64,000 nucleotides of DNA from Piromyces finnis finn (GCA_002104945.1 MCFH01000028.1:186001-250000); one strand, 5' to 3'; positions 1-64,000 are shown, numbered from the stretch's first letter. Program-made: numbers and translations. Notes: generated by a model from the sequence alone, not told the origin.

Positions 1-699
1 ATCTTTTGAACGTTTGAAACGCATATTAACTTCATTTTGATTTTCATATATCATTAATAAATTAGATCTGATTTCCTCCATTGCTTCAGTTGTATATGAT
101 AAAGTACCCAAGTGAATTTGTTTTAATTCCATTTCTGTAAAATATATTGAATAATTACAACATTAAATAATTAATTTATATATTAATTAGGAATAATTAA
201 TTAAATAATTTCTCGATTAAAAATATAAATTACCATTTTTTGTTAAAGTTCCTGTTTTATCTGATAAAATATATTCTACTCTTCCTAATTCTTCAGGAAT
301 TGTACTGGTACGAACTATAGTTTCTGGAATATTTTTATCATGCATAATATCATATGAATAATAAGTTTTTCCTAAATCGAGATTAACACGTAAACTATAT
401 TAAATAAAATTTTAAATACAAAAATTATAACAATTAAATATATATAAATAAATATAAATAAATTGGTCATTTAATATATATATGGATATAAATGTATAAA
501 TAATTAAAAAAAATTACCTAATGGGAATAATTGATGAAAGAATAATTAAGAATCTTAACAAAGAAATATACCATATTCCTCTAAAATTATTTATTGCAAT
601 TAATGCTAATGCTAATGAAAATGTTACTATACATAAAATCTATTATTTAATAATAGTATAAATATACATATATGATTTAAAATTTAATATCAAGGGAAA

Positions 700-747
<48 letters not shown>

Positions 748-2413
748 TTTACCTTTGCTAAACGATTAATTTCCCAATCAATCTTTCCAACTTTTGTTTT
801 AGGAAAATTAGTATTCATAACTGAACGAGTATCTCTACCTGTATATATAACCAATCCTATCGCTGTTCCTGAAGCCAATACAGTATTTGCCCATATTGTA
901 TTTTCAACATTTAGTGGTGTACTAACACTATCACTCTATATTTATATTAATTATTTAGATATATGAAATATTTTTTTTTATATATATTATTCTAATATTG
1001 ATATTTACATCAGATGCAAATGAGGTAAATGTTCCAATAAATTTGTATATATCTTTATGTGGATCTTCAGCTAAATATTATAAATGATGTTTAATACATA
1101 TATTATAATATATTATATTACTTAATATTAAATATCATCAATCTATTACCATAAACTGATGCTTGATAGTCACATAATTGACTATCAAATTCTAATTGCT
1201 GGGTGGTTGATAAAGCTGTTCTTAATTTCCAATCAGTCTCCCCATCTAATTGATCAGTTCTAATAAAACATTCTCCATTAACATTTGATGTTCTAAGTAA
1301 TAATAGATCTGCTGGAACCTTTAATTAAAAACATTAATTAATATTGGGTATAATAGTATTCTGATATATTACTCATTTATATTTTCTATTTACTTACTCT
1401 TTGATTTTCATGAATTCTTACTAAATGACCAACTTTAATTTTACTACTTGGAATATGTTTGAAACCATCTTCAGTTAATATTTCATATTTTTGTGAATTT
1501 TCTTCCTGTTAATAGCGCGTTTAATTATTAGACTGTTGTTTTTAAAATATTACATTTATATAAATATTTACATTATCTCTTTTTTTTCTTAGTAAATCAT
1601 CATATGCTTCTTTACTAATTGTAACTGATAAGATAAATACAAGTGGACCAATATAAGTAACCAAGTACCCTATATTGATATTATAGTGAATGAGTTAAAA
1701 AAAACCACATTTCCATATCATAAAAGATAATTATTAATAGGCTATTAATATTTACCAATTTTTAATGCTGGAATAAATTGCGATATCGCAACTAATAAGA
1801 AATATAGATTTAAGAAAAATTTAAACTATTCATATATGGATTATATGGATTATTTATATCAAAGATATAAATGTCAAATTAATTTTATTTATAATAAATT
1901 TATATAATTAATTATTAAAATATTAAATAATTCATACTTGTTCATAAAGAACTACAGGTAAAAATGTAATTATATTATATTTTTGATTTCTTATAACATT
2001 TTGTGCATATCTTGTTCGATTTTTCTTCCCTATAAATACATAATTATAATTTAATTATAAAAAATTTAGAAGGAATTTAAATAATTTTTATGTTTGTTAC
2101 CTATTAAAATAGTTCTTCCTTTATTTGATTTAATACTGTCTCTTCTTGAATCTTTTGAAATTTTTATTGAATTCAAACCAATTGTTTCCTAATGAAATAA
2201 AATTTATAACAACAAAACAATAATATTTATAATTTTAAAATATATATAAATATATATATTTTTATTTATTTATTTATTTTATTTTATTTTATTTTATTTT
2301 AAAATTAAATATTTTTAAATATTATTTACTTGTTCTTCTTCATTGTAACTGTCTTCATTGTCTGAATTGACGACAGAAATTAATGGTATATTATCATTGT
2401 AACTATCATTCAT
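1..2413 (-). CDS. NEO1: P4-type ATPase (phospholipid flippase), Neo1/ATP9 subfamily; multi-exon, 3' end runs off the window
   Basis: Spliced minus-strand exons: ATG at 2413 ([15 protein letters not shown]...), then [25 protein letters not shown] / [44 protein letters not shown]...[14 protein letters not shown], and [21 protein letters not shown] (P-type phosphorylation motif DKTGTLT, about 240-300). Introns are GT-AG. The motifs match the Neo1/ATP9 class. Confidence 0.93.
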
Positions 2414-4440
2414 TTTATTTATTAATCTTTTATCTTTTTGTACTATTTAAATTTAAATTAAATACTAGTTATAAATTTGTTTATTCTTGCTTTCAATTTG
2501 CCTTCAATACTACTATTATATTTTTTATAACTATCATTTATTATTAACAAATAAAAAGTTTTTTTCTTTCCTCCCTTTTTTTATTATAAATTTAATTTTA
2601 TAATTTTGTATTTTGTTTTTTATTGTTTTATTTTATAATTTGAATTTTCTTTGTATTAAATGTCCTAATTTTGACATGAAAGTTCATTTAATCTTTTGAT
2701 TTATAAAGATTTTTTATCAATGCCTTAAATACAGATTTTTTTTTTTTTTTTATATATATATATATATGTTAATAATTTTAAAAGTAAGGAGTTGATTTTG
2801 TTATTGGTTTTGCTTTTTTTAATTGATATATATATTATTATTACTATTAGTTTTTTTAAAAATATATATATACACAAAATATACACAAAAGATTTCTTTA
2901 AAATAAAGTTTATTAAAAAAATGTAATAAAGGTATTGTTTTTGGTAAACATAATATAGATAACCTTAAAACAAAAATTTTTATAAAATAAAATTAAATGT
3001 GGCGCAATAATTTATTTATTAAAAATTAAAATAATTAAATTTTGGATTTTAAATTAATTAATAAAAAAAAATTACTTTCTATAGTAAAAATAAAGAATAA
3101 AATAATTAATTATTAATTACATGTGGCTTATAACCAATATAGTAATAAGATTTATTTTCAATTTTGATAAAATTAAAAATGTAAAAAAAAAAAGAAAATA
3201 ATAATAAAAAAAAAATACAAAATAAATTCCAATTTACAAAAAGAAAAAGTAGTATTTTTTAAATATAAAATATAATAATATTTTTTGATTTATAAAATAA
3301 TAACATTAAAATTAAAGCATACACATTAAAAACTTTTCTTACAAACATTATTTAATAATAATTTCTTGGTTTTTCAATAATTCAAAAAAAAAACTGTGTT
3401 CATTTTCTATGCATAATATAGTAAAAATATAACTTAAAAATAACTTTTTATTCACTTTACTTTTATCAATTTTTTTTGAAATACTTTTTAAATAATATAT
3501 ATTTTAAAAATTTAATATTAATTTTATTTTGAAATTAGAGAAGCTCATTTATTTATATACTACGGATTTTATATATTTTTATTTCAATGAAAAACGATTT
3601 TCTTATGGACAATATAGAATTCCTTTTTAAATTTATTAATTACTTTTTTGGTTTACTTTTATTAATAACTTATTATTTAAAATAATTTTATTATTATTAT
3701 TTTACACTCAACATTAATTTTTTAAAGAGTGAAAATTCAAAAAAACGAATAACTGTTTATTTAGAATAGTGGCTTTTATTTATATATTCATTGATTGGTT
3801 AATTTCCATATCATGTGAATTTTTGATTGATTTCTTTCTAACCAAATCATATACTCTTTTTTTTAATCTTGATTGAACAATTTATTAACAGAATTTGAAA
3901 AAGCGTATCAATTTATTAATAAAAATATTATTAAATATATAAATAATTATAAGAAAAGAAGTAATTATGAATGTTCATTTATATAAATGTTAATTTTTTA
4001 TATATAATTATTAATGATGATGAATGAAGAAATGAAAATTAAATGATAAAATAAAATATATAATAAAAAAATATAATAAATAAAAAAAGTAATAAAAATA
4101 TGACATTAATAACAAAGTCCTAATTTAAATGAAATGAAATCATAAAATATTTTAACATTACAATATTGCTTAACATCGAAAAGAAAATGGAAAAACGAGG
4201 AAAGATTAATAATGTAAATAATAAAAGTAATAAAATCAATAATATTAAAAATGTATAAAAAGAAAAAAAATTCAAAAGCGCGATAACATTACATCAATAA
4301 TTAATAATTAAAATGAATATAACGAAAATAATGAGAAAATTAAAATTTTAAATTATTTGTTAATAATTTTCAAAAAAGAAAAATTATTAATAACATTTTT
4401 ATTTTTTAAAAAAATATAATAGGAAATTTATACTTTTTAA

Positions 4441-5777
4441 ATGATGCAAGGGCAGAATCCATTATTGAAAATGAATAAAGTAAATATAAAATAATAATTT
4501 AAGTTTTTATATTATTTGATTGAAAATATATTACACAATTTTAATTTGAAAAACGTTAATTAATTTAAATAAATGTGTAAATTTAAAAAGACAAAATCTA
4601 AAAAAATAGTAGATCCAGAAGATGATGATTGGAAATGTAAAAATTGTGGTTGTCCTGCTAAACATACTCCATTAAAAAGAACAGGAAGAGATGGAAAAAA
4701 AGTAATTATCGAAATATTTAGTATTTTAAAAAAATAAAAACTTTGATATTAAATATATAATATATATAAATTAGAGTATTTGTAATGCATGCTATATTAG
4801 AGAAAGAACACAACAAGAAAGAGCAGAACGTGGAAGTGCAAGGCCTGTATTAACAACATCAGTGCCAATGACAACAGCAAATATATTATCGAATCCACAA
4901 CAAAATTATTTTTTTCCATATTGGAATCTTGCAAATTTAAGTATGGTTCAACAGCAAATGAATATGTTAACAAAACTAGGACAAATAGGAGTAGATAATC
5001 AACAATTATATGCAAATAACGCATTTGGTTTAACACAAGATGCAGTTAGTGCTGCACTTCAAGCATATCAAGCTGCTGCTGCTGCAACAGCATCAGGTCA
5101 ATTACCTGTTGATTATAATTCAAATTTAAATATGTTGGGAGCATTAGGTACATTAGGACTTACTGCAGCAGCAACAACCCAAGCAGCAAATGCAGCAAAT
5201 GTTTTATCAGGTCAAGAAATTGACCAATCAGTTCAAGATATTCAACAGTCAGAAGAACTTTCAGAAGAATTAAAAACAGATGAAGATACTAGTAAGCAAG
5301 ATTTACAACAACAAATCCAACAAATAACATCTTCAAGTATTAGCGATATAACAAAATTAGCAGCTGCTGTGGCAGATGCTGATACAATAGATAAATTAAA
5401 TAAAACAACGGCATTGTTAACAGAGAGTTTATATGATCAGCAAGCAGTAGCTGCTGCTGCTGTAGCAGCATTGGATCAAGCACAATTGAATTTGAAAAAT
5501 GATGAATTAATAAAGGTAATATTATTATATAATTAATTTTTTTTAAAGTAATTTATAAGTAAATTAATATTTAAATTATATATAGGAAAAGATTAATAAA
5601 GAAATTAAGAGTATACAAGAAGCACAATTAAGAAAAACAGAAGAAACAACCTCAAAGGTTGAGACAAAGGAAGAAAAAAAGATATTTCAAAAAAGAAAAG
5701 AAATGGATGAAGAAGAAAATTTATTAGGAGAAAAGATTAAAAAAGAGTTAAAGAGAGTTAAAGTCGATAGCAAATAA
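4441..5777 (+). CDS. GATA-like zinc-finger protein (C-x2-C-x20-C-x2-C) with Ala/Gln-rich activation-like region; 4 exons, about 360 aa
   Basis: Exons 4441-4479, 4591-4701, 4775-5515 and 5586-5777; all introns are phase-0 GT-AG and keep the frame. The finger WKCKNCGCPAKHTPLKRTGRDGKK|SICNACY spans intron 2. The C-terminus is basic and NLS-like (KKELKRVKV). Confidence 0.8.
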
Positions 5778-7022
5778 TATCTCACACAAAGGGAAAATAA
5801 AATGTATACCAAATATTTATCATCATGGGAAAAAATTCATCAATTATTTAATGTAATAATATATAATAGAGGAAATTTAAACAAAGTATATAACCGTCAT
5901 TATTTAAACGAAAACAACATAATTTATTTATTATCATAATTTATTTAACAGTATAAACGAAATCAGTTTTTATTTTATAATTTAATTCTATATATTTTAA
6001 ACGTAATTTTTTTTACACAAAGAATATTACGAATTGATGTCAATAATAAAAAAAATTCACTTTTTTTTTTTTTATTAAATTATTTATTATTGCAAGATAA
6101 AATGTCATAATCTTGTGATATACTTTTTTTTTTTTAAAAAAAAATTAACTATTTATAATTTATTTTTTCATATAAAAAAACCATAATAATATAGAATTTA
6201 TATTTCTTTATTAAATTTTTTTTTCTTACTACAATTATAGAATCTTTAACTTTTAAGAAATACCATTTTAATTTCAATATACCCCTTTATTTTTTTTTTT
6301 TTTTTTTTTTTAAATGGTATTTTAAAAAAAAAATATAATTTCGTACATTAAAAAAAAAAAAAAAAAATGAACGAATAATAATCATTAAAGAAATGAATAA
6401 AAATATTTAATTAAAAAAAAAAGAAAATAAGACCAATATTTGTTTTTTTAAAAAAAGTTAAAAAATAATGTAAAAGTTTGTAATTGTAATACAATGAACA
6501 AAAAAAAGTTGGGATGAATATATTTGTTTTTTTGTTTTTTTTTTTTTTAATTAAAATAATAACACTTAAAGTTATATTTTAATTTTATCTTGTTCAAATA
6601 TTATAAATATTAAAAATCTTTGATGTTATTCAATTATAATAATAATTGATAATTTAATGTTTAAATAGTAAAATATAAACTATTTCATCTTTATGACTGA
6701 TTATTATTATTATAATTGAAATCCTGGAATCATTAAAAGGTAAAAAAAAAGAAAGATTAATTTAATAATATTAAATTACTATTACAATAACTTAAAAAGA
6801 AGTATAATTTTCATCAAATTAAATAAATTTAAGATGATAAACATTAATTATTATAAAATATTATTAAATAATTTTATTATTATATAAAATAATATTGGTG
6901 AATAAAGTCAAAAATCAGAACTACGAAAACATAAAAATTATTTTCTATGGAATAGTTTTTATTATTATTATATTTTAATTGTTTTTATTAAACTATTTGA
7001 ACAGTACCGCCATTAAATATAA

Positions 7023-8345
7023 ATGGAAGCAGATAGACAAATAAATGAACTTAAAAAATACATACTGAATAACGAAAATGAAGAACATTATTTAGGTTTA
7101 AACAAGTTGCAAACCGAGAATTTTGATTCTTTTATATATAGTATCGAAAATAATTCAGATATAAAAATTATTAAGCAGTTGATAAAATTTTGCACGGATA
7201 TTAATTTCGAGATTGAAAGGGAAAAAAATCCTTTATTTGTTTCGCTTAGAGAAAAAAAAAAAGTTTATAATTACAAACTTAATTTTGGAAAAGGGAAGAA
7301 ATATTAACTATGTTACAAAAAAAGGAAATAGCATTTTATTTTATTTATTGCAAGAAAAAAAAACTTGATTTTTCAAATTTAAAGTTTATTTTGTTAAACA
7401 ATGTGGATATAAATTTTTGAAAAAATAAAAAAAACTGATTATCAAACAATTTATTGAATGCACCGAGGAAGAATTTTTTATCAGATATACGTATTTCAGT
7501 TTATAAAAGTGATATCAACTTTGAACTTATAAGGTTTATTCTTAAAACATTACCCTATAAAAATAACCTTATTATTGATATTTTAAATGAGCGTAAACAA
7601 AATCGAGTGACAATGTCTTTTTTAAAAAAAAGCAATAGAAATAGAGAAAGGGGAAATAGAAATAATCATTAATATGTATTAACTTTTGCTTCAAAAATAG
7701 GTAATATTGAAATGGTAAAATATTTAATTGAAAATGGTATATATTTATATACAGAAAACAATAAAGGTAGAGATTCAGTTATGAATGCTTTAATTTTTAA
7801 TCATAGTGATATAGCCAAATATTCATTTAATAAAGGGAGTGAATTTTTTAAAAATAAAAATAAATGTATAACGTATTTAAATTTAGCATGTAAAATTGGT
7901 TTAATTGATATTGCGGAATATTTAATTTATAAAGGAGTATTTATTGAAGAAGAGGAAAATATTAATGATATTGAATATGATATAATATTGAAACCAAAGA
8001 TTGAATATTTAAATATATGGAGTTATAAAAAGAAAAAAATATACAAAAGTGGATGAATTACATAAGAATAATATTATTGAATTAAATGAAAAAGTTGAAA
8101 ATAATAATGATATAACGTTAGTTGAAAATTTCATATGAAATTAATCCAGGAATATTAATGAAGAAGATGAGGAATATTCAAAAGAAAAAGTTGAAAAAAA
8201 AAAAAAAGTTAATACATTATTGATGGCATGTTTTAAAGGTAATTATGAAATAGTTAATATTTTAATTGAAAGTGGTACAAATATATACGAATTCATTCAT
8301 TTTGTAGATGATATTTTAAACATTAAAACTATGGAAAGAAGGTAA
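7023..8345 (+). pseudogene. Ankyrin-repeat gene broken by multiple frameshifts (pseudogene or homopolymer sequencing errors)
   Basis: Ankyrin motifs lie in different frames: PLFVSLREKK/FIITNLILEKGRNINY, LTFASKIGNIEMVKYLIENG, LNLACKIGLIDIAEYLIYKG, TLLMACFKGNYEIVNILIESG. Several frame switches fall at poly-A runs. Confidence 0.75.
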
Positions 8346-9200
8346 TTAATTAATTCATAAAAAATCTAAATCACCTTCTCAAGAGAAGTCTTCTTTCCTG
8401 TATTCTAATGTTGTGGGGCTTATGAAATTCTTTTACCTATTATTATATCCATTATAATGTGTGACTTTTACACAAGGATCGATTTATATTAAGTATCCTG
8501 AGTACATCATTAGACCAACCGAGTGTTGACATTGAATAATAGTGTTAATCCATAAGTAATGATCATTGAAGAGTGAGAGGAGTTAGAGGCCCTTTCGTAT
8601 ACTCACAATGTAGTTTTCTTTTATTAATTTATATATATCGTTTAAGTGTTTATTATTATTTTTTTTAATTAAATTAAATTATTAATAAATAAAATTAAAT
8701 ATTATTCATGTCTAAAAAAAAAACCCACTTTATAAAGTAAAATTAAAAAAAAAAAAAAAAGTCAAATCATTTGATTATATATTTATTTGAAGTCATCTTG
8801 ACTCAAGCCATTAAATCAAATTTAGTTAATGCAAAATGAATCCTTTTTAAATTTATCCAATAAATAAAAAACTATTGTGGAAATAAAATAATTTTTTTTT
8901 TTTTTAAATTAATGTTACACAGCTAATGATGGACTTTTTTTATTATTATTATTATTTTTTTTAGTTTTATTTTTTGTTTTTATTTTTTGTTTTGTTTTTG
9001 AGTTTTTTTTTTTTTTTTTAAAAGATATTCTTCAAATATTAATATTAAAATAAAAAATTGAAAATGATTAAATATTGACAAAAAAAAAAAAAAAGAAAGA
9101 AAGAAAAGAAAGATTTTTCTTTCTTTATTTTTTTTTTATTTTTTCATTTTAATCTATTTTCAATTTTTTATTTTTATTTCATACTTTTGATGCTTATTTT

Positions 9201-9231
<31 letters not shown>

Positions 9232-10138
9232 TTTTTTTTTTTTATTAATATTTTACGTTTCTTTATTAATATGTTAATATAATAATAAATAGATGTTTTT
9301 TTTTTTTTAAAAAAAAATTTTAATTTCTACTTTTTTTGTTTGTTTAATTATTTTTAAAAGATGTGGTGGACGACGATTATTATTATTATTATTTTTTTTT
9401 TTATTTTATTATTATTTTTTGTTTATTATTTATTTTTATTTTTATTTTAGAAATTTTCAAAATTCAATTTTGAATACTTTTTTTTAATTTGATGATATTT
9501 GAATTTGAATTATTATTTTTTTTTTATTAGTATGTTTATTGTCTTTGAAAAAAAAAAAAAAAATTAACATTTCATTATAAATATTAGTTTTTTTTTTTTT
9601 TTTTATAAACTTTTTATTTTTAACTAGTATATATCTAATTTACTTAGTATATAAATAAATTAACTTGCTTTGTTTTTATTTTATTTTTACACTAAAAAGT
9701 TTTTTTTTTTTTTTTTGTATGCTGATTCTGTTTTTTTTTTTTTTTTTTTTTTTTCGCTAATTATTTTTTCTTTTGTGATTATATATAAAATATGAAAAAA
9801 AAAAAAATACTTAAAATAGAAAAAAAAATGAATTAGGAATAAGAATAGGATCTATAAAACGCTGTTAAAAATGATTGAATAGGAAACATATCAAATGTTA
9901 TTATTTTAAAGAGTTTATAAATTGTTATTACTATTATTAATTTACTTTTTTTTTTTCTCCTCTTTTCCAAATTAAAAAATTTAAAAAAAATATTCTATAT
10001 TTTTTAAAAAAATTTTGGTATATTTTTCTTTCTTTTTAGGAAAAAAAAAAAAAAAAAGTTAGGTAGGTAGGGCAGAAAAAATATATTTTTACTATTTTAT
10101 TATTTATAGGTTAGAAAAATAAAAAAAAGTTTTTTTTT

Positions 10139-13100
10139 TTATTCTTCTTTTTCAAATAATTTTAATAAATTGCGACAACCAATTAATATTTCCTTACCAA
10201 GATAATCTTTAATTTTAGTATGAATACTCAAGACATCACTGACTTGAACATGTTGTAAAAGAAAAGTATCCATTTCATTATCTTGAAGTGGTATAGTGTC
10301 TAAATTTAATTTTTGTCGAATCATTTCTAATTTCCATTGATTGATAATATCTTCCCAAAGATTAGAAAGTTTGATAAAGGAATCTAAGGCATTTTGTATG
10401 ACATTGTAACGTTTAGATAAAATAGATTTATTACTTTCACGTACATCTTCTTGAATCATCTCAATTTCATCTTGCTTACACTGTTGATATTCTAGTTCAT
10501 GAAGGTAATCAATGATCATATTTTGAACTTGAATAATATAAACTGGTATAGATTTTACACAAAATTGATAATACCAACGTGGAATAGGTGGTGGTGGGGT
10601 ATTGTCAGTGGTTTCCCCATCTTCTTCAAATGGAATACCGGAAAGACGATGGAAAATACGAAGTAATCCCATAATAATAAATTTTAAATCCTTATTCCAA
10701 GGAATACTTTGTATGAGAGGTTGCTTCAACGTGGTATCAACAGATGGAATACGTATAGATTCTGTGGTATTGGGTTGATAGGTACTAGAACGATGTTGTT
10801 TTACTGGACGATTATTCTTGGTCATCTTTATCGTTCTTATTTGTGGTTGTTCAATAGTATCAATGGTATACGTTTGACTATGAATGAAATTATCTTCAAA
10901 AGCTTTCGATGAAGAATTCTTGGTATTTGTACTTAATGAATGGGTTAACGGTACATTTCCTAAGGCGGTCATGGAAACTAAATCTTTTCTATGATACTGT
11001 TGATCGCTGGAAGTAAATGGGCTTTGTTTATTTTCGGGACCAGCACTTTTAATACCATCATTCTCCATTTCATAGATATCTTTTGTCACAGAGACAGGCG
11101 CCGAACCACTTCTTGGTCTTGGCTTTAAATGTGTTTTCATTTGTTGTTCCATTTCTAATGTTGGGGTTTGAGGTATAGCATTTATCAATGGCTTATCCTT
11201 GAGATGATCAGGTATTTTATTAGATTCTGAATGGGTAGGACTGACCTCACTGGTGGGGGATTCTATTGGCGATGAAACATTTGTAGGATGCTTTGACGTG
11301 GATACCAAAATGTCTGGATTGTTAGAAGATTTTGTTAAATTCTTTTCTTCCCCTCCAGCCGGTTTGTCACCTTCGTTTTCTTTGCCTTCTTCTTCGTCCA
11401 ATTCCCCAGTTTCTCGTAAAATGGCCATTAATTCGGAATTTTCTGCCTTGGTAACAAAAGAATAAATATCTTTATCGATAAGATAGAGTTGATCCAAGAT
11501 TCCCTTCCAATAATCATAGATGGTGTAATGGAAATGAAGTGGATCTTTTGGGAGACAACGATCAATTAAATCTGTATATTCTGTTTTTAATTGAACCGGT
11601 GTGGTTTTATTGGTATAAAGGGACATTAAATTGACATTGGTATTGGACATCGAAGAACCGGAACGACCAATACTACCACTACGATGGCTAGCATGACCAG
11701 CATGACTATTGCTACGACTACGGCTACGACTACGGCTACGTTGAAGTCCTACGACATCAGAAGATAAGTAATCCTCCTCACGAGATCTAAAGCGTCGAAG
11801 CGTAAGGTCTTCATTGACATCCTCATAACCACGGCTAAGACTAGGGTTACGGGAAAGAGAACTTTTATTATAGGAACTGACATTCAACACAGAATTTCTA
11901 TTCATATTACCGTGTATTGCGCCACCACTGATTTTGAGCAACTTGCTTAGATCAGAGGGTGGAGATGGTTTAGGCGATGCCTCTTCTGCTTCCATCATAC
12001 TAGGTTGAACTAATTCTTCTAAAATTTCCTTGGAACGGGTCAAGATGTAAAGCCAGCGATTAAATTCTCTTTCGTTGTAGCCACGAATAACGTAGAACGC
12101 ATTATCACGGGTAATAATGATAAATGTCTTTTTGTCCTTTTCTATATCACCTGTGGTATAAAACTTAAGTTCTGGTTCTATGTTTTTATAGATTTCTGAA
12201 GAACTGGAAAAAAAGGCCAGACTTGGGTGAATTAATGGTCGAACAGAGATAATATCTTTAATATTTATAATCCATTTAGGTACATAGAAATATTTGGATT
12301 TCAAATTTGGATTACTATTACCATTTTTACTTTTTCCGTCTTCCACAGCAATTAAAGGTCCAGAAAATTCTGGTCCTGGGGAAAGATTGGAATACAACTT
12401 TTTAAGCAAGAATAAATATGTTTTTCCTTCCTCAGAATTATCCGAAAAATATGGTGGATTGACCATGGTAAAAGTGGTATTTGCTGGAAGCTTTTGCTTT
12501 TTCTTTGGTGATAAGCAAGTTAAAAAGATACCGTCAAAACGAAGAATTCTTTTTTGATATTTATGACGAGAAGAGAGCTTTTCCACATAGCAGGAGTAAA
12601 CAAGGGTTTCTCTACTAATCTTTATTGAATTCTTTTTTTCAATCATTTGTTGTTCTTCCTCCCTTTTTCTTGCTGCATAAGAAAAAATATCATTTTTTGA
12701 ATTACGATCAATAAAACCTAAAGAATTTGGGGATAGCTTTGTTGTTGCCATGGCTTCATCATTATTAAATGGCTGAGGTAAAGTTTCTTGTTGAATAGTA
12801 ATGATATTTGACATAGGTGAGTTGGTTTTTGAGGTTGAGAAAAATGGATTTTTATATTGAATGGATTCTTCATTGCTGGATGAATTACTAGACGATAATG
12901 AATTTGCTTTCATGTGAGAACTTGACTGTGAACTAGATCTTGTCAAGGGTAATGTAAATGAAAGTTGTGCTTCATTACCTAATTTTCCACTATTACTACG
13001 TAGAGGTAAAGTAATACTTTTTATATTTCCATTAGCATACACAGAGCGTGAAGATCCAGAATTTCCATTTCCAAGACTTCTTATAGTACCATTCTTTTCC

Positions 13101-14398
13101 ACTATACTTACACTTTTACTACTTCCACTTCTTTCAATTTCATTCCCGTTACTACGACTACCATTTAATAAAATTGATGGTGGTGGATAATCATTAATAT
13201 TACTACCATTAGAAGTAGGAATATTCAAGTTTGAATTGGATAATGCATCCTTAGCAGAGGCTACTGTCGTTAAATCATTAAGATTGATTAATTTTTTCAT
13301 TGAGTTATTAGTGATAATTGTATTAGAAAGTAGAGGAGAATTTGTACTTGAGGGTAAGGAAGAAGGATCTTTATTCACAGACTTATTTTTATTATTACCA
13401 TCAATTAATAATTGTTGAATTTTTTCACGGTTTCCTTTATTTTCTTTATTTGTAATGCTGTCATTAAGTTGTTGAGAATTATTTCTTTCGAAAGAATTCA
13501 CAGCACCTTCCCCCAATATTTGGTGTATTTTATTATCACTTCCACTACGACTAGTACTACGAGAAATAGGTACTGAACGGTCCAAATCCTTTGGAAGAAC
13601 AGATTTATTTTCCATATAATTTCCTATTCTAACATGAGGATTAAACATATCCAATGGGTTTGTTGGAAGTGAAGTACTTCTTCTTTTAACAGGTTTTGGT
13701 GTAACTTCTACTTTGGATGAAGATGAAAAAGGTACAGATGAATTAAACACTTCACTCATTGTATTAATTGTATGAGCTTCTTTTTGAGTGGTATTATTTA
13801 CAAAAGTATTTTGATTGTTTTTATTTTTAAATGCTGAAGTATCATTCATCACCTTATCATTTGACTTTTCTACCGAACCATTAAGTAAATTACTATGAAC
13901 TGAAATATAACCTTGTTGATGTAATTTATAATTTTCACTACTGTAGGAATTAGATTTTTTAATTTCAGAAGGTATCCTTTCATTCAATAAATCTTGTCTT
14001 CGCTTTTGATCTAAGGCTTCATTAGTTGACTTACTACGACTTATTAAAACTTCATTAACATTTATATTTAACTATAATAAATAAAATAGAATAATTATAA
14101 TAGGTAGATAGATTGATTTTTATTGTTAAATTAATATTTTTTTCACATACTGACATTAATTTATAATTATTATATATTTTTATATATATTATATATATAT
14201 TATATATATTTCCATTACATTTTCATTTTGGGTTTTGGAATTATAAATTGATAATTTTTCCTCCTTAAGTTCGACTTGATTTTTCAAAGGAGAAGAATAA
14301 TTTGAATTCTTTATACCTTTTGCTCTTAGATGAGGAGGGAGCATTTTACTTAAATCCTTTGAGCTTCTTTTATTTCCAGTTATATTTTCTTGAACCAT
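10139..14398 (-). CDS. Large Ser/Asn-rich protein with a central PH domain and a helical C-terminal region; 2 exons
   Basis: Exon 1 is 14398-14219; a phase-0 GT-AG intron spans 14218-14072; exon 2 (14071-10139) is open. PH-like strands VYSCYVEKLSSRHKYQKRILRFDGIFLTCL ... WIINIKDIISVRP ... TFIIITRDNAFYVIRG, followed by the helix EREFNRWLYILTRS. Confidence 0.85.
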
Positions 14399-17300
14399 TT
14401 TTTTAAACTATATTAATATTTATTTTTGTTTTTTGTTTTTTTTTTAATAGATCTAGTCTTTTATCTTAAATATTTACACGCTTATACATATATTTTAGTT
14501 TTTGTTTTAAAATATACAATTAAAATATATATTAAAAATTTAAATTATAAAAAATTATTAAAATATATTTATATAATATACTTACAATAAGTCTTTATCT
14601 ATATAATATTAAATTTAATACAAAATTTGCTCTTTATTTCTTTAAATTATTTTATTAATTATATCTCTTTTAATAACTGTTTAATAAATCTTTCATATGA
14701 ATAGGTGTATGATGTTTGAGATTTCGTTTTTTGTTAATACTTTTTAAAAAGAATTGAGTTATATATTTTACAGAATAAAAATTTAAATGAAAAATTTAAT
14801 CTTGAAGTAAATTGTTAAAAAAAGACAAAAAGATAGTGTTTAAGAGAGTACAATAAAAAAAAAATAAAAGAATTAATTCAAAAAGTTATCATTTAATTTC
14901 CTTTTTATAGATTTATAATTTTCTTTTATTGTAACTTTCTAAATATATATTTAATTGTATAAAAAACGTCTTTTAAGAATTTCATAAAAAATTCGAATGT
15001 AATAAAAAAAAAAAATCTTTTTTAAAAAAAAAAAAGTATTTTAAAAATTATTTAAAATGATTGTTTTTTCCTTCTATTTTTAAAAAAACAATTTTAATTA
15101 ATAATATTCACTTTATATTAGTTTATTCTTTGTAATATTATCATTTATTTGAATTGTATATTAGGATATATATGAAATATAATCGTTATTATTTTGTGAT
15201 ATTATTTAAATATATTATTTTTCAGATTGTTTTTACTTTTCCGTTTTGTTTTTGGTTTTATTTGTCTAATTTTTTCAAAAAAAAAAAAATTAATTTACTT
15301 TGATAAGAAAAATAATTTTTTTTTTTTTTTAACTGCTTTTTTTCTTTATAGTGATATTTTATTAATTATCATAATTGTTTTCCAATATATTTAAAAAAAA
15401 AAAATTACTTTTCTTTAAAATATATTTTTAATTGTATTGATCATTTTATTTTGGTTTTTAATAATTTCTTTTTTTTTTCTTCCTTTTTATAATATTACTT
15501 TTTTAAAAATATAAAAAAAAAATAAAAAAGTACTTTTTTTTCTTTTTTATAGTTTTATAGTATTTTTAAATCTTTTTTTTTTTTTTTTGTATCCTTTATT
15601 ATTATATCTTAAAATGTTCTCTATATAAGTTTCTTTTTGAAAAGTGAGAATGACAAATTTAAAAAGAAAAACTTTCCTTATTTCTTCTTTATAAAGAAAA
15701 GAACACACTAAGAAGATAATAATAATAATAAAAAAGTATTGACTATAAAAAAAAGATATATAAAATAAAATAGTATATAGATGAAGAAAAAGATATAAAG
15801 TATTATTTAAAAAAAAAAATAATTTCTTTTTCTTTTCACTATTTTACTACTTTTTGAGATGGTTTCTTTTAAATTATTAAAATAAAATAAAAAAAAAAAG
15901 AAGAGAATTTTTTTTTTTTTAGTTTCATGCTTTTTTTTCTAATCTTTAAAATTTTAATATAAAAAATGAGATAAATTTTTATTATAAATTAAAGTTTATT
16001 ATTATGATGAATAGAAGATAAAAAAAATCTTTGAATCTTATTAAATAATAAAATCTTAAATTTTAATTTATTGCACTATTGACTATAATGATAATATATA
16101 CAAACAATATAAAAATAATATATATAATATTAATTAATTTAACAAATAATATGGAATAGAGTTTAAATGCTACTATTCTTCTTTAAAATAGTAAATGAAT
16201 GAATAATTAGTAATCTAATAAATATATAATTGTAAATAAATAAATGGATAAATAAATTTAATTATACACTAAATTTGCTGACTTTTTTAGTGTATAATTA
16301 AAAAAGTGAAAAGGATAGGATGTTATGAAGCTAATAATGATTTTAACTATCATTAAGTAGGATAATAAAGGGTAAAGTAATAGAGTAATACTACGATAAA
16401 ATATTATAAAGTAATCTTTGAATTTCTTATAGAATGATTACTAATTATATATTAAATCATCATTATTCTCCATTCTCTTATTCAATAATATAAAAAATAT
16501 TCTATATTAAATAATCTATTTTAATATAAAATATTATAAAATATTATAAAATATTGGTTTAATTTATTTCTCTTCCATTCATAATAAAAAAATAAAAAAG
16601 AAATCTTTAGTAATATTTATGTTAAAAAAAGCAAAAGAATAAAAAAAAACCAGAATCTATTTTAAATATTTTTTTTTACTTTCACCTTTCTTAAACATTA
16701 TAAAAAAGATGGGTTTTTCTTTACTTTTACTGCTGTTACTTTTAAATCCATCTATCCACTTTTTTATTCTTTTATAGAATAGAATATTTTATAAAGTATA
16801 TTAACAATAGAATTGATATATTAAATAATATAATATTATTATATATTTAATATAAAATTAAATTTGATAAATTATCCTTTATTTAATTTATTTTAAATTA
16901 ATGAAATTTCTTGGGAAAATAATAAAATTAAATTATTGATGACTATATATTGAAATATACTATAATATATGTATTATAAAAACAATTATAAAATATATTT
17001 AAAATAATGGTGAATGATAGCAACAGCATATAATAATAATAGTGATAATAGTGTAATGATAATAATAGTAATAGAACTTTTTGTATAATTATTATCAGTG
17101 GTATTGTTATTGTTCTTATATTTATATTATTATCAACTATTATTTTTTAGAGTTAGACTATTGACTTTATATCCTTTTATCATAACAAGTACTTATAACA
17201 TAATAAGATTAAAAAAAAAAAAAAGATGACTAATACAAGAACAAGGAAAGTTCTACGGTTCATTCTTATTATTTATTAATTATTATATAATTATTATTAT

Positions 17301-18800
17301 TATAGTAGAAGAGTGAGTCATTTATTCTATGAGATACATTACATTATAATATATTATTGTTTAACGTATTAAGTTGTAAAAGATGTAAAATACAAAAAAA
17401 ACACATCATTCCCTAATAGATGATATTTTAATATAATATTAATTTTACATATATTAATATATTAATGAATGGTTTTAAATTAATATAAATATAATATTAC
17501 TATATCATATAGTGTCCCATATATTACAATATACTTAAGTAGTATGTATTATAAATTAATATATTTCAAATTAAATTTTATTGATCACAAATAAATTTAA
17601 TTTAATTAAATTTTTTATTTATATTATTAAATAAAGTTTATATTGTGGTAATATCAAAATGGATTAATTACTTTTAGAGAGTACAAAATAAGTATAAAAA
17701 CTTTATTTATTATTATAAAATGACATCATCATCGCATGACCCTTTATGAGAGCCATCATAAAAATTAATAGCTGAAATTTGGCCACTATAAAAAAATTTT
17801 TTCTTCCTAAAGTTTTTGAGTTGTAGTATTGGACTTTCATTGGACTTTAGGGGAAAAAGACAAACAAACAAAATGTTAAAAAGAAGTTACTGTTAATTAG
17901 TAGGAAGAAGAAAACAAATTATTACTATTAACTATTAAAAAATAAAACTAATTTTAAATAAATTTTTTAAGGAAAAAAAAATCTATAAACTATGCCAATA
18001 AGCTTTTATTCACTCTATAAAAATTAATAAATCTTAATTAAATAGTATTATTATTATTATTTTAAATAGTTGAAATGAAACAAATTAGAATATAAACTTT
18101 GTAGACAACTTAATATTATAGTGTTCAAAAATGAAAGTTTTTTTTTTTTTGACCATAATTGAAACTAATTATTTTTTATTAAATTAAAAAAATATTGTTT
18201 CATTTTTCATGTTGCTGTTGTTTATGAGAAAAAACAAAAGTTGATCATTAATTTTTGCATGTTTACCACAAAAAAAAACTGTAATTTTATTATTGCTGTT
18301 GTTGTTGATTATGGTTGTTGATGTTACCAAATATATAAAAGTATGAATGTCTACCGCATTTGACTTTTTTTTTTTTTTAACATTTTAAAGTTAAAAATGT
18401 GGTTATTAGATTAATTTCCTTTTTTTTTCCAACTATTTTACTGTGTACTGTGTATAAATACTCAAAAATTATTCTTTAACATTTTGAATGAAATATTTTA
18501 ATTTTTATGGTATTGACGTTCATACTATATGATAATGACGGTGTAAACTGTAAACTTTTTTAAAAAGCATTATGAAAACAAAATTATACATAAAAAAATA
18601 GTTTCATGTCACTTTATATTCTGTTCTTATTGTAATTCTAATTAATAAATATATACATATATTTTAATTACTTATGATGTAAATGGCTTCTATTATTAGT
18701 AATAAAAATAGTTTTATTAAGAGTATTACTAAAGTAAAAGTATTAGGTATTAGTGACCTAAGCTAGAAGTAAGTATTAAAAATATGGTGAATATAATGAG

Positions 18801-18820
18801 TAATAATAATAATATAATAC

Positions 18821-18852
<32 letters not shown>

Positions 18853-18955
18853 GTATTAGTAGTAGTAGTAGTAGAAGTAGTAGTAGTAGTAGTAGAAGTA
18901 GTAGAAGTAGTAGTAGTAGTAGTAGTAGTATTATTATTATTATTATTATTAGTAT

Positions 18956-18987
<32 letters not shown>

Positions 18988-19075
18988 TTACTAGTAAGTA
19001 TTACTATTACATTTACTACTCACTATTATTACTAGCACTATTACGTATCACTAACATTCACTACCTACTACTATT
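18801..19075. repeat. Compound trinucleotide microsatellite (AAT/TTA/GTA) followed by a degenerate (CTA/ACT) arm
   Basis: Seen directly in the sequence; it produces the spurious poly-L/V ORF 18784-19035. Confidence 0.95.
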
Positions 19076-20671
19076 TCTTTTTTTTTAATTAATTAAATTA
19101 ATTAGAATATCACCTTTTTTTGGTGTTTGTTTATTTAATTTCATTTTTTAATTTCATTTTTTATTTGTATCATATTTTAATTTAATATTTATGACTTTAC
19201 AACAATGGTTGAATTTGTTTCAAAAAAAAATTAATAAAAAATTTAATTAATTTATTATAAAATAAGATTTATTAATGGAAAAATAAAAAATATTAAATTT
19301 GGACTTTTATGGTTAAAATTTGAAAATAATAAAATGATTTAATATATAAAAAATGGTGACAAAAAAAAAAGACCAGAAATTGTGACAAGTAAACTTTGAA
19401 CAGAAGAAATAAAAATATCGTTTACTTAAAAGGAATTAAGAAAAAATATGACTAGGATGTCAACGTCAACTAAAATAAAAAAAAAATTAATATAGTAATA
19501 TAAAATAAATAATAAAATATTAAAAATATTGATTTATTTATCATACAAAATGAAATAGTATATAAAAAAAAAAAAAGATGAAAGATTCTTTTTAATAGAT
19601 TGATATTATTTTGAAATATGATGAAGCATGACTTTTTTAATTTAAAATTGATAAAGCGAACATTTGCTGATAATAATGTGTGATAAATTGAATAAATTTA
19701 TTTATATTTATAGATTTTTATTCATTTACTTTTATTTATATATTTTTATTCATTTATTTGTATTTTTATTCATTTACTTATATTTATATTTATATATGAG
19801 TCATTAAAAAAGGTAGCACATAGCACATAGACAATTCATTCATGTGCTTATGTATAAGCTAATATTAACTAATGTTTACCATAACTATTAAATATTATTA
19901 ATATATAGATAAATATTAATTGATTATAATTAATAAATAATTGATATTCGATAAACTATATAAAAAAAATATGAATAAAATATAAAGTATATTTAAATGA
20001 ATAACTTTATATGCTAAAAACAAAAATATAATATAAAATAGAGATATCTTCTTTATTTATATATTCATTAATGAAATTTTAGCATCTATCTATTTATAAA
20101 AGTCCAAATTACCAACAGATTTTTAATAATTGTATGATTATGAATAAAATAAAGCTATTATTTTTTTTCATTATATATATAGCTTTAATATGAAGGAACA
20201 AAATAATATCTAAAATAATTAAAACTATAATTCAACTACTACTATTATTTATTTATTCTAAAAATTTTATATAGTGATATTAGATTATACATAGTATACT
20301 TTAATAATGAAATTAATCAACAAATTATTCTTTATTTTCTATACATTTTATTATTATTTGTAGTAAGAATCATGTCTAAATATAATCTTTTGATGAATAA
20401 TAAATAATCTAGTCATAAATTATTATTTTTTTGTTTTTATAATGACAATAAAATTATAAAAAAAAACTTTATTATTTAAAAAACTTTATTTTCTTTGATA
20501 TTGTTTATTAAAAAAAAAAAAAAAAAAAACTTTTTTGATGCTTAGGTTTTTTTTAAAAAAAAAAAAAAATCATTACTGTTTTACTTTTGTAATAACTTTT
20601 ATAGATTAACACTTTAATTTTTATATAGAGTATATATACATTATAGATATAAATTCATATAACTTAATATA

Positions 20672-21157
20672 ATGGATTCAGAATATCTTAAAGACACTGT
20701 GGGACCCATTCTTTCAGAAGCCATTGGAAATATGGTTTTGTATGGATTATCAAAAAATACAGATCCAATTGTTTATGTTGCAAATTATTTACTTCATCAT
20801 AAGGTTACAGAACGAGTGATTAAGGAAGATTTGGACAAGGAAAATGAAGTTAAAGAAATGTTTGATCATTATGAGAAAAAAATGGAAAATTTCAATATTA
20901 TTAAAAAGCAAAACTTTGAAGAATTAAAAATTGCTACTCAGAAACGTCTTCAAAAGGTTGAAATGGATTTACAAAGAGAAAAGGAGGAATTAGAAAATGA
21001 AAAATTAAAAAAGGCTAAAGAATTAGAACAGCAACAACAAGAAGAAGAAGGTCAAGGTGAAGGTGGTACCGGTGAAAATGGTGGTGATAAACAAGGAATA
21101 AAGGAGGAAGAGGAAGAAGAGGAGGAGGAGGAAGAAGAGGAAGAAGAAGAAGAATAA
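20672..21157 (+). CDS. Dpy-30 motif protein (DYDC1/2-like, probable radial-spoke/axonemal component) with coiled coil and poly-Glu tail
   Basis: Intronless 161-aa ORF. The N-terminus MDSEYLKDTVGPILSEAIGNMV...DPIVYVANYLL matches the Dpy-30/RIIa-like dimerisation motif of DYDC proteins. Confidence 0.78.
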   Translation: MDSEYLKDTVGPILSEAIGNMVLYGLSKNTDPIVYVANYLLHHKVTERVIKEDLDKENEVKEMFDHYEKKMENFNIIKKQNFEELKIATQKRLQKVEMDLQREKEELENEKLKKAKELEQQQQEEEGQGEGGTGENGGDKQGIKEEEEEEEEEEEEEEEEE

Positions 21158-21816
21158 ATTGATATGAAATAAAAAAAAATTTTTTTTCTAATTATAAATG
21201 ATTAGAATGTAAAATCTTTTAAATATATATACAATCAAGAGTTCATTAAAATATCTATATATTTATAAATATATAGATAGATAAATAGGAAGTCAAAAAA
21301 AAAAAAATAGAAAAAAGAAAAAAAAAAAAAAGAAAAGAAAAAACATTAATAATACTACTAATTAAAATACGCATATATACACATTGCATACATTGCATGT
21401 TCACATACTTTCACACATAGATACATACATAGATACATACATACAACGCTTATTTACCTATATAATATAATATTCTATTATTAATAAAACATCAGCATTT
21501 TAACATAAATTACTTAGTTTTTTTTTTTTCTTTCCATCATTTCTAACATCCATTTTATTTCTCAAATTTGATATAATTATATAATTATATTTAAGTTTTT
21601 TTTTTTTTTTTGTAAAAACTATTTCCTAATTAAAAAAAATTATTAATTTAATTCAAAAAATGTCAATTCAAACATTCTTTACTCTTTTCATCTACCTAAT
21701 AATAATATCATTTAATTTTAATAGTTAATCATGTGTTTTGTTTTTTTTTTTTTAGTGTGTATGTGTGTGTTTGTTTCTTCTTCTTTTGTTATCTCATTCA
21801 TTACTTTTAAAAAAAT

Positions 21817-21860
21817 TATATAAACTAGTAGAAGTTATATAACTTTTACTAGTTTATATA
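21817..21860. repeat. 44-bp near-perfect palindrome
   Basis: tatataaactagtagaagttat|ataacttttactagtttatata: 22-bp arms, one G/T mismatch, no loop. Confidence 0.95.
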
Positions 21861-21894
21861 TTTATAAAATACATTAAATGCAAATGCATTAAAA

Positions 21895-21925
<31 letters not shown>

Positions 21926-22460
21926 TAAAAAATACAAAGTAACTATTATAAAAAAGTATCCTTTTTAAAGTATTATTTATATTCATTAATAGTAAAAGAC
22001 CTTTTGTATTTATTAAATAAACTTTTTTGTTAAAAATTTTTTAATTTATTTTTTTTTAATTACTATAATTAATTTTTATGTAAAATTATATTTTATTTTA
22101 TTTTAACATACAAATTATTAAAAAAAAAAAAAAAAGCAATAAAAAGGGAATTATTCAAAAAAAAAAAAAAAAACAAAAAAAAAACAAATAACAGAAAATT
22201 ATTATATATCAATCAACAAAGGATTTTCTTTTCTTTTTACATCTCTATTCATTTATAAAATAATATTTATATATATGCAAATCAACATTATACAAATAAA
22301 TATAATATAAATTTTTTAAAAATAAAATTAATCAATTTGAATATTGTTTAAACCTCAATAGTATTAAAAAAAAAAAAAAAACTTGATATTTCCCTCTTAC
22401 TCTATCCATTATACCTATTTATTTATTTATTTATTCGTTTATTCATAAAATAATACAACC

Positions 22461-23024
22461 ATGGTTTTAGTATTAGTTATTGGTGATTTTCATATTCCAC
22501 ATCGTGAAGTTAGTTTACCAGAAAAATTTAAAAAACTTTTAGTTCCTGGAAAAATTCAACAAATTGTTTCAACAGGAAATTTATGTAATAAAGAAACATT
22601 CGACTATTTAAAAACTGTTGCATCTGATATTCATGTTGTTAAAGGAAACTTTGATGAAGTAGGGAAATTAACTGATACTAAAATTATTACCCATGGTCCA
22701 ATTACTATTGGTGTAGAACATGGTCATCAAATTATTCCATGGGGAAATCTTGAATCATTATCTATTGAAGCTCGTCGCCTTAACGTTGATATTTTTATTT
22801 CAGGTCATACCCATAAATTCCAAGCATTTGAACATGAGGGAAGATTCTTTATTAACCCTGGTAGTGCAACAGGTGCCTACTCTGAATTACAAACAGAAAA
22901 ACCTATTCCAACTTTTGTATTAATGGATTTACAAGGTTATAATGTCACCATATATGTTTATCAACTCATTGATGACAATGTTAAAGTTGAAAAAATTGAT
23001 TACATTAAGAAAAAATTTGATTAA
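22461..23024 (+). CDS. VPS29: Vacuolar protein sorting-associated protein 29 (retromer subunit), intronless
   Basis: 187 aa, colinear with the human/yeast family: [13 protein letters not shown]...LLVPGKIQ...TGNLC...HGHQIIPWG...ISGHTH...[10 protein letters not shown]...FVLMD. Confidence 0.97.
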
Positions 23025-24301
23025 ATATTTTAAAATCAATAATTTACCCCACCAACCAACAAAATAAATAAATAAGAATTATAAATACCATAAACATTTA
23101 ATTTAATATAATAATTCATATCGAATATTTATTAATTTTAAAAGCATTGTAATAAATAAATGAATAATAATGAAAAGTTATATAAGCGTTTAAATTATTA
23201 AATTAAAAAAAAGTATAATTGTAATAGCTTTTTTTTTTTCTTTACAATTTAATTATCTTTAAGTAAATAGATAATTTTAAATAAATATATTAATATTGTT
23301 ACATTGTAAATTAATTGAAAAAAGAAAAAAAAAAGAAAGAAAGAAAGAAAAATGGAACATCCTCATTTTAGAATTAATAAAAATAAAAATCAATAGTTTT
23401 TTTTTAATAATATTATAGGCTATACTATAGCTATATATATTCATTCATGTCAATATCTTCATTATTTCTTTTTAATTATGTTCTTTGTTATATAATAATT
23501 TTTTGAATAAATGATTATCAATAAATAATACAACTAATAATATTTTTACATTGAATTTGCGTAAACCAAAATAAAAAAGGTGTTAAAGTACTCAAAGTAA
23601 AAAAGAAAAGAAAAAAAAAAGGCTATTAAAGAATTTTATTATTTTTCAAGTCTATTGATAATATTGAGTTTTTCAATATTTCTTTTTTCAATAACATTTA
23701 AAGTTTTCCTTCTTTCCATTTATAAAAATAAGAATTAATTCATTGTTAATAATAATTGACATTTTTTTTTTTTTTTTTTTAAATAGAATAGTTAATCATC
23801 ATACATATTTGTATGTTTATATCCTTTTCATCTTTAACCTTTATTAATTAATAATTATAAATGTGCTTTCTTTTTCCCTTTTCTTTCCTTTCCTTTTTTT
23901 TTTTTTTTTTTCTCACTATTTTTATTAATATTAAAATTTTCAAAAAAAAAGTGTATTACATTAAAAATTGGATTTGGAGAAATTCAATTATTTAAAAAAA
24001 TTTACTTTATTAATAAAATTAAAATTTTTTTGATATATCTTTTTTTAAAATAAAGAATTACTAAACTATTACTATCATTACTACTACTACTATTCTATTA
24101 TTATTATTATTATCGTTATCGTTTTTATTTTATTTATTCATTAGTACTTATACTTTTTTTATTATCAATCATTTTCTAAAAAAAAAAAAACATTTTAAAT
24201 AAATAAATGGTTTATAATCTTTAAATTCAATATTTATAAATATATAAACTTTATATTAAAAAAAAAAAAAAGCATTTTATTTTTTCACATTACTTATATA
24301 A

Positions 24302-27300
24302 ATGAGTGGGTTGAAATTGAAATCTAATAAACATAAAAGTTTTGAAAACTATACAGGTAAAAAGAAAAAAGGAAATAGCCATAAATAATTAAAAATAAAT
24401 GGTTTTATTAGAATAATAAATTTTAGTGTATATCCTTAAAATTATACTCCAAATTACCATTTCATACTTTTTTTTTTTTCTTGAATAAAATTCTTTTTCA
24501 TTAACCTTGTCTACACTTGTTTATAAAATATATTTATATTGTTGTAACTACATTATATCATTATATTCATTATATATTCATTATATATACTATATATAAC
24601 CTAATTTCAATAAATTCTTAATATAAAACACTTTTTTATTACAAAACTTGATAACCCAACTGGACGAAATAAAATGTCGAAAATAAAAATAATGTATAAA
24701 ATAAAATAATAACTCTTGCATTATATTTATATGAATAATTACAATTAAAATTACAAAAATATTCAATTATTAAATCATTACCTCCATAAAAAATTCAATT
24801 TATATATATATATCCTATACTATTTGGGACTGTTTTTTTTCTTTTTTTTCAATATTTATATACATTATATATAAATATATGTTTTAATTATTTTATATTT
24901 ATCAACCATATAACCATATATGTGGATAATATAATATGTAATACTACAATATTTTTGTTCAACTTTTTTAAATGATAAATAAAAATTTCACCTGTTCTAT
25001 CACACTATCTTTTATACTTCCTCATATTATTGTTGTGTTGAAAATTATTTTTCTTGTTGTCTTTTAAATAATATAATTAAAAATCACTAAAAAAAAATTT
25101 TTAAATTTTGATATCTTCATTTTTATCAATTATATATAATTTCATAAAAAAAAAAAATTTTTTTTATATGAAAAGAAATTGAAATAATACACCCCAAGGA
25201 ACATGTTGAATCGACAATAGAAGCTCATAAAAAATATGTCAATGAATTATACACCATAGAATATGAATTTTCTAATAAGCTGAAACTCCTTTTAGAATAT
25301 TATAAATATCCATTAGAAAATTTGGTAGGAACAAGCAAACAAATTATTAATCAAAAGGAAATAGATTCAATATTTAAGGGTATTAGTGATATCTTTCAAT
25401 TGAGCTGGACTCTATGTGGTGAATTAAAAATTTTAATTCATTCTTACAATCATGGATATTCTAATTACTCTATCGCAGGACTTTTCCAAAAACATGCTAG
25501 ACAAATAAAAGATTGTTATGGAAGATACGCTTCTCGATATCTTTTTTCAATTGTTACCACTCACAATCTAAAGAAAATTAATCCAAATTTTAAAAAATTT
25601 TATAAAACAATAAAAAAAAAGTTTCACCTAAAAAAAGTTGAATTGAAAACGGCTTTTTACCTTCCTATCTATCAAATACAATCCTATTATGATATATTTT
25701 TAAGATTACAAAAAGGTACCACCCCTACCGATAAAAGTTATGAACTGGTTGAGGATGGAAAAGAATTTTTCAATGAATTGTCACTTCTTCTCAAGGAAAG
25801 TATGAAAAGATCTATAAAAATAAAGGAAGTTTATGCCATCCAAAAATCAATCAAAGAATGTCCTACATCCCTCATTCATCCTTACCGTATTCTTTATAAA
25901 CAATTTGAATCTATTACCGATGGTAATGACCCAACTTGTCTCATCCGTTTAGTTTTGTTTGATGACGTTATTGTCATCGCTAAAAAACGAAAACATCATA
26001 AAAGCTATACTTATGATCGTGCTGCTGATTACCATGTAATTCAACTGATTGATTCACCACAAACTGTTCAAGGCTATACCATTACCCTACTTATTCTTTC
26101 CCCCTTCAATGATTATAACGGTGATCCATTTAAAAAAGGAAATAATGGTGACAGCAAAAGTGTTGAAAGTCAGCGTAATGAAGAAGAAATATTAGCCCGT
26201 AGTGAAACTATTTCTAATGAAAAAAAATTCTCAAGATTCTTTTCATGGACCTTCAATCAAAATATTACTCGTTTAACCTTGGTGGCGGAAACAGAAGAAG
26301 GAAAAAATGAAATTTTAACGGCAATTCAAAAGCGGCTAAAACATCTAAAACCAAAGCCATTTGAATTTAATGTACTAGAAGCCATCGATAAATATAATTT
26401 CAAACAATCAATGGCTAATTTACCTCAACAAATATCACCATTACCAGATACATTAGGAATTTCCTTAACAGACGAAATATGTAATTCTCTTTACACCTCC
26501 ATACCAAAACGTTTACGTATTAAACGTAGTCTTACCCTTATTTACTCAATGCAACTTCATGGTTCAAGTTTAAGTACTTTTTACGAAAAAAGTTCCTCGG
26601 GTTATGGAAATGCTCAAATTTTGGTTATTCGCGATGTAGATGATAATATATTTGGAGCCTTTACAAGTGAACCCTTCCGAAAACAAAATGGTTTTTACGG
26701 TAATGGTGAAACCTTTTTATGGAAAGTAGATTCGGGTTCTGAAAAATCTCATAAACGTACTTCGAGTGGTCATATTAATTCTGGTAAGTATTTTTTTTTT
26801 TTTTTTTTTTTTTTAGCATTGTAATAAATTATTGATTTATATTGATGAAAATAAAAAAATAAAAATTGATTTCTTTTTTTTTAAAACCATTTTTAATCAT
26901 TAATTTTTTGACTATATTTTGTATATTGTATATGTATTATAAATTATTGTTATTAATACTAATTTCCATCTTTATCAATGGTAATTTTTAAATAAAGATA
27001 ATAGAAATTCAAAACGGATTAGTTCCATTTTTGATTCATTAAAAAATTCTTTTACACCAATAAATTCATCATCTAATAAAAGAGAAAGTTTATTACGACG
27101 TAGTTTTCAAAATAATATAAATAATATAACTGAAAATAAAAATGATAGTGGTATGGATAATGAAGATACTCAAAGTATCTTTTCTATAGAACGTAAAAGA
27201 TTTTCTAGAATGAAAAGTAATTTCTCTGCTTCAACCAATTCATCGACCCTTTCTTTATCCGGTAATGGTGGTAAAGTAAAACTATTTCTCTGGAAACAAA

Positions 27301-27551
27301 CCAATTATTTCTTTATTAATAGTACAAATGAATATGTTTCTGTTGGCAGTGGTGGTGGAAAATATGGTCTTTGGTTTGACCAACAAATGTTAAATGGTCG
27401 TAGTCAAGTGTGTGAAACATTCCGTAATGAAGTTTTATCCACTTCTGAAGATTTTCAAATTGTTGATATAGAACTTTGGGCTTTCACCACCCAAGTTGAA
27501 AGAGAAGTACTAAGAACAAGACCATCCACTTTTCGTATATCCAAAGAATAA
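24302..27551 (+). CDS. DH (RhoGEF-like)-PH-TLDc fusion protein; 3 predicted exons, about 738 aa
   Basis: Exon 2 (25176-26783) carries DH-like motifs (KYVNELYTIEYEF...IDSIFKGISDIF...FYLPIYQIQSYYDIFLRLQKGT), a PH-like segment (RLVLFDDVIVIAKK) and the TLDc start (LIYSMQLHGSSLSTFY...IFGAFTSEPF...FYGNGETFLW). A phase-1 intron (26784-26997) leads to the TLDc end (VSVGSGGGKYGLWFD...GRSQVCETFRNEVLS...DIELWAF). Exon 1 (24302-24356, MSGLKLKS..., phase-1 GTAA donor) is the least certain part. Confidence 0.85.
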
Positions 27552-27591
27552 AAAAAATAGATATTTTATAGATTTTATAGATTTTTAGATT

Positions 27592-27641
<50 letters not shown>

Positions 27642-28004
27642 CCTTTTATCGTAATTAAATAATATTTTTTGAAAATGAAGAAGAATAAAATAATTTTATT
27701 ATACTCTTTGATAATTTAAATAGGATTAAAAATTAAATATTATTGTATTTTTCTTTCCTCCTATTCTATATATTTATATATAGTGTTTTGCAATAAGTTT
27801 TTTTTATAATAATAAATATAAAAATAAAAAAAAAAAATAAAAAAATAAAAAAAAAGAAATAAAAAACTAAAAAATAAAAATAATTATATATATATAATAT
27901 ATGTATTTATATTCAAACGATAAATAATAAATAAATGATTATTATTGTTATTGTTATTGCTACTATTATAATTAATTAATTTATATGGAAATAAAGACTT
28001 GATC

Positions 28005-28037
<33 letters not shown>

Positions 28038-28448
28038 TACTTTTATTTTATTTATTTATTTTTAATTTAGTATAGTATATATATTTATATTTTTTTTTTT
28101 ATATTATTATTATTTATTTATATATATTTATTTTTTATTTATTTATTGTTTATATTTTTTTGGTGTGTATGTGTGTATTTTTTTTTTTTTAGCTTTATTT
28201 TTTTTTTTTTTTTTTTTTTTAATTTTCTTTTTATATTAATTTATTTGCTTAGTATTGTTATTGTTATATTGTTTTATGAGGTTAATTTTAATTATTTTTT
28301 TTTTTTTCATTGCTTACTAACTACTAATTTAAAAAAAAATAAAAAAAAAAGTTATATATAATGATGATATATAATATTAAGGAATAAAAAAAATAATTAT
28401 TTTAAACTATTATTATGGAAGTGAAGATGATGTGATGAGAGAGTAAAA

Positions 28449-28483
<35 letters not shown>

Positions 28484-28699
28484 AATAGTTATTATTAATT
28501 TTATAATGACGAATATGGTGTTATTTGTAGTTATAATGAGTTTATATTGATTCTTTTCTTCTTCTTCTTTTTTTTTTTTTTTTTCTTTCTTTCTTTTTTT
28601 TTTTATTTATATATAGAATATATAGAATAATAAAAAAAAAAAAAAAAAAGGAATTAAATATTCGTTTTCATATAACTATATATTTTCTTCTTTCATTTG

Positions 28700-28737
<38 letters not shown>

Positions 28738-28784
28738 AAATGAATAAAATATTAGAAGAAAAAAAAATTTAAATTTATTTATTT

Positions 28785-31700
28785 TTAAAATTCGCTTTTT
28801 CCGCGATGTCTAGAGTAACTAAATGTGGAGGCATTACTTGGTGGTGGATTAGCAAAGTATCCACTGGTTGATCTTGGACTGAAACTTGAATTGGATGGAG
28901 ATGATCTTTGACCAAATCCAAAGCTATTAGAAGATGTTGATTTAGCTAAACCAAATTTATTTGAACCTAAGGTTAATGGAGAAATTGATTTCTTATTTGG
29001 ATCAGCTTGTATATTTTGACCGAATAAATTGCCATTTGAATTACCATTATCATTCTTAAATAAAGAATCGGTATTTGAAGCAGCAGCAGAAGAACTGAAC
29101 CATTGATTACCATTATTAGCATTGTTATTCTTGAATAAGGAATCAGCAAAAGTATTATTGCTATTGGTATTTAAGTTATTACGGTTACTTGCTGTACTAG
29201 ATTTTCTTTCTACAGTATCAAATCCCCAACCATTACTACTGGTATTGGTTGTATTGCTACTCCAATTAGTGAAACCCCAATCATTATCTGATTTTTTATC
29301 TGACTTGGAAGCTGATTGTGGTGACTTAATATTATTCCAACCATCAAATGAAACGTTAGAATTTTGAACTGGAGTAGTGGTTGGTGGTGGTATAAAACTT
29401 TGGTTATTATTAATTGGACTCTTAGATTCAACTTGTTTTGGTGCAAATAAGTTGTTGGTGGTATTAGTGGTTTCTGGTTTTTGATCAAAAGTCATGAAAT
29501 TATCAGTATCCCAACCATTAATGTTCCAGCCGTCATTTGCATTATTTTCTCCTCCAAAATCAAATGGAATGCTATCATTAGAAACTGGTTCTGGATTCTT
29601 TGGTGGCTCTTCAACCTTTGGCTTTACAGGTGATTCTGGCTTTGGAGCTGGTGATACTTCTTGATTTGGTTTATTTTCTGGTATATCTTTAATTTCTGAA
29701 AAGTCCCAGTTATCTGTAAATCCCCATCCATCATTATCATTGCTTGGTGGATCTGGGAAAGTTAAATCTGGAAGTTGATTATCTTGAGCTGGGGCTTGAA
29801 CTGGAATAACTTCTGGAACTTGAGCTTCTGGAACAGGGGCTACAACTTCATTTGGAATAATTTCTGAACCTGGTATAGTTAAACCTGGAATTGGAGCAGA
29901 AATTTCAGGGGTAGGCATCGTGTAACTTGATGCTTCAGGAACTGAACTTTCTGAAACAATATTATTTTGGTTTAATGGTTCTGAGGATGGAATAGGGAAT
30001 TCTGGAGCTGGTGGATTAGAAATGCTTGTAAATTGTTCTGGAGATGGAATGGTGAATTCTGGAGCTGGTGGGTTAGAAACACTTGTCAATGGTTCTGGTT
30101 GAGTTGGTTCTGGAATATCAAATGGAATATTATCAGTTTTAAGAGCATCCATATCCCATGCTCCGAAACCATCATTATTGGTGGATTCTGGCATATCAAA
30201 TGGAATTGAATCATTCTTAATAGCATCCATATCCCAAGCACCCATAGAAACATCATTATTTACTTCTGGAATAATTGGAATTTCAGAATTATTAATAGTT
30301 GTTGTTGTATTTTGAACTTGAATTACTGGTTCATTGGAGAAAGGCATTTGAAGTTGTTGAGTTGGTGATGGTAATGGTGATGGAGCAGAAGTCATAAAGA
30401 ACATATCCTTTACTTCTGGATTGAAATATTGTTCAACTCCTTGTTGTGGTGGTAATGCTTCAGTTTGAACTTCTGGTACTACTTCTTGTTTACCAACTTC
30501 AATTTCAGTATTATTTATAGGAATTGATTCAAGAACTGGTTCTTGCTTTTCAACTACTTCATTGTTGAATACAGGAATTGATTCAAGAACTGGTTCTTGC
30601 TTTTCAACTACTTCATTGTTGAATACAGGAATTGATTCAAGAACTGGTTCTTGCTTTTCAACTACTTCATTGTTGAATACAGGAATTGATTCAAGAATTG
30701 GTTCTTGCTTTTCAACAACTTCATTATTGAATACAGGAACTGGTTCAAAAGCTGGTTCTTGCTTTTCAACTTCAATATTATTGTTCTTTATTTCTGGAAC
30801 GATTTCTTGAACTGGTTCTTGAATATATTCTTGTTCTTCATTATCATCTTCTTTTTCTTCGACCTGTTCTCCATCTTCACCTTCATAGTCAAATTCACTT
30901 TCTTCAGAATCAGTTTCATTATCAGAAAGAGCATCAAGGCTTCTTAACTTACTACGGTATTTCTTAACCTTTTCTTCCATATCGTATAAGCACATGAGTA
31001 AATCTTCATGCTCTTTTTCAATATTTTCATTTTCTAATTTAAGTTCATTTATTTCTTCTTTGTATGTTTCTATTGCTTCAGCAGTTGCACCTTCATTTTG
31101 TTTTGCAATATTTTCGGTCACACGAATTTGTGGTTCTATTTCACTTCTTAATTTGGTTTCTAATTCTAATCTTATTTCTGGTTCTAACAATTGCTTTAAT
31201 TCTTCTGTAACCTTGTCACGAATTTCTTCAGTTAATGAGAATTCTAAATTCATCTTAACTTCTGGTTCTAATGCTTGTCTCAATTCTTGAGTAACCTTAT
31301 CTCTGCATTCATCAGCATACATTCTTTCTAAATTCATCTTAATTTCTGGTTCTAAAGATTGTCTTAATTCTTGAGAAATTCTTTCCTTACATTCAGCAGC
31401 ATAAGTTTGTTCTAAATTCATTTTTATTTCTGGTTCTAATGTTTGTTTTAATTCTTCGGCAATCTTTTCTCTGCATTCATCAGCATACATTCTTTCCAAA
31501 TTCATTTTAACCTCAGATTCTAAAGATTGTTTCAATTCTTGATAAATCTTATCACGGATTTCATCGGAGAATTTTTGTTCTAATGAAGATTTAACTTCTG
31601 GTTCTAAAGTTTGTTGTAAATCTTGAATAACCTTTTCACGACATTCTTCAGTAAACATAAATTCCAAGTTCATTTTAACTTCTGGTTCTAAAGCTTGTTG

Positions 31701-34700
31701 TAATTCTTGTGTAACCTTTTCACGACATTCTTCAGTAAGCATAAATTCTAAATTCATTTTAACTTCTGGTTCTAAAGCTTGCTTTAATTCTTGAGAAACC
31801 TTTTCACGACATTCCTCTGTAAATCTTTGTTCTAAGGAAGCTTTAACTTCACCTGAAAGTCTATCTTCTAATTCCTTAATTACGGATTCTTTCATTTCTT
31901 CTTCAATTTTGCTACGAACCTCTGATTGAAGAGCATCTCTTAATTCAGTAGAAATACTCTCAACCATTTCTGCTTCACGTTCATTTCTAATTTCTGATTT
32001 AACTTGGTGTTCAACTTTTTCTTTTATTTCTTCTTCAAATTCACTTCTTAAATTTTCCTTTATTATAGGTTCAAATTCTTCCTTTAATTGACGTTCTAAA
32101 TTCATCATAATTTCTGGCTTAAGAGCTTCTCTTAATTCTTGTGTAATCTTTTCTCTACATTCTTCTGAATACCTTTGTTCTAATGAATTCTTAACATCAT
32201 CTGTAAGTTTTGGTTCCAATTCTGAAATTATTTCATCCTTAATTTTTTCTTCATAGATTGGTCTCAATTCTCTTTCTAATGAAATCTTTACTTGTTCCTC
32301 GAGACTTTCTCTTAATTCTGCAGTTAATTTTGCTAAAATTTCTGGCTTATATTCTTCACGTATTTCATCTTCAATACTACCCTTTAATTCTTCTTCTAAG
32401 GAACCACGAAGTTCACTATTGAGATCAGCTAAAACCTTTGGCTCACAAATAACTCTTAATTCTTGTTCAACAGCTGCCTTAATTTCATCATTAAGGAAAG
32501 TACGTTTTTCCTTTTCAAGCTTAACCTTTAATGCTTTAGCTTGTTTTTCCCATGCATCTTGTTTTTCCTTGTAGTCCTTTTCCCAACGTTCTTTTTCTTC
32601 TTGCATATCACTTTCCAATTCGACCTTTAAGTCTTCCCATTCTAATGCTTCACGCTTAACTCTAGTTTCTTCCCATAATTCATCAATATCCCATTGAAGA
32701 GAACCTAAGAGTGGACAAGCAGTACGGCATTCTGGTGAAATTAAAGAATCATCGATTTCACAAACTTCCAAGGATGATTGGTGTCTGTAAAGAATATACC
32801 ATTTATTACTTATAGTTTTATTTAACGAGTTAGTTGGTAGACCCTTAAGATTGATAAAACTATGAATTGGCTTATCTAACTTCCAACCTATAGCATAGTC
32901 AAATTGAACACCATCAAAATTAAATGGACAATCGCAGTAAAATTTGAAAGCTTGAGTAGATTTAGTGAGATTAGATCTTAATTTAATTGGCGATTGAACT
33001 TCATCTTCTTTTACTAATGGGGAAGATAAATGGAAACTAAAAAGCATTGATTCATTATTCTTATACGCGATTAAACATTTTAACTTTTCATCCCATTTCC
33101 AAAGTGTCTTACGACCTAAATTTAATTCATGTAAAACATTTAAATTAAAGGTATCTAAAATTTGAATGCATCTGTTTTTATTGCTGCCAACGATTAAAAT
33201 AGAATCAACACCAAATTTGTTATTATAGCATGCAAATTCCAATGAATTAATTGGTTTTGCGGATCCAACTGGTTTTCTACCCTTTTTATAATGAACTGGT
33301 GAGAAATAAAAGAATGGTAATTGGAAATCACCAATTTCATTCATATTCCATAATCTAACTAAACCATCTTCACCGCCAGTAGCTAAAATAGAACCATCAG
33401 TGTTAAATGCAAGACATCTAACATCACATCCATGTTCTAATTTAACGGCTTTAATACCGAGTTTAAGCCTATTATCACGATCTTGTTCCTTCTTTTGAAT
33501 AATCTTTCTTCTACGTTTTTCTCTCTTCTTTTCCTTTCTTCTACGTCTACGTTCCTTCTTTTTCTTTTTCATTTCTTCATCCGAAGATGAGGATGAAGAA
33601 GAGGATGAATCACTAGATTCTGATTCTTCTTCAGAATCTTCTTCATCTGCATTAATCTTTCTCTTCCAAAGATTATCTTCAATGTTAAAGTAAAGAGCAC
33701 ATTTCATGTTGGTACCAACAACAAATGAATTTGGATTATTTGGTTGGAAAGAAGCACAATAAATTTGATATTCATTACTTTTGATGGCCATAATAATAGT
33801 ACAGAAATCGGAAGAAAGTTTTCCATTTTCAAATATATCTTTACTTTCATCAAATTCATGAACAATAATTACACCTTCTTCATCAATACTTAAAAGTCTA
33901 GTATACTTATTTTCTATTGTAGTAATATCAATGTGAATGATATTACTTGAATGACCACCAAGAACAAACTTAAATTTCTTTTGTTCTTGAATAACATGGA
34001 TATTCTTACCATCAATATAACAAACGTACTTATTATTTTTATCAATAACTATTGAAGATGAAACGTTATTAGTATAAGCTTCTAAGGATTCTGAGGACTT
34101 ACTTATAAGATTAAATGGTAAATCCTTTGAAGATAAAGGACTAAATAAGTAATCATCATCTTTTAAGAAATCATATTCTACAGTAGTAGCTGGTAATCTT
34201 ACACCATCTGGAATTCTATCTTTTTGTCTATAAATTGGTCTACGTTGATCAGGTTCAGTTAAAATTGATGAATCCTTTACCTTGATTTCTTTGGTTTGTA
34301 ATCCAACATCTTCTTTTTCTACAGTAGTAACTTCATCAATAGTTTGAACTCCTTGATCTGAGGTTTCAACAGGTGTAGCATTTGGAGTATTTTCAGTTTC
34401 TTTATCAACAACTTCTTCAGTTATTTCTGTCATTGTTGAATTTTCAACCATCTCTGGTTTTGCTGAACCATCAGTATAACCATAGCCATAGCCATAGCCA
34501 TATCCACAGTTATAACCATATTGAGCATAATATGAAGCATATTGTTCGTTACTATATTGTGGGTTTCCGTTAGCATCAACTGTAGTTGCATATTGTGGGT
34601 TTCCATTAGCATCAACTGTGGTTGCATATTGTGGGTTTCCGTTAGCATCAACTGTAGTTGCATATTGTGGATTTCCATTAGCATCAACTGTAGTTGCATA

Positions 34701-36228
34701 TTGTGGGTTTCCATTAGCATCAACTGTAGTTGCATATTGTGGATTTCCGTTAGCATCAACTGTAGTCATATATTGTTGATCAGCATAGGTTTGTTGTTCA
34801 ACAGGACTAACATAAGACATTTGTTGATCTGTTGGAATAGCATAAAGTTGTTGTTCATCTGGGTTAATGTAAGATGATTGTTGTTCAGTAGTAACAGTAT
34901 TTGTTTGTTGTTCTTCAACAGTATTAATTGTAGATGGTTGTTGTTCAACAGGACTAATATAAGATGATGGTTGTTCGATATTTGCTTGTTGTTCTTCAAT
35001 AGTATTAATTGTAGATGGTTGTTCAACAGGACTAATATAAGATGATGGTTGTTCGATATTTGCTTGTTGTTCTTCAATAGTATTAATTGTAGATGGTTGT
35101 TGTTCAACAGGACTAATATAAAATGATGTTTGATCAATATTTGTTTGTTGTTGTTCAACTGAATTAATTAAAGAAATTGGTTGTTCCACTACAGGACTAA
35201 TATATAATTGTTGTTGTTGTTGTTGTTGTTCAATTGATATAGTATTAGTTTGGGCTGGTTGTTCAGCATTACTAGTTTGAGCTGGTTGTGATTGTTGTTG
35301 TTGAGTTTCTTCAACATCAGGGTTAATGGTATCATGAGTTTCTATCAATTGAGTATGGCATTTCAAGTTATTAAATATTGAAAATTATAAAAATATATAG
35401 ATAGATAGATAGATAGATTATTCATGTTATTATATTATTCAATAAAGGATTCATTAAAAAAAAATAATAATAATTTTATTTGCTTTATCTTGTATTTAAA
35501 TTTCATATCCAAATATTTATTTTTTTTTTTTTTAAAATAGTATTTTATTAATGTTTCTTTTTATAATTTGTAATTATCACAATAGACATATTTATATTAC
35601 CTAAATTAGCTGGAATAATTTCTGGAGAAGGAATTAATGTTTCAGTTGTAATTGATGTTTTCTTATCTTCCTTCTTCTTTGAATTATGTATATTTTCTGA
35701 TTCTTTGTCGAAACGACCTATCTGTGAGTTTGAAAATTTCTTAGCCTTATTACGAGATTTTCTTCCTCTTGTATATGTTGATGGTGCTTTTGGTGTATCA
35801 TATAAAGAATTATTAGAAGGAGGTGGATTAGTACCACTTAAAGATAATGAGTACAATGTTGGACTTATAATTTCATTATCCTTTGGAGGAGCAGATAATG
35901 TATCATTATTAGTATTTGTTGAGAGCTTATCATTTTCACTATCTTTTGGTGGACCATTTGTTTTATCATTTATATTTGTATTAGTTGGAAATGGTTTATT
36001 ATCAGAAGGTGGTAAACTATATGAAATAGGACTAGTCATGTCACTATCTTTTGGTGGGCCACTTAAAAGTGAAGGTTCATGGGTAATTGGTGATTCTTGA
36101 TGTAATTCTTTAGTATTTGAATCGTTTGTATGTGAGGTTTGGTTTGTTAGTTCATGTGTAGATGGTGATTCATCTTCATCAGATTCACTCCATGGCTCAG
36201 CCATGAAATTTAAATCTATATCATCCAT
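28785..36228 (-). CDS. EDC4: Giant repetitive protein (about 2394 aa) with an EDC4/Ge-1/Varicose-type WD40 propeller, 28-aa helical repeats and a Trp-rich disordered tail
   Basis: The WD40 region (about 34060-32740) aligns by eye with Varicose/EDC4 as I recall them: IVIDKNNKYVCY..NIHVI..FVLGGHSSNIIHI..LLSIDEEGVIIV; EHGCDVRCLAFNTDGSILATGGEDGLVRLW; KPINSLEF; ILIVGSNKNRCIQI; FDYAIGWKLDKPIHSFI. Exon 1 (36228-35601) joins exon 2 (35341-28785) through a frame-preserving phase-1 GT-AG intron. The symbol refers to the propeller only; orthology is not established. Confidence 0.75.
30515..30770 (-). repeat. 54-bp coding tandem repeat (QEPVLESIPVFNNEVVEK, 4 full copies plus a partial)
   Basis: ggttcttgcttttcaac recurs every 54 bp. 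Confidence 0.95.
31188..31859 (-). repeat. 84-bp coding tandem repeat (28-aa unit LEPEVKMNLExxxxEECREKVTQELxQx, 8 copies)
   Basis: Eight consecutive 28-aa units fill 672 bp; further degenerate copies lie on both sides. Confidence 0.92.
34555..34770 (-). repeat. 36-bp coding tandem repeat (ATTVDANGNPQY x6)
   Basis: agcatcaac recurs six times at 36-bp spacing, with almost only synonymous differences. Confidence 0.97.
34860..35200 (-). repeat. 78-81-bp coding tandem repeat (YISPVEQQPSTINTIEEQQANIEQPSS, about 3-4 copies)
   Basis: acaggactaatata recurs on the plus strand; the protein repeat is visible in the ORF track. Confidence 0.9.
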
Positions 36229-38398
36229 AGTAAATTAAAATATTATTATTTTCTTTTTTGTCTTTTTCTCTTTAAATATGAATTTTTGAATTAATAAATT
36301 TCTTGGTATTATATATTATTATCAAGTATTTTCTATATTAAAAAAGTAATATAATAATATTATATAAATTTAAATAATAAACAGTTAAAAAATAAAAATT
36401 AATATTTATTATTTATCTTTATAATATTGTCACAATTCTATAAAAATTAATTTTATAATAACATTATTACATATATATGAAATAATTTATGAATAAATAA
36501 TTATTGAACATTTTTAAATATTTCCTTTTCTTTAAATATACATTTATGCAATTGGATAAATAAAAGAATCTTACCGAGAAACATTAAATACTTTTAAAAA
36601 AAATAATAAAATAAATTCCAACTTATAATTCTACCATAATTAATGAATTACTATTTAAATAAAAGATCTAATATTTATTAAAATATAAAAAAAAAAAAAA
36701 AGAAAAAAATAAATTTTAATTGTTGTTGTTTATCCACCGAATATGTTCATATTTGTTTTCTTTATTTATCCATTAGATTAATATATTACTTTTATTAATA
36801 ATAAATACATTAGTTATTGAAATATTAATAATAACCAATAATTATATAGGTGTAACTTGTTTGTTTTTTTAAGAAAAAAAATAAAAAAATAAATTCATTT
36901 ATTTACTAGATTATCAATGATTTTATTAAAGCATAAATGTATTATTGATTTTTTTTTTTTTTTTTTTATTTAATCCTTATAGAAATTTCAATATAAATAA
37001 ATAAAAAATAAGAATTTTACCTATAAAAAATATAAATATTATTGATATTTTAGTGTTAAATTAAATTATGATTTCATAAACATGAAAAAAATTAAGGTTA
37101 TAAATATCTTTTTTTTTTTTTTTTTTTTTTATAATATTTTCTCTATTATTATTATTTATATCTTTTTTAGAAAAAATAAGTAAAAAAAAAAAATTGTAAA
37201 ATGTTAATAGGATTAAATTTTTTATATTTGGAAATAATTAAAATTTTATTTAGATTTTAATTTAAATTTATTTATTATTAATATTAATAAATTCTTAATA
37301 AAATTAATAACTATAATTGTGATACATACAATAACGTTAGTGAGAAGCTTATGTAGGACTAAAATCATTTTATAAAGAGAAAAAAGTTTAGGAAAAAAAA
37401 AAAAAGTAGAAAATATGTATTGTTAATTATTACTATAGAAGAGAGGAATGATATATAAAGATAATATTTCTTTTTTTTTTATAAAAGAAAAATTAAATAA
37501 AAATAAAATATTGATTGAAATTTTATATTATATATACAACTTTTTTTTTTTTAAAGTATGTATTATAATTCATGAATTTTTCTTATCACTATTCAAAAAT
37601 GAAAAAAAAAAAAATTATTCGAAATAAGAGTTGATTTCTTTTTAAATTCAAAATACATAAAGCTTTAATTGAACCTTTTTTTAATACTATAGAATTAATA
37701 ATAATTCATAATTCATGGGTATAAAGTAAAGTTTAATTTCAATATAATATTGAACTCAAAGTTAGTTTTTACTTGACCCATTTTAATGTATGGTGTAAAA
37801 GATAGGAATAAAAGGAAAATTATAAAAGTTTATTGAATCATATAAAAGTTAATTTGATCTTTCTATTCATATAGAATTAAATGGATTATATAAAAAATAG
37901 TTAAATAACTCGATAAAGAAAGTCGACAAATTTGCTGCTATAATAAAGATTAGTTAAAAAGGATTAAGTATTTAAATATCTTTTTCTTCAAGTTTAGGAA
38001 TGATAGGTGAACTTTAAGACATCCAATAAAATAAAATATAATGTAGCTTCGTTTCTATTTTAAATAATAAAGCAATGATGGATATGGATGAACCAACATA
38101 TAATTATGAATGATTTTTTTGTTTTTTTAAAGTAATTTTTTATTTAACCTTTTATTTTTTTTTTTTTTATTTTATTTCATACTTTTTTTTTTAAAAAAAA
38201 AAAAAGTTTATTTATTAAAATTAAAATTAAAATTTTAATATATTATATAAACAAAATAAAACAAAATAAAATTAAAAAGAGAAAAAGTAAAAAAAAAAAA
38301 AATTGAATATTAATAAAATACTACACTTTAATTTTGTTTATATGTTAATAAGATTAGTCATTTTTTTTTAAAGGAAAAAAAAAAAAAAAAAAAAGAGT

Positions 38399-41300
38399 AT
38401 GGCAACATTTCCAAGAGAACTTTTAAAATGGTTACAATCTCTTAATATTACATCATCAATAAAAAATGTAAAATTTGATTTTGGTAATGGTTTTGTCGTA
38501 GCAGAAATATTAAATCGATACTATCCACAAGATGTTCGATTAAATTCATTTGATACAGGACAAAGTAAGAATTGTAGAAAAGAAAATTGGCAATTATTAA
38601 AAAGAATGTTTAATGTAGTAATCTATATATAAATAGAAATAATTATAATTAAAAGGGTATTAAATTATAATACAAAACCTATAAATAAATATCATACAGA
38701 AATTTGGTATATCTGTTTTGGAAAATGATATTAATGATTTAGTAAATAAAAGAATGAACTCGGGTGAAACAGCAGCTCGTATAATATCAGCATTATATTC
38801 CTTTTTTTTAAAAAAAAAGTATTATCCATTTATATATATTTTTTAATAATATGTCACTTGAATAAATAAATAAATAGCTTTATAAAATTTTGTTTAAATA
38901 TATATAAACTTTTTTTAATCCATTATAAAATGAATAAAGTGTTAAACCGCCAAAGTCGTCAGGTTACATAAGAAAAAATAGTGAATCGGCATCAAATGGA
39001 GAAGATAATATACAAATTGAAAATAATAAAGAAGCATTAAAATTAATGTTAATAGATAATCAAAAAGTAAATGAAGCTACTTTAATTAAAAAAGATGAAA
39101 CCAATTATAATGTTAGTGTTAATAATTACATAATAAAATCAAAACGTCATCATTTAAAAAATTTTGTATTAATAAAAATAAAAAAAAAAACTTATATATA
39201 TTACAGATTTATCTTTTAGAATATATTTTTGGTTTATTTGAATATAAAGGACCAAAAAAAATATTTGATAAAACTTTTCTTGAAATTAATAATTTATCAA
39301 CAATATTTTTAGACCTAATTAGCAAAACTACAAATGAAAATATACAAAATTCAATTGAAGAATTTAAAAATAAAGTAATATATATAAATTTGTATTATTG
39401 TTATTATTATTGTTATTATTATTATTATGAACTCTTGATTATTAAATAAATGACAATTTTCTATTCTAAAACTATCAACTACATTTTTTTTTTTTTTTAA
39501 ATAATAATTATAATATTAATAATATTAATAATAATAATAATAATGCTATCAATAGCAAGATGATTTTGTAAATTTAATTCAAAATAGTAATTCAGATGAT
39601 ATCATATTTTTAATTCAATTATGTGCCCATATATTGTCCTTAAACACAATAAATAAAAAATCGTTTAAAGGTAATAAAAATAAATAGATTTTTATTATTA
39701 ATAATAATATTATATCCAAAGAAAAAGTAAAAGATATTAAATATATATTCTTTGGGGATTACACCTATCTATTTTCAATATGGATATAAAAATAAAAATA
39801 AAAAAGTTTCAGTAATAATAATACCAATAATATTTTCATCAATAAAAAAGTCAATTGGAAGTGAAGGAATAAAATTATTATATAATTCAAATTCATATGA
39901 TGAAATCATTAATGGAATGACAATAGAAAAAATTCCCTTTTTTTCAGGATGTATTGAAGCCATAGCTAATGGATTCCCAATAGAGGAAAAACAAACACAG
40001 GATATTTATGATAAAATAAAAGTAACGATAAAATAATTATATATAAATATGAAAATAATATATATATATAGTTATTTAATTTTTTTCTTTGCATTTAATT
40101 TTAAATAACAAATGAAATCTAATTTAAATATCATATAAATTTTATTTTGAAATACATGAATAAAAATGAAAACGAAAATGAAAATAATAAAAAAAAAAAG
40201 AAATCACTACATCAAAAAAATATTAATTATGAACTAGCCTTTATTACCACAATATCAGTCATTGATCCTAGTCATGCCTATTTCCATATAAATTCAGTAT
40301 TATCTATTTTAAATGCAGAAAACGAAACAAATATCATTGATTATTCGGCAATTCTACACTTCTTTTCAATACTTATTCCATCAATATCAACAGATTTTAT
40401 CATTCCTCTTCTACGAAAATTTAATATTTTAAAAAAAGGGATTAAGAATAAAATTGAACAGCTTCACTCAATTAAAGATATGGATATTGAAACTAATGAT
40501 AATGCAAGGAATGGGTTAATACGATCATGGATTAGATTTTTAACTGTAATTATTGAGGTTTTAGGAGAAACAACTTATTCAAATGGAAATACAAATTCTT
40601 TCCCAATAAAAAAAAAAGAAATAAAAAATAAAAATAAAATAAATAATACTACCACTAATGGTAATACTAATGCTAATAATAATACTGAATCAAGATGTTC
40701 ATCGGCCTATTCATTAAGATCAAATGATTCATCACGATTAACTACCCAAAAAACCAATATAAATTTCAATAAAACATTTATTCATAAAAAGAAAAATATA
40801 AAGGATTCCAGTATAGAATTACCTAATGGGGAAATTATTGAATTACCATCCTCTCTAGAAGATCTTAACCTTGATGAAATTTATCCACCAACTATTTTTT
40901 GTAAAGAAATAGTTAATGAGGCTCTCAACGAACTTGTTTTATTACTACCAACACTTTGTGGCACCAATCTAAAAATAGGTAATTTATTATTATTGTTGTT
41001 GTTGTTGTTGTTGTTGTTATTATTATCATCATCATCATCATTATTATTATTATATATTAAATACTAAATTTTAAAATTCAATATACATTACCTATATATG
41101 AATGAATGGATAAAAAATATATATTATATATATGATATACATAATGAAAGTCTTATTCCTTCTTGCGCCAAATTTAACATTATATACAAATTTATGTCAA
41201 GAATTTGTTAAACATAGTGTAAGAATATCATTAAAAGAACTTTATGAAATATTCCCATTATCGGATGATACAGATAAACTTTATACCTACAGTATTGACT

Positions 41301-41414
41301 GGCAAGTACCTTATTTTAATTCTATAGAAAAAATAACTTGTTTTGAAATTACAGATGATTGGAGATTTTGTTATTGCATGGGATTTATTAATATGGTATT
41401 TTATTTTATTTTAC

Positions 41415-41446
<32 letters not shown>

Positions 41447-41922
41447 CTTTCTCCTCTTACAATAAATACTATTAAAATAATAAAAATGATATCTAGATTT
41501 TTGTTAGTAGTAATTCATTTCTTTTTTTTTTTTTATTATTATTATTTTTTCTTAATTATACATAATAAAAAAAAAAGATGAAGGGTAATGAAAATAAATA
41601 TTATTATGAATACTTAGAATATTTTATTAGAAAATCGAATCATCCAATGCCAGTGATTATGGAAAATGTATTAATTGCAATGGCTAATGATGAAAATCAA
41701 TTAAAATATGGACTTTCAATACTTGAGCATTTAACATTTACAGATGAGCATCTTTTAAAATTATTAACTACCGTACTTTACATTATGGAATATAGTTCAA
41801 ATAATACAAAGACAACACTACAAAAATGGTTATCTCATAAAACTACCGAAGAAGAAAAAATTCATATGAACAAGATAAAAAAATGGATTAATAATGAAAC
41901 TCAAAAAATGATTAATTGTTAA
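38399..41922 (+). CDS. SPATA4: SPATA4/SPEF1-family CH-like domain protein (flagellar/microtubule-associated); multi-exon
   Basis: The N-terminus FPRELLKWLQSLNI...DFGNGFVVAEILNRYYP...SFDTGQS...ENWQLL matches the SPATA4/CLAMP CH_2 motif. Exon 1 (38399-38614) splices in frame to KFGISVLENDINDLV...ARIISALYSFF and then to VKPPKSSGY. Later exons (ORFs 39752, 40147, 41132, 41578) are colinear, but I did not resolve every junction. Confidence 0.72.
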
Positions 41923-42474
41923 TTAAAAAAAAAAAAAAAAAAAGAGTATTTTATATTTTATTCTTTTTTATAATAAAAAATATATATAAATATATATGTA
42001 CAATTAGAAGTTATAAAAAGATAATTAAAATCATATAGATTCTATACATGGCAAATGCACGGCAAAAAAAAAAAAAGATCCAATTTTATTATAATTTTTT
42101 TTTTCTTTTGAAAATGTACATTACTTTTTATTAATATTAAATTATTATTTTGCACATCTCTATAACAATACAATTATTTATTGAAAATAATAAAAATAGT
42201 TTAAAAAAAATTTTTTTTTTTTCTTTTATTATTTCATTATTCAAAATTTTAAATATTTTTGTTATTTTTGTTTGTTTGTTTTTAAGATATTATTTTATCA
42301 TTTTATTAATTTTTTATTTGATGATAGGCATTAGTATTATTGTTATTTTTCTGGTTTAATTATTCACCATTATTACTATGATGATGATTGTTATAATTAT
42401 GATTATTATTATTTATAAGCCAACCGACCACCGCCCGTTTATGCATTATTATTATTATTACAAATAATTTATAT

Positions 42475-45400
42475 TTAGTGTTTTTCAGGTAAATTGTATT
42501 GAATATCTGGATTATATTCATAGGGTGGAGGTGGATTTTCTATATCTTCCATAGTTGGTGCGGACGGTTGGAACTCTTGAGGATTAGTAAATTGAGGTAG
42601 GCTAGGGAATAGTTGTTCATAAGGCGCTGGAGATTGTATCTGGTATTGTGGTTGGGATAGGAAAAGAGATGGTGAAGGATTTCTAGGAGGTAATTGTGGA
42701 GGTTGTTGTGGTATTACAGGAATTTTCTTTCCATCTACTTGATTCGGTGATATAGGAGGAACAGGTAACTCTTTATTTAATAATATGGATGCAGAAGGTA
42801 TTGGTGATAATCTTTTTGTTCTATTGATATCTTCTTTAGCTGATACTATTGGTTCATTTGAATATGAATCATTTGATGATGAATTTGTTCTTATTCTAGT
42901 ATGAATCTTAATATCTGAATCTATTTATTATTATTGTCGTTATTAGGTATTTTAAATACATAAAAATTTAAATGATTAGATAGATTAATAAATATGAAAA
43001 AATATTAAAAATAATAATAAATAAATAAATAAATACGACATCATAATTTATATCACTTTAAAAAAAAAAACGTACCATCATCTTTTTTTAGAGATGCTTT
43101 TGATCCATTATTATTTGGTATAGAACCCGTTCTTAATCTTAATTTATTATTAAAATTATTTTTCCGTAAGATAGCATTAAAGTATTGATCTTCAATTTCT
43201 TCTTCCAATTTAAATTCTTTACCGTATAATCGAGGTACTCTTGTCATTGTACCAATCACAATATCAAATTCAAAATCTAATGCTTTTCTAGATCTTGGAA
43301 TGGAGGGTACATCACCAGTAGATAAATGACCTAAAATAACACCAAACTTTTTATTTTCATTAGAAAATTTTTGATTATCATTATTTTGAACGTTCAAGAG
43401 CTCCTTTGTACTAGAAACACCAGAATAACTCATACGACGAGTATCACTTAAACTTTGATCTGTATCAAGAAAACTACCTTGAACAGAATGTGAACTACTA
43501 CCTACAGGAAGAGGTGTATTTAATGGAGAGGGTGGAGGACTGACATGAATGTAAATTTGACTGTCAGTTTCCATAAATTCTTCATAGTCATTATTTTGAG
43601 GTTCATTTTCGGTTGGAGAAAGTTCATCATTACTACTTAGTTTATCATCTCCTCCTTTCATTTTACGAATGATTTTATTTATATTTTCATTGGTAATGGC
43701 AATGACTCTTAATTTATGTTCGACAACTACTGGCCATTTGGATGGTTCATTTATAGATGGTGAAATTAATGGTACCTTTACATCTCTTAATTGAATTCTT
43801 GTAATATCATTTTCTACTTCCTCTTCACCTAAATCTTCATCTTCAAGTGTACCTTCATTTCCCATTCTTAATGCTTCCTTTTCATCTTTTATATTTTCTT
43901 CACTTGCATGATTCGATGAAGTAATATTTGTTGATTTTGATGAATAAAAATTAGCTTTAAGGAATTTTCTTTGAATGGAGCAATACCCATCAATAATAGG
44001 GAAATTTAACACAGTATATACATTTGCTTCTCCTGGTTTTATCATGTATTCGTAGTAACGACTCGATACTAACTTGAAACTATATTTATTCATTTTCTTT
44101 GAATTAGAATCTTCATATGAACATTTTTCATATAAACCTACAGCAAAACCTGTAATAGTTTTGTTCATACCAAGATGATTCACAGATACATCAATTGGAA
44201 TGTTGTCACGATGACAATACGCTAATTGCGGTAATTTAACTTTCATTTCAATTATTCCCTTTTTTATATATTTCATAAACTTTAATTCTTTCATTTTCTT
44301 TTGTTCGGTAGGAACAACGTATTTTGGAATATCAATTTTTATTTTTTGAAGGACTCTTAATTTCATCAAGCGTACTGAATTTCTACTTGGCCATGGTCTA
44401 ATGATTTAATAATAATTTAATAATAAGGATAACAAAAATAATAATAAAAAAAAAAGCATTATAAAAGAATTAATAATAGACTAATAATAAGGAATAATAT
44501 AATATAAAAAAAAGCATTATAAAAGAAGATAGGGTAAAAAAAAAAAAATGAAATATAATATATATTATTAAATAAAACTATGGATAACTATTATTGAAGT
44601 AGCATATTAAGATTTAATGAGAAATAAATAAGTAAATACTAAAAGGATTAAAAAAAAAAAAAAAGTAGAAATGCTATACCTATGAATAGTAGCATATAAA
44701 AAGTATTCAATACGACATTTTCCATTATCATAAGAACTTGGAAGTGAGGAAGAATTTGCGACATGATTTAATTTAAATGAAAATGGTAATTTTATAGGTT
44801 CATTACTAAAACGGGAAGCAATAAATTTATGATTAATCATATCTTTACGACTATCAAAATTTTCATCACTGGTATCTTTATTTTTACTTCCCTTAAGTTG
44901 ACCGAAAAGAGAGTTTGAACGAGGTTTAGAAGAATCAACACGACAGGATACATTACTATCATCATTATTAGCTTTACCATCATTACTACTAGTTGAACCT
45001 GCATTCATTTTACCCCATAATACAACATCGTAATCAACTAAAATAGATAAATTATCGTATTTTGAAGAACTTGTGTTATTATCTTTACCGTTATCCGAAG
45101 AATTTTTATTACTAGAAGAACTAGTATAAGAATCAATGGATAACATTTTTATTGCTTTTGGTAAAGAACTTGGATTTTCAGGATTATTAATATATTTTAA
45201 AACATCATTGGTTTCAATACTTTTACTTTTTGATATAAACCCAATTAACTGAAGTCTGATACATTTTACCATTTCTGGTTTTGCAAGTTCAACTTCCACA
45301 TTTCCTTTTTAAATTTTAATTATATGCGTATTTATAAATATTCCATTTTCATTATATTATTAAATATTAATAATAATGATATATAATAATATATAATGAT

Positions 45401-45639
45401 ATATAATAGTTAATAGTTAAATAGTTAATATATAATAAATACAATAAATAATATTAATAAATAATATTAATATACTTGTTCATGTTATTGAAAAAAAAAA
45501 AAGGCCTACCTTTAATTACTTCTCCTTCAAAAACTGCATTGGAATAACCACATCTTTCCGCTGTAGAATAACAATCTGGATCTAAAATAATTTGAAAATG
45601 TTTTTTAGTATTAACACCGGGGAACGATGATTGCTTCAT
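42475..45639 (-). CDS. Alpha-arrestin (Arrestin_N/Arrestin_C) with Pro-rich C-terminal tail containing PPxY; 4 exons
   Basis: Exons 45639-45510, 45304-44680, 44397-43076 and 42920-42475; all junctions are GT-AG and frame-preserving. Motifs: FQIILD...EGEVIKG|NVEVELAKPEMVKCIRLQLIG; LPFSFKL...LPSSYDNGKCRIEYFLYATIHR|PW; YCHRDNIPIDVSVNH; tail ...ENPPPPYEY. Confidence 0.88.
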
Positions 45640-48439
45640 ATATTCTATTCTAAATAGCCATGTAAATTTTGATATTAAATTATTTTTTAAATTTAAACAA
45701 TTAAATAAAAGGGTTTTTTATTTAGTATATTAAGATATGCGTATAGAAAAATGATAACAATTTTATGAAATAATATAATATATCGTATTTGTATTTTAAA
45801 GAAAAAAAAAAAAAAAAAAGATATTTCTATTGTTTAATATTTCGAAAGTTGGAAGATAAATTTAAAAATAAATAAAAATAAACCTTTAATATTATATTAA
45901 ATTTCGAAAAAGGATAGATATTTTATTATTTGTATATGTATAATGTATATATTAAGGTTTCTTTTTTTGGTTTGTTTGCTTTTTATTTAAAATGTTATAT
46001 ATATTGAATGGCTCTTCTTTAAATAACTTTTTTTTTCTTTTTGAAATTTACAAACAACCTTTTTTTTTTTTTATAATTTTTTTACGAAATAAAAATAAAA
46101 TAAATATAAAACAAATTAATTAATATTACGAATAATTAATATTAAAAATATTGGTTATTTAATATTTATTAATAATTTTAATTTCCAAGAATAATAAAAA
46201 GTTTATTTAATAAAATATATATATAAAAAAAAAAAAAAAAAAAAAGATTAATAATTTGAATATGAAAAATAAAGGAATACTAAAGATTGAACTTTTTTTA
46301 AACTTTAACTATGAACACTTTTTACAAAAAAAAAAAGAAAATGGAATTACAAAAAAAAAAAAAAAGTTTAATAATAAAATAAAATAATAATTATTAATAC
46401 AAATTATAAATGTGATTTTTCCACCAAGGAATATTCTATTTTTTTAAGGCATATTATATTTTGAAATGGCTCTTATTCTACTAATAATAATATATATATT
46501 TATAATTATTAAATAATGAAAAAAAAATAGTAAAGACATTGATATTTCTTTTAAATAGTCATATACAATAATTGAATGAATAGTAATATTAAAGAATACA
46601 TTTTTTTTTGCTTTCGTTTTTATTATTATTATTATTTCATGAATTATTCTTTTTTATTAATTATAATACTAATTTCCATTTATGGTTATTTAATAAAGGA
46701 TTTATATTAAAAATTGGATATAACTGCCTTTGCCCAAAAAAAAAAAGAAAAAAGAAATAAAATAAAATAAATAGCAATAATTACCATTCCTACTAATTAT
46801 ATTATTAATATTTTAACTATTCAAATTGAATTTAATATATTTATTATCCTATTAATTATAATGATGATGATAATAATGCTAAATCATCTATTAATATTTA
46901 TAGTTTTTATTAGTAGCATTACTGTCGTTGTTTGAGTTTTATTAAAAATTGTTTTTAATTAGATAAAGCATATCATAAAAAATACTAATTATCCATAAAT
47001 CAATTTTTTAAAAAGGTTATAAACTTTTTCAAAAAAAAAAAAAAAATTGAAGAAGGTTTCGTATGAAATATATATCTTACTTCTTAGATAATAAGATATA
47101 TATTTTTTTTCTTTCTATATTTATTCTACTGCTGAAGTTAAAGGTTCATTTTAATTATTTTATTATGGAAAACTCAAATCTACTTATCAAATATTAAAAA
47201 GTTTAGAAAAAATATATTATCTCCTTCTCAACAAAGTAAAATTTTATTAGCTTTATGGAAAAAAAAAAAAAAAAAAAAAAAACTAGATTTACAAGTGAAA
47301 GTTTTTTTTAGAACAGTAATAAAAAATAAAAAATTATCCAAGCACTGAAAATATTACCATTACCTAACCTAAAACTCAAAGTCTTTTTAAGGACTCAATT
47401 CTAGAACAATTTTAATAATTCATAAATATATCATGTAAAATTGAACCATTAATGTCCAATTTCAACTTTTATTTTATAAATATATTTTTTTAAAAAAATA
47501 TAATGTATTCTCGATTAAATACAAAAGTATCTTTTCTTTTTTTTTTATTATCATTAATTATATAACATCAACTTAATACTACAATAGTAGATAATAATGA
47601 TAATTATTGCTATTTTTTTAAATTTTTGTTTATAGAAAACTTTGTAAAAGTTTTTTTTTTTCCTTTGTTTTAACTATTTTTATAAAAGGTTAGAAATTAA
47701 GAAATAATAAAGATTTATTTTATGATTATATTATAATATTTCTTTTTTTTTTTTCATTAAAAACTTTTAGAAACTTTACCATACCATAATACATTTTATC
47801 TTAAAAAAAAAAAAGAAAATGTTTGGACGTGCTTTTATATTACTATTCATTATTAAGACGTCACTTTAATTAGTATTATTAATTTCACAATTCTAACCCT
47901 TGAATGTTAAAACCACAAAATTTATATTAATGATAAACAAACAAATAAATAAATAAATAAGTAAATAAATAAATAAATAAATAAGTAAATAAGTAAATAA
48001 AATGAATGAATGAAATAATGGCTTAATGTCTGATCCTTAGTAAAGGAATATTAATAATAAGATATCATTAATAAACTTTTGATTTTCATTTAAATTTTAT
48101 AAATTATTAAGTAAATTTTATAACATTAATAGTATTATTACACTATTTAATATTTAATATTATATTATTATTGGGATATAATAGGTATCTCTTTTTTTTT
48201 TATATCTACTAAACTACATTTATATAAACTCAGCTACTTTTTTTTTTTTTTTTAAATACCTATTCTGTATTTATAATAATTAATGATATACCTTTTTTTT
48301 TATCGAGATAATACTAATTTATACCAATAGTTGATAACTCTATAATAAAAATTAATTAAATAAAACAATACAGATACTATATATATATAGGTTTATTGGA
48401 TAGATGTAATTTTTATTTTCGATAAAGCTATAATTATAA

Positions 48440-48543
48440 TTATTATAAAAATAATTAAATAATTACAGATCGTAATACTATAATTTATGATTATTATAAA
48501 AATAATTAAATAATTACAGATCGTAACAATACTATAATTTATA
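48440..48543. repeat. Approximately 51-bp tandem duplication
   Basis: ttattataaaaataattaaataattacagatcgtaa occurs twice in tandem. Confidence 0.85.
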
Positions 48544-49154
48544 ATTATATATTATTATTAGGCTTATTATAGTTTCATCGGTAAAATAATGTAACACTAC
48601 ACTTTTTTTTTTTTTTTCAAATATGAAACCTTTTTTAATATAATCCATAATTTTAATTATAACAATAATTCGCTTTCTAGTATTATTAAATATTATTAAA
48701 TGAATTTTATCTACTATGATTAGATTGGCTAGAAATGAATAAATTATTTTAATTTAAAAAAAAATGTGTAAAACTTTCAAAGTATTATTAGTGTATTATT
48801 AATCTTCTTCTTATCATAATATTAATAATTATTATTAAAGTGTATTATCTAATTATAATTAATATTATATATATATATATTATTTATAAATTTCCCCGTT
48901 ATTTTACCATTATTATTATATAAACTACAATAGTGTCATAAAATATAATTTTTATTAAACCAAAATTTAATTAAAATTGTATTTTTAATTATTTCCATAA
49001 AAGTCAAAATTAAATTAAATATTATGAAACATGAATCGTTTAAAAAAAGGTTTTAAAATAAAAAAAAAAATAAAAAGAATAATATAATTAAATATTCATT
49101 ATTTTTTAATATTTTTAAAATAGTTAAAATAGTTTTGAAGGGTAATTATCTATT

Positions 49155-49565
<411 letters not shown>

Positions 49566-50016
49566 TAAAATTTATTTTAATTATTAACTCGAACAAAGAT
49601 GAAAATCTTTTTTTTAATAATAAAAATGGCATTGTTTTAATTGACTAAAATATTACAATTTATCTTTTTAAAGTTATTTTTAATATATATTTACAAGGTT
49701 AAAAAACATTTCAAGCTGTTAAACTGAATTGGAATAAAATATTTTAAATAGTATAACAAAATAAAAGTTTTATAAAATTTTATGATGTAATAAACCCATA
49801 ATTATCAATTTGATTTAATACATAGAATAGTTGAATAATTAATACAATAAATAATGTTAAAAAAATTATTGTGTAAGCTTGATAAAAAACAACATGTATA
49901 ACAAACTTTTTTTTTATATAATTAAATAGTTAACTTTGGTGTTTTTGTATTTGGAAAAAAAATATTTTAATTACACCATTTATAATATGTATGAACGTTT
50001 TAAAACATTTTTAATT

Positions 50017-50018
50017 AA

Positions 50019-50077
<59 letters not shown>
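50017..50077. repeat. (AAAT)n microsatellite
   Basis: Seen directly; about 15 units. Confidence 0.95.
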
Positions 50078-51470
50078 AAATTTATTTGTATAGAACTTTA
50101 TCCACAAAATTAATTTCATTTTAGAGGTAGGTCAGTTATTATTCATCAGTTGAATTTTATCGAAACCTTTAATTAATGTAGACAAAAATATTATAAATAA
50201 ATAGTGGTAATAGTATTATTATTTATTATCTATACTTTTAAAATTTGTAATTATTCATTTCAAACCATTCCTATAGACATAGATTTACACATTATTAAAA
50301 TTTAAAAAATTCATCGATTTTTAAACTATACATTAATATAATTATTAAAATTAAAGTTTATAATAAAATATGAACAATTAATATAAATTTGGAATTATTA
50401 ATTTCTTTGCTGTTTTCTTTTTTAGAAAATAACTTTTTTAATTACAAAATTTCACTAATTTTTTAAATAGACAATGTATTATTATGTCTTTACACTAGTT
50501 TATTGTATGTAACTATAAGTGTATATTAGATTATTGTCATTATGACTATTTTTTTTTTTAAATATTACAATCTATTGCAATAGTAAATATAATAATATAT
50601 ATATATATTTTTTTTTTTGCAAATTATTAGTAGTAACGCAAAGTAGGACAATAAAATAAAAATTTTAAAAACCTTAAAAGCCTTTTCCACCTTAATATTT
50701 TGTTATATAAAACTTTAAAATTTAAGGTAAATATACTCTATTTAATTATTATTCATTTATATAATTATTAATTAAAATATACAACAAAAACTCTAAAATT
50801 TTTTAAACTTTTTAAAACTAATTTAATTAAAATTTTTTTTTTTTTTTTTACTATTATTTAAACTAAGAATCCTTATTATTATTATGAGTAGGAATTGTTT
50901 TATTTAATTGTATATTAATTCTTTTTTTTTTTTTAAAGCGTAGGTTGAGTACGAAAAAATTATTTGATAAATTAATTAAAATTAATTAATTTATAAAGGT
51001 TTAATTAATGTAAAAAAAAAAAAAAGAACCGACCGAAATGATAGTTGGTATAAACTTTTATATTTTTATAGGATATCATCATCATCCTTATCATCCTTAT
51101 ATATTTATTTAATAAAACATTGACATTAATAATAATGAATGTCGGTAGTATTATTTTATTTTATTTATTTTTAATTTTATATATTGTATATTATTGTATA
51201 TATATTTAATATCGAACTTCGATTTAAGATCTATTAAATTATTTAACTTTATCCATAATAATGTGAATAGTTTATTATGGCTTAAAATACCATTTATTAT
51301 TATAAAAGATTTGTTTGTCACCATAGTAAGAATCAATACTATTCTTTAACTAAATTTTTTAATAGTGAAGTTTAAAAAAAATTAAAGTAACTTTACGGTT
51401 TAATAAAAGTATACAAAATTGTATGTCAATTTTATTCATACAAAATTACTAGTCATCTTTAAAATCTATT

Positions 51471-51566
51471 TTTTTTAAGGATGAATAGTAATGTGAGATA
51501 CATTTTTTAAGGATGAATAGTAATGTGAGATACATTTTTTAAAGACAAATAGTAATGTGAGATACA
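51471..51566. repeat. Three contiguous 32-bp direct repeats
   Basis: ttttttaaggatgaatagtaatgtgagataca twice exactly, then ttttttaaagacaaatagtaatgtgagataca. Confidence 0.95.
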
Positions 51567-54500
51567 TTTACTTTTATTAAAATGAAATAGGTGTATCTTC
51601 CATTCTTCTTTTTCTTCTTCTTCTTTTTATTATATCCTTTTCATTTTCAAAAGTAATTTTATAGAAAGCATGAATTATATATAGTCCGTCCCTTTTCCAC
51701 AGAATATTTTTATTATTTTATTATTAAATATTCCAAAAATAGATGCATCTAACGATCTACAAAATATTGGAGTAAATCTTATCAATCAAAACAAATGAGT
51801 ATTTAAAACTGATTTGTTCTGATGTGGTATGGTTTGACCATTTCCCCCCCTCCTATATTGTATGGTACAATACAAAATTTAATACATTTTTTTAGTAGTC
51901 AACTAGCCATTGCTGGGTTTTCAACGACTGCGGCGGCAACCTCCCCTTGTTGGCCTAAAAGAAAAGTTGTAATAAAATGTCAATTTTTAATACAATTTTA
52001 ATTAATGATTTAATTTTATTTATGGAATAAATATATTAGAGTATACTCATAACCAGATGTAGGACCGTGACAATTACTAAAAAAAACAGAAAAAAAGTTT
52101 CTGAGTATTTCTACATGCGATTTTTATTAAAAATAATATATGTAAAATCAATAGTGTATATATATTGTAATATATTTCATTTACTATTGATATTGAATAA
52201 TATATACAATATATTTATTCCATAGTTTTAGTAATTTTTTTATTGGATGGTTTATAAGATGAATTAAGCAATTAAAGGTATATTACAATATATTCTAATA
52301 TATATTCTATAGAAAAACTTTTTTTCATTTTGAATAAAAAAGTAATAATTAATTTTTATATGAATAAAAAAAAGCATTAATTAAAGTATAATTTTTGTTA
52401 TATTAAAATAAGTTTGGTTGTACTAATTTATATATTACACAATATATTATGATATATATTATGATAAATGTAAATTAAATTTCTAATATATTCCAAGTTA
52501 ATATATTATAATTATTAGTAGAATATAAAAGAAATTTACTTTTTATAATAAATCAAAAGTAATATTAATAATACTAATAAAAAATATTAATATTAATAAT
52601 AATAATACTAGGTATTTATTCTATAATATTTATTATTATATTTTATATTTATTCTATATTATATATTTTATATAAATTATATAATTCTATTATATACCAT
52701 TTATTATTTATTATATCATTTATAATTTTTAAAAGTAATACTACCATTTATTATAATCTATATTTATTATTTATTATATATATTAATATTTATTATTATA
52801 ATATCAATTATTAGATTCATTATTATTATATTCATCTTTTTTTATTATAATAATAATTATACTTTTGATTTTTAATTAATAAATCGTTTAATTAAGATGA
52901 TTTTAATAAATATACTATTAAATCCTACTTCACAGTCAAGGAAAAAAAGGAAAAAGTGACCTTTTTTTTATTATTTGCTTGCATTGAATTATATAGAAAA
53001 AAAGAAATAAAAATCAAGTATTTTATTATAAATTTCTAAAGCTTACTGTGCCATTAAAGTCTAGTATTTGACCAAGTGCAAATGGCTATTTATTTATTTT
53101 ACTTTAAATCTTATTGATTATTAAAAATTAATATATTAGATTATATTAATTTTTTTAGTATGAACTTAAAAGTTTTTTTTTTTTTTTTTTTTTTTTTTAT
53201 ATATAGCAAAATAAATTATATCATAAATTATAATCATAAATTAAATAAATTATGAAATAAATAAATAATGCTATTATGCTTTAAAAATTTTTATATTGAA
53301 TTTTTTTTTTTTTTTAAAAAAACTTTTTTTTTTTTTAAAAAATTAAGAGAAAAGCTTTTTTTTTTATTTTATTATAATACTATTTATGTTGTAAAAAAAG
53401 AAAAAAAAAAACACACACACACACAATTACAATCTATTTTATGTTAAAATAATAACTCATGAATAGTTTTTATTACTTTAATAATATAATATATATTTGT
53501 AAGGACTATTTTTATTTATAATAATGATAACAACTATATAACATATTAAAAATATAGATGGTCAATTGAATAGTGTCATTATTGGACATCTTTATAATAT
53601 TAGTAGTAAAGGTCAAACCTTTTACAAGTAGGAAATTATTTGTTTTAAAAAAGAGTTTTATAAATATTATAAGTATTATTCATCAAAGTTAAAAAAAAAA
53701 CATCATCTTTGAATATAAAATAAATGTATAATACATTTATTTTTTTTCATACAAAGGTATTATTATAAAAATTGGAATGTGTTGAACATTTAAGACAATA
53801 AATAAATTTTATTTGTTGTTGTAAAAATTTTAGTTTTATTTCTTTTTTTTTTTTTTTTTTTTTTTTTTTTGAGGAGGAATATAAAGTAGTTATTAAAAAA
53901 GTTACTTTCGTTTCTTATATTCCTTTCTATTTTTTACGTTTTTTTTTAAATATAATAAAAAAAAAATCACTTTTTTTTTTCTTTCTTACTCAATATATAA
54001 AAGAACGTTAAAAATATTCAAAAAAAAAAAAAAAGTTAAAAAACTAAATGAAAATATAATATTTATACATCTCTACTATTATTGAATAAGAAAAAATACT
54101 TAAAATATTTATAGTTTTTTTTTTCAATGTTTTATTTAAAAACTATCAATAGCTTAAAAAAAATATAAAACTAAATACATCTGTCAAAAAAAAATATATA
54201 TATATAAAGGAGACTAATTCTAATATATTTTTTTTTATTTCGTATATATTTAACTTTTTATTATTATTATTATAAAATATAGTAATAATATAGTAATATA
54301 TATTTAAAATAAGCATACTATAATACACCTAATTTATATATACTATTAACCTTTGGAAAAAATATTATTATATATTGAAAAAACTATACAATTCGATATT
54401 ATCGTGTCAAAAAAAAAAAAAAAAAGAAACAAACACAAGGACGAAATTATTCAACTTTATTATTTTAACAAAATTTTTTTATTACCAATTTTTTAATTAA

Positions 54501-54819
54501 GAATCAGTTAAAGTGTATTTATCTATCACTCAACATATAGACTATAAAAATAATATTAATAATAATAGAAACTAAGGAATATTTTTCTCAATAGAAACTA
54601 ATTGATATAGTAGATTATTAATCAATATAAAGATAAAATATCAAACCATAAACGTAAAGATTATCCTTATTAAAATATTTATTTTTAGTAGAGTTGAACG
54701 TTTGACAAGACAGAATTTTTTTTTTTTCAGCATAAAAATATTTTAGTATATTGTAAAGGGAGAAAAGAAATTATAATAAACTTAACGCACCAGAAAAAGT
54801 TTTATTTGATAATAATAGA

Positions 54820-57800
54820 ATGGTTACTATTCTTCAATCAAATTCACCAGAAATAATTCCTTGTACTCCAAAAAAATCAAATATTTATCAAAAACATCAT
54901 ACAAATTTAAAATCAGATAGAACTATAACAACAAATATTGATACAGCATCTTCTTCAACCTCAAATAGATGTTTAACTTCATTATCGACAGGTTCATCTA
55001 AAATATATTACAAGAAAAATATAAAAAATTTATTAGCAGTCCCATCCATACCAACATCACTTCCACCCATTGATAATATTAGTAATTATCAAAATTATTA
55101 TCATAATCCTCACTTCAATACCATAACTAAACGTTATACAAGTTTAAATTCAGGTATAAAAGAACCAACTATTTCCAGGGATAACTTTTTGGTTTATCCA
55201 TTTAATACTATGGTTAGTGAATCATTAAATTCACCAAATATCAACGATAATCACGACATACCAATAGATATTCAATCCTTCAAGGATACTATAGGTATAA
55301 CACCACCTTCAACAACTCCTTCAACACCTACAACACCTTCATCTATACATTTAAAAAATATTGATACGCTTGATGAATCATTTTTATCTGTTCCTTCTTC
55401 AATAGAATCAAAAAATCTTTTAAAAGAAACACCATCTTCAAATACCCTATTACCTTTTTCGACGTCAAGTCAATATACCAAGAATAAAAATAATTGCAAA
55501 AATACTACCTCTATTATGACTACTATTCATCACCCAAAAATAAATCGTTTACTACCACCATCAAATAATACTACTATGAATTCAAAAAAAATAATAAAAA
55601 AATCATTATCTAAAGGATTTTACGAAAACAATTTTGATACTCGTTTTACATCACCGAAAAATACTATACCAAATTCCGTCATAAAATCAAAGCATACTTT
55701 ATACAATGGTAGTTTTAATGTACTTTCAAATTCTAATCCTTGCTTAATATCGTCAAAACATAAAGCATTATGCCTTCAACTCTTAGTGGACTTAAGACGT
55801 CATTCGGATTCCGGTCCATTCCTAAACGCGTCGGAGAACAAAAAAGAATGCTGCCGTGAAAGAGAACGTCGAAAAAAGAGTAAAAATAGAAAAAATGGTG
55901 TCAAGCAAAATACCATGTTGATATCCAAAATGTCAAATACCTATGACAATGTTACATTAGATTCTTGTAAACATTCTTCCGATCTTTATTCCATACAACA
56001 GCAACTGGAAGAAGACGGCTATAAAAATATTTACAGTGTCTTTTTGGATTTACAACAAATGCTTCTTTATTTCTATAATTCATGCCATGATCATTTTATT
56101 CATCGTATGGGAAAAAATATAGAAAAATTTTTAATAGAGAAGCTTGAAATGATGCCTGAAGATTTTATTAAGGAATTAAGGGAACAATGCATTCACCATT
56201 ATCAATACTATAGAAGGTTAGCCTTATCTTCATCCACTTCATATCCAGTATTACCAAGTTTTCTTAAAGTTATTACTTTACCAACCTTATTAGATGATTC
56301 GTTTGAATCTGAAGAAGATTGGATGATCTCTGATCATGACGGTTTAAACGACGCCATTCATGATAAAGCTTCATTCCAACGTGAAGAGCAGTTGAAGGCG
56401 TGTAAAAAAAAGGAACGTGAAAAGTTGTGTCTTATTCTTGGTGAAAATAATTCTGATAAATTGATAAAAAAATCAAAGGGAAAATCAATTGTTTGTAAAT
56501 TCAATGATGAAGAAAAATTGTCGTCTTCCTCCTCCTCCTCCTCCCTTGATAGAAAACGTAAGCACACTCAAAAGGAAGATGAAACTAGACTCGTTAGTTG
56601 GAATATTATTTTAAAGAAGATACCCCATTCCTCTAGTCAACCCAATGACTGTGCAAACCCTATAAATAAAAAGATAAAAACATTAAAGTATGATTCAGTC
56701 AAGGGAAAAACGTTTGCTCATCACCCCAAAAATAAAAATTGGATTATTCAACTCAAAAGAAATGGCCAATCCCAATCCTTTGTTTTTTCAAGAAATTTAT
56801 CCTATCGTCACCATCATTCTTCAAATCTTTCCTCAAAACCATTTAATTTTATTTTAACTCTACCCACCGAAATTATAAAAAATTCTCCATGGGCAAAATT
56901 CTTTTATCATTATACCGCCGTTTCACCAAAATCCTTAAAAGAGGAAAAAAAGGAAAGAAAACTACTTTATCAAACCAAATCAAAACCATTGATTGAGGTA
57001 AAAGAGAGCAATGTAGTAGTAGAATCATCACCTCATCCTAAATCCTCCAAGAATGAAAAAATGGAGGTTTCCGCCGTGTTACCAAAAAAGCAACTTGAAT
57101 TTAATTCTTCTGAGATGGGTATAACACAAGCCTCAGGTAACAATCGATACACTAATTGAGTTTTTAACTAGTTTTTTTTTTTTTTTTTTTTTGCGACTCA
57201 TAAAAGATTAATTTTTTTTTTTTGCCAATTTTTTTTAGAGGGTCATGAAAGAAAAAAAGAATTGAATGACGATATGTTTGTCGATCTTTGCTCATCCACA
57301 TCCTCCGAATTTGATAAAAAAGATTTAATGGAAAAAGAAGACATGGAATGCTCAATGAAATGTGACTTTTTACCACCAACCCCACCTTCATCTTCTCCAC
57401 CGTCCTCTCCAATGAACATTACGGAAGAGGAGGTCAAAGAAATGACAGAAAGAGAGGATGACGATGTTATGGCTTTAGATGTTAAAGAAAAAGTCGATAC
57501 CACCAAAAAAGAAAAAGATGGTGATAAGGAAAAAAATAAAAATGCGGAAAAGAAAAGTGACAAGACAGAAAAGAAAGAACTTGTCAAGGAAGAACAAAAG
57601 AAGCCATCGACCGAAAAGACAGAATCAAGTTTTAATCCATTAGAGTGGTTAGAAAGTAAAAAAGATTCAAAATCTTTAAATTATGAAGCCTTAAATTCTC
57701 TTAAAAAAGATCAACAAGAGTCACTCTCCAACTTTTTAATTCACCAACAAATTAATAATATTATTGAGACTCAATTGTTGATTGATCATTTAAATAATGT

Positions 57801-60800
57801 TAATGATTCAACCTCCACCCATTCCTCCTTACCCTCTTTGTATCCATTAAATCATTTTGACCATTTTTTAAATAATCTACCAAATTTTTCTGATCCTAAC
57901 AACAGCACAAACCTTCTTTCCTCATTAATGCTAACGAATGAAAATGATTTATCTTCTACGGTTGCGGCATTAACTTCGGCCAACCAAGCATTTGATGCTA
58001 CCAACGATTTCATTGATTGGGAAAAAGCCTGTAGCGATAATCTTTCTAATGGTCAAAATATCGTTCATTCGTCAATGCTTTCTTCCTTGGATACAACCTT
58101 TCCTTCCTTATTACCAAGTTGTTCAAATGACTCCTTATTGTCCAGTACAAGTGCTATTACTGAAAATATAATGAATTCCTATGTTAATAATTATTTCGAT
58201 GATACTATGCTTAATCCTCTATACGATATCCCATCAACATCAACAAGCTCTACAGCTGCTGCTGATCTTTCTCTTTTTGATACCAATAATTTAACTTTAA
58301 ATCATTTAATTCCTGAAGATATTAACTCTTTTGTAAATAATACCACAATATCATCTTCGCCATCAGAATTAGCATCATATCCAACTCATACAATGGATTT
58401 AAATCCTTTAACTACCACCCCCCCTGTTTTTTTGAATCAAAATGCATTAGCTTTTAATTCCATACCATACTCTTCTAAATTATTAGCTAATCCATCCTCT
58501 TTTCCATTAATGAATGCCAAAGATCCTCTGATGATGGGAGGTTTAAATGACCCAGTTACAATGGCTCTTCATACCTTACCTTCAAATCTACACTATTCTT
58601 CTCCAGCCTATTCCTTACGTAATACAAAATTAGGTGGTATTTCTTCAACACCACCATCTACTTCCTCAAATAGCGTCTATAAACATCATCATCATATTAA
58701 TAGTAGTAATTTATATATAACAGCTTCTAATATCGCAACCTCTCTTACCGCTGCTTCCAAAAAGATGTCAAAGAAATCGACAGCAGCAGCAACAACTAAA
58801 GCAGCAACAACAACTGAATCAAAACAATCTTTACCAAAGCAATCAAAAAAGCATACTTTAAAGACCCCTGATGTTGTTGAGGATGGTTCAGTTGCCACCA
58901 CCACCACCACCACTCCAACAACAACAACAGCAACAACAACAGCAACAACAACAACGACAGCAACAACTGTGGCTTCAACAGTTTTAATTCCAGAGGGTAC
59001 CACTAAAATTCCAGCAACTACTTCAGATAAAACTTTTGCAATGCCAATAGACGATACTGCAAAAATGACAACAATTTCTAATAAAGTGGCCAGCACAAGT
59101 AGTACAGTAGCCATACCAACAGTGACAATGACAACTACTGTTGCTAAGCCAACAACGACCATAAAAGATACTGCAGCAATGATGACCAGTGTTGTTGTCA
59201 AACCAACAATAGCACCAGCAACCATAGAGGATACAACAATGGTGGTCAGTACTGTTGACAAGCCAACATCTGTCATGGAAGATACAACAACCATAAAGGA
59301 TAAGACCACCATCACAACGACTCTTATGGATGATGTTACAGCAACTCAAAGTTCATTAGATCCTGCTTCTATTTTAAATTTACCCTCAAATGAGGGTAAA
59401 AAGGAGGAAAAAGAAGAAAATTCTACCAATGATAAATTATTATCTTCCGAAAAATCCGATAGGGGTGAACCCATTCTTAATTCTTTAGATAGAGTTACCC
59501 CAACCATTCCATCAAAAATCATTGCAGATACGATGCCTTCACTTTCAGCACCAACTTCTGATGTTATGTTAAGTGAGGTGAGTAAAGAAATTCAAGAGAA
59601 TCTTTCCTTTTTATCCAATACCCCCTCCATCATTGAAAATGAAAACGATACTGCCCATAACACGAATGATCTTTCTATCATCAGCACGGATGATTTTCTT
59701 ACTCCTCCAAATTATTCCTATTATGATTTATTATTAAATCTTAATAATAATTGTAATGAGACCCTTATTTCAGAAATGGCTAATCATGAATCTACCGAAA
59801 ACATGACCTTGGATGAAAATACTAATGGTCCTGTAAAGAAGGAAAAAGTTTTTGATAAAGGTAAAACAGGAGATATTACTGAAGATAAATCGTTCAATGA
59901 ATCAAACAGGGTTACCCTTCCTTCCAGAAAAGAAGGTTCAAAGGATGCCGCCGTAAAAAAGGAGGTTAAAGTTGAAGAAATAAAACCAAAGCCAAAAAGA
60001 ATAAGAATTTCGCTTGACCTTTCTCACTCAAATAGTAAGAAGGAAGAAGAAGAGGAAGAGGAAGAAAGTGAAGAAGAAAGTTTTATGGAGCAAGATATTA
60101 TAGAAGAAGAAGAAGAAGAAGAGGAAGAAGAAGTTAATGATATAATGGAAGAAGATTTAGAATCCGAAGAAGAAGAAGAAGAAGAAACAGATGATTATGA
60201 AAGTGATGAATTTGAAATGGAGGATGATGATGAAATTGAAGATTCTGACGAGGATAAAATGGAAGATGATGAAGATGATGAAGAAACCAATTTATCCTTG
60301 ATGGATATAAAACGTATAAAGCAACAACAGCAACAGCAACAACAGCAACAACAACAGCAACAACAACAGCAACAGCAACAACAACAGCAACAACAACAAC
60401 AACAACAGCAACAACAAAAGCAACATTATCATCAAAAAGAGGTGCTCCAAACAACTGAAATAATTAAAACCAATATCAAGATGAATTCACCACCAATTCC
60501 AAGAATTATTGTTCACACCAAAAAGCCAGTAAAAGTTGAATGCGATAGTCATGAATACGTTAATGTACAACAATTAAATTTTGAAGATCATCAAGAAAAT
60601 ATTTTTGATATTGAATATTTAACTCCGGAAATCTTATCAAAATTAAGAAAGTCAATTTCATCCAAGCCAAAAGAAGTAAAGAAAATAACGAGTCTTGCTG
60701 CCTATGGAACCAGAATTAATTCAACGGTTGATAAAAAAGAAAAAATTATTAATCTTTCAAAGTTGGTCATTAAAGAAAATAAGGAAAGAAAAATGGAAAA

Positions 60801-61626
60801 AAAGCCGATGATTAGTGCTCGTTCTAAAAAAATGAGAGGTAGAAGTGTTTTAAAGGTTCCAGTGTTAACTGAATCCAACAGCTCTAAAGCTAACAGTATT
60901 AATACACCTACTGCTGTAGCAGCAGTAACAACCAATACTCCTGTAAGAGGTAAGGGTAGACCAAAAGGTCATTGTGGAAGACCAAGAAAGAGATGGCCAG
61001 TGGAATCTCCACAAATTCCATTGGATCATATTAAAAGTGAACTTTATAATGCCAATAAAGAAAATAAAGAAAATAAGTTTATGGTAGAAGAAAGTGGTAA
61101 TACCCTTTATATTAAACCAGAATTACAAGAAAAGTCATCTGAAACGATCATCACTCAAGTATCTGTCACCACATCTTCTTCTGTAGAACCCATTACTGTC
61201 ATTACTTCTACTGTCCCTTCCTCGGTTATTACATCCACTAGAAATAGTCATTTTTATTCATCCTCTCCTAAACAATGTACCTATTGTGGCTCCACTAGTA
61301 CTCCATTATGGCGTCATGGTCCACCAGAATCACCTCGTCTTTGTAATAGTTGTGGTGTGAAATGGAAACGTGGTAAAATTCTTCAATCGCAACCTTCTGG
61401 TTTCCCATGGAATTCAATTTCGGTTGATAAGAAAACTGAAGAATTTCGTTCATTAATGCGTTGTATCACTTCTGAAAAAGTTTTAAAGGTTTTAGGAATT
61501 TTAAAAACATGTATGACCATTGCAATGAAACGTCAACTAGATCGTGGTGAAGGTGTCAAAATTGATATTCGTAGTATTGATTCAAGAGCTTGGAGTCAAT
61601 TATATCGTTATATTAAATGTCAATAA
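54820..61626 (+). CDS. BET-like chromatin protein: degenerate bromodomain, acidic/polyQ tracts, AT-hook-like motifs, GATA zinc finger, C-terminal ET-like domain; 2 exons, about 2234 aa
   Basis: ORFs 54820 and 57262 join via a phase-1 GT-AG intron (57137-57238). Bromodomain-like 55771-56163 (CLQLLVDLRRHSDSGPF...KHSSDLYSIQQQLEEDGY...DHFIHRMGKNIEKFLIEKLEMMPED). RGKGRPKG and CGRPRKR at about 60944-60990. GATA finger CTYC-x18-CNSC at 61276-61353. The terminal EKVLKVLGILK...VKIDIRSIDSRAWSQLYRYI resembles the BET extra-terminal domain. Confidence 0.8.
60322..60417 (+). repeat. Coding CAA/CAG repeat (about 32 Gln)
   Basis: Mixed CAA/CAG codons within the large plus-strand ORF. Confidence 0.97.
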
Positions 61627-62148
61627 GTATACTTTAAAGAAAAAAATAATACCCCTACTCCTTTTCTTAGGAGGAAAGAAAAAAGGAGAACCCTATCCTG
61701 CTACCTATATTTATTTTTGGATCTTTTTAAAATGGTTTAATCAGAAAGAAAGAAGAAAAAGAAAACACCAACAACAATACCAATTTTTTTTTTTTTAAGC
61801 ATCTTTTTTTAATTAGTTTTTATTTTTTATTTTTTTTTTTTTTTTTTTTTACCTTTTTTAAAGGAATATTTTAATTTATTTTTCTAATTTATTTGGTAGT
61901 ATAGTTTTTTTTTTTTTTTTTATTATAAGTAGTTTTTTTTTTTATTTCTTTTTTACTTTATTATTCTTAGTAATAAATGTTCATCCTATAAAAAATTTTT
62001 GAAAAAAATCGATATATCTATATAAATAATAATTAAAAAAAAAAAAAATACTATTTAAAGATTATTATTTATTTAATAATGTAATAATTCTATTTTTTAA
62101 TATGATATCATCCTACTTTGTATAAAGTCACAACAACACCATTATTAC

Positions 62149-62185
<37 letters not shown>

Positions 62186-62525
62186 AGTATTAATCTTTTT
62201 CATATCTTTTTTAATATTTATTAAACAACGAATTTTTTTTTTTTTTTTTAATATTATAAATTATTATTTTTAAACATTCTAAAAAAAAATTCTTGTAAAT
62301 AATTTCATATCTATACTTTTTTTAATTGTAAATCATATTATATACTTTCCCAATTTCTAATAAAGTATATATATATATAAAAGTAGTCATGCAAATATAT
62401 ATATAAAAAAAAAAAAAATTAAAAATAAATAAAACAAGTAAAACCATAAAAAATATATATATTTACCTTTTATAACTTTTTTTTTTAAGAAGAGTGTTTA
62501 TATAATAATTTTATTTTTAGTATTC

Positions 62526-62556
<31 letters not shown>

Positions 62557-64000
62557 TAATTGTTATTGTTTATACAAAAAGAAAAAAAGTTCATATGTTT
62601 CTTCTTCACCAATATAGCAACAAAGAAACATTTCTAATGTTTTGTACACAAAGTTCAATGTTAGTATTTCTTCGAATGAAAAACCATTATGGACTCATGA
62701 AAGTGTGTGTATCGATTCTATCTAATATATATATATATTTTTTATTATTTAATTTATTAGACAGGGACCAATTCCATAGACATTATATATTTCATAGATA
62801 GTTTATTGAACTTTATATACAACTATATTTTATTTCTATATATTATATTATTTTTATATATTATTTATATTGTAGTAGTATTACTATCAATTATTAATAG
62901 GTATTATCAACTTTATGTAAATTGAATGAATAAATACAAAAAAAAAAAAAGTATTCTTATCCTTTTCTAAAAAAAATAAAAATAAAAATAAATACATTAA
63001 TTCATTTATTATGAAATGAATTTATTAATAATTACTAATTCAGAATCTTAATAACAATAAAGCATAACAAACAATATCAATAAGAATAACAAAATTTATA
63101 ATTTTATAATTTTTTTTATATCAAGTGTAAATTTTATTTTTTTTTTTTAAATATAAAGGTATACTTTTTTTTTTTTTGCAAAATAGGTTAAGTAAAAGAA
63201 AAAAAAAATATATAAAACAAGATTTTAAAAAGCTAAACACTAAAATTAATTATTCTTGTTTCTTTTAATTATAGGTAGATCATGTTAAAAGAATGGATTA
63301 TCAAAATATTATTAAATATTAGTTTAATGGTTCATTAAATAATTTGGAAATATCATCATAAAAAAAAAAAAAAAAGATAAAAACAATGCTAATAAATTAA
63401 AGGATAAACCTATTCTTTTAATTCTTTTAAATAATTAAATAAAATAATATCTGTTGCATGATTTGTTTAATATTTTGTTTAATTATTAATAAAACTATAT
63501 TTCTATAATTAGAAAATTTTTTCTCTAAAATTTATCCTATAAAATTAATTCTTACCCTACCTACCCTATAATACACACACACACTAAATTCATTATAATA
63601 TTTATAATACTTAAAATTCAAATTCAATATATATATAAAAATTAAAATAGTTTATAATGAATGGATGGAATTTTTCTTTTTTCTTTCTTTCTTTCATTAA
63701 TTATTAATAAGTAATTTATTAATTTTATCTTTTACTTTTTTTTTTTTTTCCTTTTCATTTTATTATTTTTTAAACTTTTATTTTTATGATTTGGCATAAT
63801 GTATATAATGAATAATGTTAATTAACAAATAAATATTATTAATTAACATTACGAAAAAAAAAACAAAAAAACAAAAAACAAAAAAAAAAAACGAAATATT
63901 ATAATAGTTTTGTGTTGAACAATTTTTTTTTTTTTAAATTTTTAAAAATTTATATATTTTTTTTTAAATATTTTTTGTTAGTTGAAAAAAAAGTACAAAC

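Follow-up and report, generated by a model that had tools for sequence, protein, structure and literature searches.

A tryptophan-tailed propeller scaffold of anaerobic gut fungi, distinct from EDC4 and possibly an mRNP adaptor

The window, a 64,000-nt stretch of Piromyces finnis DNA (GCA_002104945.1, MCFH01000028.1:186001-250000), carries an expressed, spliced gene for a protein of 2,394 aa, the product of an in-frame join of two exons (Table 1). A minus-strand reading frame is open without a break between 35366 and its stop at 28785. Three probable RNA runs from two studies (X2, X3, and X4) yield contigs with the joint 35341|35601; these contigs lack precisely 259 bases (CT..AC on the plus strand), so that the intron is removed in frame, and they match the gene with no differences. 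The DNA run X1 retains the intron (35342-35600) with no skip. Orthologues L003 and L004, each an unbroken ORF, have the same N- and C-termini as the window gene. The sequence-only reading had placed the gene at 28785-34060; its end holds, but 34060 lies inside the gene, which in fact starts at 36228. That reading was also silent on ~570 residues upstream of the propeller and on ~600 residues of helical repeats between the propeller and the tail.

Overall, the protein is a modular scaffold that comprises N-terminal disorder, a Q/N-rich and Gly-Tyr block, a propeller, helical repeats, a p115-like module, and a Trp-bearing tail. The same domain order was found in orthologues P0001, P0014/L001, L003, and L004. 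Sequence matches have so far placed the family only in Neocallimastigomycota (anaerobic gut fungi) and in rumen and gut metagenomes.

Table 1. Features of the gene, in window coordinates
Feature	Position	Strand	Detail or basis
Whole gene	28785..36228	minus	exon 1 36228-35601, intron 35600-35342, exon 2 35341-28785
PAM2w-like LNFMAEPW, residues 6-13, acidic context	36190..36213	minus	fits core LNxxAxx[F/W]
Conserved N-terminal islands other than the PAM2w-like motif	35707..36060	minus	[G/A]PPKD repeats and basic block
[G/A]PPKD repeats	36046-36060, 35941-35955, 35878-35892	minus	alignment of four N-termini
Basic block YTRGRKSRxKxKKFSNxQIGRFD	35707-35775	minus	alignment of four N-termini
Intron	35342..35600	minus	259 nt, GT..AG, phase 1
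Q/N/T-rich repeat region, prion-like low complexity	34257..35341	minus	translation and composition
Gly-Tyr block YYAQYGYNxGYGYGYGYGYTDGS	34464-34532	minus	conserved end of Q/N/T-rich region
Divergent WD40-type beta-propeller region, residues ~573-1086	32712..34253	minus	conserved pre-propeller peptide PDQRRPIYRQKDRIPDGVRLP
Propeller insert: acidic/Ser run, then K/R-rich helix	33462..33653	minus	NLS-like or RNA-binding-like
Single canonical WD40 repeat DGSILATGGEDGLVRLWN	33339..33446	minus	PF00400
E/K/L-rich helical region, Pro every 14-28 residues	30927..32711	minus	translation
Tandem 28-aa repeats TEECREKVTQELKQALEPEVKMNLEFML	31158-32183	minus	within E/K/L-rich helical region
Uso1/p115-like C-terminal module EHEDLLMCLYDMEEKVKKYRSKL (borderline)	30888..31115	minus	PF04871; runs into acidic patch
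Acidic patch	30825-30929	minus	after Uso1/p115-like module
Window-specific tandem repeats VFNNEVVEKQEPVLESIP, ~5 copies	30471..30776	minus	translation
Disordered N/S/P-rich tail, 11 Trp in conserved islands	28788..30257	minus	translation and four-way alignment
Tail island B FG[AG]W[DE]MD…IPFD, twice	30108-30248	minus	four-way alignment
Tail island C DGWGFTDNWDF	29691-29735	minus	four-way alignment
Tail island D IPFD…NDGWNIxGWDT…F[MV][ST]F	29478-29576	minus	four-way alignment
Tail island E FDGWN…KKSDNxWGFTNW…GWGFDT	29214-29354	minus	four-way alignment
Tail island F FADSLFKN…W[FL]	29097-29153	minus	four-way alignment
Tail island G KKSISPLTLGSNKFG	28932-29003	minus	four-way alignment
Tail island H GFGQRSPPSNSS … SRxRG	28788-28922	minus	four-way alignment
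Stop codon TAA	28785-28787	minus	end of exon 2

The N-terminal peptide LNFMAEPW fits the PAM2w consensus core LNxxAxx[F/W], which includes the Trp variant (PMC7356810). It is kept in the window protein, L003, and L004, and occurs as LNLMADPW in an exon upstream of P0001 (in L002). Composition alone predicts about 0.02 PAM2 core matches per protein; a second match to the core pattern was found in one unrelated ORF of the window, so the motif background in an Asn-rich proteome is not negligible. The peptide is a possible ligand of the MLLE domain of poly(A)-binding protein (PABP), and independently points towards mRNP biology. LARP4 and LARP4B likewise carry, in a flexible stretch close to the N-terminus, a PAM2w with the core LNxxAxxW (PMC7356810), but only this 8-residue core is in common, and the window protein has no La or RRM module. 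A Pfam scan of the other conserved N-terminal islands gave no match. In the low-complexity region that follows, the Q/N/T-rich repeat units vary between orthologues while the Gly-Tyr block is kept.

The propeller is 76-87% identical among five sequences; for orthologues P0001, P0014/L001, L003, and L004 the range is 75-87%. AF2 models of it have ~27 strands and suggest, with low confidence, an all-beta, WD40-type fold. The only segment with pLDDT of ~70-77 is the insert, which is predicted to be helical and has a weak SR-25 match in Pfam. The single canonical repeat passes the WD40 threshold (PF00400, 35.1-40.6 bits; cut-off 27), and all matches to PDB sequences are confined to it.

The sequence-only reading had the propeller following Ge-1/EDC4 motifs blade by blade. 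By the refuting condition that this reading had itself set, a profile search with Ge1_WD40 (PF16529) refutes EDC4 membership: scores were 12.8 bits for the whole frame, 17.2 for the propeller alone, and 18.0 for P0001, against a gathering cut-off of 29.5. The alignment is limited to the canonical repeat (profile positions ~167-216 of 329), where several unrelated propeller families outscore Ge1_WD40. The best match to EDC4_C (PF21289) falls inside the repeat rod at 9.0 bits and E = 1.5 (cut-off 27), and the EDC4 C-terminal domain is absent, as had been read. Searched exhaustively against 1.84 billion (1.84e9) representative proteins, the profile built on the propeller's C-terminal half retrieved nothing beyond its own cluster at E < 1e-10. 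Profiles of both propeller halves found no EDC4 or other outside relative among PDB sequences, and the Atlas neighbours include no EDC4 relative. On these searches, the protein is not an EDC4/Ge-1 orthologue. The decapping half of the earlier reading rests on EDC4 identity and fails with it, leaving the decapping link unsupported. The likeness to EDC4/Ge-1/Varicose is one of size and layout: a single WD40-type propeller, then a long stretch of non-globular sequence. The window protein differs in both Pfam domains and in having no kin outside gut fungi (search with the C-terminal half of the propeller). Its N-terminal low complexity, repeat rod, and Trp tail are also features that EDC4 is not known to have.

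No Pfam family was found for the E/K/L-rich helical region, in which the number of ECREK-type units differs among proteins (7 in the window, 11 in L003, 3 in L004, and 1 in P0001). At the end of the rod, Uso1_p115_C (PF04871) is the best Pfam match in all four of these proteins. Scores for 131-aa pieces, in the same order, were 34.3, 28.3, 33.0, and 24.3 bits (cut-off 28.4), so two exceed the gathering score and the p115-like assignment is borderline. In whole-protein scans the match was missing for the window frame and reached 20.2 bits for P0001. A search for word-level relatives of the module found none, and the armadillo head (Uso1_p115_head) has no Pfam match in the protein. The common ground with p115/Uso1 is a rod end and acidic patch that score at 24-34 bits; the window protein differs in having no head, a match over ~70 residues only, a rod broken by Pro every 14-28 residues, and a long Trp-bearing tail after the acidic patch. 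The tandem repeats between patch and tail have no counterpart in the orthologue alignment.

The last 490 residues contain exactly 11 Trp, as had been counted, in the contexts DGWGF, NDGWN, INGWD, FDGWN, NDWGF, NGWGF, and two GAWDMD, within an N/S/P/T/D-rich composition (N 14%, S 13%, P 12%). Conservation of these motifs was borne out: 9 of the 11 Trp are invariant in a four-way alignment, compared with 19.7% of all tail residues (P = 1.3e-5). The Trp/Phe islands are kept while the linkers between them drift. Each orthologue has 7-10 tail Trp with G, S, T, N, or D flanks and 8-11 GW/WG. These Trp are embedded in longer conserved islands that contain Phe, and most conserved pairs are only 4-5 residues apart. 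The WW dipeptide is absent from all tails examined, and FG dipeptides number 4-7 per protein. A tail scan identified no NPF, DP[FW], FxDxF, or WxxF and no conserved clathrin box, which leaves unsupported the alternative that the tail carries classic endocytic adaptor motifs.

Addressing the Argonaute-hook question, we applied a re-implementation of the WG/GW domain score of Karlowski et al. 2010. Values of 13.4, 17.2, and 36.6 half-bits lie above 6.99 half-bits, the published threshold for P = 0.01, yet are weak to low-medium: an unrelated window ORF also reaches 17.2, and proven NRPE1-class platforms exceed 150. The matrix disfavours Phe, a residue that the tail islands contain. Of the proposed fusion of EDC4 and a GW adaptor, the GW-type adaptor tail, with its conserved Trp, survives as a candidate.

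We are confident that this is a real gene for a lineage-restricted scaffold with conserved Trp motifs that is not EDC4. The conserved tail motifs, together with the possible N-terminal PABP-docking motif, make an mRNP role plausible. Our preferred reading is a lineage-restricted, multivalent scaffold that probably serves as an mRNP adaptor with a GW182- or Upa2-like layout. As a whole (gut-fungal scaffold, not EDC4, mRNP adaptor) this is the best explanation, with a probability of roughly 0.4; the mRNP/PABP mechanism, as read from sequence motifs, is somewhat more tentative.

Like GW182/TNRC6, the window protein is a multivalent, mostly disordered scaffold that has a Q-rich stretch, Trp beside small or acidic residues, and a putative PAM2-class motif for PABP docking, PAM2w-like in this case. 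It differs in having no sequence homology and, like P0001, no UBA or RRM Pfam match. The family has only 11-12 tail Trp, with a weak to medium WG/GW score, and these sit in the longer Phe-containing islands. The Trp region occupies the C-terminus and the PAM2-like motif the N-terminus, and a propeller and helical rod are added. Upa2 of Ustilago maydis is a largely disordered endosomal mRNP scaffold of 2,121 aa with a PAM2 at its immediate N-terminus, a coiled coil, and a functionally critical C-terminal Trp motif (10.1101/455378). The two share a layout of ~2,100-2,400 largely disordered residues, with a PAM2-type motif at the N-terminal end, a putative multimerisation region that is helical or coiled-coil, and Trp-based motifs in the C-terminal part. 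Upa2, however, ends in GWW, has four PAM2 motifs rather than one PAM2-like motif, and has no described propeller. Published work places Upa2 and its partner Rrm4 among basidiomycete components, with Rrm4 most likely absent from Neocallimastigomycota (10.1101/467787). Counting against the PABP-based reading, the PAM2 motifs of Upa2 are dispensable for its function (10.1101/455378).

Also weighing against an mRNP adaptor, the functional inference is drawn entirely from short motifs, and the propeller models have pLDDT of only 34-36. The p115-like module and acidic Trp motifs would suit vesicle-coat binding just as well. The protein could instead be a golgin- or tether-like membrane-traffic protein whose rod end is p115/Uso1-like and whose tail Trp/Phe motifs capture vesicle coats, for example via the delta-COP mu-homology domain or adaptor ear domains; we regard this as unlikely. 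The Pfam ranking of the rod end favours it. W-x(1-6)-[WF], a loose Trp-based pattern, occurs 4-5 times in every tail, but is very degenerate. FG[AG]W[DE]MD is similar to acidic aromatic-Gly ear ligands. Trp motifs amid negative charge are the delta-COP ligands of Dsl1 and ArfGAP1/Gcs1 (PMC7145657; PMC6737914), and the tail motifs are similarly acidic. However, Pfam scans detected no Uso1 head or other trafficking domain, the p115-like match is borderline and disappears when the window frame is scanned as a whole protein, and the tails have neither the Gcs1-type WxxF nor the other adaptor motifs sought.

The K/R-rich insert and basic N-terminal block, which resemble nuclear localisation signals, also count against an mRNP adaptor. 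They would suit a scaffold of structural or condensate type that lacks a dedicated Trp-pocket partner and might reside in the nucleus, nucleolus, or cytoskeleton, with Trp, Phe, and Tyr as generic stickers and a propeller target unrelated to mRNA decay. We give this equally little credence. Consistent with it are the large Q/N, GY, and N/S/P low-complexity regions, the fast turnover of repeat numbers, the nuclear- or nucleolar-like signals (in the insert, an acidic-Ser run as well as K/R), and FG-like dipeptides at the extreme C-terminus. But exact Trp positions and islands of 15-45 residues are kept across four lineages in which the linkers have diverged, which is unexpected for stickers, and FG counts are far below those of FG nucleoporins.

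Very improbable is an EDC4-type propeller with an Argonaute hook that couples small-RNA-loaded Argonaute to DCP1/DCP2/XRN1: the single WD40 propeller, the GW/WG-bearing tail with its above-threshold scores, and the Argonaute, Dicer, working RNAi, and siRNA response of gut fungi (PMC5796279) favour it, but it founders on the EDC4 searches, the modest WG/GW scores, the closely paired Trp in Phe-containing islands, and the variable Trp pockets of fungal Argonautes (PMC12477606).

The PAM2w-like motif, the Q/N and Gly-Tyr low complexity, the helical repeats, and the Uso1/p115-like module all extend what the sequence-only reading described. For the preferred mRNP adaptor, we predict a multivalent, self-associating protein of cytoplasmic mRNPs. 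The MLLE domain of PABP would serve as the docking site for the N-terminal PAM2w-like peptide, and the low-complexity and helical regions would drive multimerisation. One or more partners would accept the tail Trp islands in hydrophobic Trp pockets; candidates are CCR4-NOT or PAN3, Argonaute, or another mRNP or membrane component (compare the GWW of Upa2). By analogy, this gut-fungal scaffold could work in a GW182-like manner, combining PABP docking with Trp-based partner recruitment.

A single minus-strand reading frame contains the element that the sequence-only reading had placed at 28785-34060, and that span proves to be part of a larger gene. Two full-length family members from gut/rumen metagenomes (JGI handles L003 and L004; uninterrupted ORFs of 2,481 and 2,203 aa) start with the peptide …DIDLNFMAEPWSES…; in the window a separate ORF upstream of the main frame encodes the equivalent N-terminal peptide. 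Inspection of the stretch separating these ORFs revealed a phase-1 GT..AG intron, and the exons join in frame. Contigs from three probable RNA runs (two studies) skip exactly 259 intron bases, which the DNA run does not, and show 0 differences from the window over the 5.9 kb compared (5,901 nt). Thus, the gene is transcribed and spliced, and its product is 2,394 aa long.

The protein is best described as a gut-fungus-restricted scaffold in which known kinds of parts have a new arrangement. We found five family copies, counting that of the window, with propeller identities to the window copy of 76-87%. Besides L003 and L004, these are a 2,060-aa gene call from an ENA metagenome that lacks its first exon (P0001/L002) and a GenBank Piromyces finnis copy on MCFH01000168.1 (P0014/L001), modeled as a 1,063-aa 'WD40 repeat-like protein'. 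After the propeller the latter has many frame changes (L001, 3500-6000), yet a p115-like motif and the tail islands can be read in other frames. The public model therefore ends early and spans under half of the gene. The frame breaks are either assembly errors (indels) or marks of a decaying paralogue. This copy is about 75% identical to that of the window, and the roughly 25% divergence reflects either paralogy or a window derived from another strain or species. No synteny was seen between the GenBank contig and the window beyond the gene itself.

Features of the gene, its product and the surrounding window (gene on the minus strand)
Feature	Residues	Window position	Remarks
Whole gene		28785-36228	minus strand
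Upstream ORF		36228-35548	encodes N-terminal peptide
Intron		35600-35342	
Main reading frame		35366 -> 28785	
Disordered N-terminus	1-210		conserved islands; LNFMAEPW at 6-13
[G/A]PPKD repeats and basic block	within 1-210	35707-36060	conserved islands; block YTRGRKSRxKxKKFSNxQIGRFD
Q/N/T-rich tandem repeats	about 211-570		vary by orthologue; conserved Gly-Tyr block at end
Gly-Tyr block		34464-34532	YYAQYGYNxGYGYGYGYGYTDGS
All-beta region	about 573-1086		one canonical WD40 repeat (PF00400, 35-41 bits)
Propeller insert		33462-33653	64 residues; acidic-Ser run, then K/R-rich helix
Helical rod	about 1087-1680		E/K/L-rich helices, Pro every 14-28 residues; includes 28-aa tandem repeats
28-aa helical repeat		31158-32183	unit …ECREKVTQELKQALEPEVKMNLE…
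Uso1_p115_C-matching segment	1619-1694		merges into acidic patch
Window-specific repeats	about 1732-1833	30471-30776	about 5 tandem copies of 18-residue unit …VFNNEVVEKQEPVLESIP…
Trp-bearing tail	about 1905-2394		
Second PAM2 core, LNQNALAF		58432-58455 (+)	in neighboring BET-like ORF 57262..61626
Intergenic DNA downstream of gene		27500-28500	G+C drops to 10-12%

Several repeats differ among family members. The motif [G/A]PPKD(N/S)(D/E)…SP..YSLS occurs in 2-6 copies per orthologue, and neither it nor the basic block matches a Pfam family or evidently belongs to a known ligand class. The Gly-Tyr block, which resembles Tyr-Gly low-complexity 'sticker' regions, is present in all orthologues, and the Q-rich repeats around it are wholly different in each. 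The number of 28-aa repeat copies ranges from 11 (L003) through 7 (window) and 3 (L004) to 1 (P0001); each unit has a hydrophobic residue every 4 positions and one Pro, the latter unusual for a coiled coil. The VFNNEVVEKQEPVLESIP repeats were found only in the window copy; in the orthologues this position is occupied by unrelated repeats of acidic, Pro-rich or KSP type. The propeller insert, whose acidic-Ser run is followed by about 35 almost purely K/R/E residues, is the sole segment for which AlphaFold2 gave a pLDDT above 70 (helix). The insert could be a nuclear localization signal or an RNA-binding arm.

The propeller had been read as following Ge-1/EDC4 motifs blade by blade, a match that we could not reproduce. 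Ge1_WD40 (PF16529), which has a gathering score of 29.5, reached 12.8 bits on the frame, 17.2 when the propeller was scored by itself and 18.0 on P0001. The match was confined to the generic WD40 repeat, where THOC3, Prp19, WDHD1 and other propeller models scored higher. EDC4_C (PF21289) was not found, in line with the sequence-only reading, which saw no sign of the helical C-terminal domain of EDC4. An exhaustive HMMER search of 1.84 billion representative proteins returned no cluster but the family's own at E < 1e-10; its three-sequence profile covered the C-terminal propeller half, chosen to keep matches to the canonical repeat from swamping the results. Profile searches of the PDB with both propeller halves gave no match, and a PDB sequence search recovered the canonical repeat only. 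Word-index searches with the propeller, its C-terminal half and the p115-like piece returned only P0001, P0014 and generic WD40 proteins. Feature neighbors of the propeller in the ESM Atlas were generic WD40 clusters only (0.89-0.91), with the cilia-associated WD40/coiled-coil proteins CFAP44 and CFAP57 as weak leads. AlphaFold2 models of the propeller reached pLDDT values of 36 and 34 (alignments of three and five sequences), which justified no fold search or comparison. Subthreshold Ge1_WD40 scores, the missing EDC4_C and the lack of outside relatives in the profile searches, with the C-terminal half among representative proteins and with both halves in the PDB, all speak against an EDC4-type propeller. 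As a practical correction, this locus should not carry an EDC4 annotation, and the decapping link that depended on it is unsupported.

The description of the tail, on the other hand, was exact: the last 490 residues are rich in N, S, P, T and D and contain 11 Trp, six of them in GW or WG context (DGWGF, NDGWN, INGWD, FDGWN, NDWGF, NGWGF) and two in GAWDMD. A four-way alignment resolves conserved islands separated by drifting linkers. Among residue types Trp is conserved best, with R, K, G and F next; 9 of the 11 Trp are invariant compared with 106 of 538 tail residues (19.7%; hypergeometric P = 1.3e-5), so the Trp motifs are conserved more than expected by chance. Conserved units span 15-45 residues and include Phe and charged residues besides Trp: DGWG[FI][TS]D[ND]W; IPFD…N[DN]GWN[IV]xGWDT…F[MV][ST]F; FD[GS]WN…KKS[DN]xxWGF[TS]xW…WGF[DG]; FADSLFK…W[FL]; and KKSI[SA]PL[TA]LG…KFG. 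Endocytic, eIF4E, DDX6 and LIR motifs are absent or not conserved, with FDF in the window copy only.

As a further lead at the other end of the protein, LNFMAEPW lies at the immediate N-terminus in an acidic context and agrees with LNxxAxx[F/W], the canonical portion of the PABP-MLLE ligand. It is identical in L003 and L004, and LNLMADPW occurs in the exon upstream of P0001. The Trp variant, PAM2w, sits near the N-terminus in LARP4 and LARP4B (PMC7356810). Composition predicts 0.02 PAM2-core matches per protein. The second core in the window (in the BET-like ORF) reflects either chance, at the background rate of an Asn-rich proteome, or possibly another PABP ligand. Given this second match, the PAM2w motif alone is weak evidence, and conservation and position carry the argument. 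We tentatively prefer, with a probability of about 0.35, a PABP-docked, self-associating mRNP adaptor whose tail Trp islands would recruit a partner; every partner assignment is drawn from short motifs. The closest published analog in layout is Upa2 of Ustilago maydis, a largely disordered protein of 2,121 aa with PAM2 at its immediate N-terminus, a coiled-coil dimerization region and a C-terminal GWW required for localization (10.1101/455378). However, the present protein has no GWW and no propeller has been described for Upa2, so the resemblance is one of layout and not of membership.

Alternatively, the protein could be a coat-binding tether in membrane traffic. Pfam scans of the N-terminus, rod and tail gave the p115-like module as their sole non-WD40 signal; 131-aa pieces of four orthologues scored 34.3, 28.3, 33.0 and 24.3 bits with Uso1_p115_C (cut-off, 28.4). 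Furthermore, the delta-COP mu-homology domain is known to bind Trp motifs amid acidic residues (PMC7145657; PMC6737914). However, the match is borderline and is lost when the window frame is scanned as a whole protein, the Uso1 head and Gcs1-type WxxF are absent, as are NPF, DP[FW], FxDxF and a conserved clathrin box, and we consider a tether unlikely. Even if the partner were a vesicle coat, the protein would illustrate how a propeller, an expandable helical repeat and short linear motifs can be combined into a giant new adaptor. A condensate scaffold with no partner is likewise improbable.

According to the sequence-only reading, GW182 is restricted to animals. It is quite improbable that gut fungi independently evolved a GW182-like adaptor that dispenses with EDC4. 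In such a protein the N-terminal PAM2w would dock poly(A)-binding protein, the tail Trp islands would recruit Argonaute and/or a deadenylase (CCR4-NOT, PAN3), and the WD40 propeller and variable helical rod would add binding and multimerization. We re-implemented the WG/GW domain score of Karlowski et al. 2010 (Table 1 matrix, extension drop 8.6, threshold 6.99 half-bits). The window tail contains three such domains, and orthologues are similar; at 13.4, 17.2 and 36.6 half-bits they pass the published threshold, but the scores are weak to low-medium. NRPE1, SPT5-like and GTB1 exceed 150 half-bits, and one unrelated window ORF also scores 17.2. Trp-binding pockets of fungal Argonautes are reported to be variable (2025 survey, PMC12477606). 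Dicer and Argonaute are both present in gut fungi, and Pecoramyces responds to siRNA knock-down (PMC5796279). Given these scores, the variable pockets and the presence of Argonaute, binding of the tail to Argonaute is possible but not favored. The Argonaute-to-decapping adaptor originally proposed is very unlikely. The order of propeller, rod and FG-like tail also prompted an FG-nucleoporin reading (Nup214/Nup159-like), which we reject: each protein has only 4-7 FG, and its WD40 repeat is canonical.

If GW182 is confined to animals, how fungal Argonaute connects to mRNA decay or repression would be largely an open question, and a GW182-like adaptor here would be a convergent fungal link, without EDC4, from small-RNA silencing to mRNA decay. 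This lineage-specific scaffold, in which a putative PABP-docking motif and conserved Trp motifs come together, offers a concrete candidate amenable to pull-down.
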